IMG/VR virus record: IMGVR_UViG_3300042691_053485
Location: 120,535 to 184,534 of that record
Source of the DNA: a virus
Strand: one strand, 5' to 3'
DNA length: 64,000 bases
The position numbers and the translations under genes were made by a program. The notes beneath the pieces are model-generated. The model was not told the origin of the DNA, searched no databases, and saw only the letters and a program-made list of their open reading frames with translations. This document shows, one piece after another, positions 1 to 64,000 of the stretch; within the stretch, counting starts at the first letter, position 1; every line of letters starts with the position of its first letter.

Positions 1-224
1 TCTTTTGTAATATCTCTATTGTCTATCAATCCACCATTTTGGATATAGTGATACAACTCTATTATGTATTCATTATTATCATAGCCTATTCTTTTACCAT
101 CAACTTTGTCAATAGTGTTTGCACCCCCAACAAAAGGTTCAACCCAAGTTTCTTCAGTCCTACCGTTTAACATTATAGGTAATATATATTTTGCTATTCT
201 GTTTTTACTTCCTGTATATTTCAT
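1..224 (-). CDS. Dam-like (D12 class) N6-adenine DNA methyltransferase, 3' end runs off the window
   Basis: Not in the ORF track. Manual translation from ATG 224 gives MKYTGSKNRIAKYILPIMLNGRTEETWVEPFVGGANTIDKV, with KYxGSK and EPFVGG motifs. Confidence 0.85.
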   Translation of the reverse strand, partial: MKYTGSKNRIAKYILPIMLNGRTEETWVEPFVGGANTIDKVDGKRIGYDNNEYIIELYHYIQNGGLIDNRDITK

Positions 225-289
225 ACTAAAACTTTTTAAATTTTCTATTCGTTTTCAAATCAAAATCCTGCTAAATAAACCGCACCAGC

Positions 290-345
290 AGGTAACACGT
301 GCTATACGGCATTAAAACGACCGCATAGCACCATACGTTATATGT
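290..345. repeat. attC-like imperfect palindrome (TAAC...GTTA ends, 11-bp inner stem)
   Basis: GTGCTATACGG (299-309) pairs with CCGCATAGCAC (321-331). TAAC at 293-296 and GTTA at 337-340. A second, partial copy ends in GTTATAGG at 384-391. Confidence 0.5.
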
Positions 346-396
346 AAGTGTTCCATAGTTTGAACTGCGTTTATCTGCGAACCGTTATAGGTAATG

Positions 397-663
397 CTAA
401 CTTTTATTTAAGTTGAGCCAAAGCGCGATAAATGTTTCGCGTTCCATTTGACACACTTCATTACCATCAATATGTTTTCGATTTTCGAATATTTCCATCA
501 CTCCGCCCCCAGTAAAATACACCGAATATCGTTTCCAAGCACTATCGCCGTGAATTTTTCCAACTCTTTCAACCTTTCGTAAATCAATTATGTCCCCACA
601 AATGTTCACAATTGGGTTTGATTTGTTCACTTCCTCAATGTTTTTTAATTTTTCAGCTTCCAT
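397..663 (-). CDS. hypothetical protein
   Basis: 88-aa ORF, co-oriented with its neighbours. Confidence 0.7.
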   Translation of the reverse strand: MEAEKLKNIEEVNKSNPIVNICGDIIDLRKVERVGKIHGDSAWKRYSVYFTGGGVMEIFENRKHIDGNEVCQMERETFIALWLNLNKS

Positions 664-680
664 ATTTTTTCAATATTTTT

Positions 681-1497
681 TCATTTGAATTTATTCTCAA
701 ACTCCTTCTGCTCAGCTAACAATACCTTGTGTAACTTTAGAAGTTCATCAAACAATAAATTTGATATCTCTTGTTTTTATAAATTGAATCCGTCGACATC
801 AAAATTAATAAAGTATTTCTCACAACCATCCTCAGCCACTTCTTTTGTTAGAACAATGGGCTTAGAGTAGTTTTTTTTATCTGATAAAAAGTAACCTCGC
901 TCATATTTATAAATTGTTTTGTCATCATGTGAATAATAACAGTCCTCAATAATAACAGTCCTCAATAATAATAGATTCTGATTGGAATACTGTTCTGCCT
1001 TCCTTCCCAATAATAAATGGATAATCAAAATTTAAATCTTCAAAAGACCCAACTATCTCCCTGACGTATATTTTTTCCTGTCCATTATTAATAATCCAAT
1101 ATGGACAAACCATAACTTGATATTTTGCAGTTATGATTTCTTTATACAACTCAAGTTGTTGTGTATTTAGTTTGACGTAAGGGTTAAACGTTTTTCGAGT
1201 TCGACTATCCCAATAAAGTCTGTTATCTTTTATTTCTTGAGATTGATAAACTTCAATACAACCGCTTTTATCGTACCAATGGTCTCCATATTTTCGGTCT
1301 CTGTATTCAATGACTGGAAGCCCTGACAACTTGAAATTGTCGTCAAGTCTTAAAATTTCAACTATTTGAGCTTCACTCAATGTATTTTTATAAAATGCTA
1401 ACTCCACAATAATATGCTTAAAACTTATTAAAAAATCTTCCCATGTTTTCATGAGCTGTCCAGCATTCTTCACAAACTCCATATAATGTTGAGCCAC
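681..1497 (-). pseudogene. disrupted hypothetical gene (16-bp tandem duplication frameshift plus premature TAA)
   Basis: ORFs 946..1497 and 777..1028 both contain IIEDCYY. AATAATAACAGTCCTC is duplicated at 932-947 and 948-963. The frame continues 31 codons past the TAA at 777-779 to TGA at 681-683. Confidence 0.75.
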
Positions 1498-1642
1498 CCC
1501 AAGGCGTTTTAATAGTGCTTGTCTTAAATCGGAGATGATTCAAAACCTTTTTACCGCAATTGGGACAATTCTTGCAACAATTATGCTCTTCTATAGTAGA
1601 TTTGAGACCTAATAGATGTCTTAGATAATTAATTTCACACAT
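1418..1642 (-). CDS. small Cys-rich (CPNC...CEEC) zinc-ribbon-like hypothetical protein
   Basis: 74-aa ORF with two CxxC pairs. Confidence 0.5.
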   Translation of the reverse strand: MCEINYLRHLLGLKSTIEEHNCCKNCPNCGKKVLNHLRFKTSTIKTPWGGSTLYGVCEECWTAHENMGRFFNKF

Positions 1643-1647
1643 AGCTA

Positions 1648-1980
1648 TTAAAAGTTATAGAATTTATTGTTGTCCCATTTAAGAGACTTTGACATATTTA
1701 CCAATATTTCAATATTATCTTGTAGTTCTGATAAGGCTGCTAATTCCTCATTACATTCTTCAAAATGTTCAGTATACTCCCCATCGAATTCCTCATCATA
1801 CTTATTGAGTAAACTTTCAAGATAGTCATTAATTAATGTCTTATACTTTTCGATAACTTCTTCAATTTTGAAGTTGTCAAGAGTTGCTTCTAACAATTTA
1901 ACTTGTTCGTCTGACAAATTCATTTTCTCAAAAAGTTCATCAAACAACATATTCCTTGTAGTAATTATTAGATTTTTCAT
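1648..1980 (-). CDS. acidic hypothetical protein
   Basis: 110-aa ORF. Confidence 0.7.
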   Translation of the reverse strand: MKNLIITTRNMLFDELFEKMNLSDEQVKLLEATLDNFKIEEVIEKYKTLINDYLESLLNKYDEEFDGEYTEHFEECNEELAALSELQDNIEILVNMSKSLKWDNNKFYNF

Positions 1981-2083
1981 ATCGCTTATTTTAAGTGATT
2001 AAATACAAGCTGAATCAATTAGATTAACAATCAACTTATATATCAATTTGAAGTAAACAAATTATATTAAAGGAAAGTTCAAA

Positions 2084-2092
2084 ATATTTATA
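2084..2092 (+). promoter_or_regulatory. putative late promoter motif ATATTTATA
   Basis: 7 nt upstream of the gp25-like start; the motif recurs before many genes. Confidence 0.55.
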
Positions 2093-2099
2093 GGAAAAT

Positions 2100-2474
2100 A
2101 TGAAATTCAAGGGTATAAAATTTCCATACGAATCGGACTTATCAGGAAAGTTTTTAAAACTAAACTCAATTGACAAGGATGAAGTTAAAAGTAAAATTTC
2201 ATTTCTGATGACCACTGAAAGGGGAGAAAGATTGTATAAGCCGGATTTTGGGGTAAATATTCGGCAATTTTTGTTTGATGTGATTGACGATGAAACAATA
2301 AATGCAGTTAAAACAGAAATTACGAATGCAATTACCAAGTATATAAATGGAGTTAAGATTGAATCTGTTAAAGTTAATGTTGATGAACAATCCCACTTTT
2401 TAGGATTGTATGTTTCATATTCAATCAGCGATGGATTTTTTAAAGAAACCGATGAAATTTCACTTCTCTTTTGA
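2100..2474 (+). CDS. baseplate wedge protein, GPW/gp25 family
   Basis: LMTTERGERLYKPDFGVNIRQFLFD motif typical of gp25; 124 aa. Confidence 0.9.
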   Translation: MKFKGIKFPYESDLSGKFLKLNSIDKDEVKSKISFLMTTERGERLYKPDFGVNIRQFLFDVIDDETINAVKTEITNAITKYINGVKIESVKVNVDEQSHFLGLYVSYSISDGFFKETDEISLLF

Positions 2475-3176
2475 GTAATAGAATTTTGCGGGGCGGCTTT
2501 GGATATATTCCTTTGATTTCACATCCATCAACGTTAATTTCCCATCGTTTTTAATCCCTGTATCTAAATTAATTAGATTTGCTCTAAAGACAGGTTTATG
2601 AGTATTTGTCGTTGAGTGCCCTATAAATATCTCCTTTATTTTATGGTCTTCATTTTTAAAGGTGACATTAACTTTACGCTTTTGCTCCTCTAGCGTTTTT
2701 GAGGTTTGAAACAGTTTTCGATTGCTTGCAAACCTCTTGTTATTTTGCATATCTATTGGGCGGTCAGGATTAAATCCGCCGTGCATAAAAATTTTATCCT
2801 CCTCAACATGGTAATATTTTGCCTTTGAAAAGTAGGATTCTAGTTTTGCTGCTAATTCTGAAGATTTTTTAATTTTTTCTATTGTACCCTTCCCCCCAAA
2901 CTTCTCCCAGTTTTTATTTATTTTATTTGTTTTTAGGTATTCGATGATAAAAAAGTCGTGGTTACCAATTATTGGTACAAAGTTTTGAATTGAAAGGAAG
3001 AAATCAACACATAAGTCAAAGTCATCCCATCCATCCGCCAAATCTCCAAGGAAGATTAATTTATCTTCAAATGGGTTGAAGTTAACTCTTGTGATTAATT
3101 CTGCTAGAGGCGTAAATGCTCCGTGTAAATCCCCTAATACAAATGTCCTTGGTCTTCTACAACTTTTCTTAGCCAC
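2460..3176 (-). CDS. calcineurin-like metallophosphoesterase (Ser/Thr phosphatase / NinI-like)
   Basis: GDLHG, LGDLADG, GNHD, HGG, GHS and DTG motifs. Confidence 0.9.
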   Translation of the reverse strand: MAKKSCRRPRTFVLGDLHGAFTPLAELITRVNFNPFEDKLIFLGDLADGWDDFDLCVDFFLSIQNFVPIIGNHDFFIIEYLKTNKINKNWEKFGGKGTIEKIKKSSELAAKLESYFSKAKYYHVEEDKIFMHGGFNPDRPIDMQNNKRFASNRKLFQTSKTLEEQKRKVNVTFKNEDHKIKEIFIGHSTTNTHKPVFRANLINLDTGIKNDGKLTLMDVKSKEYIQSRPAKFYYSKEK

Positions 3177-3185
3177 ATCTTTTTA

Positions 3186-3217
3186 TATAAATAGTTAGCC
3201 ACAAAGATATATTTATA
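3186..3217. promoter_or_regulatory. divergent pair of TATTTATA motifs
   Basis: TATTTATA on the minus strand (3186-3193) precedes the phosphoesterase. ATATTTATA on the plus strand (3209-3217) precedes ORF 3229. Confidence 0.55.
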
Positions 3218-3228
3218 TAAAAAAAACA

Positions 3229-3441
3229 ATGAAATGTAACCCAAATAAAAAGGATAGATGTTTCCCATCCTCAAAAATGCTATTTAAAGCAGAAGAGTAT
3301 AAGGATGGAGATGTAAATACAATTCTGACCGCTTTTTCAAATAGATTTGGACAAGCAGAACCTTCGGGGCTATTTTGGCTAACCCCTGAAGGTAACTACT
3401 GGTCTCTTCCAAATAACGAACCTTGGCTTATTGAGCCATAA
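3229..3441 (+). CDS. hypothetical protein
   Basis: 70 aa, preceded by ATATTTATA. Confidence 0.6.
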   Translation: MKCNPNKKDRCFPSSKMLFKAEEYKDGDVNTILTAFSNRFGQAEPSGLFWLTPEGNYWSLPNNEPWLIEP

Positions 3442-6400
3442 TGCCGTCTAGCGACATTGTTGCATGATAGTTTAAGTCAGAAAATATCTCCGTAGCATAT
3501 TTTTCATAGATTTCACTATCCGTTAAATCATCATCATGCTTTTCAAGTAGATTAATTCTACGTAAGGGAGTTATTGTAATTTCTGATAACTCTTCCGGGG
3601 ATAGAGCTGTAATTGAATAAGTGTTTGTTTTTTTACCCTTTACACTCTTTGCCCCAACTCTCACAAAAGTGAAGTAATCGTGAATCAACCGCATTGCATT
3701 CCTTGTTGAAAGTGGATAGGATGACAAAATTGGGAGCTTCGAGCGGATTTTATTAATCTTCTTCGCAAGTTCCTCATTTGTTACTGCACGTTTCGATTCA
3801 AGCATTTCTGCACCCCACTTCATTATGTGATTGGTAAATGTTGATATCTCATTGACAATTTTTATACCTGCCATTCGATAATGGATGCTATCGCCCTCAA
3901 GTCGCTCTTCCAAGTCAAAATATTCCTTTAATACGCCTATCGGATTTTCAGTTTCCCCGGTAATTGATGAAACTCTTGATGAAAGTTCCTTTGGAGAAAG
4001 ATAAATGTTAGTTTCGGCTTTTACTTCTTGTTTTCTAAGCTCTTTATACCAATCAAACATCTTTTTAGCAAACTTACTTGAACTATCTTTATTCTTTTTG
4101 TTTACCCCTAGTGCAAGCGAGACTTGAACGGTAATTTGCCTTGCAATTTTAGTCCAAATTCTATCAGATAGTTTGTGATTTGAAACCCAGTCGCGCATCA
4201 AAGTGAGTGCATCTTCAAAAGACATACTATTTACAAGATACTTAACCTTTGCCCGAAGAGTAACTTGTAATTGCGGCTTTTCTAAAGATTCGACCTCTTT
4301 AAGGTTTGAATCCTCGACTTTACTCACACAAGTGTCTTCACCCTCAACTTCAATATCATCCAATATAGACAAGGCAAAAGCAATATTTTGCTCTTTCCGC
4401 TCAGCTTTAGACGTATCAAGGTAAGACTTGTCGTCAACATCTAACTTTTCAGCAATAACGATTTCATCTTTAAAAACCCAATTATACTCATTCAAAAGAA
4501 TCTTCATAAATTCAAGATTCTTTGCAGCATAATTTTTTTCCTCTTGATATGCCATATTTGCAATTGAAAGATAATCTACCTCCCAAATACCATTATTATT
4601 GCGGTATAATGCACTTTTACCGAAAATCTGCTGAGAGAACATTTTCATTGATGATTTCAGGCTTATACTATCACCGGATGTATAAGCTCTTGAGAACAAT
4701 TCCAAACCCTCTTTTGCAGTTTTTATAAGCTTCTTTTGAATTTCAATAACATCAACATGGTCAGTATCAACTTCTTCAGGCTTATCAATTGGCTTGTAGA
4801 TGTAAATCATACTTTCCACCTTGTTCCCCTTTGTATAAACATCACGAAGTCGGTTCACAAATTGTTCCATATTAATTGCACTTTCGGGGGTAAGGAAGTG
4901 AACAGTTTTAAAGTCGCTGTTGTAGATGTTTACCCCCTCAACAACAACAGAAGTGCAGATTACAATATCATAAGAATCTTGAACAAGTTCATTTTCGATG
5001 AGATAATTGAAACCTTCACTTTCTTTTTGGTCTGCATTAAGTAACAAAATACGCTCCTTATTCCAACCTTTTAACTCTAAAAAGTCGATAAGCGAACCTA
5101 ATTGACCATCCTCTTTTTTATTTTGCAGGTAAATCATGTTCTTACCATTCCTTGACAGTAACTGCTCTACTGCTACAAAAAGATTGTCATATCGTATAGG
5201 TGTGCAAATCTTTTCCGGAGTTTGCTTCCAATTAGTCCTCACAATCTCAAAATTTGAAAGTGCCGGGTGTAAAACAGGAAACATTGTCCCGGTTAAAAAA
5301 TTAACGGTTTTAAAAAGGTGGATATTATCTAATATGTAATTCAGTTCAAATCCACGGAACTCAGGGTTTGAGCTTACGGCAAGATTATGTTCCTCGTCAA
5401 AGAAAAGGTCATAATCTTCGATTTTTACATTTTCCCACTTCTTCATTATTTTTAAGAGATTAGGAAAACTACTATATGTACAAACAATCAGGTCATCCCC
5501 TTCTTGAACATTCTTTTTGTCCCGATAAAAAACTGATGCTTTGTATCCGATTTGAATACCCTTCAACAATGGAATAATTGGGACTAAAATAATGCTTCTC
5601 GAACCTTGCTGAGGTTCACAAATCCAAGTAGTTTTCCCTTGACCTGTGTTACCCCAAACAATTTGATTGTTTGCTCGCTCAAGCCCAATTTGATTGATAT
5701 ATTGCCCACGTTCCAAGAAATATTCCTTCTTAATGTTATATCGTTCGCGTATTTTTTCAGGGGTTAAAATCTTTACAATTCTTACGCCAAACCGCCAAGC
5801 ATCTAATGTGTACACGTATTTGGCTATATCATCAAGATATTCATAGAACATATCTTCAACCCCTTGTCGCTGTTTATAAGCTACGGTATTTGAGAATTCG
5901 AAGTATTGGTCGAACTCATCTTTCAAAGACTTTAAAAACTCACATGAAGCCTCCTTTATAATCCCAAGATGTTTAGAGTTTCTTAGGATGTAGATTAAAG
6001 TTTCAATAAAGTTTGCTTGGCTTAGTCCACCAAATATACTTTGGCTATTCGAGATAATCTCTGCCATGGTCTCATTCATTTTTCCAACAAAGGAGTCCAC
6101 TCTTATCAATTTATAAGAGTTTTCAATTGCCCAAGATTCGAAACTCGACAATCTGTTTTTTACTCCCGTTTCTGTTATAGCCCTTAAAATTCCAAAGTGA
6201 TAGTAGGTATCTCCATAAATCTCTTTAGCAATTTTGTAAACTTCTTTGGAAGTTTCTTGACCTTTCGAAAGAAAATCTAAAAGCTCATTTCGCAAAATAC
6301 CTGCCTCTTTGGCTTTTATTGCAATCTTCTTCACTTTGTCTTGCTCACTGATGTTTGGATAGCCAAATATATCTGCATACAATATTGAAAGGTACATTTT

Positions 6401-7465
6401 TACATTTCCGGAGAATTTTCTACCTACGGAATAAATTGTATAGTCACCAAAAGAGTTGTCGATATTTTGACACCCGAATTGCTCACCGTAATAGCTCTCA
6501 ACAACATCAATGATTTCATGCTGAACAATATCAACGGTCTTGTGAGTGAAGATTGGATATGACGCATCCTTTCCAATAAGATATTCTAATCCATATTGGA
6601 GATTTATTCCCATTTTGTTGCAAAATGTGAAGAAGTTAAAAAAGAATTTATAACCTAATCCACCAAACCCATACTTTCCATCACGCCAAGATGAATCATT
6701 TCGATAAAATGATTCAAAGAAGTAGTCAAGTAAATCGGCGGCTATTTCAGTAGGAATAGCATCACTTTTAACCGAAGTAGTTTGAACTTCTTTATATTCT
6801 GAAGCTTCAATGGGGCTGACATCTTTATCATCACGAATAAAAATATCGGGGTCTGACGGTAAAACATTACATCTTGTAATATCTTTCGTTTGAGGGTCAA
6901 TAGTTATACCCCAATCTTTAAACATCAGATTAATTTTCTCCCAAGTTGCCTTGAAATTTTCCAGCGTCAAGTTATTTACCTTGACTAAAAAACCAAGACC
7001 ATCACCACCAAAGGAGTCCCAAACTGCTTTTACAAACGGTAAACTTTTGCCACTTAGGATTTTTTTCACATAGAGCTTAGCACTTGTTATATCGGAAGCC
7101 TTCCCCCTCTCAATCAGAGAGGAAAATGTATCTACGTCAAAATAGATATATCCCGATGGAAACTGGACTTTTTTCAGCTCTCGTTTTTCTTCAACAAAGC
7201 AATTCCATGTTACAACCCGGCATTGTGTGCTTTTGACGTGGTTATATTCATTTCTTTCAACAAATTCAAAAGCATTATGCCTCCAAACCCTGTCTTTGTG
7301 GACAAGGTTGGAGTTTTGTTTTCCCCCGAGTTTGGGGTCTGACTTAGCAAACTGTATTTTTTTTTCTTGGGGATTGTTTTGGATGTATTGTAATGCCTCC
7401 TCAATAGTGAAACTTCCGGATGGCTTAGACGACCTGTCTAGGGATGAAAAGTGGCTTATACGCAT
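3428..7465 (-). CDS. primase-helicase fusion: BT4734/VirE_N-like N-terminal domain plus SF2 helicase
   Basis: N-terminal YIYFDVD, WDSFGGDGLG and KDITRCNVLPSDPDIFI. Walker A GNTGQGKTT, Walker B FFDEEH and VICTSVVVEGVNI (motif V). 1345 aa. Confidence 0.75.
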   Translation of the reverse strand: MRISHFSSLDRSSKPSGSFTIEEALQYIQNNPQEKKIQFAKSDPKLGGKQNSNLVHKDRVWRHNAFEFVERNEYNHVKSTQCRVVTWNCFVEEKRELKKVQFPSGYIYFDVDTFSSLIERGKASDITSAKLYVKKILSGKSLPFVKAVWDSFGGDGLGFLVKVNNLTLENFKATWEKINLMFKDWGITIDPQTKDITRCNVLPSDPDIFIRDDKDVSPIEASEYKEVQTTSVKSDAIPTEIAADLLDYFFESFYRNDSSWRDGKYGFGGLGYKFFFNFFTFCNKMGINLQYGLEYLIGKDASYPIFTHKTVDIVQHEIIDVVESYYGEQFGCQNIDNSFGDYTIYSVGRKFSGNVKMYLSILYADIFGYPNISEQDKVKKIAIKAKEAGILRNELLDFLSKGQETSKEVYKIAKEIYGDTYYHFGILRAITETGVKNRLSSFESWAIENSYKLIRVDSFVGKMNETMAEIISNSQSIFGGLSQANFIETLIYILRNSKHLGIIKEASCEFLKSLKDEFDQYFEFSNTVAYKQRQGVEDMFYEYLDDIAKYVYTLDAWRFGVRIVKILTPEKIRERYNIKKEYFLERGQYINQIGLERANNQIVWGNTGQGKTTWICEPQQGSRSIILVPIIPLLKGIQIGYKASVFYRDKKNVQEGDDLIVCTYSSFPNLLKIMKKWENVKIEDYDLFFDEEHNLAVSSNPEFRGFELNYILDNIHLFKTVNFLTGTMFPVLHPALSNFEIVRTNWKQTPEKICTPIRYDNLFVAVEQLLSRNGKNMIYLQNKKEDGQLGSLIDFLELKGWNKERILLLNADQKESEGFNYLIENELVQDSYDIVICTSVVVEGVNIYNSDFKTVHFLTPESAINMEQFVNRLRDVYTKGNKVESMIYIYKPIDKPEEVDTDHVDVIEIQKKLIKTAKEGLELFSRAYTSGDSISLKSSMKMFSQQIFGKSALYRNNNGIWEVDYLSIANMAYQEEKNYAAKNLEFMKILLNEYNWVFKDEIVIAEKLDVDDKSYLDTSKAERKEQNIAFALSILDDIEVEGEDTCVSKVEDSNLKEVESLEKPQLQVTLRAKVKYLVNSMSFEDALTLMRDWVSNHKLSDRIWTKIARQITVQVSLALGVNKKNKDSSSKFAKKMFDWYKELRKQEVKAETNIYLSPKELSSRVSSITGETENPIGVLKEYFDLEERLEGDSIHYRMAGIKIVNEISTFTNHIMKWGAEMLESKRAVTNEELAKKINKIRSKLPILSSYPLSTRNAMRLIHDYFTFVRVGAKSVKGKKTNTYSITALSPEELSEITITPLRRINLLEKHDDDLTDSEIYEKYATEIFSDLNYHATMSLDGIMAQ

Positions 7466-7525
7466 GAATCTGCAATGGATTTACAGTTATAAATAAGCCT
7501 ATAACAATCAAAAATCAAAAAAAGT

Positions 7526-7948
7526 TTACTTTATGAAAACAATTTTATCAACCCTCATAAATTCCTTGAGTTGGTCGATTGTATTTTTAGTTCCTGATTT
7601 TTTTAACATAAATGTGTTGAGTTTGTTAGTCCTCACCACAGCCCAAAGTTCATCTCCTGTTGAATCAACACCTGACTCGTCAGGAACGCGATAGTAAACA
7701 TGACTACCTTGGTCATGTGCATATTTATGTCCCTTGTCAACCACAAAGCGATGAATCAAAACGCCGTATGAGAGTGATGGGGTGAAATGCTTATTTTTTA
7801 TATATTGAACCTTATCCATTATTTCAGCATATTCATCAGGGCTTAACTCAAGCTTGTCAAGCCGACTTTTTAATCGTTCATTGAAATGTTGTGTTGGATA
7901 TGCTTCATCGACAAGATGTTTAAATTCTTCAGAGATAAGGATTCTCAT
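7526..7948 (-). CDS. hypothetical protein with ISE leader (putative virion-internal)
   Basis: Likely start is ATG 7948 (MRILISEEFKHLVDE), with ATATTTATA on the minus strand at 7961-7969. Confidence 0.7.
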   Translation of the reverse strand: MRILISEEFKHLVDEAYPTQHFNERLKSRLDKLELSPDEYAEIMDKVQYIKNKHFTPSLSYGVLIHRFVVDKGHKYAHDQGSHVYYRVPDESGVDSTGDELWAVVRTNKLNTFMLKKSGTKNTIDQLKEFMRVDKIVFIK

Positions 7949-7977
7949 ATTTATTTTTAATATAAATATTTGGAAAT

Positions 7978-8010
7978 AAAAAAAGCCGGGCATGTCCCGG
8001 CTTTTTTTTT
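7978..8010. terminator. bidirectional intrinsic terminator
   Basis: AAAAGCCGGG-catgt-CCCGGCTTTTTTTTT. Confidence 0.85.
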
Positions 8011-8037
8011 CACTTGATTAATAATTACAATATTTCG

Positions 8038-8110
8038 TATAAGTGACAGGACTCGAACCTGCGACCACTGGCTCCCAAAACCAGAGTTCTACCAACTGAA
8101 CTACACCTAT
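8038..8110 (-). tRNA. tRNA-Pro (TGG), CCA not encoded
   Basis: Acceptor ATAGGTG/CACTTAT, anticodon arm CTGGT-TTTGGGA-GCCAG, T loop GTTCGAGTC. Confidence 0.92.
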
Positions 8111-8119
8111 ATATAAGTA

Positions 8120-8244
8120 CCGTTCTCAAAAACTTGTACAAATTTGTACATGGGTAGTTTTTGTTCCTAATTCATCGACAGGCTGTGCACTGAAAAGTGT
8201 CGAACTCCCATCTCCAAAGGCTGTCACGGTGGAACTCACCGCCA
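8120..8244 (-). ncRNA. orphan TnpB omegaRNA scaffold / IS607-type right end
   Basis: 125-nt ungapped match (108/125 identical by manual alignment) to 50748-50872 at the 3' end of tnpB; ends in TTTTTGAGAACGG; no tnpB adjacent. Confidence 0.85.
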
Positions 8245-8436
8245 TTTTGCATTTGTACAACATTGTTAGATTTTATTTTGACGCTTGACTTTGGTTTTCA
8301 GTACTTTGTCAGAAAATTTGTCGTTTGTTGCACTAATATTCAGGCTTTACTTCAAAAAGCCTACAATATATATCTACTAACACAGATTTGTTTGAGAAAG
8401 TTCCATAATAGATAGAAATTTTTCAACAGTTGTACC
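8120..8436 (-). mobile_element. putative non-autonomous IS607-like derivative inserted at a GG in the tRNA-Leu 3' end
   Basis: Both inferred junctions read GG|TAC (8435-8436 and 8120-8121). The right end is the omegaRNA copy. There is a weak degenerate tnpB-5'-like trace (GTAGGCTTT...GAAGTAAAG) near 8340-8365. Confidence 0.5.
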
Positions 8437-8512
8437 CCCGAAGCGACTCGAACGCTCAATGGAACCGGTTCTAAGCCGGGTGGCTGTGCCAATTTGCCTC
8501 ATCCACAGGGGC
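8433..8512 (-). tRNA. tRNA-Leu (TAG), atypical cloverleaf
   Basis: Acceptor GCCCCTG/CGGGGGT, anticodon loop CTTAGAA, T arm GAGCG-TTCGAGT-CGCTT. Has a 7-nt acceptor-D linker and only a 6-nt variable region. Confidence 0.75.
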
Positions 8513-8521
8513 ATTTGTAAA

Positions 8522-8962
8522 CTACAAAGTTTGTGCCAACTTCATCGCCTCTTTAATTGCCTCAAGTTGGGTGTGATGAACTGTTATTTTTCCTGACAAA
8601 ATATCATCAACAGCTATTAATCTGATAATTGAAAATTCAGGGTACTCAACACCATCTTGAGTAAAAAAGCTATTACATTTTAAGTTAATCGGTTCAACTT
8701 CAGTAACACAAAGAAATGGGACAAGCTCTTTATTTCGTCCCTTGTATTTCCTTGGAGTTAAATGGTAAACATCAGAAGAATCTATAAAGTTCCTTGGAAT
8801 ATTAGATTCTTCATATAATTCTCTTAAAGCAGCCTGTATATTGTTCTCACTCTCATCTTTTCGCCCCTTTGGAATAGACCAAACAGTTGAATTTGGCGGC
8901 GCCCCAAGAACAATTTTATTTTCAGGTTTAAAATAAACAATAAATCCACATGAAGTTTCCAT
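8522..8962 (-). CDS. NUDIX hydrolase
   Basis: Nudix box PKGRKDESENNIQAALRELYEESNI. Confidence 0.9.
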   Translation of the reverse strand: METSCGFIVYFKPENKIVLGAPPNSTVWSIPKGRKDESENNIQAALRELYEESNIPRNFIDSSDVYHLTPRKYKGRNKELVPFLCVTEVEPINLKCNSFFTQDGVEYPEFSIIRLIAVDDILSGKITVHHTQLEAIKEAMKLAQTL

Positions 8963-9049
8963 ATTTTCTTTAGAAGCTTAAACAACAAAATCCCTTAAAA
9001 AGTTTAATTACCACTTACAATTAAATATCTTAACAAAAAGGCTAAACAG

Positions 9050-9057
9050 ATATTTAT
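9050..9057 (+). promoter_or_regulatory. putative late promoter motif ATATTTAT
   Basis: 8 nt upstream of the baseplate gene start at 9066. Confidence 0.55.
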
Positions 9058-9065
9058 GAGAAAAA

Positions 9066-10889
9066 ATGCAGAAGAAGATTAACTATTATACTAGAGATTT
9101 TGCAGGTATTAGAGGTGAACTTATAAATTTCACAAGAAAGCATTTTCCTGAAACATATACCGAATTTGATGATGCTTCGATTGGGATGCTGCTTCTCGAA
9201 TTAAATGCCGCCGTTGGGGATATGTTATCGTTCAATATTGACCGTGTTGCACAAGAAAACCTTATTGAGCATGCACAAGAAAAAAGGTCGATAATGGCAC
9301 TTGCTAGGACATTCGGCTTAAAAATCCCATTTAGAAGACCCTCAATCACAATTTGTGACTTTAGTGTTGAAGTTCCTGTAAATGGTGACTCCTTCGACCT
9401 TTCCTATGCCCCGCTGATTGTTAGGGGTGCTGAAGTCGTCGGTGGAGGACAATCATTTGAAGCATTATACGATATTGATTTTTCATCACCGTTCAATACC
9501 CAAGGGCTTCCAAATCGGACTATAATTCCAAATGTCGATGGTGCAGGTCGTATCAACTCTTATACTTTAACAAAAAGAGAGCTAGTGGTCGCAGGAAAAA
9601 CAAAATTCTTCAAAAGACCAATAACTTCATCTGATGTTAAACCTTTCTTTTCAATAGATTTACCGGATTCAGATGTTCTTTCTGTTGAAAGTATAATTTC
9701 TTTAGAGGGAGTAAATTATGAATCCGTTCCGACACTTGCACAACAAACTGACCCTGATAACCTTTGGTATGCAGTAAACTCATTGGCTGAAAGTAAAATA
9801 TTTTTCGAGCAGCCATTGCAACCTTCAGATAAACGCGGGGTTTTAGTTGGTAAATGGGAGAGTGTATCAAGAAGATTTATTTGGGAATATTCAGATAAGG
9901 GATTTGTTACAGTTCGATTTGGTAACGGAGTTCAAGACACGAGCTCGTCATCAGAGTACCTCACTGACTCTGATGCTTTTTTAGCCCAAATTCAAAACTA
10001 TGTTAATGACAGTTCTTTAGGGGATGTTCCAAAGGCTAATACGACGATGTTTATTAAATATCGAGTTGGTGGAGGAACATCAAGCATCGTTGGGGCAAAT
10101 ACCTTGACTCGAATGGGCAATTTCACTATCTTGGTTGGCGGGCAAAACACAAGTACAAATCAACGTGTAAAGGGTTCACTAACGGTTAACAATGTTCTTC
10201 CTAGTTTTGGAGGCTCAGATGCACCCTCAGTTGAAGAATTGAGAAATCTCACGAAATATAATTTTGCCGCACAAAACCGCTGTGTGCTATTAAAGGATTA
10301 TTATAGCCGAATTTACTTGATGGATGGAAAGTTCGGCGTTCCATACAAAGCATCTGTATCAAAGGTAGAAAACAAAGTTGAAATCAGTGTTGTAGGGTTA
10401 GATGAATCGGGTAAATTATCTAACACATCAACAAAAACAATGAAAGACAACATTTCTAACTATCTTGAACAATATAAAAGCCCCAATGATTACATAAGTG
10501 TGAAAGACGGAAAAATTTTAAATATCGGATTCGACTTTGACTTATTTATTGACCCTGCATTCAGTCGAAATGAAATAGCAGCAGCAGTGGTAAGTGAAAC
10601 AAATTCATTTATTCAAGAGCAAAACTTAATAATGGGGCAAGACATTTATCTATCCTCTCTTATGGAAAGAATCAATAATATTGGTGGTGTATTAAATATT
10701 GTTTCTTTCAGAGTGTATAATAAGGTCGGGCAAGGATTATATTCTTTAAACAAAATAGGGCAGCCTTTAACAAATTCTGTAACAGGTGAGATTGACTTGA
10801 TGGGTAAAAATGCTGTATTTGCTGCCTACGATGAAATTTTTGAGATAAAATATCCTGAAAAGGACATAAGAGTTAGATTCCAAGTGTAA
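9066..10889 (+). CDS. baseplate wedge subunit (T4 gp6 / baseplate J-like)
   Basis: N-terminal RDFAGIRGELINF...GMLLLEL, VRFGNG, YRVGGG, GGSDAPSVEELR and QNRCV motifs. Confidence 0.85.
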   Translation: MQKKINYYTRDFAGIRGELINFTRKHFPETYTEFDDASIGMLLLELNAAVGDMLSFNIDRVAQENLIEHAQEKRSIMALARTFGLKIPFRRPSITICDFSVEVPVNGDSFDLSYAPLIVRGAEVVGGGQSFEALYDIDFSSPFNTQGLPNRTIIPNVDGAGRINSYTLTKRELVVAGKTKFFKRPITSSDVKPFFSIDLPDSDVLSVESIISLEGVNYESVPTLAQQTDPDNLWYAVNSLAESKIFFEQPLQPSDKRGVLVGKWESVSRRFIWEYSDKGFVTVRFGNGVQDTSSSSEYLTDSDAFLAQIQNYVNDSSLGDVPKANTTMFIKYRVGGGTSSIVGANTLTRMGNFTILVGGQNTSTNQRVKGSLTVNNVLPSFGGSDAPSVEELRNLTKYNFAAQNRCVLLKDYYSRIYLMDGKFGVPYKASVSKVENKVEISVVGLDESGKLSNTSTKTMKDNISNYLEQYKSPNDYISVKDGKILNIGFDFDLFIDPAFSRNEIAAAVVSETNSFIQEQNLIMGQDIYLSSLMERINNIGGVLNIVSFRVYNKVGQGLYSLNKIGQPLTNSVTGEIDLMGKNAVFAAYDEIFEIKYPEKDIRVRFQV

Positions 10890-10890
10890 A

Positions 10891-11136
10891 ATGAGTTGTA
10901 AAAAATGTAATAAAAAAAGGTTATTCAACCTATCAGGTGGACAAGGTAAAGCAGATTCATCAATAAATCCGGTATTTAGTGGTTGGTTTGGAAAAATTGC
11001 ATATTTCTTAATACTTTTGATTGTAGCCTGCACACCTATAATAAATATTGTTGCCATTTACCTGTTCGCAAAGGCAGTCTTTGGCGGCAATAAAAAAATG
11101 ATTGAAAATGAACATCAGAATCCCAACATCAACTAA
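10891..11136 (+). CDS. small membrane protein (N-terminal CxxC, hydrophobic segment)
   Basis: 81 aa, in the structural operon. Confidence 0.55.
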   Translation: MSCKKCNKKRLFNLSGGQGKADSSINPVFSGWFGKIAYFLILLIVACTPIINIVAIYLFAKAVFGGNKKMIENEHQNPNIN

Positions 11137-14100
11137 TGATAATCAAAAGTATGTGACAGTAAAACTTCAGCAAACTTTTGATTTTTTAGAAGTTCTATCA
11201 CTTAAAATAAATCAGTCTGATGTCTATAAAAGGTTCTCATCAGATTACGGTGTAATTGTAGGTAGAGTTATCGCAAATGGTGGATTTGGTGTTCCAAATG
11301 CCAAAGTGTCAATCTTTATCCCTCTTGCAGATGATGAGCGAAATTTAGATGTCATCAATAACTACCCATATAAATCTACGACTGATACTAACTTTCAAGG
11401 AATCAGGTATAACCTTCTTGAAGAGGATGCACAATCAGATTGTCATAAACCAATTGGAACATTTCCAAGCAAGAGAAAGGTTCAAGATAGTGAAGTTTGG
11501 TTGGAAATCTATGATAAGTACTACAAGTACACTACAACCACTAATTTTGCGGGAGACTTTATGATATTTGGAGTCCCTGTAGGCAATCGGAATATCCACA
11601 TGGATGTTGATATAAGTAATATTGGTTTTCTATCAGTCAAGCCATACGACCTTATTGAACAGGGATATTCTGAAAACCTATTTGAGTCAAAAACCACATT
11701 TAAGGCAGGGACGGACTTAAATAGTTTAGTTCAAGTGCAAAGTCGGGATTATGCAGTAAATGTTTTGCCATTTTGGGGTGACCCGAGCGAAGTTGAAGTT
11801 GGAATTAATAGGGTTGATTTTAACTTAGGCATTGAGATTTCATCAACAGCAACATTTTTTGGCTCAATCTTTACAGACTCAAAAAAATCTTCGGTTAGAA
11901 AAAAATGTCAACCGAGACGAACACTTGGAAGAAACTGTGATTTAGCGACCGGAACAGGGAAAATTGAAATGATTCGTAGAATTTCAAAAGACCCTTCAAT
12001 AACCACTACCGAATATATAAGTTCTGACACCAAAGGCATAGATGAAAACGGAAATTGGGCTTTTACAATCCCGCTAAATTTAGATAGAGTTATAACCGAC
12101 GAATTTGGAAATATTATCCCATCCGAAGACCCCAACGTTGGGATTGCAACGTCTGCCCTTGTAAGATTTAGAGTTTCATTGGATGAGTACCGATTTGGAT
12201 TTAAAAATAGAACCGCTAATTACTTAATTCCAAACATGTATAATCGTTTCCAGTTTGGAGATGATACAAATATAGGCGACTTTTTTGAAGTAAGATGGAA
12301 GAAAGTCTATACTGTTACGAATTATATCCCAAGATACCAAAAGTCGATAGGTGATTCGACACAGTTTTTTACAGGGATAAAGCGCATCGGTGAGTGTGAA
12401 AATACAACACCATTCCCGTATAATCGCATCAGTACAACATTAAACCCTATATATAACATCCTTTGTATTATTATTGCAGCAATAGGATATATCTTAAATG
12501 CTCTTAATCAACTAATTACAGTAATAATATTTGATGTTATTTTAACATTTGTATGTTTTGTAAAGCATCCGTTTAATTCTAGCAAGAGAGGTGCTTGTAG
12601 ATGTAATGCTTGTTCAGATTTAAACTCAGGGTTAGCCGGAATCCCAACAATTCCTGCATGGTCACCACCGTTAATCGATGGCGATGGTAGCACAGTCGAT
12701 GACAGAACTGAATGTGCAATTTGTTATGATGCGAGTGATGGAAGTCAAACCTATTCGATTAAAGTATTTCCACATGTCATGTCACCAACTATTATTTCTG
12801 ACCCTGCGGACGGTACAGATGGCAGTTATTTTTCAGTCAGTGCAACTGCGAACGGTACTGGAAATGGTGCATTATTTAATGTAGTAATAACAGGTGGGCA
12901 AATATCTGTTATCAGCTGTGTTAGCGGTGGGGCAGGCTATCAACCCGGTGAAAATTTGACATTCCCAGCCAACACTTTTGGTATGGGTTCAAGTGCAAAG
13001 GTTATCCAATTGATTATTGGAGATTTAAGCACCTTAGTTACAGTTGCAGGAGTGACAGTGGATTGTGAAGATTTTGACTATTCACTTTGTAGCGGGCTAT
13101 GTAATAGTTGTGATGTTTCACTTTTTAGTCTATTTTGTAATGGTGTAGAATATATCGATGCAATTGAATGGTCTGAGTGTGTTCGTGAAAATTTGGCAGA
13201 AGAGCTCGGAGTTGTTAAGTACGAGTTTTATAATGATTGGGTTATAGGCACACTTTATTCATTTATCTTTGACTATAAAGTTAGATTCAAGAAGAAAGGT
13301 AAAAGCCTTGAATTATTTTGCGATTATGAATGCCGTGAATCATCAACCCCCGCAGACCCTGATGACGAACATCGCAGGAATGTTTGTAGACGCTCATATA
13401 TCGCAGAAAGTGAATATTTTTTTAATGGGAATTGGGAGGTTACAGAAATTAACCCAACAGATGGGAGAGGGCTAATAACAGAGTATAATAATTATTTGTA
13501 CTATACACCTCGGCATGACATTGGTGTTAATGAGACAAACCCAATTGGATTAACAGTTAGTGAAAAGGAAAAATTACTATTTGCAACTAATATGATTGAG
13601 TTGGGGAGTATGGTTAATTGTGATATAGACGGCGAACCATTTCTTGTTGACGGCTTAGAATCCACATCCTATCAAAAAGATGATGGAACAAATACCTTGT
13701 TTTCAGCAAATAATTGTCTTTCAGGTGTAAACAATATTAATCTCAGGGGTATTACACTAAGTTCGCAAGCGGGTATAGATATTATTGTAGCCGAAGCCGA
13801 AGAAGTATCCCCTACAAGCTTCAACGGCGATGATGGAACATTGTATACTATAACCGGCTCTGAAAGTGGATTAACCCCCGATTATGATACAAATACGGCG
13901 GTAATTATTTTTGACCGGGAGAACACTTTGTTAAGACGAAACTTATGTGAAAAATTTGATTTCTATGGTACGGTAGGTGTGTATTCAACCACTTCTCAGC
14001 CAACAGGTAGTGATTTTTTAGTAGATGATAATGGTGACACTGTTGAATTTACAACTGACGTTTGCCAAGGATTTGATGACCTTAGAGATGATGTAACATA

Positions 14101-14209
14101 CTTCCAAGCAGACAACATGCCACCATATTACATGTATTTTGGAATTAGACAAGGCGTTTCAGCCCTTGATAAGCTTAGAAATAACTATTTTGACAATTGC
14201 ATAAGCTAA
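11102..14209 (+). CDS. large virion structural (baseplate/tail) protein
   Basis: 1035 aa, Cys-rich, GVIVGRVIANGGFGVPNAKVSIF (carboxypeptidase-regulatory-like), operon context. Confidence 0.7.
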   Translation: MKMNIRIPTSTNDNQKYVTVKLQQTFDFLEVLSLKINQSDVYKRFSSDYGVIVGRVIANGGFGVPNAKVSIFIPLADDERNLDVINNYPYKSTTDTNFQGIRYNLLEEDAQSDCHKPIGTFPSKRKVQDSEVWLEIYDKYYKYTTTTNFAGDFMIFGVPVGNRNIHMDVDISNIGFLSVKPYDLIEQGYSENLFESKTTFKAGTDLNSLVQVQSRDYAVNVLPFWGDPSEVEVGINRVDFNLGIEISSTATFFGSIFTDSKKSSVRKKCQPRRTLGRNCDLATGTGKIEMIRRISKDPSITTTEYISSDTKGIDENGNWAFTIPLNLDRVITDEFGNIIPSEDPNVGIATSALVRFRVSLDEYRFGFKNRTANYLIPNMYNRFQFGDDTNIGDFFEVRWKKVYTVTNYIPRYQKSIGDSTQFFTGIKRIGECENTTPFPYNRISTTLNPIYNILCIIIAAIGYILNALNQLITVIIFDVILTFVCFVKHPFNSSKRGACRCNACSDLNSGLAGIPTIPAWSPPLIDGDGSTVDDRTECAICYDASDGSQTYSIKVFPHVMSPTIISDPADGTDGSYFSVSATANGTGNGALFNVVITGGQISVISCVSGGAGYQPGENLTFPANTFGMGSSAKVIQLIIGDLSTLVTVAGVTVDCEDFDYSLCSGLCNSCDVSLFSLFCNGVEYIDAIEWSECVRENLAEELGVVKYEFYNDWVIGTLYSFIFDYKVRFKKKGKSLELFCDYECRESSTPADPDDEHRRNVCRRSYIAESEYFFNGNWEVTEINPTDGRGLITEYNNYLYYTPRHDIGVNETNPIGLTVSEKEKLLFATNMIELGSMVNCDIDGEPFLVDGLESTSYQKDDGTNTLFSANNCLSGVNNINLRGITLSSQAGIDIIVAEAEEVSPTSFNGDDGTLYTITGSESGLTPDYDTNTAVIIFDRENTLLRRNLCEKFDFYGTVGVYSTTSQPTGSDFLVDDNGDTVEFTTDVCQGFDDLRDDVTYFQADNMPPYYMYFGIRQGVSALDKLRNNYFDNCIS

Positions 14210-15783
14210 TGGGAGAAAGAAAACAAATAGTTCCCTTGAGGTTTCGTTCTAAATCAAATGTAGATGAAAATTTTCATTTGAAGTTAGATATCAAGAGAAC
14301 CGCTAAAACTTTGCCCTTTGAACATACCGATGCCACTCTTAATGTTGCAGAATTGTTTACAAGGGAAAGAAATACTTCAGAATGTTATAGATTCAATGGA
14401 GAGATAAATGTTATTGCCTCAAATGTTCTTTTCAATTGGGACGGCGAAAATTCTTTTGAAGATATAATCGATAAAATGGATTATGACACTGATACAGGTG
14501 AATATGTAAATTCTCAAGCTGAAATATTAAAGGAAAAGGATGGCTGGTTTTACTATAATGATGAAAATAGTTCTTGCGATAGAATATATCTTGAACCAAT
14601 TCCTTATAGGTTTTCACCATTGAATCTTTCGGGTGACACAAATTGGGAGCTTTGGCTAACATATCCTGATACTGTCAATATTAAACAATTATCATTTAAC
14701 TCTGTCCCGCTCTCTGATGGTATAGCGATATTTTCAGGTACGACCATCCTAATTGATGACAGGGTAATGACTGTTTTAATTTGCCCGATTAACCACGGGT
14801 TGGTCGTTGGGGATAATATTGTAATTTCTAGCCAATCAAGCACGGGGTTTGAAGGAACTCATACGGTTTATGCACTTGGGTTTGGAGATGGAACTTACGA
14901 GTCCAATGCCTTTATTGTTGATTTAGAGATAAGCCCCTTTCCAAACTTCAGTACAAGTCAAACAAGTTTAAAACGAACATTTAACGGTACTGTATCTAAA
15001 TATTTTGCAAGATGGTTCAGAAAAATATCAAGAATAGATGAGCCAGTGTTATACAAAACTGCGTTCGCAAGAAATATTTATAATGACCAAGTTTATTCTT
15101 TTGACTTTCCAAATTCTTTTGACCTTTCACTTTATGAGGATTATTTAAATCGGGAATTAACAGAAGTTTACTTTACCCTGATTAAGAGGCAAGACGTTAA
15201 CCCAACAGCATTTTGGACTAATGTTCAGAGTGGGCTTAAAACCGCTGTACTCGGTTCAGACTATGATATTAATCTGATTAACACAACATCTTTAATTACA
15301 ACCATTGAAGATGTTGCACAGAACAATAGTGAATATTTATTTGGAGATATAATTGAATACAATGAAGTTAGCCAAACAGAAATTGTTCTTGAAGTCGCAT
15401 ATCATAGGGTAAATTCATTAAACAGGGAAAATAACAATTTCTTAGAAGGGTATTTTTATAAGCCCCACTACAAACAACAAATTAAAAAATTCTCAAACTA
15501 TGTTCAAACAAAATTTAGTACAGATAATGATGTCCCCGATTATGCAACAGTTTTGCCTGATGGGAGGGCAATTTGGAGAGACATACTTCCTAATGATTTT
15601 AGTAATTCTGAACAACTTCCTTTTGTAAATGGATGTCATTATGCCCATAGTCAAATTAATTTAATCCTACAACGTCAAAATCCGTGTAACCTTTTCGATT
15701 TGGGTAATCCAAATCCAGTCATTGGTATTTGCAACTTGGATACACAACTAGAGGAAGTCCAACCTGAGAACATTTGCGAATAA
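14197..15783 (+). CDS. putative baseplate/tail structural protein
   Basis: 528 aa, overlapping starts and stops within the structural operon. Confidence 0.65.
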   Translation: MHKLMGERKQIVPLRFRSKSNVDENFHLKLDIKRTAKTLPFEHTDATLNVAELFTRERNTSECYRFNGEINVIASNVLFNWDGENSFEDIIDKMDYDTDTGEYVNSQAEILKEKDGWFYYNDENSSCDRIYLEPIPYRFSPLNLSGDTNWELWLTYPDTVNIKQLSFNSVPLSDGIAIFSGTTILIDDRVMTVLICPINHGLVVGDNIVISSQSSTGFEGTHTVYALGFGDGTYESNAFIVDLEISPFPNFSTSQTSLKRTFNGTVSKYFARWFRKISRIDEPVLYKTAFARNIYNDQVYSFDFPNSFDLSLYEDYLNRELTEVYFTLIKRQDVNPTAFWTNVQSGLKTAVLGSDYDINLINTTSLITTIEDVAQNNSEYLFGDIIEYNEVSQTEIVLEVAYHRVNSLNRENNNFLEGYFYKPHYKQQIKKFSNYVQTKFSTDNDVPDYATVLPDGRAIWRDILPNDFSNSEQLPFVNGCHYAHSQINLILQRQNPCNLFDLGNPNPVIGICNLDTQLEEVQPENICE

Positions 15784-16550
15784 TGAAAAATATTGAAATA
15801 AACATACGAAAGCTAAGTAGTGGCGAAAATTTTGTGCCAGTTGAATTTACTCAGCAATTCAGCCATACCGGAAATGAGTTTGCTGAAGACACATTTATTG
15901 AAGAATCAATAGAAGCTTCGATAAATTCAATTGAAGATTATGAAAAGGTTAGATTTACCCCCTCTTCAGGTATTACTGAAATTCACATAGAACTAATGCT
16001 TTCCGGCTCAACTCCTATTACATACGATTATTTTGGATATACAAATGATGATATTAAGTTTCGTAGGAATAAATTCAAAAAATCATTTTTGAGGTTTAGC
16101 TTTTTCGATTCTGCAAATCCAACAAGGCGAAAGCTTGCCTTCCAAAATACAGTGTTTAATCAATTAAATACTGACCAAAGGGATATAAATGGAAACTTAT
16201 TGGATGTCTCGTTAATGCCGGTAACCTATAAAATTTTAAACCCATTTTCCAATGCGTTGGGTACATTTGAAAATTATTATCTTTTTTGGTTGGCAAATCC
16301 GCAAAATACATATCCAATAAATTTCTTCACAACAATAACATACAATAATGCAATTGATGGTAAATCTCAACCATTTGTTAGTTTTGATGGTCAAATACCG
16401 ATAGCCCAACTAAACCAACTAAATTATTTGAAATATCGATTGATAAAAATGGGAGGACAAGCTGAATACACTATTGATACATTAAATCGAGATGTGCAAA
16501 TTTCAGGCACAACTTTGACAATAAAGCTTTACCCTCTAAAAACCGTATGA
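15774..16550 (+). CDS. putative structural protein
   Basis: 258 aa, operon context. Confidence 0.6.
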   Translation: MRIMKNIEINIRKLSSGENFVPVEFTQQFSHTGNEFAEDTFIEESIEASINSIEDYEKVRFTPSSGITEIHIELMLSGSTPITYDYFGYTNDDIKFRRNKFKKSFLRFSFFDSANPTRRKLAFQNTVFNQLNTDQRDINGNLLDVSLMPVTYKILNPFSNALGTFENYYLFWLANPQNTYPINFFTTITYNNAIDGKSQPFVSFDGQIPIAQLNQLNYLKYRLIKMGGQAEYTIDTLNRDVQISGTTLTIKLYPLKTV

Positions 16551-17392
16551 GAAAAAAAAAGGTAACTATTTCTATTGATAGTCTAAAAAATAGGGATTAC
16601 CCAATTATAAGACCAGGAATATCCGGGGAAATAAGTAACATTGATGGATGCCCAATCCCACCAATCCCAACCGATTTTTCGGAGTACATAAATGTAAATG
16701 AGAAGTTTGGCAAGATAGATAAATCATTTGTTTACATTGACCTGCTTTTCACCTCGAATATGACAAATGTTGGTTCATTCACAACCGAAGATTTTGTTGA
16801 GGCTATTACACTTATTAACGAGGTTCCTGATATTATTAACCGTAGAAGCGGGTTGCCGATTGAAAACTATTACACCACCGAAAGTTATTGGATTAGCGGA
16901 TTAACTGAACCTCAATTAGACCAATTCATAAGTTATAATCAGAACTCGAACTATATTGTGGGTTTAAACTATGCTGATGAACCATCAATAATGTTTTCAG
17001 GGGTTATCGACATAACAAGCGACTTTATAGAATATGTGATAGGAGGAATGGTTAATAATACCGGGCAATATATTTCTGAAACAGGGGTTATCTATAAGAC
17101 TTACAATTTTAATCGATTGGTGGAAGATAGGTTAGGTATTATGGTCGAAATCCCTTATACCGAATTTAAGTATAAGGCATTAGGCATCAAATCTTACAAC
17201 TCGTCGCTTAATGCTTTAATCCATGAAGATGTTAGACTAGGAGTTTCAGAAGTCCCAAGGGTGCAAGAGGACATCTTCATTGATAGGGGAACTGTCAGCG
17301 TAAAAGAGAATCATCTTAGAATGGCCGAAATTTCTTCTCTTGGGCAATTACAACAATATGGAAACGGATATTTTAATATTGTAAGAACTTGA
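16547..17392 (+). CDS. putative structural protein
   Basis: 281 aa, operon context. Confidence 0.6.
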   Translation: MRKKKVTISIDSLKNRDYPIIRPGISGEISNIDGCPIPPIPTDFSEYINVNEKFGKIDKSFVYIDLLFTSNMTNVGSFTTEDFVEAITLINEVPDIINRRSGLPIENYYTTESYWISGLTEPQLDQFISYNQNSNYIVGLNYADEPSIMFSGVIDITSDFIEYVIGGMVNNTGQYISETGVIYKTYNFNRLVEDRLGIMVEIPYTEFKYKALGIKSYNSSLNALIHEDVRLGVSEVPRVQEDIFIDRGTVSVKENHLRMAEISSLGQLQQYGNGYFNIVRT

Positions 17393-17423
17393 TAAATATC
17401 CCATTATTGAAAATGAAAAAGTT

Positions 17424-17432
17424 ATATTTATA
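17424..17432 (+). promoter_or_regulatory. putative late promoter motif ATATTTATA
   Basis: 11 nt upstream of ATG 17444. Confidence 0.55.
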
Positions 17433-17443
17433 TTAAAATAAAA

Positions 17444-18343
17444 ATGGCTACAGGTTTTTACGGTACGGTTAGATGTGCAGATTTCGATGTAAAAGATTGT
17501 GAGATATATTACACATATTCACCTGATTATACGACAGATTCAAGCGAAGTATTAAAGCTCGACCCGATTCAAGTCCTTAGAAAACTCGATGACCCTGATG
17601 ACTCCGGGCTTATCCTTGGCGGATTATATAAATTTGTTATGCCGACATCAATTTTCAATCGAAAGGGAATTTACAACATTATGTTTAGACCCCGTAGAAT
17701 TAGATTGAGAATTTCAGACTGCGGCGTATTAGCCTCTAAGCCTAATATTAAAGGGATAATTTTTGACTTACAAGGCGTTTCAGCAGATGATGTTTTCAGA
17801 TTTGAAAATAATGGGCTTATTGGATATGTTGTGGAGTATGTAAATACCGCCGTAAATGTTACAGAAAAGAAAGTTCAAAACTTCTTTAGAGTTATCACGT
17901 CTAATAATCGTGTTGAACCGATTTCAGAAAATTTAACAAACACCACACAAAAGGGAATCCGATATAGACTAAATGATAATAGCACATTGACATTCTGCAC
18001 TCTTTCACCTTCATCTGCCTCTTCTGTGAAGCCTGATGTAAAACCATTTCTTGGACTACCTAATCAAGAAGTTTTCTTATACCCTAGTTTTTTTGACCCA
18101 ATGTCACTAGAAATAAATCTCGTGGAACATGATTTTGATACAATTGCAATAGGGCTTTTTGGAAACCAAACAAAATCAGTAGAGGATGGAGTAAGAACAT
18201 ACTACGATGAGGATGGAAAGATTTATAAACAATTCAATGAGTATGTAATACAAGAGGAAACAACTTCAGATAAACTTTTTGAAGTAAAAGAAGAAAGAAC
18301 AAACATAGACTTTTCAAAAGATTTCAATAATATTAAACAGTAA
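17444..18343 (+). CDS. putative structural protein
   Basis: 299 aa, upstream ATATTTATA motif, operon context. Confidence 0.65.
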   Translation: MATGFYGTVRCADFDVKDCEIYYTYSPDYTTDSSEVLKLDPIQVLRKLDDPDDSGLILGGLYKFVMPTSIFNRKGIYNIMFRPRRIRLRISDCGVLASKPNIKGIIFDLQGVSADDVFRFENNGLIGYVVEYVNTAVNVTEKKVQNFFRVITSNNRVEPISENLTNTTQKGIRYRLNDNSTLTFCTLSPSSASSVKPDVKPFLGLPNQEVFLYPSFFDPMSLEINLVEHDFDTIAIGLFGNQTKSVEDGVRTYYDEDGKIYKQFNEYVIQEETTSDKLFEVKEERTNIDFSKDFNNIKQ

Positions 18344-20997
18344 TGGCAGAGAAATATGTTGGTATCATACCGCACAAAACAAATGACCTAAAATTGAGCG
18401 AAAAGTCTACAGTAATTTACACTGTGGGAGGTATTGATATTACAACAAATTTAAATGAAAGCCAAACTTCTGCAATTTATCCACCAAAATTCTCAGATTT
18501 TTATACAACTGAAACAATTGGTGATGAAAATGTTTTAATTGGAACTATAAATTCACCTTCAAAAAGTCTAACTCCACTTCTTGATAAAACGAATCCAAAA
18601 TACTACGCAAAATTTGGCTCTATGCTTGAGCTTGTGCGGGTTGCATTGGATACTATCATATTAAAATTCCCGGCAGCAATCAATTCTGTTACAACAGTTT
18701 TCAACAAAGTGGGGAATAATATTATTAGTGCAGGCTATAATCCTTATACTAAAGAGACAAAATTTCTAGCCAACACCAACTTTTTTTCAAACCCCTTTGG
18801 AATATATTACTTAGATAATTTAAACTATCGATTTCAAGATGAAAGAGTAGCGGATATTCGAAATTTAACTAAAAACTATTTGAAATATGAATTAGTTGTT
18901 GGTGAAGTTTCCTACCCAATACTCAATCTTATCCCTGCCGCAAAATCTACCAATAGTTTTATAGAAGTAACAGTTTCAGGTGACCCCTTTGACACTGGGG
19001 ATAATTCAATTGAATTTTATATTAAACCGATTGAAAGCGAGATAAATAATTTTTATTTCAATCTTAGTCAATTCGAATCATACTTATTGAATCCTGAAAC
19101 TGGTTATAAGGCTATTTTTAAAGACCGAAAGGAAACAGATGGTGGCGTGGTATTAAACTATAAAATAGGATTCACATTTCCTATGATTGATGCTTACAAC
19201 ATCGACGTGACAAGCCAATTCTATGAGGGATATGTTCAAGACTTAGTTGATTTTGCAACACGATTTGATGAAGGCGAAGGTAACATTCTTATGCGAAAGC
19301 TTGTACCAGAAAATGTACAAAGTGTTACCATGGAGGATGTTAATGGTCAATACCCAACGTATGGTGAAATCAACAGATTACTAATTGTTTATGGACGAGA
19401 ATTAGATGTATTAAACAGTCAAATTGAAGGGATAAGATTTTTAAATACTGTTACTTATGACGGCAACGATAACATGCCCGAATCGCTACTTTTTGAATTT
19501 GTTAAGGCTTTGGGCTGGGAAATTAACGAACTTCCAAAAGAAGTTTTAAAAATTCTAGCGATAAATAGCAATTGGATTTTCAAATCTAAGGGAACTAAAA
19601 ATCCAATTGAATTTATATTGGATTTGATGGGTATTCCATTGGATATTATAGAGTTCAACCAATACATTTTAAAGGCAAAACGCCCAATTGATGTCAATCG
19701 GTTGAAGTTCCTGTATAGTTTAATATCTCCGGATACTGATTTTCCTATCGAAAGTTTACCAATAACCGAAGATGGATACCCAAGATTCTTTGATGATACC
19801 GAAGAAGATTACTTCCAGCGATACGGTGAAATTGATAGGGGATTATCATACTTTTACAAATACTATAATCTTCTACCGAATGGATTTACTGGTTCTTCAG
19901 TTACCTATACTGAAGAAGTTAACAGCTTCAAAAGATTATTTGAGCAAGATTTTGATGGAACAGGCAGCACCTTAACATATTCAGTTGTAAACAATCTTTA
20001 TAGCACTTCTGAATGCTTCAATGTCAGCGGTGAAACAATAACAGACCCCCTTCCTGAAATTTTCAGGGATGACTGTGGTTGCATAATCCCAATTTCAGAT
20101 AAAGTATTAAAAGTCTGTGTTGAACCAAAAGAATTTACAGGTTGTACGAGCATCATACTAGATGCTTGGTATGATTGTATTTCAGGAGATACAGCGGAAC
20201 TTCATTATAATATTTTTGGGGGTAAACCACCTTATATTGTCTCAGGGGGGACAGAAGGGCAAATTCTTACCACAGGACAAACAATTTCCCTAATAGCCTT
20301 TGACCAAAACGGATGTTCTTCAAATATTGCAGAATTAACGGTAGAGTGTATCAATCCTTGTCTAATTACAAACATAGAAGTTGACTTATCATATTCATGT
20401 ATCTTGGATGAGTTTGGTCAAAATACAGGATTGGCAATTGCAAGCGTTACAGCAACCGGTGGAACTGAACCTTATACATTTATTGGGGTACAAAGCGGGG
20501 ATACCGTCAATCATGGCCAAATTATAACTGTAGAAGTTATTGATGCTAATGGATGTTCATCAGGTCTAATTGGATTAACTGTTGATTGTGAAGCTCCAAG
20601 CCCTGTAACTTGTGAAGAAATAACATTAATATCAACACTTGAAACTACAAGTGTAAACCTTGCTGAAAAGAGTGCGACAGTAAATGTTGTTTACTCACTA
20701 GAAGATTTACCATTTGGTTATATAATTGATACAGTCACCCTTGTTATAACAGGTGTTGGAACAGGTGACACGTTTGTTGTCGGCTCGCCAATAACCGAAA
20801 CATTTAATTCTTTAAATGGTGCAGAAACAGTTTCGCTGTCTTACAATCCAATTTCAGTACAAACTTCAATAACACTAGAAATTGAGTTAACTGCGGTATT
20901 CGCAAATGGTTGCACTTATACCAATGATTACACTTTAACTGTAAATCCTAGGCAGTTAGGAAGTACTGATAATTATTCTAACACCCTTTATCCCTGA
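18343..20997 (+). CDS. baseplate/tail protein with C-terminal SprB-like repeats
   Basis: P2 gpI/gp7-like segment (DNMPESLLFEFVKALGWE...KSKGTKNPIEF); GGKPPY...DQNGC and GGTEPY...DANGC repeats. Confidence 0.65.
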   Translation: MAEKYVGIIPHKTNDLKLSEKSTVIYTVGGIDITTNLNESQTSAIYPPKFSDFYTTETIGDENVLIGTINSPSKSLTPLLDKTNPKYYAKFGSMLELVRVALDTIILKFPAAINSVTTVFNKVGNNIISAGYNPYTKETKFLANTNFFSNPFGIYYLDNLNYRFQDERVADIRNLTKNYLKYELVVGEVSYPILNLIPAAKSTNSFIEVTVSGDPFDTGDNSIEFYIKPIESEINNFYFNLSQFESYLLNPETGYKAIFKDRKETDGGVVLNYKIGFTFPMIDAYNIDVTSQFYEGYVQDLVDFATRFDEGEGNILMRKLVPENVQSVTMEDVNGQYPTYGEINRLLIVYGRELDVLNSQIEGIRFLNTVTYDGNDNMPESLLFEFVKALGWEINELPKEVLKILAINSNWIFKSKGTKNPIEFILDLMGIPLDIIEFNQYILKAKRPIDVNRLKFLYSLISPDTDFPIESLPITEDGYPRFFDDTEEDYFQRYGEIDRGLSYFYKYYNLLPNGFTGSSVTYTEEVNSFKRLFEQDFDGTGSTLTYSVVNNLYSTSECFNVSGETITDPLPEIFRDDCGCIIPISDKVLKVCVEPKEFTGCTSIILDAWYDCISGDTAELHYNIFGGKPPYIVSGGTEGQILTTGQTISLIAFDQNGCSSNIAELTVECINPCLITNIEVDLSYSCILDEFGQNTGLAIASVTATGGTEPYTFIGVQSGDTVNHGQIITVEVIDANGCSSGLIGLTVDCEAPSPVTCEEITLISTLETTSVNLAEKSATVNVVYSLEDLPFGYIIDTVTLVITGVGTGDTFVVGSPITETFNSLNGAETVSLSYNPISVQTSITLEIELTAVFANGCTYTNDYTLTVNPRQLGSTDNYSNTLYP

Positions 20998-23975
20998 TGG
21001 CTTGTAATAATAACATAGTAATTAAGCAAACGTTAACATACGCAGACCCTGATACTAATAACGGATTAGTACAAGGCACAATATTGCTTGAAATTTTTAA
21101 TGCAGGTGCGGCTAGTATTGATGGTACTGTAACTGTCGATAGTATTAGAAGTACCCCTGTTATCGATTTAGATGACGCACCAATTTCAGAGTCACAACCG
21201 ATAACAAGCACAGGCAGCACACATAATTTTAATTTTTACTACCCCTCAACCAAGCCTGAATTTATCACAATAAATGCAAAGGCTAAAGTAAGAATTGACG
21301 ATTGTTTTTATGAAATTTCTTGCAATCATGTTTTACAAACTCCAAATATTTCAGAAGACAGCTCAATTTGTTCAAAACAAATACAAGGATATGAAGTAGT
21401 ATCCGGATGTACAAATCCTCTTTATTATGAGTATAACCCAGATGCGAATGTCGATGATGGAAGTTGTGCAACGCTAATCCCAATCCAAGGTTGTACAAAT
21501 CCGCTCGCTATTAATTATAATCCTTATGCAACTAAAAATGATGGGAGTTGTATATTCAAATCCGGGTGTACAAATCCAATTGCGGTAAACTATGATTCAA
21601 CAGCGATTATTGATGACTTTAGTTGTGAATGTGGGGATGTAAACATAGCACTAGATTTAGGATACACATCAGGCGAAAGCTTTGTCGTTGAAGATAATTG
21701 TCAATACACAATTGAATTTGACTTGATGACAAAAATTAATTGTGAAAAATTCTTAGAATTCTTTTACAATGACACGAGAACCCCAATTCAAATATTAAGC
21801 GACCTCTCAATAAACACCCAAATTTTCGGATTATTTGATGTCACAGGAAGTAATATCGTTTACACAGGGGGAACTGTCATGCCTTCGGGTGAAACTGAAT
21901 TTGTTCTATTACAAAGCGAAGAAATATATTTCTTTGACATAAACACAAAACCCTTTGGAATTGGCACTTATGGTGATGGTGACTCATGTGAAACAATGTA
22001 TGAACTTATTTCAGAAGAACTCGGCTTAGACTGCGAACCTATAACGAGTCGGGATTTTGAGGTATCTTGGAAGCGATACTCGATTGTGGTTAATAGTGAT
22101 TTGGTAGAATACTTCTTGAAGTTCAATTTAAACTTCTCAAATTTTAAATTTGGACTCTGTGCATATATTGACAATGTAAAGTTAACTAAGATTTGTGCAA
22201 TCCAGCGCGAAAGATGTGTGCTTATTCCAAGCAGATTCGGCTTTGAGTTTGAGCGAGTGTTAGACAATAAAAAATCTTGGGTGAAAAGTGATACAAAAAT
22301 CCAAAGAAAGTTTAATTATAATTCAACAGAAACAAATTATTTCGAAAGTGATTCTCGTTTGATTTTCAATACAAAAGAATTGGAGCTTCATTTGAATCCA
22401 ATCAAATATATTGAAAACGATGTGTTCGATTATTACTCTTACAATTCAAAATGGTTTAAAGCACAAGAATCATACTACCAATCATTAAATAAAGCAAAGG
22501 TTAACACAGAGTACATAGATGTAGTCGGTCGGCAATTTATAAGAGAGTACCCGAGATTAAATGCCATTTATGAGACTTACTTAGATGGAATTGAATGTGC
22601 AAACTCAAAAGAGTTAAACTATGGCTATGGGCTAACTTTGATAGAGTTGGCTGGTGCGAATTGGTTTAAACTAGTTGAGCAATTAGTCCCTGCTACTTCA
22701 ATTTGGGGTGGCTATGAATATATTATTAAAAACAATTTGTTTCATAAGCCGAAACATAAATACCAGCGGTATTCACTAGGAGTAGCAGCAAATCCGGATT
22801 TAATCACAACAGGTGTAACCGTTGAGTGTAGGTCTTTGAATGATAAATGTTTGAATGAGCCATTCGCAGATATAGATGGGTTTTTAAGTTTCGATTTCGG
22901 GAATATCCAATGCGAAAATACAATAACCGGAGGGACAATCGGCTTTTCAGGCGAAGGTGGAGATGGTTTTTTTAGGGGTCGCTTAGTTGAGTATTATGTT
23001 GATGAAAATGGTAATAACATTGTTGATGATTATATCGGATTCGATGATTATGAATGTTTAACAGGAACAACTTGTGAGTTGGCAAATGTGAATCCTAATC
23101 TATCCTATACTTGTATAGTAAATCCTGAAACAAATCAGAATACCGGATTGGCGATATTGCATATTTTACCCTCCGGTGGTATCCCCCCTTACACGATTTC
23201 AGGGGCAACAGATGGGCAAATTGTTGCTCACGAGTCTGTTGTTAATGTTGTTGTAACAGATTCCCAAGGGTGTGAATCATTAGAAGAGTATAATTCCATT
23301 CAAATCAATTGCCCTCAAACATTTTGTGATGGTAGTTTGGTGCTTGATGCGTATTATGTTTGTAACACAAATGAATGCGGAGTCTCAGATGGTACAGCAT
23401 TTTTATACTTCTCAATTTCAGGTGGAACGCCACCATATCAAGTCCAAGACTTACTAACATTTAATTACTTGAATCTGTCAGGGGAAGCTGTAAATAATGG
23501 AGATTTATTCTCTTTAGTAGCAATCGACGCGAATGGGTGCACAACAAAGGGCGTAACAGAGATAAAGGTTGATTGTGAGGACTGTCAATCTGTTTTAGAC
23601 GAGCTTGAATTTGAATGCTTACTCGTAACTACTGCAAATGGGAGCAACCCTGCATCATTCGACATGAATATTGGATTTCCAACAACTCCGTTTCCCATGA
23701 ATATTCAAGCCACATTTACAGTTACAGGAGATACAGGAACAATTACTTCAGGCGGAAACTATACTCAAACGATACCTGCGGGATTCCCACTTATTGATGA
23801 CTTCCAATTTGTGAACAATTATGGGACAGACCCCGTTGTTGAAACAACATTTACTTTCACTCTTGATATAGTTCTCGATAATGGATGTGAATTTTCAAAA
23901 ACATTTAACATAACAATTGACCCCACTCAATTTTTTGATAGTGTTGGGGAAAGCTTCTTTTTCAACTGTGTATAA
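20997..23975 (+). CDS. tail/receptor-binding-like protein with three GCTNP...DDGSC repeats and SprB-like repeats
   Basis: 992 aa; repeats visible in the translation. Confidence 0.65.
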   Translation: MACNNNIVIKQTLTYADPDTNNGLVQGTILLEIFNAGAASIDGTVTVDSIRSTPVIDLDDAPISESQPITSTGSTHNFNFYYPSTKPEFITINAKAKVRIDDCFYEISCNHVLQTPNISEDSSICSKQIQGYEVVSGCTNPLYYEYNPDANVDDGSCATLIPIQGCTNPLAINYNPYATKNDGSCIFKSGCTNPIAVNYDSTAIIDDFSCECGDVNIALDLGYTSGESFVVEDNCQYTIEFDLMTKINCEKFLEFFYNDTRTPIQILSDLSINTQIFGLFDVTGSNIVYTGGTVMPSGETEFVLLQSEEIYFFDINTKPFGIGTYGDGDSCETMYELISEELGLDCEPITSRDFEVSWKRYSIVVNSDLVEYFLKFNLNFSNFKFGLCAYIDNVKLTKICAIQRERCVLIPSRFGFEFERVLDNKKSWVKSDTKIQRKFNYNSTETNYFESDSRLIFNTKELELHLNPIKYIENDVFDYYSYNSKWFKAQESYYQSLNKAKVNTEYIDVVGRQFIREYPRLNAIYETYLDGIECANSKELNYGYGLTLIELAGANWFKLVEQLVPATSIWGGYEYIIKNNLFHKPKHKYQRYSLGVAANPDLITTGVTVECRSLNDKCLNEPFADIDGFLSFDFGNIQCENTITGGTIGFSGEGGDGFFRGRLVEYYVDENGNNIVDDYIGFDDYECLTGTTCELANVNPNLSYTCIVNPETNQNTGLAILHILPSGGIPPYTISGATDGQIVAHESVVNVVVTDSQGCESLEEYNSIQINCPQTFCDGSLVLDAYYVCNTNECGVSDGTAFLYFSISGGTPPYQVQDLLTFNYLNLSGEAVNNGDLFSLVAIDANGCTTKGVTEIKVDCEDCQSVLDELEFECLLVTTANGSNPASFDMNIGFPTTPFPMNIQATFTVTGDTGTITSGGNYTQTIPAGFPLIDDFQFVNNYGTDPVVETTFTFTLDIVLDNGCEFSKTFNITIDPTQFFDSVGESFFFNCV

Positions 23976-23977
23976 TT

Positions 23978-26068
23978 ATGGGATATATAATAGAAAATAA
24001 AAAACCTTTAATCCTTACAAGATTAACAGCTAAAGGTAGAGAAAAAATCGCGAAGGGGCTAATTGATTGGTCATTTTGGTCGCTTGGCGATTCAGAAGTT
24101 GACTACAAAAATATTGAGTTGATTCCTGAAGAGTTTGGCACAAGCCAAGTCATGAAACCTAAAGATTTTAACCCTAATGTAAAAACCTACCTTGAGCAAA
24201 TTGATTGCAGCATTTTACAACCAATCTCTCCTGCTGAAAAACAGACGATTGAGTGCTGTGTCAGAAATAAAGCTTTAGAGCGTGGATTTTTTTCGGGAGA
24301 TACAAGTGAGTTAATTACCAACTCTGATTACATTAAAACGATAGGAACAGTTGGACTTTCCCAATTTAATGGCTTATCAACAATAGATATTGGCACTGTA
24401 GACTTCAATGATGGAGATTACATCATGTTCAAAATCACCAAGCCAAATATAGGAGTTTTATCGTTATCAGAAACCGAAAAACCAGTTTTATATCTTTGGT
24501 ATAAAATTAAAAAGCAAAGCCCTATTTCAACAATAATTGAAGTTGATAGACAGCTACCCTATTTCGCATTTCTTTCAAACATTGATGTCAACTTTTACAT
24601 ATTTCCAGGTGGGGAATCAATAACAAGCTATTACGGCAGCGGCTCAACGATTCCTTATTGGAATTCAGAAACCCTTGAATTTATATCTCAGTGTGATGTA
24701 ACAACGGAGGATGTAAATGTTCTGAATATGAATAACGTTTGGAATGAGAGCCTAGCTGGAACACAATCAATTTATGAAAAGTATTTGAACTATGGTTCTA
24801 TTGATTATGTAGGTCAAAAGGAGTATTTTGGCTATAATATTGACTGTCCCGAGATAGTTCAAGAAACAGGCGATTGTGAGGATAAATTGCTTAACTTGAA
24901 TGATGATTATATCAAAGGAATTTCCATAATCCACTTTAGCAATCTAAATATTTCTAATGATTATGGTGAAAAATACTTCATTGACCATGACAATGACATC
25001 AATTTACGATTGAAATTTCCAACAATCATGTGGCATAGAAGAGACTTCTCAGGAGTCTCAGGAACCGGAAATATCATAGGAATGGAATTTATTTCATCAG
25101 GGGATTCCAAACTTGTTACAAATAGTGACATAACTTATTTCGACCTCGTTGAAGACCCCACATTTATCAGTGCTAGTGGTACTCCAATGGTTGTTGGAAG
25201 GGTGTTTCCCGAATTAAAGGTTGTAGTGATTCACGATGAGGAATTATTGGCAGTAATGTCATATAAATCAAGCCGAAACTTCACATTGCCAAACCTTAAA
25301 GGTAAGATGATTTCTCCACAAGATGGAGTTGGGACAGGTGTATTACCAAAGGGTAAGACAATGTATGTAACATATACAATGGAGGCTAATAACGGACTCC
25401 AATACTTTTTACCACATCAAAAGTATATTAAATTCATCAACAATACTAAAATCGACAGAGATATTGAATTTTCTTTGGAGGATACCGGACTCCTTCCATA
25501 CATGCGGCAATTAGAGCAAATGGGATATGATGGGCTTGGATTCTATGCAAATAGGTTCAAATTGCTTGTTCAGATTGTTGACAACCCTGATGATAGACCA
25601 AATCCTGAAAAATGGGTAAGTATTAATTATACGTCTAATCAGATTACAAATGTCACAAACTATACTATAAATCCTTTATATTTGGAGCGTCAAACCCCAC
25701 AATTGAATGGGTTTTATATAACAAAAACAAAATATAATTCAGGTTCTTTTTACAATCTTGCGGTTTTAAATATTCCGGAAATTATTTGTCCTGAAGACCT
25801 ACAATTTGGTGACGAAAGATTTTTCTTTGGGAATTTAGATTGTTCAATTGGAGCTTGTATATATAGGACGGTTTTCAAGTTGATTATTGATGCTTCATTA
25901 TTTGTAAAAAGCAGTAATCCAACTTGGGCTGAAGGAAATAATCTGTATTTCACAGAAATTGGAATATACGACAGCCAACAAGACCTTGTCGCAATAACCA
26001 AATTTAGCAGACCTATAAAAATGCCGCAAGGTAGAAAATTTGCAGTAGAATTATCCCTTGACTTCTAA
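23978..26068 (+). CDS. tail structural protein (tail-collar/fibre-like termini)
   Basis: N-terminal LTAKGREKIAKG and C-terminal FTEIGIYDSQQDLVAITKFSRPIK, typical of fibre-attachment proteins. Confidence 0.65.
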   Translation: MGYIIENKKPLILTRLTAKGREKIAKGLIDWSFWSLGDSEVDYKNIELIPEEFGTSQVMKPKDFNPNVKTYLEQIDCSILQPISPAEKQTIECCVRNKALERGFFSGDTSELITNSDYIKTIGTVGLSQFNGLSTIDIGTVDFNDGDYIMFKITKPNIGVLSLSETEKPVLYLWYKIKKQSPISTIIEVDRQLPYFAFLSNIDVNFYIFPGGESITSYYGSGSTIPYWNSETLEFISQCDVTTEDVNVLNMNNVWNESLAGTQSIYEKYLNYGSIDYVGQKEYFGYNIDCPEIVQETGDCEDKLLNLNDDYIKGISIIHFSNLNISNDYGEKYFIDHDNDINLRLKFPTIMWHRRDFSGVSGTGNIIGMEFISSGDSKLVTNSDITYFDLVEDPTFISASGTPMVVGRVFPELKVVVIHDEELLAVMSYKSSRNFTLPNLKGKMISPQDGVGTGVLPKGKTMYVTYTMEANNGLQYFLPHQKYIKFINNTKIDRDIEFSLEDTGLLPYMRQLEQMGYDGLGFYANRFKLLVQIVDNPDDRPNPEKWVSINYTSNQITNVTNYTINPLYLERQTPQLNGFYITKTKYNSGSFYNLAVLNIPEIICPEDLQFGDERFFFGNLDCSIGACIYRTVFKLIIDASLFVKSSNPTWAEGNNLYFTEIGIYDSQQDLVAITKFSRPIKMPQGRKFAVELSLDF

Positions 26069-26113
26069 TTTTTTTTTTGATAAAAATCTATAATCGATTA
26101 CATTAAAATAAAA

Positions 26114-26935
26114 ATGGTAAGAAATTATGTATTATCCCTAGACGTGAGTACCTCCACGATGGGGATTTCTTTGTTTGAAGATATGGGCGACTATGGTGTG
26201 TTAAAAGAGTTGAATCACTTCCAACCAAACTTAAACCCTGAGCCTGAAACTCAACTTGAGCGGATAAAGGAGAAGGCAGAAGTATATGTTGTTGCCTTAC
26301 ATGAAAAATACTCAATGTTTAATATTACCCGAATCATTGTAGAAGAACCTTTGGCGAACAGTATGAGTCAGAAAGTTGCAAAGATGCTGGAAATTTTTAA
26401 TGAATACTTTTGCCATCTTTTAGCTAAAAGGTTTGGAATCAAAATCGACTTCATTTCTGTCGATAATGCAAGGCGATTCGGCTTACCTGAACTTTTAGGA
26501 AAGGATGGTAAACTTATGAGTGATTTCCCAAAAAGTGTTGCAGGATTGAAAAAGAATGATTGGGGTAAGTTCCTAATTATGTATTTGGTTTCACAAAGAT
26601 ACCCTCAAATTAAGTGGATATTGAATAATGCGCTTAAAATCAGTAAAGCAAATTTTGATAGGGCGGATAGCGTTGTTGCAGGATTGGGATTCATGATAAA
26701 ATCGGGACTGTGGACAAAAATGGGTACACAAGAATTTTGGGATGGTAGCAACTTTTCCTATGAAAATTGTGTTACAATCATTGAGAAAAATGTAGCTTAT
26801 GAGAAGTTCACTAAAAACCATATTGATAAGGACAAAACTTTATCGGCAAAGGATAAACTAAAAGTTAAAAAAAAGTATCTTCTTGAGGTGTTTAATATTG
26901 ATAACTACTTAAATGTAGAATTTAAAAATGAATAG
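26114..26935 (+). CDS. RuvC-like Holliday junction resolvase
   Basis: LSLDVSTSTMG, IIVEEP and DRADS acidic motifs. Confidence 0.7.
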   Translation: MVRNYVLSLDVSTSTMGISLFEDMGDYGVLKELNHFQPNLNPEPETQLERIKEKAEVYVVALHEKYSMFNITRIIVEEPLANSMSQKVAKMLEIFNEYFCHLLAKRFGIKIDFISVDNARRFGLPELLGKDGKLMSDFPKSVAGLKKNDWGKFLIMYLVSQRYPQIKWILNNALKISKANFDRADSVVAGLGFMIKSGLWTKMGTQEFWDGSNFSYENCVTIIEKNVAYEKFTKNHIDKDKTLSAKDKLKVKKKYLLEVFNIDNYLNVEFKNE

Positions 26936-27866
26936 CGAAGTATATTCTGCCCTCCTCCGAACTTTCGGTACACCAAAGGCAACTAATCATTCAACAGGAC
27001 AAATTTCCTTTGATTGCCCCAATTGCGATAATGGCAGACATAAGGGCAACCTAGAGGTAAACATTGAAAAGAACGTTTACTCTTGTTGGGCTTGCAGAGA
27101 GAATTATGATGGGGTGAAGGGCAGGGATATACTTAGACTCATAAGAAAATATGGGTCTAAAGAAGATTATAAATTTCTAAGGGAGATTATGCCTCAAAAG
27201 GTATATGAGTTGCCTGTTGAAGTGGCAAAGAATGAGCTCGGATTCCCCAAAGAGTTTATATCATTTGAAGAGGAAAACTCTAATAAGAGAGGGTTTAAAA
27301 CTTCTTTGGAATATTTGAAGCTTCGTAAGGTGTCTCAAGAGAAGGCAATCGACTTTGGACTTGGATATTGTATTGACGGTAAATATGCAGGTCGGATAAT
27401 TATCCCATCATTTGACGAATTTGGTGAAATCGACTATTTTACAGGCAGAGATTTTACAGATAAGAGTAAAATAAAATACTTATCACCTTCGATTAAAGAG
27501 CAAGTATGTTTTAATCTTGGTAGAATAAATTTTGACCAATCGGTTTTCATAGTTGAGGGTCCGTTTGACCACTTAGCCCTACAGAATAGCATCCCATTAC
27601 TTGGTAAATCACCAAGCGATTTGTTAATTAAAACACTACAAAATCGCCTATTGGGAAATCTTTTTATTGCATTGGATGGTGATGCTTATGAAACAGCATT
27701 GAAGCTTAAATTTACCCTTGATTACGGAAATTTAAAGGGTAAGATTTATATCTTGAAAATTGAGGAACATAAAGATATTGCATCAATTTACGCAGAGAAT
27801 GATGAGGCTAATTTCTACAAAATTATCAAATCTGCTATCCTCAAAAATAATACTTTTGAGATTTGA
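26928..27866 (+). CDS. DnaG-like DNA primase (zinc finger plus Toprim)
   Basis: CPNC...CWAC; YAGRIIIPS; VEGPFD; ALDGDA. Confidence 0.85.
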   Translation: MNSEVYSALLRTFGTPKATNHSTGQISFDCPNCDNGRHKGNLEVNIEKNVYSCWACRENYDGVKGRDILRLIRKYGSKEDYKFLREIMPQKVYELPVEVAKNELGFPKEFISFEEENSNKRGFKTSLEYLKLRKVSQEKAIDFGLGYCIDGKYAGRIIIPSFDEFGEIDYFTGRDFTDKSKIKYLSPSIKEQVCFNLGRINFDQSVFIVEGPFDHLALQNSIPLLGKSPSDLLIKTLQNRLLGNLFIALDGDAYETALKLKFTLDYGNLKGKIYILKIEEHKDIASIYAENDEANFYKIIKSAILKNNTFEI

Positions 27867-27899
27867 TTATTATTTATTATAAAAGTTCGAAAGTACATT

Positions 27900-28376
27900 A
27901 TGGGTTACGATAAGATTGCGGTTATGTATAGGATTGAGCCTAAAAATTGGGATAAAATATTAACCCAAGTTAAAACCTCAGATATATACATTGACTTAAA
28001 AGAAAATATAAAGGGTCTTGAACAAGAACCACATGTTACGATTCTTTATGGAATCGAACCAACAGAAGATAAGAAGAAGCTTTTAAACATTTGTAAACAA
28101 TTCCCAAAAATCGAGATTGAAGGCACAGGTGTGAGTATTTTTAAAAACGAAAAGTTTGATGTTTTAAAAATTGATGTAAACCCCATTAAGCTGCTCCCGA
28201 TTCACAATTTCTTGAAGGATAACTTCGAATTTGAAAATGATTATCCCGATTACCATCCTCATATTACTATTGCATACTTAAAACCTAACTGTGGTAAAAA
28301 GTATTGCAACCCTAACACTTCAATAACTTGCGAGGCAAAATCTGTTTGGATTAGTGGACCAGGATTTAAAAGTTAG
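27900..28376 (+). CDS. 2H phosphoesterase, Acb1 / T4 gp57B-like
   Basis: Two HxT motifs, PHVTILYG and DYPDYHPHITIAY. Confidence 0.75.
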   Translation: MGYDKIAVMYRIEPKNWDKILTQVKTSDIYIDLKENIKGLEQEPHVTILYGIEPTEDKKKLLNICKQFPKIEIEGTGVSIFKNEKFDVLKIDVNPIKLLPIHNFLKDNFEFENDYPDYHPHITIAYLKPNCGKKYCNPNTSITCEAKSVWISGPGFKS

Positions 28377-28404
28377 TATAAACTTTAGCTAAATACATAG
28401 TATT

Positions 28405-28878
28405 ATGGAAACTATCTTTTTAAATTCTGACTTTTATAGGTTCAATCCTGACATGTTCGAAAAGATTCTAAATGAAGTCTTCAAGAATTTAATCGACCTT
28501 ACCGAAGAATATCCGGATTTCCGATTTTGGTTTTACTCCATTTTAAAGCCTGGAATATTATTAGGGGAGCGGGTTATAATAATTAAAGTTTTTAATGAAA
28601 GAATAGTTGGAATGTCAATTCTAAAAAGTACATTTACAGAGAAAAAAATCTGTACATTCAGAGTTATAAGCGATTATCAAAAGATGGGAATTGGCACTGA
28701 ACTAATGAGGCAGTCAATTATCGAATTAGAAACGACAAAACCTCTAATAACTGTTTCCGAAACTCGTGTGTACGAATTCTCAAAACTTTTTGAAACATTT
28801 AGTTTTAAAAATCATAGCGAAAAAGATTCCTATTATATAAAGGATAAGAAAGAATTTATATTTAACCACGCATTATAA
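28405..28878 (+). CDS. GNAT-family acetyltransferase
   Basis: ICTFRVISDYQKMGIGTELM acetyl-CoA-binding motif. Confidence 0.8.
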   Translation: METIFLNSDFYRFNPDMFEKILNEVFKNLIDLTEEYPDFRFWFYSILKPGILLGERVIIIKVFNERIVGMSILKSTFTEKKICTFRVISDYQKMGIGTELMRQSIIELETTKPLITVSETRVYEFSKLFETFSFKNHSEKDSYYIKDKKEFIFNHAL

Positions 28879-28959
28879 CTTAGCCAAAAGATAATTAAGA
28901 AAACCAAAACGCTTGAATTATTAAGCCGATAACAAAACCTAATTAAACTGAATATCTTA

Positions 28960-28968
28960 ATATTTATA
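28960..28968 (+). promoter_or_regulatory. putative late promoter motif ATATTTATA
   Basis: 10 nt upstream of ATG 28979. Confidence 0.55.
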
Positions 28969-28978
28969 AGAAAAGAAA

Positions 28979-30064
28979 ATGGTTATCTTAATAAGTGAAC
29001 AGCAAATAAAGAAGCTTAAAATAAACGAAATAGATTGGAAAGGGGAATTTGAAGATGTGAAAACGGTTTGTCTCTCTCAAGAAGCAATCGTTGACTATTT
29101 AAATCAAGTCCGAGCCAATGCAAGTAAGGACTATGGCAAAAGAACTAAGTTTGATGTTAAAATGCCCTTCATCCATTCTAAATCCGCATTTTTTAAAGAC
29201 AACCCGGATGCAACAATTGATGTTCAAGCATTTATTGAACGAATTACTACTCCGCCAAAAACAATTATAAGCCAGAATTCAAAAATGAGTAAATCGGGAG
29301 GCAAAAACCAATTTGTATACAACACAGGCATCCCGGCATTTAGAGGAATTGTTTATGATAAGGAACAGGATAAGTTCTTTGTGATTAACACTTGCCCTGG
29401 CGCGGGTTCATGTGTTTCGATTTGCTATGCAAGAAAAGGAAATTATATCCAATATTCACAAGCCTACGATTCTTTTACAAGGAGATTAAATCTTCTCCTC
29501 AACGACCCAACAGCCTATCAAACGCAGTTGTATAATGAATTAAAGGCTCGTGCAACAGAACATAAAGCATTAACAGGTTATAAAAATGAAGTTGTTATCA
29601 GATGGAATGATTCAGGCGACTTTTTCACAAAACGTTATGTTCAAATCGCAAAAGATGTCATTAAAGATTTGCAAGCATCTGGCTATAATGTTATCGACTA
29701 TGCTTATACAAAAATGGCAGATGTTGCAGCCGCAGGAGATTTAGGAAGCACGACATTTTCAATGGGTGCTAATAAGGAGCAGACAAAAAAAGCACAAAAT
29801 ATTTCATCACAAAAACTTTCACTAGTAATCCCAAAAGAACTGATGAGTGGCATTGAAATTCATACTTATGAAGGCGAAGACCAATATAAGCAAAGAGTTT
29901 CAGACTTCTTCTCAATCCCTGTCGAAGAATTGGTTACTTATGATGAATTCATGTCTTCACCAAAAATGGACTACCCATTCTATAATGTAATTGTCACACC
30001 AAATGATGGTGATGATGCAGCCCAAAGACCAGACGTAAAAAGAATTCTTTTATCTGCACATTAA
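28979..30064 (+). CDS. GP88-like (radical-SAM-like Cys cluster) protein with ISE/INE leader
   Basis: CPGAGSCVSICYARKG and IRWNDSGDF. Confidence 0.7.
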   Translation: MVILISEQQIKKLKINEIDWKGEFEDVKTVCLSQEAIVDYLNQVRANASKDYGKRTKFDVKMPFIHSKSAFFKDNPDATIDVQAFIERITTPPKTIISQNSKMSKSGGKNQFVYNTGIPAFRGIVYDKEQDKFFVINTCPGAGSCVSICYARKGNYIQYSQAYDSFTRRLNLLLNDPTAYQTQLYNELKARATEHKALTGYKNEVVIRWNDSGDFFTKRYVQIAKDVIKDLQASGYNVIDYAYTKMADVAAAGDLGSTTFSMGANKEQTKKAQNISSQKLSLVIPKELMSGIEIHTYEGEDQYKQRVSDFFSIPVEELVTYDEFMSSPKMDYPFYNVIVTPNDGDDAAQRPDVKRILLSAH

Positions 30065-30832
30065 ATGAAGAGTGTAATAAAAAAGATATTACAAGAGACT
30101 TTACTAAAAGAGGCATTAATGAGAATTGACTCTGATGTCAATTTGATTTATGATAATTTTTTTAAAAGTGATATTGACACAATTGCATCAACAGGTATTA
30201 TAACTCCTGATATGTTTAAATCAGAAACCACTACTACAGATATCCTTAGAAGTGAATTATGTGTTCAAGCACATAAAATAAATCCCTGTACAATACGGAT
30301 TAATACGCCGGAAAATGGAGTCCATAATGCCTATAAACCTAGTGAAAACTTAATAAGCATAACCATAAATAAAAATGCTGTTAATGTCTCCCTAACAGAG
30401 TTTAATGGTGATGTTCACGCCACTTCAAAAGGATTAGAGCAGCCTGCAAATCGTTTTTTAGCTGAGTTTAGCGAGCATAAGTTAAAAGGTACTATTCATC
30501 ATGAACTTGTACATTGTCTTGATGACTCTTTACATAATTTCCACTTATCAAAAGAGTTAAATATTCCCGGGCGTAAACTATACATTAGGGGAGTTCCTCA
30601 AATGTCAAGCTTTCCTGAAGTCCAAGCCCTTATTCATAATATTCACCAAGCAAAAAATAAATATCAAGATATTTGGGATGAGATTTCATACGAGGAATTA
30701 TTAGATTATGTACCACAATTAGATATAATTAAAAGAAAACTTTATAATGTTGAATATGAAGACTTTTTAAAACGCCTTAAAAAGAGAATGTACAGAGAAG
30801 GACTTTTAGGAAAAAAAATGTACAATTATTAG
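30065..30832 (+). CDS. HExxH putative zinc metallopeptidase-like protein with LQE/LKE leader
   Basis: IHHELVH...E motif; N-terminus MKSVIKKILQETLLKE. Confidence 0.55.
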   Translation: MKSVIKKILQETLLKEALMRIDSDVNLIYDNFFKSDIDTIASTGIITPDMFKSETTTTDILRSELCVQAHKINPCTIRINTPENGVHNAYKPSENLISITINKNAVNVSLTEFNGDVHATSKGLEQPANRFLAEFSEHKLKGTIHHELVHCLDDSLHNFHLSKELNIPGRKLYIRGVPQMSSFPEVQALIHNIHQAKNKYQDIWDEISYEELLDYVPQLDIIKRKLYNVEYEDFLKRLKKRMYREGLLGKKMYNY

Positions 30833-30856
30833 AACTTTTAGCATATAAATAACGTT

Positions 30857-30890
30857 AAAGGATGCAGCAAACTAAAGCTACATCCTTTTT
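30857..30890 (+). terminator. intrinsic terminator-like hairpin
   Basis: AAAGGATG...CATCCTTTTT. Confidence 0.55.
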
Positions 30891-30892
30891 CT

Positions 30893-31705
30893 ATGATTAA
30901 AAAAGTTATCCATACCGCAGATTGGCATCTTGAGCCCAAGAAAAATCATGAGAAGTTTAATGATGCAATCGACAGTTTTATTTCAACAGTACAATTACAT
31001 ACCAAGGATTGTACTCCGGAAGAAGTTCTTATTGTTATTGTTGGAGATTTGTTTGATAATACTTCCAAAGAACCATCAAACGAAGCCTTCATCATTATGT
31101 TTGATGCACTACATAAGATTTCCTCACATTGGAAAACTGTAATCTCTATTGGGAATCACGATTACGACATTAGGAACCCAGAAAAGATGGATTATATAAC
31201 GCCCTTATACAACGCATTTGTTAAATTAGGGTGGAGAAATATAAAATATATGAAGTCTACAGAAGATTACGAGATTGAAAATCTAATCTTTAGCAATTTC
31301 TCAAATCATGATAGGGGGATACCTAATCCTCCCAAGTCGAATAAAACAAAGATTGCCTTATTCCATGACCCAATTATGGGGGCAATTAATTTTGAAGGTT
31401 ATGATTTAACAGAGGGACATAATCGCTATGATGTTTCAATTTTTGAAGGATTTGATATTGTAATGATGGGTGACATCCATAGACATCAACAAATCCCTTA
31501 TGAAATCCCTGTAGTTTACTCAGGAAGTTTATTCCAAGTTAACTCCGGGGAGTCTGTAAACGGTCATGGGTTTGTAATGTGGGATTTAGATAATTACACT
31601 TATAAGTTCATTGAGGTGGAAATAAACCATGGAATATATAAGATAACGTCTGATACATTTCAAGATGTAATTTCAGGCAATTTCAAAATCAAAAATCTTA
31701 AATAA
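30893..31705 (+). CDS. SbcD/Mre11/gp47-like recombination nuclease
   Basis: HTADWH, VGDLFD, GNHD, GDIHRHQ and YSGSL motifs. Confidence 0.9.
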   Translation: MIKKVIHTADWHLEPKKNHEKFNDAIDSFISTVQLHTKDCTPEEVLIVIVGDLFDNTSKEPSNEAFIIMFDALHKISSHWKTVISIGNHDYDIRNPEKMDYITPLYNAFVKLGWRNIKYMKSTEDYEIENLIFSNFSNHDRGIPNPPKSNKTKIALFHDPIMGAINFEGYDLTEGHNRYDVSIFEGFDIVMMGDIHRHQQIPYEIPVVYSGSLFQVNSGESVNGHGFVMWDLDNYTYKFIEVEINHGIYKITSDTFQDVISGNFKIKNLK

Positions 31706-34336
31706 ATGATGAAACTGAAACAAAACTCAAAGATTATTTTTGAGTGGAAGGATTACCCTCATGTGATGACTAAGGCTAAAGAAAATGAGATAAAAGCAAA
31801 AGTCGCTGAGAAATATGGGATAAGTAAATCACAAGTTGAAGTACAAAGAATCTATCTGAAAAGAAATGATACTGGGGAGCGAATTTCGACATCTATATTA
31901 GAATCTATCCTTGATGCTGATAAGCTCCGAAAAACTTACATCGATTATTTAAATACCCAAGGAATAAAAATTTCCCCGGAAGATTTTTTCAAAATTGATG
32001 AAGAGGTTATCAAAAATATCTCAACCACAAATGAAGCTTCAGTAAATCGAAGATATAGGATAACTAAAATCAAAGGAAAAAATATTTTTTCGTATGGAGA
32101 TTTTGAAAGGACTTATGACACTGATGGTATAACCCTTATTGAGTCTAATCCCCCAAATATGGGTGGTAAAACTTCTCTTGCGAGAATGGGTGCTTTTTTA
32201 CTGTATGGGAATAAAATAAAGTACGGTAGAAAAACTGCAATAACATTTGCAGATGTATTCAACCTATTCACTGAAGATAACCTCGCTTATATACAAGGAG
32301 AGGTAGAAATTGGAAATGATGTTTATTTCCTTAAAAGGGAATTAAAAAAAAGTAAAACTGGTACTATATCCCATAGTTTCAACCTTTACATTGCAGATGA
32401 ATCAGGGGAATTCAATCAGGATTTCGGTAGAAATGCAATTTCGTTGAATCATAAAGATGCCCAAGCAACACGAAAAAAGTTTGAATCTGTCATAGGAACT
32501 TTTGAAGATTATTTATTTTCTTCATATTACGAAAGTCAAAATATTGAGAAGTGGCTTGAAACTTCAGAAACAGAAAGATACCGCCTTTTTTGTGAATATC
32601 TTGGGCTTGGATTACTCGATGAAAAATATCAAATTTCAAGCAAGATGCTCAATAGCCATGTAAAAACAGGCTTGATGAGTAAATTCAGCATACAAGAATT
32701 GCAAACACAAATTGAACAATCGGCAACAAGGATTGTTGAAATTGAAGGGCAAAAGGCAGATTGTGAACTTGAAAAGCTTTCTATTTTGGCTATGATTGAT
32801 GCAAATAGGAAGATTATCAATGGGCTTCAAGCAGAAAAGCTCGGTATTGATAATCGAATCATAAATGTAAATGAGGAAGACATCAAAAAACGAATATCGG
32901 ATATACAGTTAAAAATCGGAGCAAAAAATACTGAAGTTGAAAGTATTTCAAAAGAAATTGAAAGACTTTCAAAGGAGTTTTCTGAATTTTTGACTAAAAT
33001 AGGAAATGAAACCTTAGATAACCTAGATGTTAAAATTACCGAAAGAATTAAATCGGCTAACGAAAGAATTGCTGAAATTTCTAAGGAGATGCACGAAAAG
33101 GAAGCGGCACTCCTGAACATTATTCCATCACCTAAGCTAAATGAGGCAAAGGTCGCGATTAAAATGCAAATTGATGAAAGAAGAGCTGAATATCAAGTTT
33201 ATTTGACAGAAAAAGTAAAACTTGAACAGGAGCTCAAGAAGCCTTTTCCAAAGGTTACTTGTAGTAAATGTGGGCATGAAGAAGATGGTAAGAGGGAAAA
33301 AATGTTGACTGAAAATAAAATTTCTGAATTAACAGGAAAGCTCTCCTTATTTGAGCAAGAAGCTGTGCGACTAAAGGAGCGTTCACTCCAAATTGATAGA
33401 GAAATCGAACTAGACATTCAGCAAACCCAAAAGAGGATTACCCATGAAATCGTAACGATTAAAGAAAGTTCAGAAGGAGAAAAGAGGAAACTCAATGAAT
33501 TGCAAGTCAAGCTCCAGACGTTGGCTCATTATAAGACGATTCCTGAAAAAATATCGGCTAATGAAAGTTCTAAAGAGTTAATTATGGAAACAATTGAACT
33601 TTTGAACAGTGAATTATCAGGTCAACAACATTTAGCGCAACTTTTGCAAAACTCTAAACTTCAATTGGAACATAATGCTTCGTTAGATAGTCAAATAAGC
33701 AGCGTGGAATTAGAAATAAAAGAATCTACTATTAAAATTTCTAATATTGATAAAAAAATATTTGATTTATCATCGGAGCTTAAAGTTGAAGAATATAAAA
33801 TTTCCGCTACACAAGACAACATAAAAACAATACAGGAAGAGATTGTAAAAGAAAGAAGTTTAAAGGCTTATGTACAAGTGCATAGTGATGAAGGATTAAG
33901 CAAATTCATTATCATGTCCATTTTACCTCAAATCAATTCTGATTTAGATGAGATTTTAGATGGCACAGATTTTAAACTTTCTGTTGATTATAATGAAAAG
34001 GGCATAAGATTTGTTATCGAAAGAGAAGGTCGGAAATATAACCTATATCAAGGGTCAGGATTTGAAAAAACTGTATCATGTTTAGCCTTACATTGCGTCA
34101 ATGTTCGGATGACCAATCTACCGATTTCAAACTCACTCATACTTGATGAAATATTTGGTGGTGTTTCCTATATAAACCTTGATAAAGTCGAAGGAATTTT
34201 GAGAAAATTATGCGAAGTTTTCGATAATGTCGACCTTATTACTCACACAATGCCCGAAGGATTCAGAAAAATTTCTGATACAATCTTGAGGGTGGAAAAG
34301 AAAAACAATAAATCCGCCTTATGCAAGGCTTTATAG
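31706..34336 (+). CDS. SbcC/Rad50/gp46-like ATPase
   Basis: Walker A NMGGKTS, coiled coil with CSKC zinc hook, GSGFEKT signature, LILDEIFG Walker B. Confidence 0.9.
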   Translation: MMKLKQNSKIIFEWKDYPHVMTKAKENEIKAKVAEKYGISKSQVEVQRIYLKRNDTGERISTSILESILDADKLRKTYIDYLNTQGIKISPEDFFKIDEEVIKNISTTNEASVNRRYRITKIKGKNIFSYGDFERTYDTDGITLIESNPPNMGGKTSLARMGAFLLYGNKIKYGRKTAITFADVFNLFTEDNLAYIQGEVEIGNDVYFLKRELKKSKTGTISHSFNLYIADESGEFNQDFGRNAISLNHKDAQATRKKFESVIGTFEDYLFSSYYESQNIEKWLETSETERYRLFCEYLGLGLLDEKYQISSKMLNSHVKTGLMSKFSIQELQTQIEQSATRIVEIEGQKADCELEKLSILAMIDANRKIINGLQAEKLGIDNRIINVNEEDIKKRISDIQLKIGAKNTEVESISKEIERLSKEFSEFLTKIGNETLDNLDVKITERIKSANERIAEISKEMHEKEAALLNIIPSPKLNEAKVAIKMQIDERRAEYQVYLTEKVKLEQELKKPFPKVTCSKCGHEEDGKREKMLTENKISELTGKLSLFEQEAVRLKERSLQIDREIELDIQQTQKRITHEIVTIKESSEGEKRKLNELQVKLQTLAHYKTIPEKISANESSKELIMETIELLNSELSGQQHLAQLLQNSKLQLEHNASLDSQISSVELEIKESTIKISNIDKKIFDLSSELKVEEYKISATQDNIKTIQEEIVKERSLKAYVQVHSDEGLSKFIIMSILPQINSDLDEILDGTDFKLSVDYNEKGIRFVIEREGRKYNLYQGSGFEKTVSCLALHCVNVRMTNLPISNSLILDEIFGGVSYINLDKVEGILRKLCEVFDNVDLITHTMPEGFRKISDTILRVEKKNNKSALCKAL

Positions 34337-35649
34337 AACTTGAAAAAAAATACCTTCCAACGATTGATTTGAAATTACGGAGGGAGTTTCCTGAAATTTT
34401 CAAAAGAAAAGAAACAGGGAAAAGAAGAAAAGTGCAAAACCTCACGGAAACAGAAACCGTGAGGCTTTTTGCCTTGTACAAATCAGGAAACGAACAGGCG
34501 AGTAATAAGCTGATACTTTCACAACTAAAACTTGTGTACTTATACGCTAAAAAGTTCCATTTATCGTTAAACGGAACTGCACTTCCGGAAGATGACATTG
34601 TTGGGTTTGCTAACCTAATTTTGCTTGAAATTTTACCGGAATACGAGCCATACATGAACGGTAAATTTTGCTCGCTCGCATCATATATAAGGACATGGCT
34701 TGAATACAACCTGTTAGCAAAAATTAAGGAATATGGTCTTGTGGTTAGACTGCCAACAAATAAAATATCTGAGCTTACACTTAGAAAACGTTATTTGGGA
34801 CATTACGTTCAGAAGCATAATGAGCAACCTGGGCATGGAGACTCAATAGAAATCTTTGAGAAGGGAGAACACCGAAAAATTGTGTTCAATCTATTAGACC
34901 AAACGATTGACATTTTCGTCAAACAAAATAACACCTTTGAATTTAAAAAGAGTGTTAATTACGACCTTAATGAATGCTTTGAAATCATCTCAGGGAATAA
35001 TACAATTCTTGACAATGAAGATGAAACATTAGAATATTTTGATTGCTTTGCAAGCGATAACACTCACGTTTTCGAGGATGAGTTTAAGGTTGTTTCTAAA
35101 GAAATTAATAAGGTTCTTGATAGCTTGCCGCTTAGAGAGCAAGAGTCTGTTAAACTTTTTTATATCGACAATGAGCAGCTAAAAAGCATCCCTTGTAAAT
35201 TAACTCCTAATTTTGAAAGCAGCAGTGAAACAAGAACATTACAAAAAAGCTCTTTGAACAGGATTGAGATATTTATAGAGGGCGAAGAATCCATTTCATA
35301 CGAATTCACATCGAACTATCATGTTAAATCTGAAGAAGCAACAGGTGAGATTAAAAGTAAATGTTTAACACCATTATTTGGACGAGAAACAGTGTATAAA
35401 ACTTCAGCAGAAGACTTTGAGTTTTCATTTGAAATGATGAAGCCTCTAAAGAAAATTAAAATTGTTCATCAGACAGTGAAAGATTCTAAAGAAGTTCAAT
35501 ATAGTATCACAGGAAATATATTGCAATTCAGTGTTGATTTTCAAATGGGATATATATTCACCCCACAAACATTCCTCAATAACATTGAGGCAATTTTATC
35601 AAAACTAAGAAGAAAACTTATTCACCTTCAAGACATCATAAAAGAATGA
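34321..35649 (+). CDS. sigma-70-family RNA polymerase sigma factor with large insertions
   Basis: Region 2 (ASNKLILSQLKLVYLYAKKF...SYIRTWL...VVRLPTN). The region-4 start LDSLPLREQESVKLFY is followed by roughly 110 extra residues. Confidence 0.75.
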   Translation: MQGFIELEKKYLPTIDLKLRREFPEIFKRKETGKRRKVQNLTETETVRLFALYKSGNEQASNKLILSQLKLVYLYAKKFHLSLNGTALPEDDIVGFANLILLEILPEYEPYMNGKFCSLASYIRTWLEYNLLAKIKEYGLVVRLPTNKISELTLRKRYLGHYVQKHNEQPGHGDSIEIFEKGEHRKIVFNLLDQTIDIFVKQNNTFEFKKSVNYDLNECFEIISGNNTILDNEDETLEYFDCFASDNTHVFEDEFKVVSKEINKVLDSLPLREQESVKLFYIDNEQLKSIPCKLTPNFESSSETRTLQKSSLNRIEIFIEGEESISYEFTSNYHVKSEEATGEIKSKCLTPLFGRETVYKTSAEDFEFSFEMMKPLKKIKIVHQTVKDSKEVQYSITGNILQFSVDFQMGYIFTPQTFLNNIEAILSKLRRKLIHLQDIIKE

Positions 35650-35915
35650 AAAACCTAAATACAATACTACTTAGTGTCTGCTTAATCTTGACGCTTGCAA
35701 ATGGTTGCATGACCTGTACAAACAAAAAGCAACTTGAAGAAGTCGCGACACGGAATAAAAAAGAGATAAAGAAAGCAATCGATAGCGTTTCAGCAGCCCA
35801 AAGCCAACTCATTCAAAAAGAGATGGAACTTATGCTTATAATAGAAAACGAGGTCGATGGTAAAAACAAAAAGTCCCACGAATTAAAGGCAATTGTCAAT
35901 GAAACTAGGAAATAA
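35646..35915 (+). CDS. secreted/lipoprotein-like small protein (possible lysis accessory)
   Basis: N-terminal hydrophobic segment ending near ANGC, then a coiled coil. Confidence 0.5.
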   Translation: MKNLNTILLSVCLILTLANGCMTCTNKKQLEEVATRNKKEIKKAIDSVSAAQSQLIQKEMELMLIIENEVDGKNKKSHELKAIVNETRK

Positions 35916-36777
35916 GCACAGTTTTTTAACACAAACATTATTCATCCTAGCCATACTAATTTTTGCAATCACTTCACTAACACACGTTGCTGTTTTTTGG
36001 GGGGTTGCAAATTCATTTTATATTTCTGCAATAATTGCTATTGCAACCGGGGTGAGTATAATCGCATCTCTCTTATCGACCAAATACACGAAATTAACAT
36101 ATTTAAGTTTTCTAATTGTAGTGATTATCGAACTTGTTGGTAATATCTATGCTTGTTTTGTTGAAATTGATGTGAACAGTGAAGGATTCAAAGCATGGAA
36201 AGAATTGACTGCCCCAATTTTTGAAGCAATTTTTTCTAAAGATGAAAATGGGGTGATTCCAGATGTCACATTTAAGCGGTCAATAGCGATATTACAAGGC
36301 TCACTAATTCCAATACTGTTATCCATCCTATTTCACATGTATATGGTTGTCAGGGAGCGGGTCGCTACATCCATTAAACGTGAAAAATCAGAACAAGATG
36401 ACCCCCCAAAAGAAGACACCAATATTGTTGTGCAGGAGGATGAACTAGTAAAAGAAGTAGTCGTTGAAGAACCTTCAGAAGAATTGGTAGAACAAAATGA
36501 AGTTATAACTGAACAAAATAATGAAGTTCCTGAAGAAATCATAACACCTGATAATTATTTAGAAGTATCAACAGAAGATGAAACTTCTTTGGAGGTTGAA
36601 AAGCTAGCAGAGCCGGAAGCAGCGGTAACAAAGCCTGAAGAAATTGTTCAGATAGTTGAAGAACCAAAAAAAGACTCTGAAGTTGTAATCGAGAATAAAT
36701 TAGCCGGAAATCAAAAGGTAAATGTATTAAGAAATGATGAGATGGGGACAATCATATTAAAACCAGATAAAAAATGA
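35893..36777 (+). CDS. multi-pass membrane protein with acidic C-terminal tail
   Basis: About four hydrophobic segments followed by an E/V-rich tail. Confidence 0.7.
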   Translation: MSMKLGNKHSFLTQTLFILAILIFAITSLTHVAVFWGVANSFYISAIIAIATGVSIIASLLSTKYTKLTYLSFLIVVIIELVGNIYACFVEIDVNSEGFKAWKELTAPIFEAIFSKDENGVIPDVTFKRSIAILQGSLIPILLSILFHMYMVVRERVATSIKREKSEQDDPPKEDTNIVVQEDELVKEVVVEEPSEELVEQNEVITEQNNEVPEEIITPDNYLEVSTEDETSLEVEKLAEPEAAVTKPEEIVQIVEEPKKDSEVVIENKLAGNQKVNVLRNDEMGTIILKPDKK

Positions 36778-37361
36778 TGATAAACACCGAGAATAAAGTG
36801 AATACCTCTAACTATGTAAGAGTAATTAGCGAAAAGAAGCAGATTATTCTCGGAAACTCTTATTCATATAATAAAGAAGGGGTTTTAAAAATGGTTAACA
36901 GGGATGGCGGTAACTTTAATAAAGTTCCTCATTTTACGATTATGAAAAATGGAGAAATACTCCAACATTTTGACATAAAGTATTATTCCTACTATTTAGA
37001 TAACGAGCATTCAAAAGATGTCATATCCATAGCTATTCAAAATATGGGGCTACTTTTTGAAAATAAATCAGGGTTAATGGATATGTACAATAACACCTAC
37101 CAGGGTGAGGTTATTGTACGACCTTGGAAGAATGGAAATTTTTGGGAACCCTACACAGAATACCAATTAGATGCTGCAATTTTCCTTTGCAAGTATTTAT
37201 TAAGCGAAGCAAATATCAATAAAGCTGTTGTACATTCAAATGTACAAAAGGCTGATGTTTCAAACTTCAAAGGTATTTGCTTTAGGAGTAATTATGACAG
37301 CAAACATTATGACATTTCCCCTGCTTGGGATTTTGAAACATTTAAAAAAGCAATAGAATGA
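36774..37361 (+). CDS. Amidase_2-like N-acetylmuramoyl-L-alanine amidase, possibly degenerate
   Basis: VPHFTIMKNGEILQHF, ISIAIQNMG and YTEYQLDAAIFLCKYL; the first zinc-binding His is not evident (IILGNS). Confidence 0.6.
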   Translation: MMINTENKVNTSNYVRVISEKKQIILGNSYSYNKEGVLKMVNRDGGNFNKVPHFTIMKNGEILQHFDIKYYSYYLDNEHSKDVISIAIQNMGLLFENKSGLMDMYNNTYQGEVIVRPWKNGNFWEPYTEYQLDAAIFLCKYLLSEANINKAVVHSNVQKADVSNFKGICFRSNYDSKHYDISPAWDFETFKKAIE

Positions 37362-37774
37362 TACTTAATGAACATGATATGACCCGAATGATGTGTAAAC
37401 AAATTATCGGGTTTGGTAAAAAAAAGCTCAACGAAAATAAGGTCGAGTTTAGCACAGATGATGAACTGATTTCGGGGTTCATAACAGACATATCAAAGCA
37501 GATTGGCTCTGTTAATGCTGCCTTCGATAGTTTATCTTATGATGAAACAAATCAAAGGGTGCAATGGTCCGGCAAAATTGCAGGGGAAGTTTCATGGGCT
37601 GTTATTTATTCGAATAACGAAGACAATGGGGTTTATTATACTGTTGATAATGCAAAACTATCAAGTAATGTCACAAGAGCCCTACACAAACTAAACTTGT
37701 ACTTTGAAACTGTTTGGTTCTCTGCAATAAGAGATGCAATTTTAAGAAAAGAACTCACAAAAACTGATAAATAA
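37358..37774 (+). CDS. hypothetical protein with LNE leader (putative head protein)
   Basis: MILNEHD...KKKLNE. Confidence 0.65.
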   Translation: MILNEHDMTRMMCKQIIGFGKKKLNENKVEFSTDDELISGFITDISKQIGSVNAAFDSLSYDETNQRVQWSGKIAGEVSWAVIYSNNEDNGVYYTVDNAKLSSNVTRALHKLNLYFETVWFSAIRDAILRKELTKTDK

Positions 37775-37776
37775 AG

Positions 37777-37784
37777 ATATTTAT
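37777..37784 (+). promoter_or_regulatory. putative late promoter motif ATATTTAT
   Basis: 7 nt upstream of ATG 37792. Confidence 0.5.
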
Positions 37785-37791
37785 TATTAAA

Positions 37792-39009
37792 ATGAAAGTT
37801 TCCTGTGAAAAAAATCCGAGAGGATGCAAGATTGAAATCGAAATAAACGGCTGCTGTTATACAAAATCTTTATCAACAAAAGAGCTTGAAGTATTCAAGA
37901 AAGCATCAGTTGCGGTACAAGATGATATGATTGCAGATGCGAAATGCACGGAACAAAAGAAGAGAGTGCCGAGCGAATTAGGGAAAGTTACAGAATATAA
38001 AGCGGATAAAGATGTCATCCTAAAAAAAATAATGAATAAGCTATCAATTAAGGAGATGACAACTTCTGCATCATCCGGAGCCTTTGAAACCCCTTTTGCC
38101 GTTTCAAAACAGGATATGAAAACATTGGAAAACCTAAAAGAACATAAAATGAGAAAACAAATAACCCTTGAACAAATTGAACAAGTAATCAAAGCTACCT
38201 TGATTCAAGAGGAAGTATATAGTGAAAAGCCAATCGAAGAGAAGGGTAAACAAATCTCTTCTAAAAACATTCAACAACCCAAAGGATATAAAACTTCACC
38301 TTCAGGGAAAAACACCGAGAAATCAGGAAAAGAATCAAAATCCGATGTTGATTCAAGAACGAAAAAAGTCAATGCCTCGACAAAAAACAACCTAAAAGAT
38401 AAACAGGTTGAAAAAAAGAGCAGAACCCAAACAGCGGATGAGCGAATTGAGGCACACCAAAACGGTATGGAGGACATCACTTATGACAGCATTAGTGACA
38501 ACCAAAAAAAGAAGAACAAGGAGGCAATTGAGAAGGGCGGAAAGGTTGGAGAACAGATGGTGAGTGATGCTAAAAAGAGAAAAGAATCAAAAGATAAGTC
38601 AGAAGTGAGAAAGGCGAAAGTATTTGGTAAAGATGTTGAATTTGCACCAAATATAAAAGATGATAAGAAAAACGGTAAAGACCTTGCATTTGAAAATACG
38701 CTAAAAAAATACACCTTTAAGAAACTGTTCAAAAACGAAACCGACATGATTAGTAAAATACCTTCAAAATGTAAGGTTAATGAAAATCAATTCTTTGTTT
38801 CTGATGGATTGGACACATATAAAATTCTTTGGGAAGGTGGTGTGAATGGTCTTCCAACTATCATGGAGCATAAAAATCCTGTTAAAAGAATACAACTCGA
38901 AGAGAAGTTTAAAAAGATAGCGAATATTCAAGAACAGGAGACGAAACAGCCTGTCCTGAATGAGAATGAGATGTTCAAAACGCTCCTCAACGCTTCAAGA
39001 AATAAATAA
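37792..39009 (+). CDS. charged low-complexity putative prohead core/scaffold-like protein
   Basis: K/E-rich with several I/L-x-E sites (SIKE, LIQEE, VLNE). Confidence 0.55.
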   Translation: MKVSCEKNPRGCKIEIEINGCCYTKSLSTKELEVFKKASVAVQDDMIADAKCTEQKKRVPSELGKVTEYKADKDVILKKIMNKLSIKEMTTSASSGAFETPFAVSKQDMKTLENLKEHKMRKQITLEQIEQVIKATLIQEEVYSEKPIEEKGKQISSKNIQQPKGYKTSPSGKNTEKSGKESKSDVDSRTKKVNASTKNNLKDKQVEKKSRTQTADERIEAHQNGMEDITYDSISDNQKKKNKEAIEKGGKVGEQMVSDAKKRKESKDKSEVRKAKVFGKDVEFAPNIKDDKKNGKDLAFENTLKKYTFKKLFKNETDMISKIPSKCKVNENQFFVSDGLDTYKILWEGGVNGLPTIMEHKNPVKRIQLEEKFKKIANIQEQETKQPVLNENEMFKTLLNASRNK

Positions 39010-39011
39010 GC

Positions 39012-39419
39012 ATGGATAAAAAAACATTTGTTGAAAAGAAAATCTTTTACCCCCGTGCGGAGCTTGTAAAAGATTTTCTTTTTTCGATATTGGACACTGT
39101 TGAAAGAACTTATCTTGGTGATGAGCTCATGAATGAAACCAATCAACAAGAACATTTTGAATACTGTTTATCAGAAGTAATAAATAACTTCTCAAATGAA
39201 GGTATTGTGCTTCATAAGAATCTCGGATTCCAAAAGAAGCTATTTGAGTACTTCAATAAATTTTATTACTCTCAGAAGAAATCCAAACAAACTTTTGATG
39301 ATTTCAGGGCTAGGATAAATAGCACATTCACAATCACTCAATTCAAGTCAAATAATAATTTGGATGAGTTAGTTTCCCTTTATAAAAATTTTGATGAAAA
39401 TTTAGGAGTTTTTTTTTAA
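39012..39419 (+). CDS. hypothetical protein
   Basis: 135-aa ORF. Confidence 0.7.
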   Translation: MDKKTFVEKKIFYPRAELVKDFLFSILDTVERTYLGDELMNETNQQEHFEYCLSEVINNFSNEGIVLHKNLGFQKKLFEYFNKFYYSQKKSKQTFDDFRARINSTFTITQFKSNNNLDELVSLYKNFDENLGVFF

Positions 39420-39452
39420 GAATCCAAAGAAAAAAATCATATTAACATAAAA

Positions 39453-39824
39453 ATGATTGAAAATTCATTGGAGCGTCTTAGGGAAAAAATGGTGCAACTA
39501 CTCACCACAGAATCTTTATACCTTAGAGATAAAAGTTATGGCACAGTTTTAGAAATTGAAAACGGGCAAGAGGTATATCGTAGAATCGAGTATGGCGCAA
39601 CAAAAGCCCATCATTATAATGCCCAATTTGATTGGAAGCAGGCAAGCAACGTTGAACGGGGAAAAGCCGCAAGAGTTCGCGTAAAAAAAATAATAAAAGA
39701 ACTCAGCAAACTTCTCGAAGAGGCAAAGAGCATCGTGAAGGAGAAGACTGCTGAGCGGAAATTGGTTACTCAAGCCAAAAGGTCTGAAAATACAATCAAT
39801 AAAATAAAACCTAGGCAAAAATAG
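39453..39824 (+). CDS. basic protein, C-terminal half resembling histone H1-like (Hc1-type) proteins
   Basis: GKAARVRVKKIIKELSKLLEEAK. Confidence 0.35.
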   Translation: MIENSLERLREKMVQLLTTESLYLRDKSYGTVLEIENGQEVYRRIEYGATKAHHYNAQFDWKQASNVERGKAARVRVKKIIKELSKLLEEAKSIVKEKTAERKLVTQAKRSENTINKIKPRQK

Positions 39825-40253
39825 TTACAGCTCCCCATCAAGCTCTTTTTTTGCCTTAATTTGGAGTAGAACTTCCTTAGCATCTAAAACGTCATAGTAC
39901 TTATCTAAGACATTGATAATAGAATGGATACTCCATGATACGCTACCTATAATTGCCCCATCTGAGATTTTACAAAAAAGTGTAAAACAAATTTCGTAAA
40001 AAGTTCCCAAATCGGAATTTTCAGACATAAAAAAAGTATTATAGGTGAATGGGAAAAGAACAAAGCTTTGGATAATACCAATCCAAAACCCTACACACAT
40101 GGGACAATTTATTAAAATCCCCCAGAAATTACTTTTAACAGATTCACCTCCATTGTCAAGGTAATTTCGGAGCGGCTCAAAAATGTCAGACTTTGTTATT
40201 ATAGTCGTGATGCCAAAGCCAACAATAAACCAAATAATTAAAAAAGAAACCAT
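39825..40253 (-). CDS. DUF1360-like membrane protein
   Basis: IFEPLR...LINCPMCVGFWIG. Confidence 0.65.
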   Translation of the reverse strand: MVSFLIIWFIVGFGITTIITKSDIFEPLRNYLDNGGESVKSNFWGILINCPMCVGFWIGIIQSFVLFPFTYNTFFMSENSDLGTFYEICFTLFCKISDGAIIGSVSWSIHSIINVLDKYYDVLDAKEVLLQIKAKKELDGEL

Positions 40254-40268
40254 TTTTTTTATTTTAAT

Positions 40269-40478
40269 ATGGAAGAAGAAGACGAAAAAGCAATAAAATT
40301 GATAAATAAGGAAGGTAATAGAAGCTTTAATTATCTACTGAAACATAAAGACCAAATAAAAACACAAGGCGGGAAATTCACCTACAAAAAAAGATTTTTC
40401 CTTGCTTATCGATGGGATAAAATGATGAAAAAACTAAAACACTGGATAAATACAATATACTTCTCAATGTTTCGATGA
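40269..40478 (+). CDS. hypothetical protein
   Basis: 69 aa, overlaps the next start. Confidence 0.45.
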   Translation: MEEEDEKAIKLINKEGNRSFNYLLKHKDQIKTQGGKFTYKKRFFLAYRWDKMMKKLKHWINTIYFSMFR

Positions 40479-40894
40479 AATTTATATTAGCAATAAAAGA
40501 AAACCCAATCATTACAATACTTACAGTCACCACTATAATAGAATATTTTACAGGTAACTACATGTTTACTTTCCTTTACATATTACTATTCGCACTTGCA
40601 GTAAAACTTTTTAGGGAAAGTGAAATAGTAAAAACACTGTTCACTGCAACGCCCAACCCAAAACTTATCAATTTAACAGAGAAGAGGGGTTCAGAAATCG
40701 TTGGCACATACTCATTTAAAATTGATAAACAACTATTGTTGGCAAAGGCTGTAAAAAGTAAAAAAGAAGTCACCATCGCGGTGTATAAAATACAAGGCGA
40801 AGGCACAAGCTTTTTGGTAGAATTTAAAACTGAGCCGTTTTTTATAACAGCTGAGTCAGTGAAGGACTATGTTCAAAAAAATTTTAAGGCATAA
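40475..40894 (+). CDS. membrane-anchored hypothetical protein
   Basis: Two N-terminal hydrophobic segments. Confidence 0.65.
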   Translation: MKFILAIKENPIITILTVTTIIEYFTGNYMFTFLYILLFALAVKLFRESEIVKTLFTATPNPKLINLTEKRGSEIVGTYSFKIDKQLLLAKAVKSKKEVTIAVYKIQGEGTSFLVEFKTEPFFITAESVKDYVQKNFKA

Positions 40895-41681
40895 CACTTC
40901 TTCGCATCATCCAAGACATCGAAACATTATGGGCTTTCGATGCCTGCTCAAGTAGCTCCTTTCTCCTTATTGTAGAAGCAGGATTACCACGAAAGAAGAA
41001 TTTTGTAACGCTAATTGAATTGTAGAAATCCAACAAATAGTTGTGTAGTCGGCTAGCATCATTACAAGTTTTACACAGAATAAGGATTGATTTATTACCA
41101 CATGTAAAAAAAAGCTTATTATGGAGAATATAAACATCATAAATATCCTTGGAAGATAACAGTGGGTGAAGAATATTTGCTAAAATACCTGTTACAGTCA
41201 TTCTAGTGCTGTACCCATAGACTTTGAAGGTTTCTTCATCATAAAGTTCAAACTTGTCAATGATAGTCCAGTCACCTGCTGCAACCTCAGTGATTTCACC
41301 AATACAAGTTGAAACAGTTCTAAATTCATCCCCATGCCGCCTTTTCCGAACAATTAAAACTTCCCAATCACTTCGAACAAATGAAGTGTCATGTGTGACA
41401 ACTTTTTTAGGAAACTCATAAGTGTTCTCAATTTTTACTTTTTCAAAAAGCTTTTTGGCATAGTATTCCTTATCATAATAATTCAAAACTTTAACAAGCT
41501 TTTGATTTTTAACAACTAGAACAGCCCATTCACCATCGGTCTTGGTAGTGTTCTTTAAATAACGATTAAAATAAAATACTTTCATGAAAAAAACAAATTT
41601 AACATTGAACGAAATGTCTTTTGTAGGTATAATTTCGATGACCGAAAGCGGTAGAGTTATAACATCTCTGTACAAGGACAA
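40884..41681 (-). CDS. hypothetical protein
   Basis: 265-aa ORF; start uncertain. Confidence 0.65.
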   Translation of the reverse strand: MSLYRDVITLPLSVIEIIPTKDISFNVKFVFFMKVFYFNRYLKNTTKTDGEWAVLVVKNQKLVKVLNYYDKEYYAKKLFEKVKIENTYEFPKKVVTHDTSFVRSDWEVLIVRKRRHGDEFRTVSTCIGEITEVAAGDWTIIDKFELYDEETFKVYGYSTRMTVTGILANILHPLLSSKDIYDVYILHNKLFFTCGNKSILILCKTCNDASRLHNYLLDFYNSISVTKFFFRGNPASTIRRKELLEQASKAHNVSMSWMMRRSVMP

Positions 41682-41961
41682 AGACCACCATTATTATATT
41701 GTGGATTTAGTTCCAGGCACAGGGTTCACACAGTATTATGCCTATCAAGTACCAAGAAGAAAAATCGAAGAGTACATAAACACACATGAGACAAAGTGTT
41801 TAAACCCGATGCACAGAACAATTTACAAGGTACACCATTTTGATTTCTCCATTTTGGGAACTGAAACGACAAAAAATGCGTTACTATTTTCGACGCATTC
41901 AGAAGAATATGAATGTGTCGATGAACAAAAAATTTTATCAGAATTTCAAACTGTTGACTAA
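41584..41961 (+). CDS. hypothetical protein
   Basis: 125-aa ORF. Confidence 0.6.
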   Translation: MKKTNLTLNEMSFVGIISMTESGRVITSLYKDKDHHYYIVDLVPGTGFTQYYAYQVPRRKIEEYINTHETKCLNPMHRTIYKVHHFDFSILGTETTKNALLFSTHSEEYECVDEQKILSEFQTVD

Positions 41962-42395
41962 TGAAAAACGCGAAACCCGCATCACCGGAACTAATCGAAT
42001 TTATTCAAAAAAGAATCTCCCATTTTAATATGGGAGAAATTAAGTGGACTGCAAACCACGATGAATTAAAAATGACGAAAGACTTTATGTGCGGCAAAGT
42101 CATCGTTACGAATCCACATGCCGCAATGCACGGTGTCGATGTTGTATTTGTCATAAATGAGGACATCTTTGACATGCTTGATGAAAACTATCAAGAAATG
42201 GTCATCGACAAACTCGTGGCGTACATCTCGCACGACCTCGAAAAAGGGAAAACCTCAAAGGTTGCAGCAGACATTGTCGAGCATGAAAGTGTCATGCTAC
42301 ATTACGGTATGGACAAATTATTGTCACTGCGTAGTGAGATAAATCGCATCTACAGTAATTTAGACCCGGATAAAGACGAAGCAACGCTTGACTAA
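41961..42395 (+). CDS. putative phage metallopeptidase-like domain protein
   Basis: VIDKLVAYI...DIVEHESVMLHYG resembles the D-x-x-E phage metallopeptidase family, but there is no intact HExxH. Confidence 0.45.
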   Translation: MKNAKPASPELIEFIQKRISHFNMGEIKWTANHDELKMTKDFMCGKVIVTNPHAAMHGVDVVFVINEDIFDMLDENYQEMVIDKLVAYISHDLEKGKTSKVAADIVEHESVMLHYGMDKLLSLRSEINRIYSNLDPDKDEATLD

Positions 42396-42569
42396 GAAGT
42401 CAAGCTTGAAAGCCTCTTTTGCAATTCCTCACGTAATTGCATTTTTGTTTTTTTAAGATTTGAAACTGAAGCACTTTCAATTAGGGAGTGCTTTAGTTTA
42501 TATACAGGCGAACTTGTATTTTTTTTACCTTTACATCCACATGCCATATTATTCTTTTAGCATAAATAT

Positions 42570-43334
42570 ATGAAAACGATAAAAATTCGCCAAGTAACTG
42601 CACTATCGCTGTTCTCAATATATTTGATTGTGAAAATTTGTTTCGCAATCAGTATTGTTTATGTTACAAGGACAAACGAGTATTACAGCACAACCCAAAA
42701 ATATCTATATCTTTTAGATGCAGGACATGGGTACGCAGGGACAGATTGTAATAATAAGTCTGTAATGGATACTGAAACCGGAGAATGCTTCTATGAATGG
42801 GAATTTAATTGGGAGGTTAGAGAAATGCTGTCAAAAAAACTTGACAGCGCAGGAATAAAATATGTTTGGGTCAATACAGACAAAAAAAGCGACTTGCCGC
42901 TTCTCCAAAGGGCAAAAAAGGTAAACAAAATCCACTCAAACTTAAAACATATTTTAATTTCTATCCACGCCAACGCAGCCCCAAAAGATGCCGACAATTT
43001 TGAAACGGCATCAGGGTTCGAAGTTTATTCTTCGGACTTCAATAGAGATGGTGGCTATCCGGATAAAAAACAATTCTCAGATACCATCGCTAAATACTTA
43101 TACGAGGAAATCGAAAAATCTTTCCCTGAACATACAATGCGAAAAAGCTCAAGGACCGGCTCATACAAAGAAGCAAGTTACACCATTCTTTCCTCAACAG
43201 ATTGCTATGCTGTATTATCGGAAAATGAGTTTTTCACTAATAGAGTCATCAGGAAACAAATGAAAACTCAAAATTTTAAAAGAAGGGTCGCAACAGCACA
43301 TTTCAATGCGATTATGCGACTTGAATCAAAATAA
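42570..43334 (+). CDS. N-acetylmuramoyl-L-alanine amidase (Amidase_3) with N-terminal TM/signal
   Basis: LLDAGHG, YEWEFN, ISIHANA and SENEFFTN. Confidence 0.9.
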   Translation: MKTIKIRQVTALSLFSIYLIVKICFAISIVYVTRTNEYYSTTQKYLYLLDAGHGYAGTDCNNKSVMDTETGECFYEWEFNWEVREMLSKKLDSAGIKYVWVNTDKKSDLPLLQRAKKVNKIHSNLKHILISIHANAAPKDADNFETASGFEVYSSDFNRDGGYPDKKQFSDTIAKYLYEEIEKSFPEHTMRKSSRTGSYKEASYTILSSTDCYAVLSENEFFTNRVIRKQMKTQNFKRRVATAHFNAIMRLESK

Positions 43335-43348
43335 CCCCCAAAGAAGCT

Positions 43349-44074
43349 ATGAAAAAAACAATAGAAGTTATTGAGAACTTCATAAGAAAATACCACATCG
43401 AAAAGTACCTGTTCACTGTATCCCTATCCCTACTTTGCATCCTGATTATACTGATTCTATTTGAGCCTAAACTGATTAAAACTCAAAATAACGAAATCTT
43501 CTTTGGAGATGATTCTGTACTGATTGCGGATACCAATGAAGCTTCATCAACACCAAAGAAGGAAGAAACTCCTAATGAAACTTCTGAAACTTCTTTGGAA
43601 CAAAAGTTCATCGATGAAATTATGGCAATTGCCAAAGAAGAAGAAAAGAAATACGGAATTCCAGCTAAAATCAAAGTCGCACAAGCAATTGTTGAATCGG
43701 GCTGGGGAAGAGATGAAATTGCAAAAGAATATAATAACTTCTTTGGAATAAAACATAAACCTGATTTTTCAGATGAAGAACTAAAGTATGTCACAGGAAA
43801 AATAGTTAAACCCACTTCAGAGTTTAAATCGGGGAGAAAAGTGAACATAAAAGCCGAATTTGCAGCATACAAAAACAGATGGGCTTCAATGCGTCACCAC
43901 TCATTGTTTTTGAGGAGTCGAATAGATGGCGAATTTAACAAATATTATTCAAGATTAAAGGATATCCCAATGTCAGATTACAAGAAGTGGGCTATCACCC
44001 TTCAAAAAGCGGGATATTCGACAAATCCTGATTATGCTAATAGTCTGATTAGAATCATTGAGAAATATTTATAA
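43349..44074 (+). CDS. glucosaminidase/FlgJ-like (GH73) peptidoglycan hydrolase with TM anchor
   Basis: AQAIVESGWG, NNFFGIK and GYSTNPDYA. Confidence 0.9.
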   Translation: MKKTIEVIENFIRKYHIEKYLFTVSLSLLCILIILILFEPKLIKTQNNEIFFGDDSVLIADTNEASSTPKKEETPNETSETSLEQKFIDEIMAIAKEEEKKYGIPAKIKVAQAIVESGWGRDEIAKEYNNFFGIKHKPDFSDEELKYVTGKIVKPTSEFKSGRKVNIKAEFAAYKNRWASMRHHSLFLRSRIDGEFNKYYSRLKDIPMSDYKKWAITLQKAGYSTNPDYANSLIRIIEKYL

Positions 44075-44076
44075 AA

Positions 44077-45114
44077 ATGAACACGACAAAGAGAAAACTA
44101 AATGTATTAAGCCTATTTGATGGTATTTCATGTGGTCAAATCGCACTACATAGAGCAGGAATTGGATTTGAAAAGTATTTTGCATCAGAAATTGACAAAC
44201 ACTCTATTAATGTAACCCAAACTAATTTCCCAAAAACTATACAGTTGGGTAGCGTTGTCAATGTAAAAGCTGAAGATTTACCCAGGATTGACCTATTAAT
44301 AGGAGGAAGTCCTTGCCAAGGGTTTAGTTTTGCAGGTAAACAATTAAACTTCAACGACCCAAGGAGTAAACTATTCTTTGAATTTGTTAGGCTTAAAAAT
44401 GAGCTACAACCCAAATATTTTCTGCTTGAAAACGTCAAGATGAAAAAAGAATATCAAGACATTATCTCTAAATATTTGGGTGTTGAGCCAATAATCATCA
44501 ATTCCAACTTAGTTTCAGCGCAAAACAGAGTTAGATTCTATTGGACTAATATTCCTGTCGTAGGACAACCACAAGATAGGCAAATTCTGTTAAAGGATAT
44601 TGTTGAAGACGGAATGTTATCCATGGGATTGGCTCAGCGGGGAAGATATGATGAAACGGGTAAAACCTTTCAGCATTACGAATTGAATGGTTCAGAAAAA
44701 AGCAACGCGATGACAACCGTAGCGAAAAACACGCTTCGCTTCATTCCAATTGATAGCCATAAATCTAATAACGGCTTGATTTGCTTAGGTGGTGTTATGA
44801 GTCCTACGCATAAGTTGTGGTTGAACAATGGTAAACTATTACAACGTAATTTTTCACAGGGGAATCGAGTTTATTCAAGCGATGGTAAATCTTCGACACT
44901 AAACGCAAATAGTGGTGGGATTGGTGGAAAAACTGGTCTTTATGAGATAGAAGGTGTAATTAGAAAATTAACAAGACTTGAATGCGAAAGATTACAAACA
45001 GTCCCCGATGGTTACACATCTTGCATAAGCACAACCCAAGCAATTAAAGCACTTGGAAATGGTTGGACTGTTGATGTGATTGCCTTCATTTTCTCCTTTA
45101 TAAATCAACAATAA
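44077..45114 (+). CDS. C5-cytosine DNA methyltransferase
   Basis: LSLFDG, GGSPCQ, LLENV, QNRVRFYW and LGNGW. Confidence 0.92.
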   Translation: MNTTKRKLNVLSLFDGISCGQIALHRAGIGFEKYFASEIDKHSINVTQTNFPKTIQLGSVVNVKAEDLPRIDLLIGGSPCQGFSFAGKQLNFNDPRSKLFFEFVRLKNELQPKYFLLENVKMKKEYQDIISKYLGVEPIIINSNLVSAQNRVRFYWTNIPVVGQPQDRQILLKDIVEDGMLSMGLAQRGRYDETGKTFQHYELNGSEKSNAMTTVAKNTLRFIPIDSHKSNNGLICLGGVMSPTHKLWLNNGKLLQRNFSQGNRVYSSDGKSSTLNANSGGIGGKTGLYEIEGVIRKLTRLECERLQTVPDGYTSCISTTQAIKALGNGWTVDVIAFIFSFINQQ

Positions 45115-45595
45115 TGCAATCTGAAAAATCATTCAAGGACTAGGGCGACAACTTCCAAACCCCGCCCCATATTTGCCAATTTATGGCATCTTTCTTACCT
45201 GAAAATGCAGGAACTATTTTAGAACCTACACCAGGGAGGGGTAATCTAGTGAAAGCCTTAGAATCCAAAGGAGTTGTAAATTCACCTGAAGATTTCTCTC
45301 AAATGAAAATTCAAAGCTTTGATTGGATTGTCATGAATCCTCCATTCACTCCAATAAGCAAGGATATGAAATCCTCTACAAGTGTATGGAGATGAGTAAT
45401 AATATTATTGCATTGATGCCATATTCAACAATTATCAATGGTGAGAAAAGAACTTCTGATATTATGAAATGGGGGCTGAAATCAATCACTCATTTGCCAA
45501 GAAGCACATCCAAAGGAAGTCGAGTTCAAACTTGCATTTTGGAGATGCAAAGAGGATTCGTTGGAGACACTAAATTTCAATTGTTGCCTAAATAA
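45114..45595 (+). pseudogene. disrupted N6-adenine DNA methyltransferase
   Basis: FQTPP, LEPTPGRG and MNPPF motifs; in-frame TAG at 45141-45143 and a 1-nt frameshift near 45355. Confidence 0.8.
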
Positions 45596-45599
45596 TTCT

Positions 45600-45854
45600 A
45601 TGGAAAAAATGGAACTAACGTTTTTATGTAACTGGGATGTAATCGATTTATTAGATTTAGTGAATAGGATAAGTGGAGGGGATAGGACTCACTCTGCAAA
45701 AGCCGAATTCAAGTTATTTTGTGAGGAAAAATGTAACAACACAGGTTATCTCTATTTTTTAGACGATGACCGCCTGCCAATTATAAATAACTATTTAATG
45801 TCTAACTTTGCGTACCAAAGAGGTGAAAAAATTATGTTTTGGCTATCTTGGTGA
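45600..45854 (+). CDS. hypothetical protein
   Basis: ORF 45561..45854; likely start ATG 45600. Confidence 0.55.
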   Translation: MEKMELTFLCNWDVIDLLDLVNRISGGDRTHSAKAEFKLFCEEKCNNTGYLYFLDDDRLPIINNYLMSNFAYQRGEKIMFWLSW

Positions 45855-45977
45855 AAAAAAGCCATTTATTTTACCTATAGTTAAAATTCAAATATTTATG
45901 TAAAAAAAAAACTCCCGCAATGAAACTTTGAAGTATCGATTGTTGTTAATTGACTATTGATAATAAAAAAAAATCAA

Positions 45978-47258
45978 ATGAAAATTAACATCAAATCTAA
46001 AAATCCGGAACTTCTCTCTATTCTACTCAAGAATAAAGATACATTCCAAGGATTAGACCTCAAGCCTCTCAGGAATGGGGTTATAATTGGCAACTGTGCT
46101 TCAGATAATGAGTATGAAGTCATCTTCCAAGACTCAAAATATTCGTTCTGTGACGAAAATCATGCGTTGGATTACCAATCTTATTGTAATCCGCAAATTA
46201 TACTGAGCATTGCATCCGAGCTCTTCCGCCATATCCTTGACAAGGAAAAATTTGAAGCAAAGGATTTACCTTGGCTAGGTAAAACTATTGGTGAGGTTGA
46301 CAAGCCTCATGAAATAGAAATAAATGTTCCAACGATATATATCGACTCAAACTGGGTTCGAAATGGAAAATTTATTTTATCCAAATACTATGACTGCATT
46401 TCAGTCGAGAAAGTTTCTTTCAATCTCTACTCGCTGACCATTAAAGGGGAGTTGACAGTCTTTTACGCCTTTAACTTGCTTTTATTGTCTGCATTATTCA
46501 TTGCAGTAACAAACGAACAGTTTTTCCGCTTTGATGAACAGTTGGCAGAAAAATACATAAAAGTTTTGGAGAACACCAAACCTTGCTACTTTGTGGTTTA
46601 TTTATTTAAAAACCGACTTCTACCCTATGAAGAACGATTCAAAAAAATGAAGCATAAACTTGATAAGGTAATACCAAACCTGCAACTCGCATTTGGAGAT
46701 ACCCATACACAACGAATGCAAGCAATCCGGGATATTTTGCTACCAAACCTCAAATCCATCTTGGACATTGGATGTGGTGAAATGCGATATGGTAAACTAC
46801 TTTTGAAACACATGAGTGAGAATCATTCTTATTTTGCTGTTGACATTGATAGAGGAAATGTTAAGTTTGTCGAAAAATTAAAAGAAAATTACAAGCATGA
46901 TATAACGTTTCTCGATTCTATTGAAGATTACCGTTCAAAGGAATTGGTTGATGTTATACTGACAGAAGTCATTGAACACATGGAAGTTGAGGAGGCAATC
47001 TCACTTGTGAAAACTGTAATCGAAAGGGTTAGCTTTGATAACTTTATTCTCACAACTCCAAATAGGGATTTTAACAAGTTCTATGAACTCGACCATGAAT
47101 TCCGACATCATGACCACAAGTTTGAATTCAACAGGTCAGAATTTGAAGCCTTCAAAATTCAAATTGAGAAAATGGGTGTTAAAACTCATGAGATTCAAAT
47201 TGGAGATTCTTATGAGGGTATCAGCCCATCATTTGCAATAGTAATAAAAAAAGCATAA
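45978..47258 (+). CDS. hen1: Hen1-like 3'-terminal RNA ribose 2'-O-methyltransferase
   Basis: N-terminal Hen1-L-like region (INIKSKNPELLSILLKN...DYQSYCNP); ILDIGCGE, TEVIEH, TTPNRDFN and FRHHDHKFEF. Confidence 0.85.
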   Translation: MKINIKSKNPELLSILLKNKDTFQGLDLKPLRNGVIIGNCASDNEYEVIFQDSKYSFCDENHALDYQSYCNPQIILSIASELFRHILDKEKFEAKDLPWLGKTIGEVDKPHEIEINVPTIYIDSNWVRNGKFILSKYYDCISVEKVSFNLYSLTIKGELTVFYAFNLLLLSALFIAVTNEQFFRFDEQLAEKYIKVLENTKPCYFVVYLFKNRLLPYEERFKKMKHKLDKVIPNLQLAFGDTHTQRMQAIRDILLPNLKSILDIGCGEMRYGKLLLKHMSENHSYFAVDIDRGNVKFVEKLKENYKHDITFLDSIEDYRSKELVDVILTEVIEHMEVEEAISLVKTVIERVSFDNFILTTPNRDFNKFYELDHEFRHHDHKFEFNRSEFEAFKIQIEKMGVKTHEIQIGDSYEGISPSFAIVIKKA

Positions 47259-47263
47259 AAAGC

Positions 47264-47827
47264 ATGGATATAAAAAAAATGACCTTGCAGGAGCTTGAGG
47301 CTCTCCAAGCACAGATTAGTTCAGCTTTAGAACTATTAAAGCGAAAAGAGTCTGAACAACTAGAGAAAAAAGGAATAGGCTCATTAAAAAAAGGTGATAA
47401 AATCTTAGGGATAAGATTATCTTTTGGAGGACATAGCATTAGTGAACCTGAAAAATTAACAGGAGAAGTTGATTTCATCGACTTTTGCGATATAAGTTCG
47501 ATAGAATTGAAAGAAGATAGTGACTATTTTAGGCTAACTATATCTCATCCAACCGAACCTATTGGTTTCAGCACATTACCGCTCAAAAATGAGTACTATG
47601 ACAAGCATTTCTGCTTGAACATTGATAGGATGAAAACTGGCTATGATGCTTTTTTTACATTAAAACCTGAAACATGGAAGCAGGATTTATTTTCTGCAAT
47701 TACACAGACAAAAAAGAATTTTGTACAGGAGGCTGTAAAGGAGAGTGAAATTTACACAGAAAAATTAACACTCTTCTTGAGCTACCAAGAAAGAATTCAA
47801 TCATTCACTGATAATAACACAAATTAA
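47264..47827 (+). CDS. hypothetical protein
   Basis: 187 aa, between hen1 and the ligase. Confidence 0.7.
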   Translation: MDIKKMTLQELEALQAQISSALELLKRKESEQLEKKGIGSLKKGDKILGIRLSFGGHSISEPEKLTGEVDFIDFCDISSIELKEDSDYFRLTISHPTEPIGFSTLPLKNEYYDKHFCLNIDRMKTGYDAFFTLKPETWKQDLFSAITQTKKNFVQEAVKESEIYTEKLTLFLSYQERIQSFTDNNTN

Positions 47828-47828
47828 A

Positions 47829-49019
47829 ATGCGACGAAATCAAAAAAACGACAAAGAACAAGCTCGTATATTCTGGGCAATAAAAGAGAAGATTATGCAC
47901 TTCTCCCCAACAATTTCTCCTGCACCGAAAAACATTGAGCGAGCGGAAATTGAATCTATATATGAGGCATTGCTCCACTTTAAGAACGAAGGCGTTCAAG
48001 AAGTTGTTGTACAACCTAAGTATATGGGGTCTTATTGTGACATTTATTTATCAAAGGATATAAATGATACGAAATTCACCTCAAGGGAGGGGCATTTAAT
48101 AGACTATTTAGATAGGAATGCTTTATTAGAGGCGGTTAAGCCAATCCATACAAGGTTCGATTTTACCGACTTGGAATTAGTAATCGTTCAAGCTGAGTTG
48201 ATGCCTTGGGCTGCAATGGGCAAAAAGTTGATTGAACGGGATTTTCTATCTTACTATAATGCCTGCTTGTCACATGCACAGGAGCTTAAAAAGTCTTCAA
48301 TAACCCATAAATTGGAAACACTTTCAAAATCAAAAGAATTTTCAGAATTTCTTTTGAAGTCTGCTGAAGGTGATATTTCCGAGTTCAAGCCGCATGAAAT
48401 ATCTGCTTATAAGGCATTGGATAAGATTGTAACAGAAAGCCTTGTTCCAAACCCAAGTTTTATGCTTGGTCAATTAGAAAAATATAAAGAGCAGCTCGAT
48501 ATTTATGGTAAGGAGGCAACAATTCACTTCAAACCGTTCAACGTATTGAAAAAAGTCTATTTGAACGGAACACAGCACCTCCAAACTTCCAATGCTTTTG
48601 GATTTTACGAAGTTTCGGATGACGCATTTTTAGTTGTTTCATTGGCAGATAAAAATTTTGAAGACAGTGTTGAATACACCAAGCAATTCTTTGATGGGCT
48701 TGTAGCAAAAAATATGGAGGGTATCATGATTAAACCTGAACAAATCGATGTCGAAAAAACCCCATGCTTGAAAGTTCGAAATACCAACTACCTCAGAATG
48801 ATTTATGGTTGGGATTTTGCATATAAATATCTATACCATCTTGACCGTCGAAATATTGGTAAGAAACTGAAAATCTCAAAAAATGAAGTAAAAATTTCAA
48901 ATGAAATTTTGAAAATTCATCCGAAGGATATAACAGAATCCAACGAAAGGTATGTAAGCCTTGTCACAAGCCGAATCAAGGAAGAAGAATTTGAGGAAGA
49001 ACTTGATACAAGACTTTGA
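47829..49019 (+). CDS. stand-alone Pnkp-type RNA ligase domain
   Basis: TISPAP, motif I QPKYMGS, EGIMIKP, LKVRNTNYLRMIYG and C-terminal LDTRL; no kinase or phosphatase domain. Confidence 0.8.
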   Translation: MRRNQKNDKEQARIFWAIKEKIMHFSPTISPAPKNIERAEIESIYEALLHFKNEGVQEVVVQPKYMGSYCDIYLSKDINDTKFTSREGHLIDYLDRNALLEAVKPIHTRFDFTDLELVIVQAELMPWAAMGKKLIERDFLSYYNACLSHAQELKKSSITHKLETLSKSKEFSEFLLKSAEGDISEFKPHEISAYKALDKIVTESLVPNPSFMLGQLEKYKEQLDIYGKEATIHFKPFNVLKKVYLNGTQHLQTSNAFGFYEVSDDAFLVVSLADKNFEDSVEYTKQFFDGLVAKNMEGIMIKPEQIDVEKTPCLKVRNTNYLRMIYGWDFAYKYLYHLDRRNIGKKLKISKNEVKISNEILKIHPKDITESNERYVSLVTSRIKEEEFEEELDTRL

Positions 49020-49025
49020 TATGCT

Positions 49026-49271
49026 ATGAAAAGGAAAACGGAAATTGTAAATAAAAAAGAGATTCAGCACTACTTTGGTGTAAATCCGGGTGGTGCTGTT
49101 TATCAAACAGATTTTAAAATTTCTACAGAAAGTGGAACTTATATATTTATAGGTGGGTTATTCAGGTATCCTTCAGAAACATTTCACAACATAAAAGAAG
49201 GCGAGCGATACGAAATAACATATTATACACTTCTTTTCAGAAAATTTATAGTACAAATGAAAAAAGTGTAA
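49026..49271 (+). CDS. hypothetical protein
   Basis: 81-aa ORF. Confidence 0.6.
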   Translation: MKRKTEIVNKKEIQHYFGVNPGGAVYQTDFKISTESGTYIFIGGLFRYPSETFHNIKEGERYEITYYTLLFRKFIVQMKKV

Positions 49272-49304
49272 TTTCTTTGGAACAATTTTAAAAACTCTTG
49301 TGTT

Positions 49305-49481
49305 ATGAATTACGAAGCAAAAACAAATAGAGGTCGGCAAGGATTTTCTTCAACTAATGCTAGACGTTATGCGAAGAAGTCGAAATCAAAAGCGGAGCGA
49401 ATAACTATAAAATCAGAGCTTAAAACATTCCTGAAAACAGGAATTGAGCCTTTAAGCTTTAAATCGCCTAAAAAAGGCTAG
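49305..49481 (+). CDS. small basic protein (58 aa), 3' end probably altered by the TnpB element insertion
   Basis: Manual translation MNYEAKTNRGRQGFSSTNARRYAKKSKSKAERITIKSELKTFLKTGIEPLSFKSPKKG. Confidence 0.6.
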   Translation: MNYEAKTNRGRQGFSSTNARRYAKKSKSKAERITIKSELKTFLKTGIEPLSFKSPKKG

Positions 49482-49597
49482 CAGCAGCTAAAGAATATTT
49501 GAACAAAGTGTAACATTTCTAACCATTGGCATATTAATTGCCATACAAGGTATAAGTTTTTTTTAGTATTGCTGCATAGCTGATAGATAAGTAGAAA

Positions 49598-58066: not shown

Positions 58067-58610
58067 ATTCTATAAAAAAATTGAAACTTCTTGGGAAGAG
58101 CTTCAAAAAAAGGCTAATTCAATCGTCACTGAAACTGAAAAGAGTGCAATTGTACTTGAAGAGGGTGACGTAGATGTGTTCCAATATTATGGTGATTATC
58201 GAGAAGCTGTAAAATTAGGACTAAAGACTTTTATCCTTCACGTGATAAATGAGTTCCCCTCAGCAGAGGAGGAAATTGTTGTTTCAAAGGGTGTATTCTA
58301 TGAGCGTTTTAATGAAATGCCATTTGAAATTGTAGCCCTTGGGACTAACATCCCTCAGAGGTTTGATACAAGAGAGCAATTACTGTCATTTTTTAGAGAG
58401 TCAAAAATTCCTTTATCTGCTGAAGATTTTGAGGAACTTGTATCAATCTATGAGGAGCATAATTCTGTAATCGCTGCACTCGAAATACACGAATATGAAA
58501 TTTACCAAATGAATGAATTTGGTGAGTTTGAAAGAAAGGATTTGAAAGATTACGATAATGATTTTGAAGACGACCTAGACGATTTCGACGAAGATTTTGA
58601 AACCAATTAA
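58038..58610 (+). CDS. acidic hypothetical protein
   Basis: 190 aa with a D/E-rich tail. Confidence 0.65.
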   Translation: MQNLIMILIKFYKKIETSWEELQKKANSIVTETEKSAIVLEEGDVDVFQYYGDYREAVKLGLKTFILHVINEFPSAEEEIVVSKGVFYERFNEMPFEIVALGTNIPQRFDTREQLLSFFRESKIPLSAEDFEELVSIYEEHNSVIAALEIHEYEIYQMNEFGEFERKDLKDYDNDFEDDLDDFDEDFETN

Positions 58611-58622
58611 ATAAAAAAAAGA

Positions 58623-59498
58623 ATGATTATATCAATCTCAGGAAAAATAAATTCAGGGAAAGACCTCGTTGGCAAAATTATACAAGGTCTTTTTTTAGAA
58701 GCTGAAAGCATGGATTTTAAACTCTCAAGCGTGAATTTAAATTCAAAGAGAGTTGAAAACTTTCCTTACCCAATGAAAAAGAAGTTTGCAGCTAAACTAA
58801 AGCAAATGGTTGCACTTATGATTGGATGTGATATGATTGATTTGGAAAACCGAGAGTTTAAAAACTCCTACCTCTCCCCGGAATGGTGGGTTTATAAGAA
58901 TGATGAAGGAGACATATTGCCGTATTTTCATGTCACTTCAACAGAAGCTTCAAAACTTCTTGAGGGGCATAACTATGTGCTGGTGAAAACAACTCCAAGG
59001 TTACTGATGAAAACTTTGGCTGAGGACTGTGTCCGCCGAAAAATTTCACCAAATGCTTGGATAATTTCCACTGTTTCCGACTATACAGATGAACAAGACT
59101 GGATTATCACGGATACACGTTATCCAAATGAAATTGCAGCAATCAAAAGTAAGTGTTCAAACCCGCTGTTTTTGAAGGTTGTGAGATTGAAAACATGCCG
59201 AGAATGGTATGAGGAAGACTTTAAAAATCTAGTGACTTTAACACAAAACAACTGGATAACACACTATTCTTGGGAAATCGAGAAAGTTCCAATGGAGATT
59301 TTCATTGAGCGTATAACCCTCTGTGAAGGTTTTGAACCTTCAAAAGAATATCATCTATTCTTAGAAGAAAGATTTTCCATTCCTGAGACAGCATTAGATT
59401 CCTTTGAAGAATTCGATGAAATCGTCTATAATGGAGCTTCGATTGATGATTTGATTGACAACATTAGAGCAATTTTAAAAGTAAGAAATCTTATATAG
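58623..59498 (+). CDS. deoxynucleoside monophosphate kinase (T4 gp1-like)
   Basis: ISISGKINSGKD, TPRLLMKTL, WIITDTRYPNE and NGASIDDL. Confidence 0.85.
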   Translation: MIISISGKINSGKDLVGKIIQGLFLEAESMDFKLSSVNLNSKRVENFPYPMKKKFAAKLKQMVALMIGCDMIDLENREFKNSYLSPEWWVYKNDEGDILPYFHVTSTEASKLLEGHNYVLVKTTPRLLMKTLAEDCVRRKISPNAWIISTVSDYTDEQDWIITDTRYPNEIAAIKSKCSNPLFLKVVRLKTCREWYEEDFKNLVTLTQNNWITHYSWEIEKVPMEIFIERITLCEGFEPSKEYHLFLEERFSIPETALDSFEEFDEIVYNGASIDDLIDNIRAILKVRNLI

Positions 59499-59499
59499 A

Positions 59500-60351
59500 A
59501 TGTGTCGGGAAGGGGGTGGAAAAAACAAGAATACAAAGCATAGTCTTGATAGCTTCATAAAACAAGGAAACGAACGTCACAACTTTGCTTACGATTATAG
59601 TCAAATCACAGAGTATATAAATAATAATACAAAAGTTCCAATAACCTGCCCAAAGCATGGTCTATTCTATCAAAGACCTAGAGACCACCTAGTTGGTAAT
59701 GGCTGTAGGGAGTGTGGAAGAGCGAGAACTATCGAATCGAAACGGGCGACACTCGACGAATTTATGCAACGAGGTAACGAACTTCATAATTATACTTATG
59801 GTTATAGTTACATCACTGAGTATAAAAACAATAAAACCAAAGTTCCAATAACCTGCCCAAAACATGGCATTTTTTATCAACGACCATGTGACCATTTATT
59901 TGGGCAAGGTTGCCCAGTATGTAGAAATTCAAAGGGTGAGTCCCAAATATGCAGCATATTGTCATCAATGGGAATTACATTTGAGCAACAAAAAAAACTT
60001 GAGGGTTGTGTCAACAAAAAATTGCTTCCATTCGACTTTTACATTGAATCACACAATTTACTTATCGAATATCATGGTAATCAACACTATGCCCCTAATG
60101 ATTTTTTCGGAGGTGAAGAAGAATATCTGTTGCGTATTAAAAATGACAGCATAAAGGAACAATTTGCTACTGATAATGGTTATCATCTATTAGTTATTCC
60201 ATATTGGGAAAACGATATAGAAGCAATTTTAAAACAAACGATATGCAAAAAAAATGAACTGTTAAACATTCAAAAATTTATTGAGCGATATAATAACGCT
60301 ATTGCTGTGCCACAAGTAATTTTGAATTGCCCTTGCAAATACAAACACTAA
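59500..60351 (+). CDS. free-standing homing-endonuclease-like protein (two DUF723-like zinc repeats plus PD-(D/E)xK domain)
   Basis: Two copies of TKVPITCPKHG.FYQRP.DHL.G.GC; LPFDFYI...LLIEYHGNQHY. Confidence 0.8.
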   Translation: MCREGGGKNKNTKHSLDSFIKQGNERHNFAYDYSQITEYINNNTKVPITCPKHGLFYQRPRDHLVGNGCRECGRARTIESKRATLDEFMQRGNELHNYTYGYSYITEYKNNKTKVPITCPKHGIFYQRPCDHLFGQGCPVCRNSKGESQICSILSSMGITFEQQKKLEGCVNKKLLPFDFYIESHNLLIEYHGNQHYAPNDFFGGEEEYLLRIKNDSIKEQFATDNGYHLLVIPYWENDIEAILKQTICKKNELLNIQKFIERYNNAIAVPQVILNCPCKYKH

Positions 60352-60517
60352 GCTATCGGAATTCAAACGCTATATGGACATAGCAAAAGAAAATGGTTAT
60401 ACAGTTTTTGTAATTGTGGTTGAAAAATACCATGAGGAACAAAATAGCCATGATGTTCCAATTGAAACTATTGACAGGATGGAAGTCAATTTAAAAAATT
60501 CCATCAAATTACGCTAG
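60326..60517 (+). pseudogene. C-terminal remnant of an AAA_33/N4BP2-like polynucleotide kinase
   Basis: Manual translation IALANTNTKLSEFKRYMDIAKENGYTVFVIVVEKYHEEQNSHDVPIETIDRMEVNLKNSIKLR*; preceded by an in-frame TGA and lacking the P-loop half. Confidence 0.7.
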
Positions 60518-60523
60518 GAACAA

Positions 60524-60532
60524 ATATTTATA
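60524..60532 (+). promoter_or_regulatory. putative late promoter motif ATATTTATA
   Basis: 16 nt upstream of ATG 60549. Confidence 0.5.
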
Positions 60533-60548
60533 AATAAACAAACAAAAC

Positions 60549-60995
60549 ATGAAAAATTTTATTGTATCTTTTATTCTGATGCTTATCGCATCTTTCGCAT
60601 TTGCAACTCCGGTTCAAGAAGAAAAAATGGTTGCAGTGGTTTTGTTGATGGATAACAATGATGACAAACAAGTTGTTGCCACAATCTATACTACATTGAT
60701 GACTGCTGAAAAAGTTGCCAAAACTTTGAACATTGAAGTTATTGCTTCGGATGAACCTGTTCAAGATGATGTTTTTGTTTTTGCCCTAAAATCGGAAGAA
60801 CAAAAAAACCTTACAATGAAAATGTTTGATGAAGAAGGTTATGAATTGGCTGCTCACCGCGAACTCGAAGTTACTGAAGGCAGCAACTATCGCAACCTGA
60901 ATGTTAAAACATTGGAAGACGGTACTTATATTCTTCAATTAACAGACGAAACGGGTGCGGAAATAAACAAAAAAATGACAATTAAACGTCAATAG
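60549..60995 (+). CDS. signal-peptide protein with T9SS type-A C-terminal-domain-like tail
   Basis: Signal MKNFIVSFILMLIASFAFA; tail LNVKTLEDGTYILQLTDETGAEINKKMTIK. Confidence 0.65.
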   Translation: MKNFIVSFILMLIASFAFATPVQEEKMVAVVLLMDNNDDKQVVATIYTTLMTAEKVAKTLNIEVIASDEPVQDDVFVFALKSEEQKNLTMKMFDEEGYELAAHRELEVTEGSNYRNLNVKTLEDGTYILQLTDETGAEINKKMTIKRQ

Positions 60996-61002
60996 AAATT
61001 TC

Positions 61003-61034
61003 AAAATCTCCTCGGAACTTCCGAGGAGATTTTT
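61003..61034. terminator. bidirectional intrinsic terminator
   Basis: AAAATCTCCTCGGA-act-TCCGAGGAGATTTT. Confidence 0.9.
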
Positions 61035-61069
61035 CTGTTTTCTTTTACAAACAAACAAACAAAAATAAA

Positions 61070-61552
61070 ATGAAGCAAATTATTATTATTTTATTGGCAT
61101 TACTTACCTTCTCATGCCAGACTGAACCCACAGCCCCTCTTGGGGTTATCGAAGTAGAAGGGAACGGAACTAGAGGTTTAAAGGCGGAAAGCCTTATCAA
61201 CATCAAGTTCTCAAACCAAGAAAGTGCAGAAGATGGGACAGCTGTCAAAAATATCAAATCCCAACTCTTTGCTGCCCAAAAAACGAAAATGCTGAAGGCA
61301 AACTTCAGTTGTTCAACAGCAGCTGTCACAGATGGAATGTTTGTTTTCTCTCTCGATTCTCCGGAGCATCAAACCTTTAAAATGGAAATCTTCGACGAGG
61401 AGGGATTCAAGCTCGGCGAGAATAATGTAGGAATTCATCAAGGAGATAACTACAAAGCCCTCAATGTACAGTCCCTATCAGAAGGCACTTACATCATGGT
61501 TCTTGCTGACTCAGAAGGCGGAGAGCTTCGCCACGAATTTGAAGTGAAATAA
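61070..61552 (+). CDS. lipoprotein paralog with T9SS CTD-like tail
   Basis: Lipobox LLTFSC; tail LNVQSLSEGTYIMVLADSEGGELRHEFEVK; shares FVF.L.S.E...M..FDEEG with ORF 60549. Confidence 0.65.
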   Translation: MKQIIIILLALLTFSCQTEPTAPLGVIEVEGNGTRGLKAESLINIKFSNQESAEDGTAVKNIKSQLFAAQKTKMLKANFSCSTAAVTDGMFVFSLDSPEHQTFKMEIFDEEGFKLGENNVGIHQGDNYKALNVQSLSEGTYIMVLADSEGGELRHEFEVK

Positions 61553-61557
61553 TTTAT

Positions 61558-61585
61558 AGCCGCTCAATTGAGCGGCTTTTTTTTT
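61558..61585 (+). terminator. intrinsic terminator
   Basis: AGCCGCTCAATTGAGCGGCT followed by a T run. Confidence 0.9.
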
Positions 61586-61603
61586 GAAAATACACCATTT
61601 TAA

Positions 61604-61611
61604 ATATTTAT
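61604..61611 (+). promoter_or_regulatory. putative late promoter motif ATATTTAT
   Basis: 6 nt upstream of ATG 61618. Confidence 0.55.
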
Positions 61612-61617
61612 GAGTAA

Positions 61618-62100
61618 ATGAATAATATTATCGCCTACGGAGCTATCGAGCAGGATTTCATAGGAGACCACAAATTCAACATCGATGAGTATCAATTCTT
61701 TTCTAGCAGGGAAGATGCAAAAGAAAGTGTTGAGGATTATATAGATGAAGAAATCTTCTATTTAATGGAAGTTGAAATAACAGGTAACTTATTTGATATT
61801 TATAACCCTACGCATCGTTCAATCCTTTTGAAGCATTTACCTTCAAAGGTAAGCTTAAAATCTCAAAAGATGCACAAAGAACTCTTTGTGATGTTTTTGA
61901 TGGGTCTTTGGAATAAAGATTATAGTTCATTGGATGATGAGGAAATGAAAACGACTGAAGACTTTTTTGATGATGTTGAATTTAAATTCACATTGAGGGA
62001 TTTAGGCTTTGACGGATTCATAGCAATGAAAGACAGCCTAGCAACATACACCGTGTTCAAGCCGGACACCAATGTTGAAATTTTAAGAATATTTTTATGA
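61618..62100 (+). CDS. hypothetical protein, weak ADP-ribosyltransferase (ART-PolyVal)-like signature
   Basis: YQFFSSREDAKES and GFDGFIA...YTVFKP. Confidence 0.4.
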   Translation: MNNIIAYGAIEQDFIGDHKFNIDEYQFFSSREDAKESVEDYIDEEIFYLMEVEITGNLFDIYNPTHRSILLKHLPSKVSLKSQKMHKELFVMFLMGLWNKDYSSLDDEEMKTTEDFFDDVEFKFTLRDLGFDGFIAMKDSLATYTVFKPDTNVEILRIFL

Positions 62101-62444
62101 GAAGGTTTATTACTAAGTTACTAAGAGAATCGAACTTTGATGAGTTTTTCGATGTTATTAACGATTCGGGATATAGTTCAAAAATAAAGGAGGTTTTATC
62201 ACTTTTGGATAACAAATATTCCTTTGAACTCGTTAATTCTCCAAAGGGGCAAACTGGATATAATGAAAAAGGTCAAAAGATAATCGAATTATCCGGAAGT
62301 CTAACCTTCATTAGTGAAAAAATCTACAATGACATCCAAAGAAACTATGGAATCCCCTTTGAAATTATCGATGACTTCATTAGATTTTGGCTGAAACTTC
62401 ATTGGGATATTGATGCCCAAACAATTTATTTCATATATAATTAA
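62097..62444 (+). CDS. hypothetical protein with LLRE leader
   Basis: MRRFITKLLRES. Confidence 0.6.
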   Translation: MRRFITKLLRESNFDEFFDVINDSGYSSKIKEVLSLLDNKYSFELVNSPKGQTGYNEKGQKIIELSGSLTFISEKIYNDIQRNYGIPFEIIDDFIRFWLKLHWDIDAQTIYFIYN

Positions 62445-62461
62445 TAACACATCTGCAAAAT

Positions 62462-63337
62462 ATGAAATCTCAGATATTAAAAGTGATTATGACTGAATCA
62501 CAATTTAAAAAAACTGTAAACACAATTTCAGAAAACGATGAAGAGGAGTTTGATGCTGAAGAAAAAATAATAATGCTTATTCGTTCAGGTGATATTAGTA
62601 ATATCAAATTAGCTCAAAATTTTTGTGAGATGTACAATTTAGATTTTGACGATTTACTTGCTCACGAATTTCAATTGTCATATTGGAGAGATTATGTAAA
62701 TTTCGGAAAAGATTTAAGTAATTTAGAAGTAGTGGAAGAACTTTTAAAAAGAAAACATATTACAGTCAATTGGCCAAATTATGATTCAATTCCATCAAGT
62801 ATTGGATATTTTAAAAACTTAACCTATGCTGTTTTCAATACAAAATATATGGAGGATTCAGACATACCGATTGAATTTGAAAATTTACGCAAATTAGAAC
62901 ACCTAGACATAAGCAAAAATAACTTTCTAACAATCGCAACACCAATAACAAAGTTATATACTCTTGAAAAATTGATTGCGATTGACAGTCAAATAGAATT
63001 TATTCCGGAAAGCATAGCAAATCTTCACCCATTAGTAGAATTGAATCTATCAAGAAATAAAATCTCATCACTGCCAAGAGGAATTGGGAGTCTGCAAAAT
63101 TTAAATGAACTTTCACTTGGTCGAAATCAGATAAGTGAACTTCCTGAAACCTTATCAAATTTAAAAAACCTAAGAGTTTTAATGCTTCATGAAAATGCTA
63201 TAAAAGAGTGTTCACATATAATTGAGAGTCTAACTTCTCTCAAAGTGCTCAGTGTCAAGAATAATCCATTGAGACCATCTGAAGTAAAACGGCTAAAAGA
63301 ATTATCCGAATCACTAGGATTTGCATTAGATATTTAA
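62462..63337 (+). CDS. leucine-rich-repeat protein with MTE/ISE leader
   Basis: About seven 23-aa LRRs, e.g. LPRGIGSLQNLNELSLGRNQISE. Confidence 0.9.
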   Translation: MKSQILKVIMTESQFKKTVNTISENDEEEFDAEEKIIMLIRSGDISNIKLAQNFCEMYNLDFDDLLAHEFQLSYWRDYVNFGKDLSNLEVVEELLKRKHITVNWPNYDSIPSSIGYFKNLTYAVFNTKYMEDSDIPIEFENLRKLEHLDISKNNFLTIATPITKLYTLEKLIAIDSQIEFIPESIANLHPLVELNLSRNKISSLPRGIGSLQNLNELSLGRNQISELPETLSNLKNLRVLMLHENAIKECSHIIESLTSLKVLSVKNNPLRPSEVKRLKELSESLGFALDI

Positions 63338-63393
63338 AAATAAAAGCTAGATGAAAAATCTACATATAAATAAAATAAACTTTTAAACACAAA

Positions 63394-64000
63394 ATGGACA
63401 TAAGCAAAATAAATAAAATAATGAAGAAGCGTTTGAATGAGGGCTTCTTTGGGAACATACAAGAGGAGGAGGAGTTTGATATAAAGTCAAAGCTCACAAG
63501 CCTTCTAAAATCCGGAACACCGGATAACATTGAACTTGCCATCATGGTAGCACAGGGTCAAGAGTTTGACATTGATTCTCTGATTGAGGAGATTTTTGAT
63601 TTGAAATTTTGGATGAAAAATCTTGATGGCATTTCAAAAACAAGCAAGGTGGAAGCCCTCAGATTCTTGCGTTCAACAACAAGGGTTAACCTTTCCGGAA
63701 AACTATTGTCAGGACTACCTGAATCTATCGGCAACTTGCATAGTTTGCAATGGTTGGATTTGTTTGACAACAATCTGAGCAGCCTGCCTGAATCCTTCGG
63801 CAACTTGCAAAATTTGGAAGAGTTGAATTTGTCAACTAATAATCTGAGTAACCTACCAGAATCAATCTGTAACTTACATCATTTGAAAAAATTGGATTTG
63901 AGTGGCAACAACCTGAGCAGTCTTCCGGAATCATTCGGCAACTTGCAGAAATTGGAAGAGTTGACGTTGGGTTACAATAGCCTAAGCCACCTTCCGGAAT
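63394..64000 (+). CDS. second LRR protein (paralog), runs off the window
   Basis: Not in the ORF track. Manual translation MDISKINKIMKKRLNEGFF...EEEEFDIKSKLTSLLKSGTPDNIELA...LPESIGNLHSLQWLDLFDNNLSS. Confidence 0.9.
   Translation, partial: MDISKINKIMKKRLNEGFFGNIQEEEEFDIKSKLTSLLKSGTPDNIELAIMVAQGQEFDIDSLIEEIFDLKFWMKNLDGISKTSKVEALRFLRSTTRVNLSGKLLSGLPESIGNLHSLQWLDLFDNNLSSLPESFGNLQNLEELNLSTNNLSNLPESICNLHHLKKLDLSGNNLSSLPESFGNLQKLEELTLGYNSLSHLPE
63715..64000 (+). repeat. 69-bp tandem repeats encoding LRRs
   Basis: Units start at 63715, 63784, 63853, 63922 and 63991. Confidence 0.85.

Follow-up and report, generated by a model that had tools for sequence, protein, structure and literature searches.

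Standalone mobilised omegaRNAs that lie beside effector loci have been shown to work in trans with compatible effectors (Altae-Tran et al. 2021, in the summary of that work given in PMC10691335). In the IS200/IS605 family, gene-less derivatives termed PATEs often encode omegaRNAs that would need a TnpB from elsewhere (PMC10055086). Experiments on IS607 have demonstrated a GG core dinucleotide and have shown that TnpB cuts the donor site once it is rejoined (10.1101/2023.11.20.567912).

The locus described here lies in a large phage. The window that we analysed, a stretch of 64,000 nucleotides, corresponds to positions 120535-184534 of a 184.5-kb IMG/VR virus record that is rated 68% complete; coordinates refer to this window unless they are given as genome positions or carry the name of another locus. 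The core of the locus is a 315-nt element (8434-8120, minus strand), whose scaffold at 8120..8244 (minus strand) is referred to below as the orphan. Everything around the orphan is carried by the minus strand, i.e., a NUDIX gene, a tRNA-like sequence, the element itself, a tRNA-Pro, a hairpin and an ORF of 155 aa, arranged as follows:

8962-8522, minus strand: NUDIX gene, assigned by domain annotation
8432..8512, minus strand: tRNA-like sequence, resembling a decayed tRNA-Leu(UAG), whose 3' acceptor strand gives the GG of the left junction
8351..8434, minus strand: left end of the mini-element, beginning directly after GG (8436-8435)
8245..8350, minus strand: internal stretch of ~106 nt with no homology detectable by blastn or tblastn
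8120..8244, minus strand: omegaRNA scaffold and right end, terminating in CGG, with 108/125 identity to 50748-50872
8104..8119, minus strand: would-be 16-nt guide, TACTTATATATAGGTG, made up of a 9-nt spacer and the first 7 nt of tRNA-Pro
8037..8110, minus strand: tRNA-Pro (UGG), confirmed by ARAGORN and by the Rfam tRNA model (66.3 bits)
7983..8011, no strand assigned: G+C-rich hairpin between A and T runs, read from the sequence as a likely bidirectional terminator after tRNA-Pro
beyond the hairpin at 8011-7983, minus strand: ORF of 155 aa from the ORF list, function unassigned

None of the neighbouring genes (the NUDIX gene, tRNA-Pro and the 155-aa ORF) is an effector. A TnpB-like reading frame is absent from 8240-8440, both in the ORF list and in a tblastn search with TnpB, which returned nothing at E<=100. 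For the internal stretch, 8245..8350, blastn (word size 7) gave no significant match in any of the fetched loci or elsewhere in the genome, and neither did tblastn with TnpB. Two short ORFs, neither of them gene-like, were found inside the mini-element, at 8197-8415 (plus strand) and 8126-8263 (minus strand); the latter, of 45 codons, contains the retained last ~32 codons of tnpB, which overlap the scaffold. A simple terminator scanner did not list the hairpin at 8011-7983, whose stem is probably lengthened by the flanking A and T runs. Near the element, no promoter motif of the sigma-70 type or of the Bacteroidota type (TAnnTTTG) was recognised.

We put at about 0.75 the probability that this feature is a non-autonomous miniature IS607-family TnpB element, which has lost tnpA and tnpB and has kept a left end together with a complete omegaRNA right end. 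The identity of the element, taken separately, is highly probable, and a present-day activity in trans would, to judge from the sequence, be rather doubtful. Homology is found at the right end and, more weakly, at the left end, the junctions are GG, the covarying fold is essentially intact, the architecture is a repeated one, and three intact TnpBs are encoded in the same record. Like the standalone omegaRNAs summarised in PMC10691335, the orphan is a guide-RNA locus without an effector or a transposase, in a genome where effector-bearing loci carry a similar scaffold. In contrast to them, as far as that summary describes them, it is located in a large phage, belongs to an IS607-type lineage, is 12-14% diverged, abuts a tRNA gene and is known from its sequence alone.

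The initial annotation had reported that the scaffold aligns without gaps to the 3' end of a tnpB gene although no tnpB is adjacent to it. This alignment was reproduced: 8244-8120 (minus strand) matches 50748-50872 at 108 of 125 positions (86.4%; BLAST E 1e-38 within the genome), and 50748-50872 comprises the last 62 nt of the tnpB gene of the window and the next 63 nt. The observation is therefore correct as to the sequence, and the match far exceeds what chance would give. The annotation had counted on a single phage TnpB, but the record has three related tnpB copies and a fourth that is unrelated. Four copies of the scaffold are present in the whole record, three of them at the 3' ends of intact tnpB genes and the fourth being the orphan. 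The tnpB copies with a related scaffold, and the element that carries the one inside the window, are located as follows:

genome 41936-43186: tnpB with related scaffold, 416 aa
genome 70310-71560: tnpB with related scaffold, 416 aa
genome 170132-171343: tnpB with related scaffold, 403 aa
49478..50872, plus strand: tnpB-only IS607-type element in the window, with its left end at 49478-49597, tnpB at 49598-50809 and the omegaRNA at 50748-50872

All three of these TnpBs are intact, and their scaffolds are 86-88% identical to the orphan (12-14% diverged). The TnpB of the window shows the Pfam domains OrfB_IS605, TNB and HTH. It matches the TnpB of the ISDra2 TnpB-omegaRNA structures (PDB 8BF8, 8EXA, 8H1J) with an E of 3e-62, and its catalytic D, E, D positions are aligned to D, E, D; the scaffold of about 125 nt that overlaps the 3' end of tnpB is a further common trait. 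Nevertheless, ISDra2 is an IS605-type (Y1) element, unlike the phage elements, and the likeness rests on the protein match and the scaffold size. TldRs, the nuclease-dead TnpB-derived repressors with fixed guides (PMC10705468), are also comparable in their use of a TnpB-type guide RNA, the target of which could be a host or phage gene. The phage TnpBs, however, keep all catalytic residues, and within the record the flank of the orphan is the sole match to its guide.

The fourth tnpB of the record (genome 11205-12398, outside the window) encodes 397 aa that share only 21% identity with the other three, and its 3' region is not related to theirs. On account of both traits it was rejected as the cognate partner of the orphan, and by its divergence it is to be regarded as a separate TnpB lineage in the same phage. 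No transposase or Resolvase-domain (serine recombinase) gene was found in the phage record, at its 68% completeness.

The closest relatives of the phage elements, from IMG/VR and JGI metagenomes, have TnpBs that are 61-73% identical. In two of them, L023 and L024, a 199-aa TnpA with MerR-HTH and Resolvase domains (Resolvase E 1e-19) is located directly upstream of tnpB, and because of this serine recombinase we assign the lineage to the IS607 type. With the PATEs, as they are described in PMC10055086, the orphan element shares its miniature form: a left end is joined to a right end, and the latter encodes an omegaRNA for which another element would have to supply the TnpB. PATEs are moved by a Y1 (HUH) transposase, which recognises terminal hairpins on single-stranded DNA, whereas the relatives of the orphan have a serine recombinase and GG junctions. 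The orphan as a strict PATE was discarded, since its full-length relatives carry a serine recombinase and not a Y1 transposase. The IStron of Clostridium botulinum (10.1101/2023.11.20.567912) is similar in the GG core at both junctions, in the MerR-HTH plus Resolvase TnpA of the full-length relatives and in the guide taken from the right flank. Unlike the IStron, the orphan element has no intron, no tnpA and no tnpB, and the motif adjoining the left end is AAAGG or GGGGG here and TGGG there.

Both junctions of the orphan element read GG|TAC, at 8436-8432 and 8121-8117, as had been annotated, and GG is also found at the junctions of all three tnpB copies and of the mini-elements L022, L028 and L031 described below. 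The first ~85 nt of the element (8434-8351) align collinearly with the left end of L023, and the alignment starts 3-5 nt after GG in both; the match is a weak one, with a score of 20, which was matched by 4 of 5000 shuffles and by 10 of 5000 windows drawn at random from the phage genome. A profile HMM built from seven left ends of the family found no match in the orphan element. When 8434-8245 (188 nt after GG) was compared with the left ends that the tnpB copies of the phage itself carry, the similarity was not significant under two scoring schemes. When the element is taken out, the 3' end of the tRNA-like sequence comes to lie 7 nt from tRNA-Pro. Based on the L023-like start, the GG at both junctions, the identical GGTAC ends and the 7-nt spacing on removal, we read 8434-8120 as one insertion of 315 nt. 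The derivation of the omegaRNA scaffold from the right end of an IS607-type element located at GG, proposed in the initial annotation, agrees with the 108/125 identity and the GG|TAC junctions.

A pattern scan of JGI metagenomes yielded 14 scaffolds, four of which have no tnpB within 1.5 kb upstream. Three of the tnpB-less copies, all GG-flanked, carry the longer omegaRNA variant of the tnpB element L021:

L022:2105-2400: tnpB-less copy
L028:6740-7042: tnpB-less copy
L031:12-260: tnpB-less copy

These are three copies of one element of ~300 nt, in which the left end of L021 is fused to its omegaRNA, and two of them are located on the same 103-kb contig. GG is present at all three left junctions and at both of the right junctions that fall inside the fetched sequence (L022 and L028). 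The L031 copy has an additional insertion of ~30 nt in the first hairpin. In a further tnpB-less copy, L026, the scaffold is 99% identical to that of the tnpB-linked L019; the other standalone copies are much nearer to a tnpB-linked partner than the orphan is (86-88%). The orphan and the tnpB-less relatives all become similar to the tnpB-linked copies from one common point onwards, a TGGCGG with which the scaffold begins. By this comparison, the whole scaffold persists in the tnpB-less copies, and not only the ends that a recombinase would be expected to need. That the retained part starts at this base in three independent tnpB-less relatives hints that selection, or a deletion mechanism, may preserve the guide RNA itself.

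Two of the relatives are also placed close to tRNA sequences. The L026 scaffold (L026:6951-7074, minus strand; flanks 6684-7330) is located inside a decayed tRNA-Met, within an array of co-oriented tRNAs in which a promoter-like repeated cassette with a TAnnTTTG motif precedes each tRNA. Its right flank, i.e., the would-be guide, equals the neighbouring intact tRNA-Met from the anticodon loop on, at 16 of 17 bases, and in that intact tRNA-Met the stretch that matches the flank comes after GG. Among species-representative genomes, the sole match was L033:1263-1480 on the chromosome of Arachidicoccus ginsenosidivorans. The right flank of L033 is the reverse complement of the 5' half of a tRNA, and ARAGORN calls no whole tRNA there; this element may also have landed in a tRNA gene.

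Twelve distinct members of the scaffold family were aligned: four from the phage record (the orphan and the three tnpB-linked copies), seven from metagenomes and one from A. ginsenosidivorans. In the four-helix structure derived from this alignment, 99.1% of the cells are paired and 11 pairs are changed on both sides; the covariation score was reached by no shuffle, and with partners slid by 1-3 columns at most 43% of the cells pair. A small 3' hairpin given by RNAalifold (columns 130-141) was dropped in favour of the covarying long-range P4 helix. The orphan retains 29 of the 31 consensus pairs (P1 6/6, P2 12/12, P3 4/6 and P4 7/7). A covariance model gave it 136 bits, compared with 132-144 bits for the tnpB-linked phage copies, which is a rough check since the orphan was in the training alignment. 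The initial annotation had described a stem that becomes CACT/AGTG with its structure preserved. The CACT/AGTG pairing is real, but the two basal pairs of this variable 6-bp hairpin, P3, are broken in the orphan (G-A and A-C), which makes it unique among the 12 members. P5, the hairpin nearest to the guide, is labile in the family as a whole. The 3' strand of P5 is unmoved in the orphan and has found a new 5' partner, which results in the perfect 16-nt palindrome TGTACAAATTTGTACA that had been annotated and leaves a 6-nt bulge.

The origin of the compensatory changes can be read from the comparison with L023, to whose scaffold the orphan is 83% identical and the phage tnpB-linked scaffolds only 78-81%. 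Unlike the phage copies, the orphan shares the L023 state at column 21, at pair 27/86 and at pairs 46/66 and 47/65. Measured against the tnpB copies, pair 27/86 (U-A versus C-G) is compensatory as well, a third case that the initial annotation had missed. Since the orphan states at 46/66 and 47/65 equal those of L023, an outgroup element, we assign the changes at these pairs to the branch of the tnpB copies; on the most economical reading, the double changes would have arisen on the branch to the tnpB-bearing copies, and the orphan would be a sister lineage with the older state. The two compensatory pairs that had been annotated in the orphan are thus ancestral and are no evidence of selection on it, and the caveat attached to them, that the covariation could have been inherited, proved to be justified.

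Five substitutions are unique to the orphan. One of them breaks a P3 pair and the other four cluster in P5, where the two at columns 107-108 make the palindrome perfect. We presume that the P5 cluster fits a single template-switch (quasi-palindrome correction) mutation in the orphan. Two of the five fall in columns that are invariant among the other 11 members (hypergeometric P = 0.39, a test that has no power with five changes). Because the unique substitutions are only five, constraint on the orphan cannot be shown.

It comes close to an even chance that the element is an inert relic, i.e., a dead insertion with a fossil left end and right end, which no longer moves, provides no guide and looks intact only through its youth. 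With five unique substitutions and a P value of 0.39, its intactness needs no selection, and in P3, besides the pair broken by a unique change, a second pair is mismatched; nevertheless, P3 is damaged only at its base, the other helices are whole, and the covariance model scores the orphan as high as the tnpB-linked copies. The record contains no transposase, the resident TnpB elements have a different left flank, a tRNA in need of processing overlaps the guide and no promoter was found. On the other hand, the element has the orientation of a transcription unit with a likely terminator at its end, and the three independent tnpB-less relatives retain exactly the part from the first base of the scaffold on, which suggests that the RNA persists and not just a recombinase site.

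If the feature is, as we prefer, a miniature IS607-family element, a serine recombinase would have inserted it, and its source would be a lineage that is sister to the present tnpB elements of the phage. Its RNA would belong to the minus-strand transcript of the NUDIX gene, the tRNA-like sequence and tRNA-Pro, unless transcription starts in the left end of the element itself. Given an RNA with a long enough 3' flank, a phage TnpB could load it in trans, and the TnpB-RNA complex would cut the element-free allele (GG, then the flank), after which recombination would restore the element. The cutting of element-free alleles is the usual selfish retention mechanism of such transposons. Several traits make us doubt that the element is currently active: the scaffold is 12-14% diverged, P3 is broken at its base, P5 has been rebuilt, the left flank reads GGGGG, no promoter was recognised and maturation of tRNA-Pro would leave a guide of 9 nt.

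The scaffold ends 9 nt short of tRNA-Pro, and a 16-nt guide therefore enters the tRNA by 7 nt, in agreement with the initial annotation, which had the guide running into the 5' end of tRNA-Pro. The difference in the inferred TAMs to which it had drawn attention is also present: the left flank is AAAGG at all three tnpB copies and GGGGG at the orphan, and across the family only the GG is constant at this position. With up to 3 mismatches and next to GG, the orphan guide has no second match elsewhere in the phage record, and no secondary target of any of the four guides was found in the record under the same limits.

The sequence upstream of the element had been annotated as a tRNA-Leu that forms a tRNA cluster with tRNA-Pro and that excision would leave intact, 7 nt from tRNA-Pro. 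The spacing is as stated, but 8512-8432 is not a recognisable tRNA: it was called neither by ARAGORN, by default or with -ps, nor by the Rfam tRNA model, even at E<=10. It surfaces only with ARAGORN -ps60/-ps80, with an aberrant anticodon arm. Read from the sequence, it has a good acceptor stem, a T arm and a CTTAGAA loop, carries 5 extra nt ahead of the D stem and has no long variable arm. Only two recognisable tRNAs are present in the whole 184.5-kb record, and tRNA-Pro is the sole confirmed tRNA at this locus.

According to the model proposed in the initial annotation, the orphan provides a second guide for the phage TnpB, made in one transcript with the tRNAs and released by their processing, and this guide destroys the element-free alleles of co-infecting relatives in a competition between phages. 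We regard this as highly unlikely. The orphan does share its strand with the tRNA-like sequence and with tRNA-Pro, after which a likely terminator follows; related intact TnpBs are present, and L026 is likewise part of a tRNA array and has the orientation of its tRNAs. However, TnpB cleavage needs a guide of about 12-16 nt. RNase P cutting at the 5' end of tRNA-Pro (8110) would leave 9 nt, so that tRNA processing conflicts with guide function and would hinder the guide that it was thought to help. In addition, the upstream "tRNA" is not recognisable as such, the covariation cited for the model is inherited and the left flank is unlike that of the tnpB copies.

The empty allele among related phages that this model predicts was not found, nor was any relative of the locus, in INPHARED, IMG/VR or the protein collection. 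A search of INPHARED phages with 7400-9300 returned tRNA-Pro only, in unrelated phages, and a search of IMG/VR with the NUDIX and 155-aa neighbour proteins gave no relative of the locus. Both neighbour proteins had only self-matches in a collection of 5.8 billion proteins. An exact look-up of the NUDIX protein led to three short ENA contigs, all identical and all filled. Four kinds of pattern (orphan-specific, family, reconstructed empty site and tRNA-Pro) gave 0 matches each in IMG/VR. The orphan element is single-copy in the 184.5-kb record, and as to signs of its mobility, no further copy and no empty site appeared in the collections searched.

It is hardly probable that a full tnpB-only copy lost its tnpB by internal deletion in situ, so that a solo right end was left beside unrelated sequence and a mobile mini-element never existed. 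In favour of such a deletion, 8434-8245 has no similarity to the tnpB left ends of the phage, the element is present in a single copy and the final ~32 residues of TnpB can still be read in the 45-codon frame (8263-8126). Against it, the initial ~85 nt resemble the L023 left end at an equal distance from GG, the scaffold shows the states of the outgroup and did not descend from the resident copies, the relatives show ready-made left-end-plus-omegaRNA elements in several copies, and the endpoint of the deletion would need to hit the first base of the scaffold exactly.

As a miniature IS607-family element, the feature would be the serine-recombinase counterpart of the gene-less omegaRNA-bearing IS605 elements, inside a phage with three intact TnpB genes. 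The concept of a standalone guide is already published, and the value of the locus is that of a clean example with a corrected annotation. If loading in trans were true, a phage TnpB would have at least 4 guides, and the locus would offer a defined site for testing whether TnpB drives homing when phages co-infect. A more far-reaching version, which we hold to be unlikely, is that guide-only parasites of the IS607 lineage sit in phage tRNA arrays and borrow both tRNA-operon transcription and a resident TnpB; in mixed infection, the orphan RNA would then guide cleavage by one of the three TnpBs at the element-free tRNA locus of related phages. L026, with its position in a decayed tRNA-Met and its 16/17 flank match, would fit such a parasite. 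Were this true, the locus and linked markers would be converted to the carrier allele, as with homing endonucleases in T4-like phages.

The three tnpB copies of the record have a common left end right after AAAGG and a right end that closes at CGG. When the GG junctions of the tnpB element in the window are joined, the clipped end of the upstream ORF, PKKG*, becomes PKKGWID*, and the restoration of this longer ORF supports the boundaries of the element. The ORF in question is a 58-aa phage ORF (49305-49481 with 50873-50885), which the tnpB element clips and to which rejoining adds three codons. The tnpB of the window stops 13 codons short of its two paralogues, as a C-to-T change makes a TAG (50800-50809); in the overlapping omegaRNA, this TAG is located just 3' of the P3 hairpin. 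Right after the element, at 50893-50920, there are three tandem 8-nt units (AAAACATG), which encode MKNMKNMKN, the start of an ORF of 242 aa with a lipoprotein-like signal sequence.
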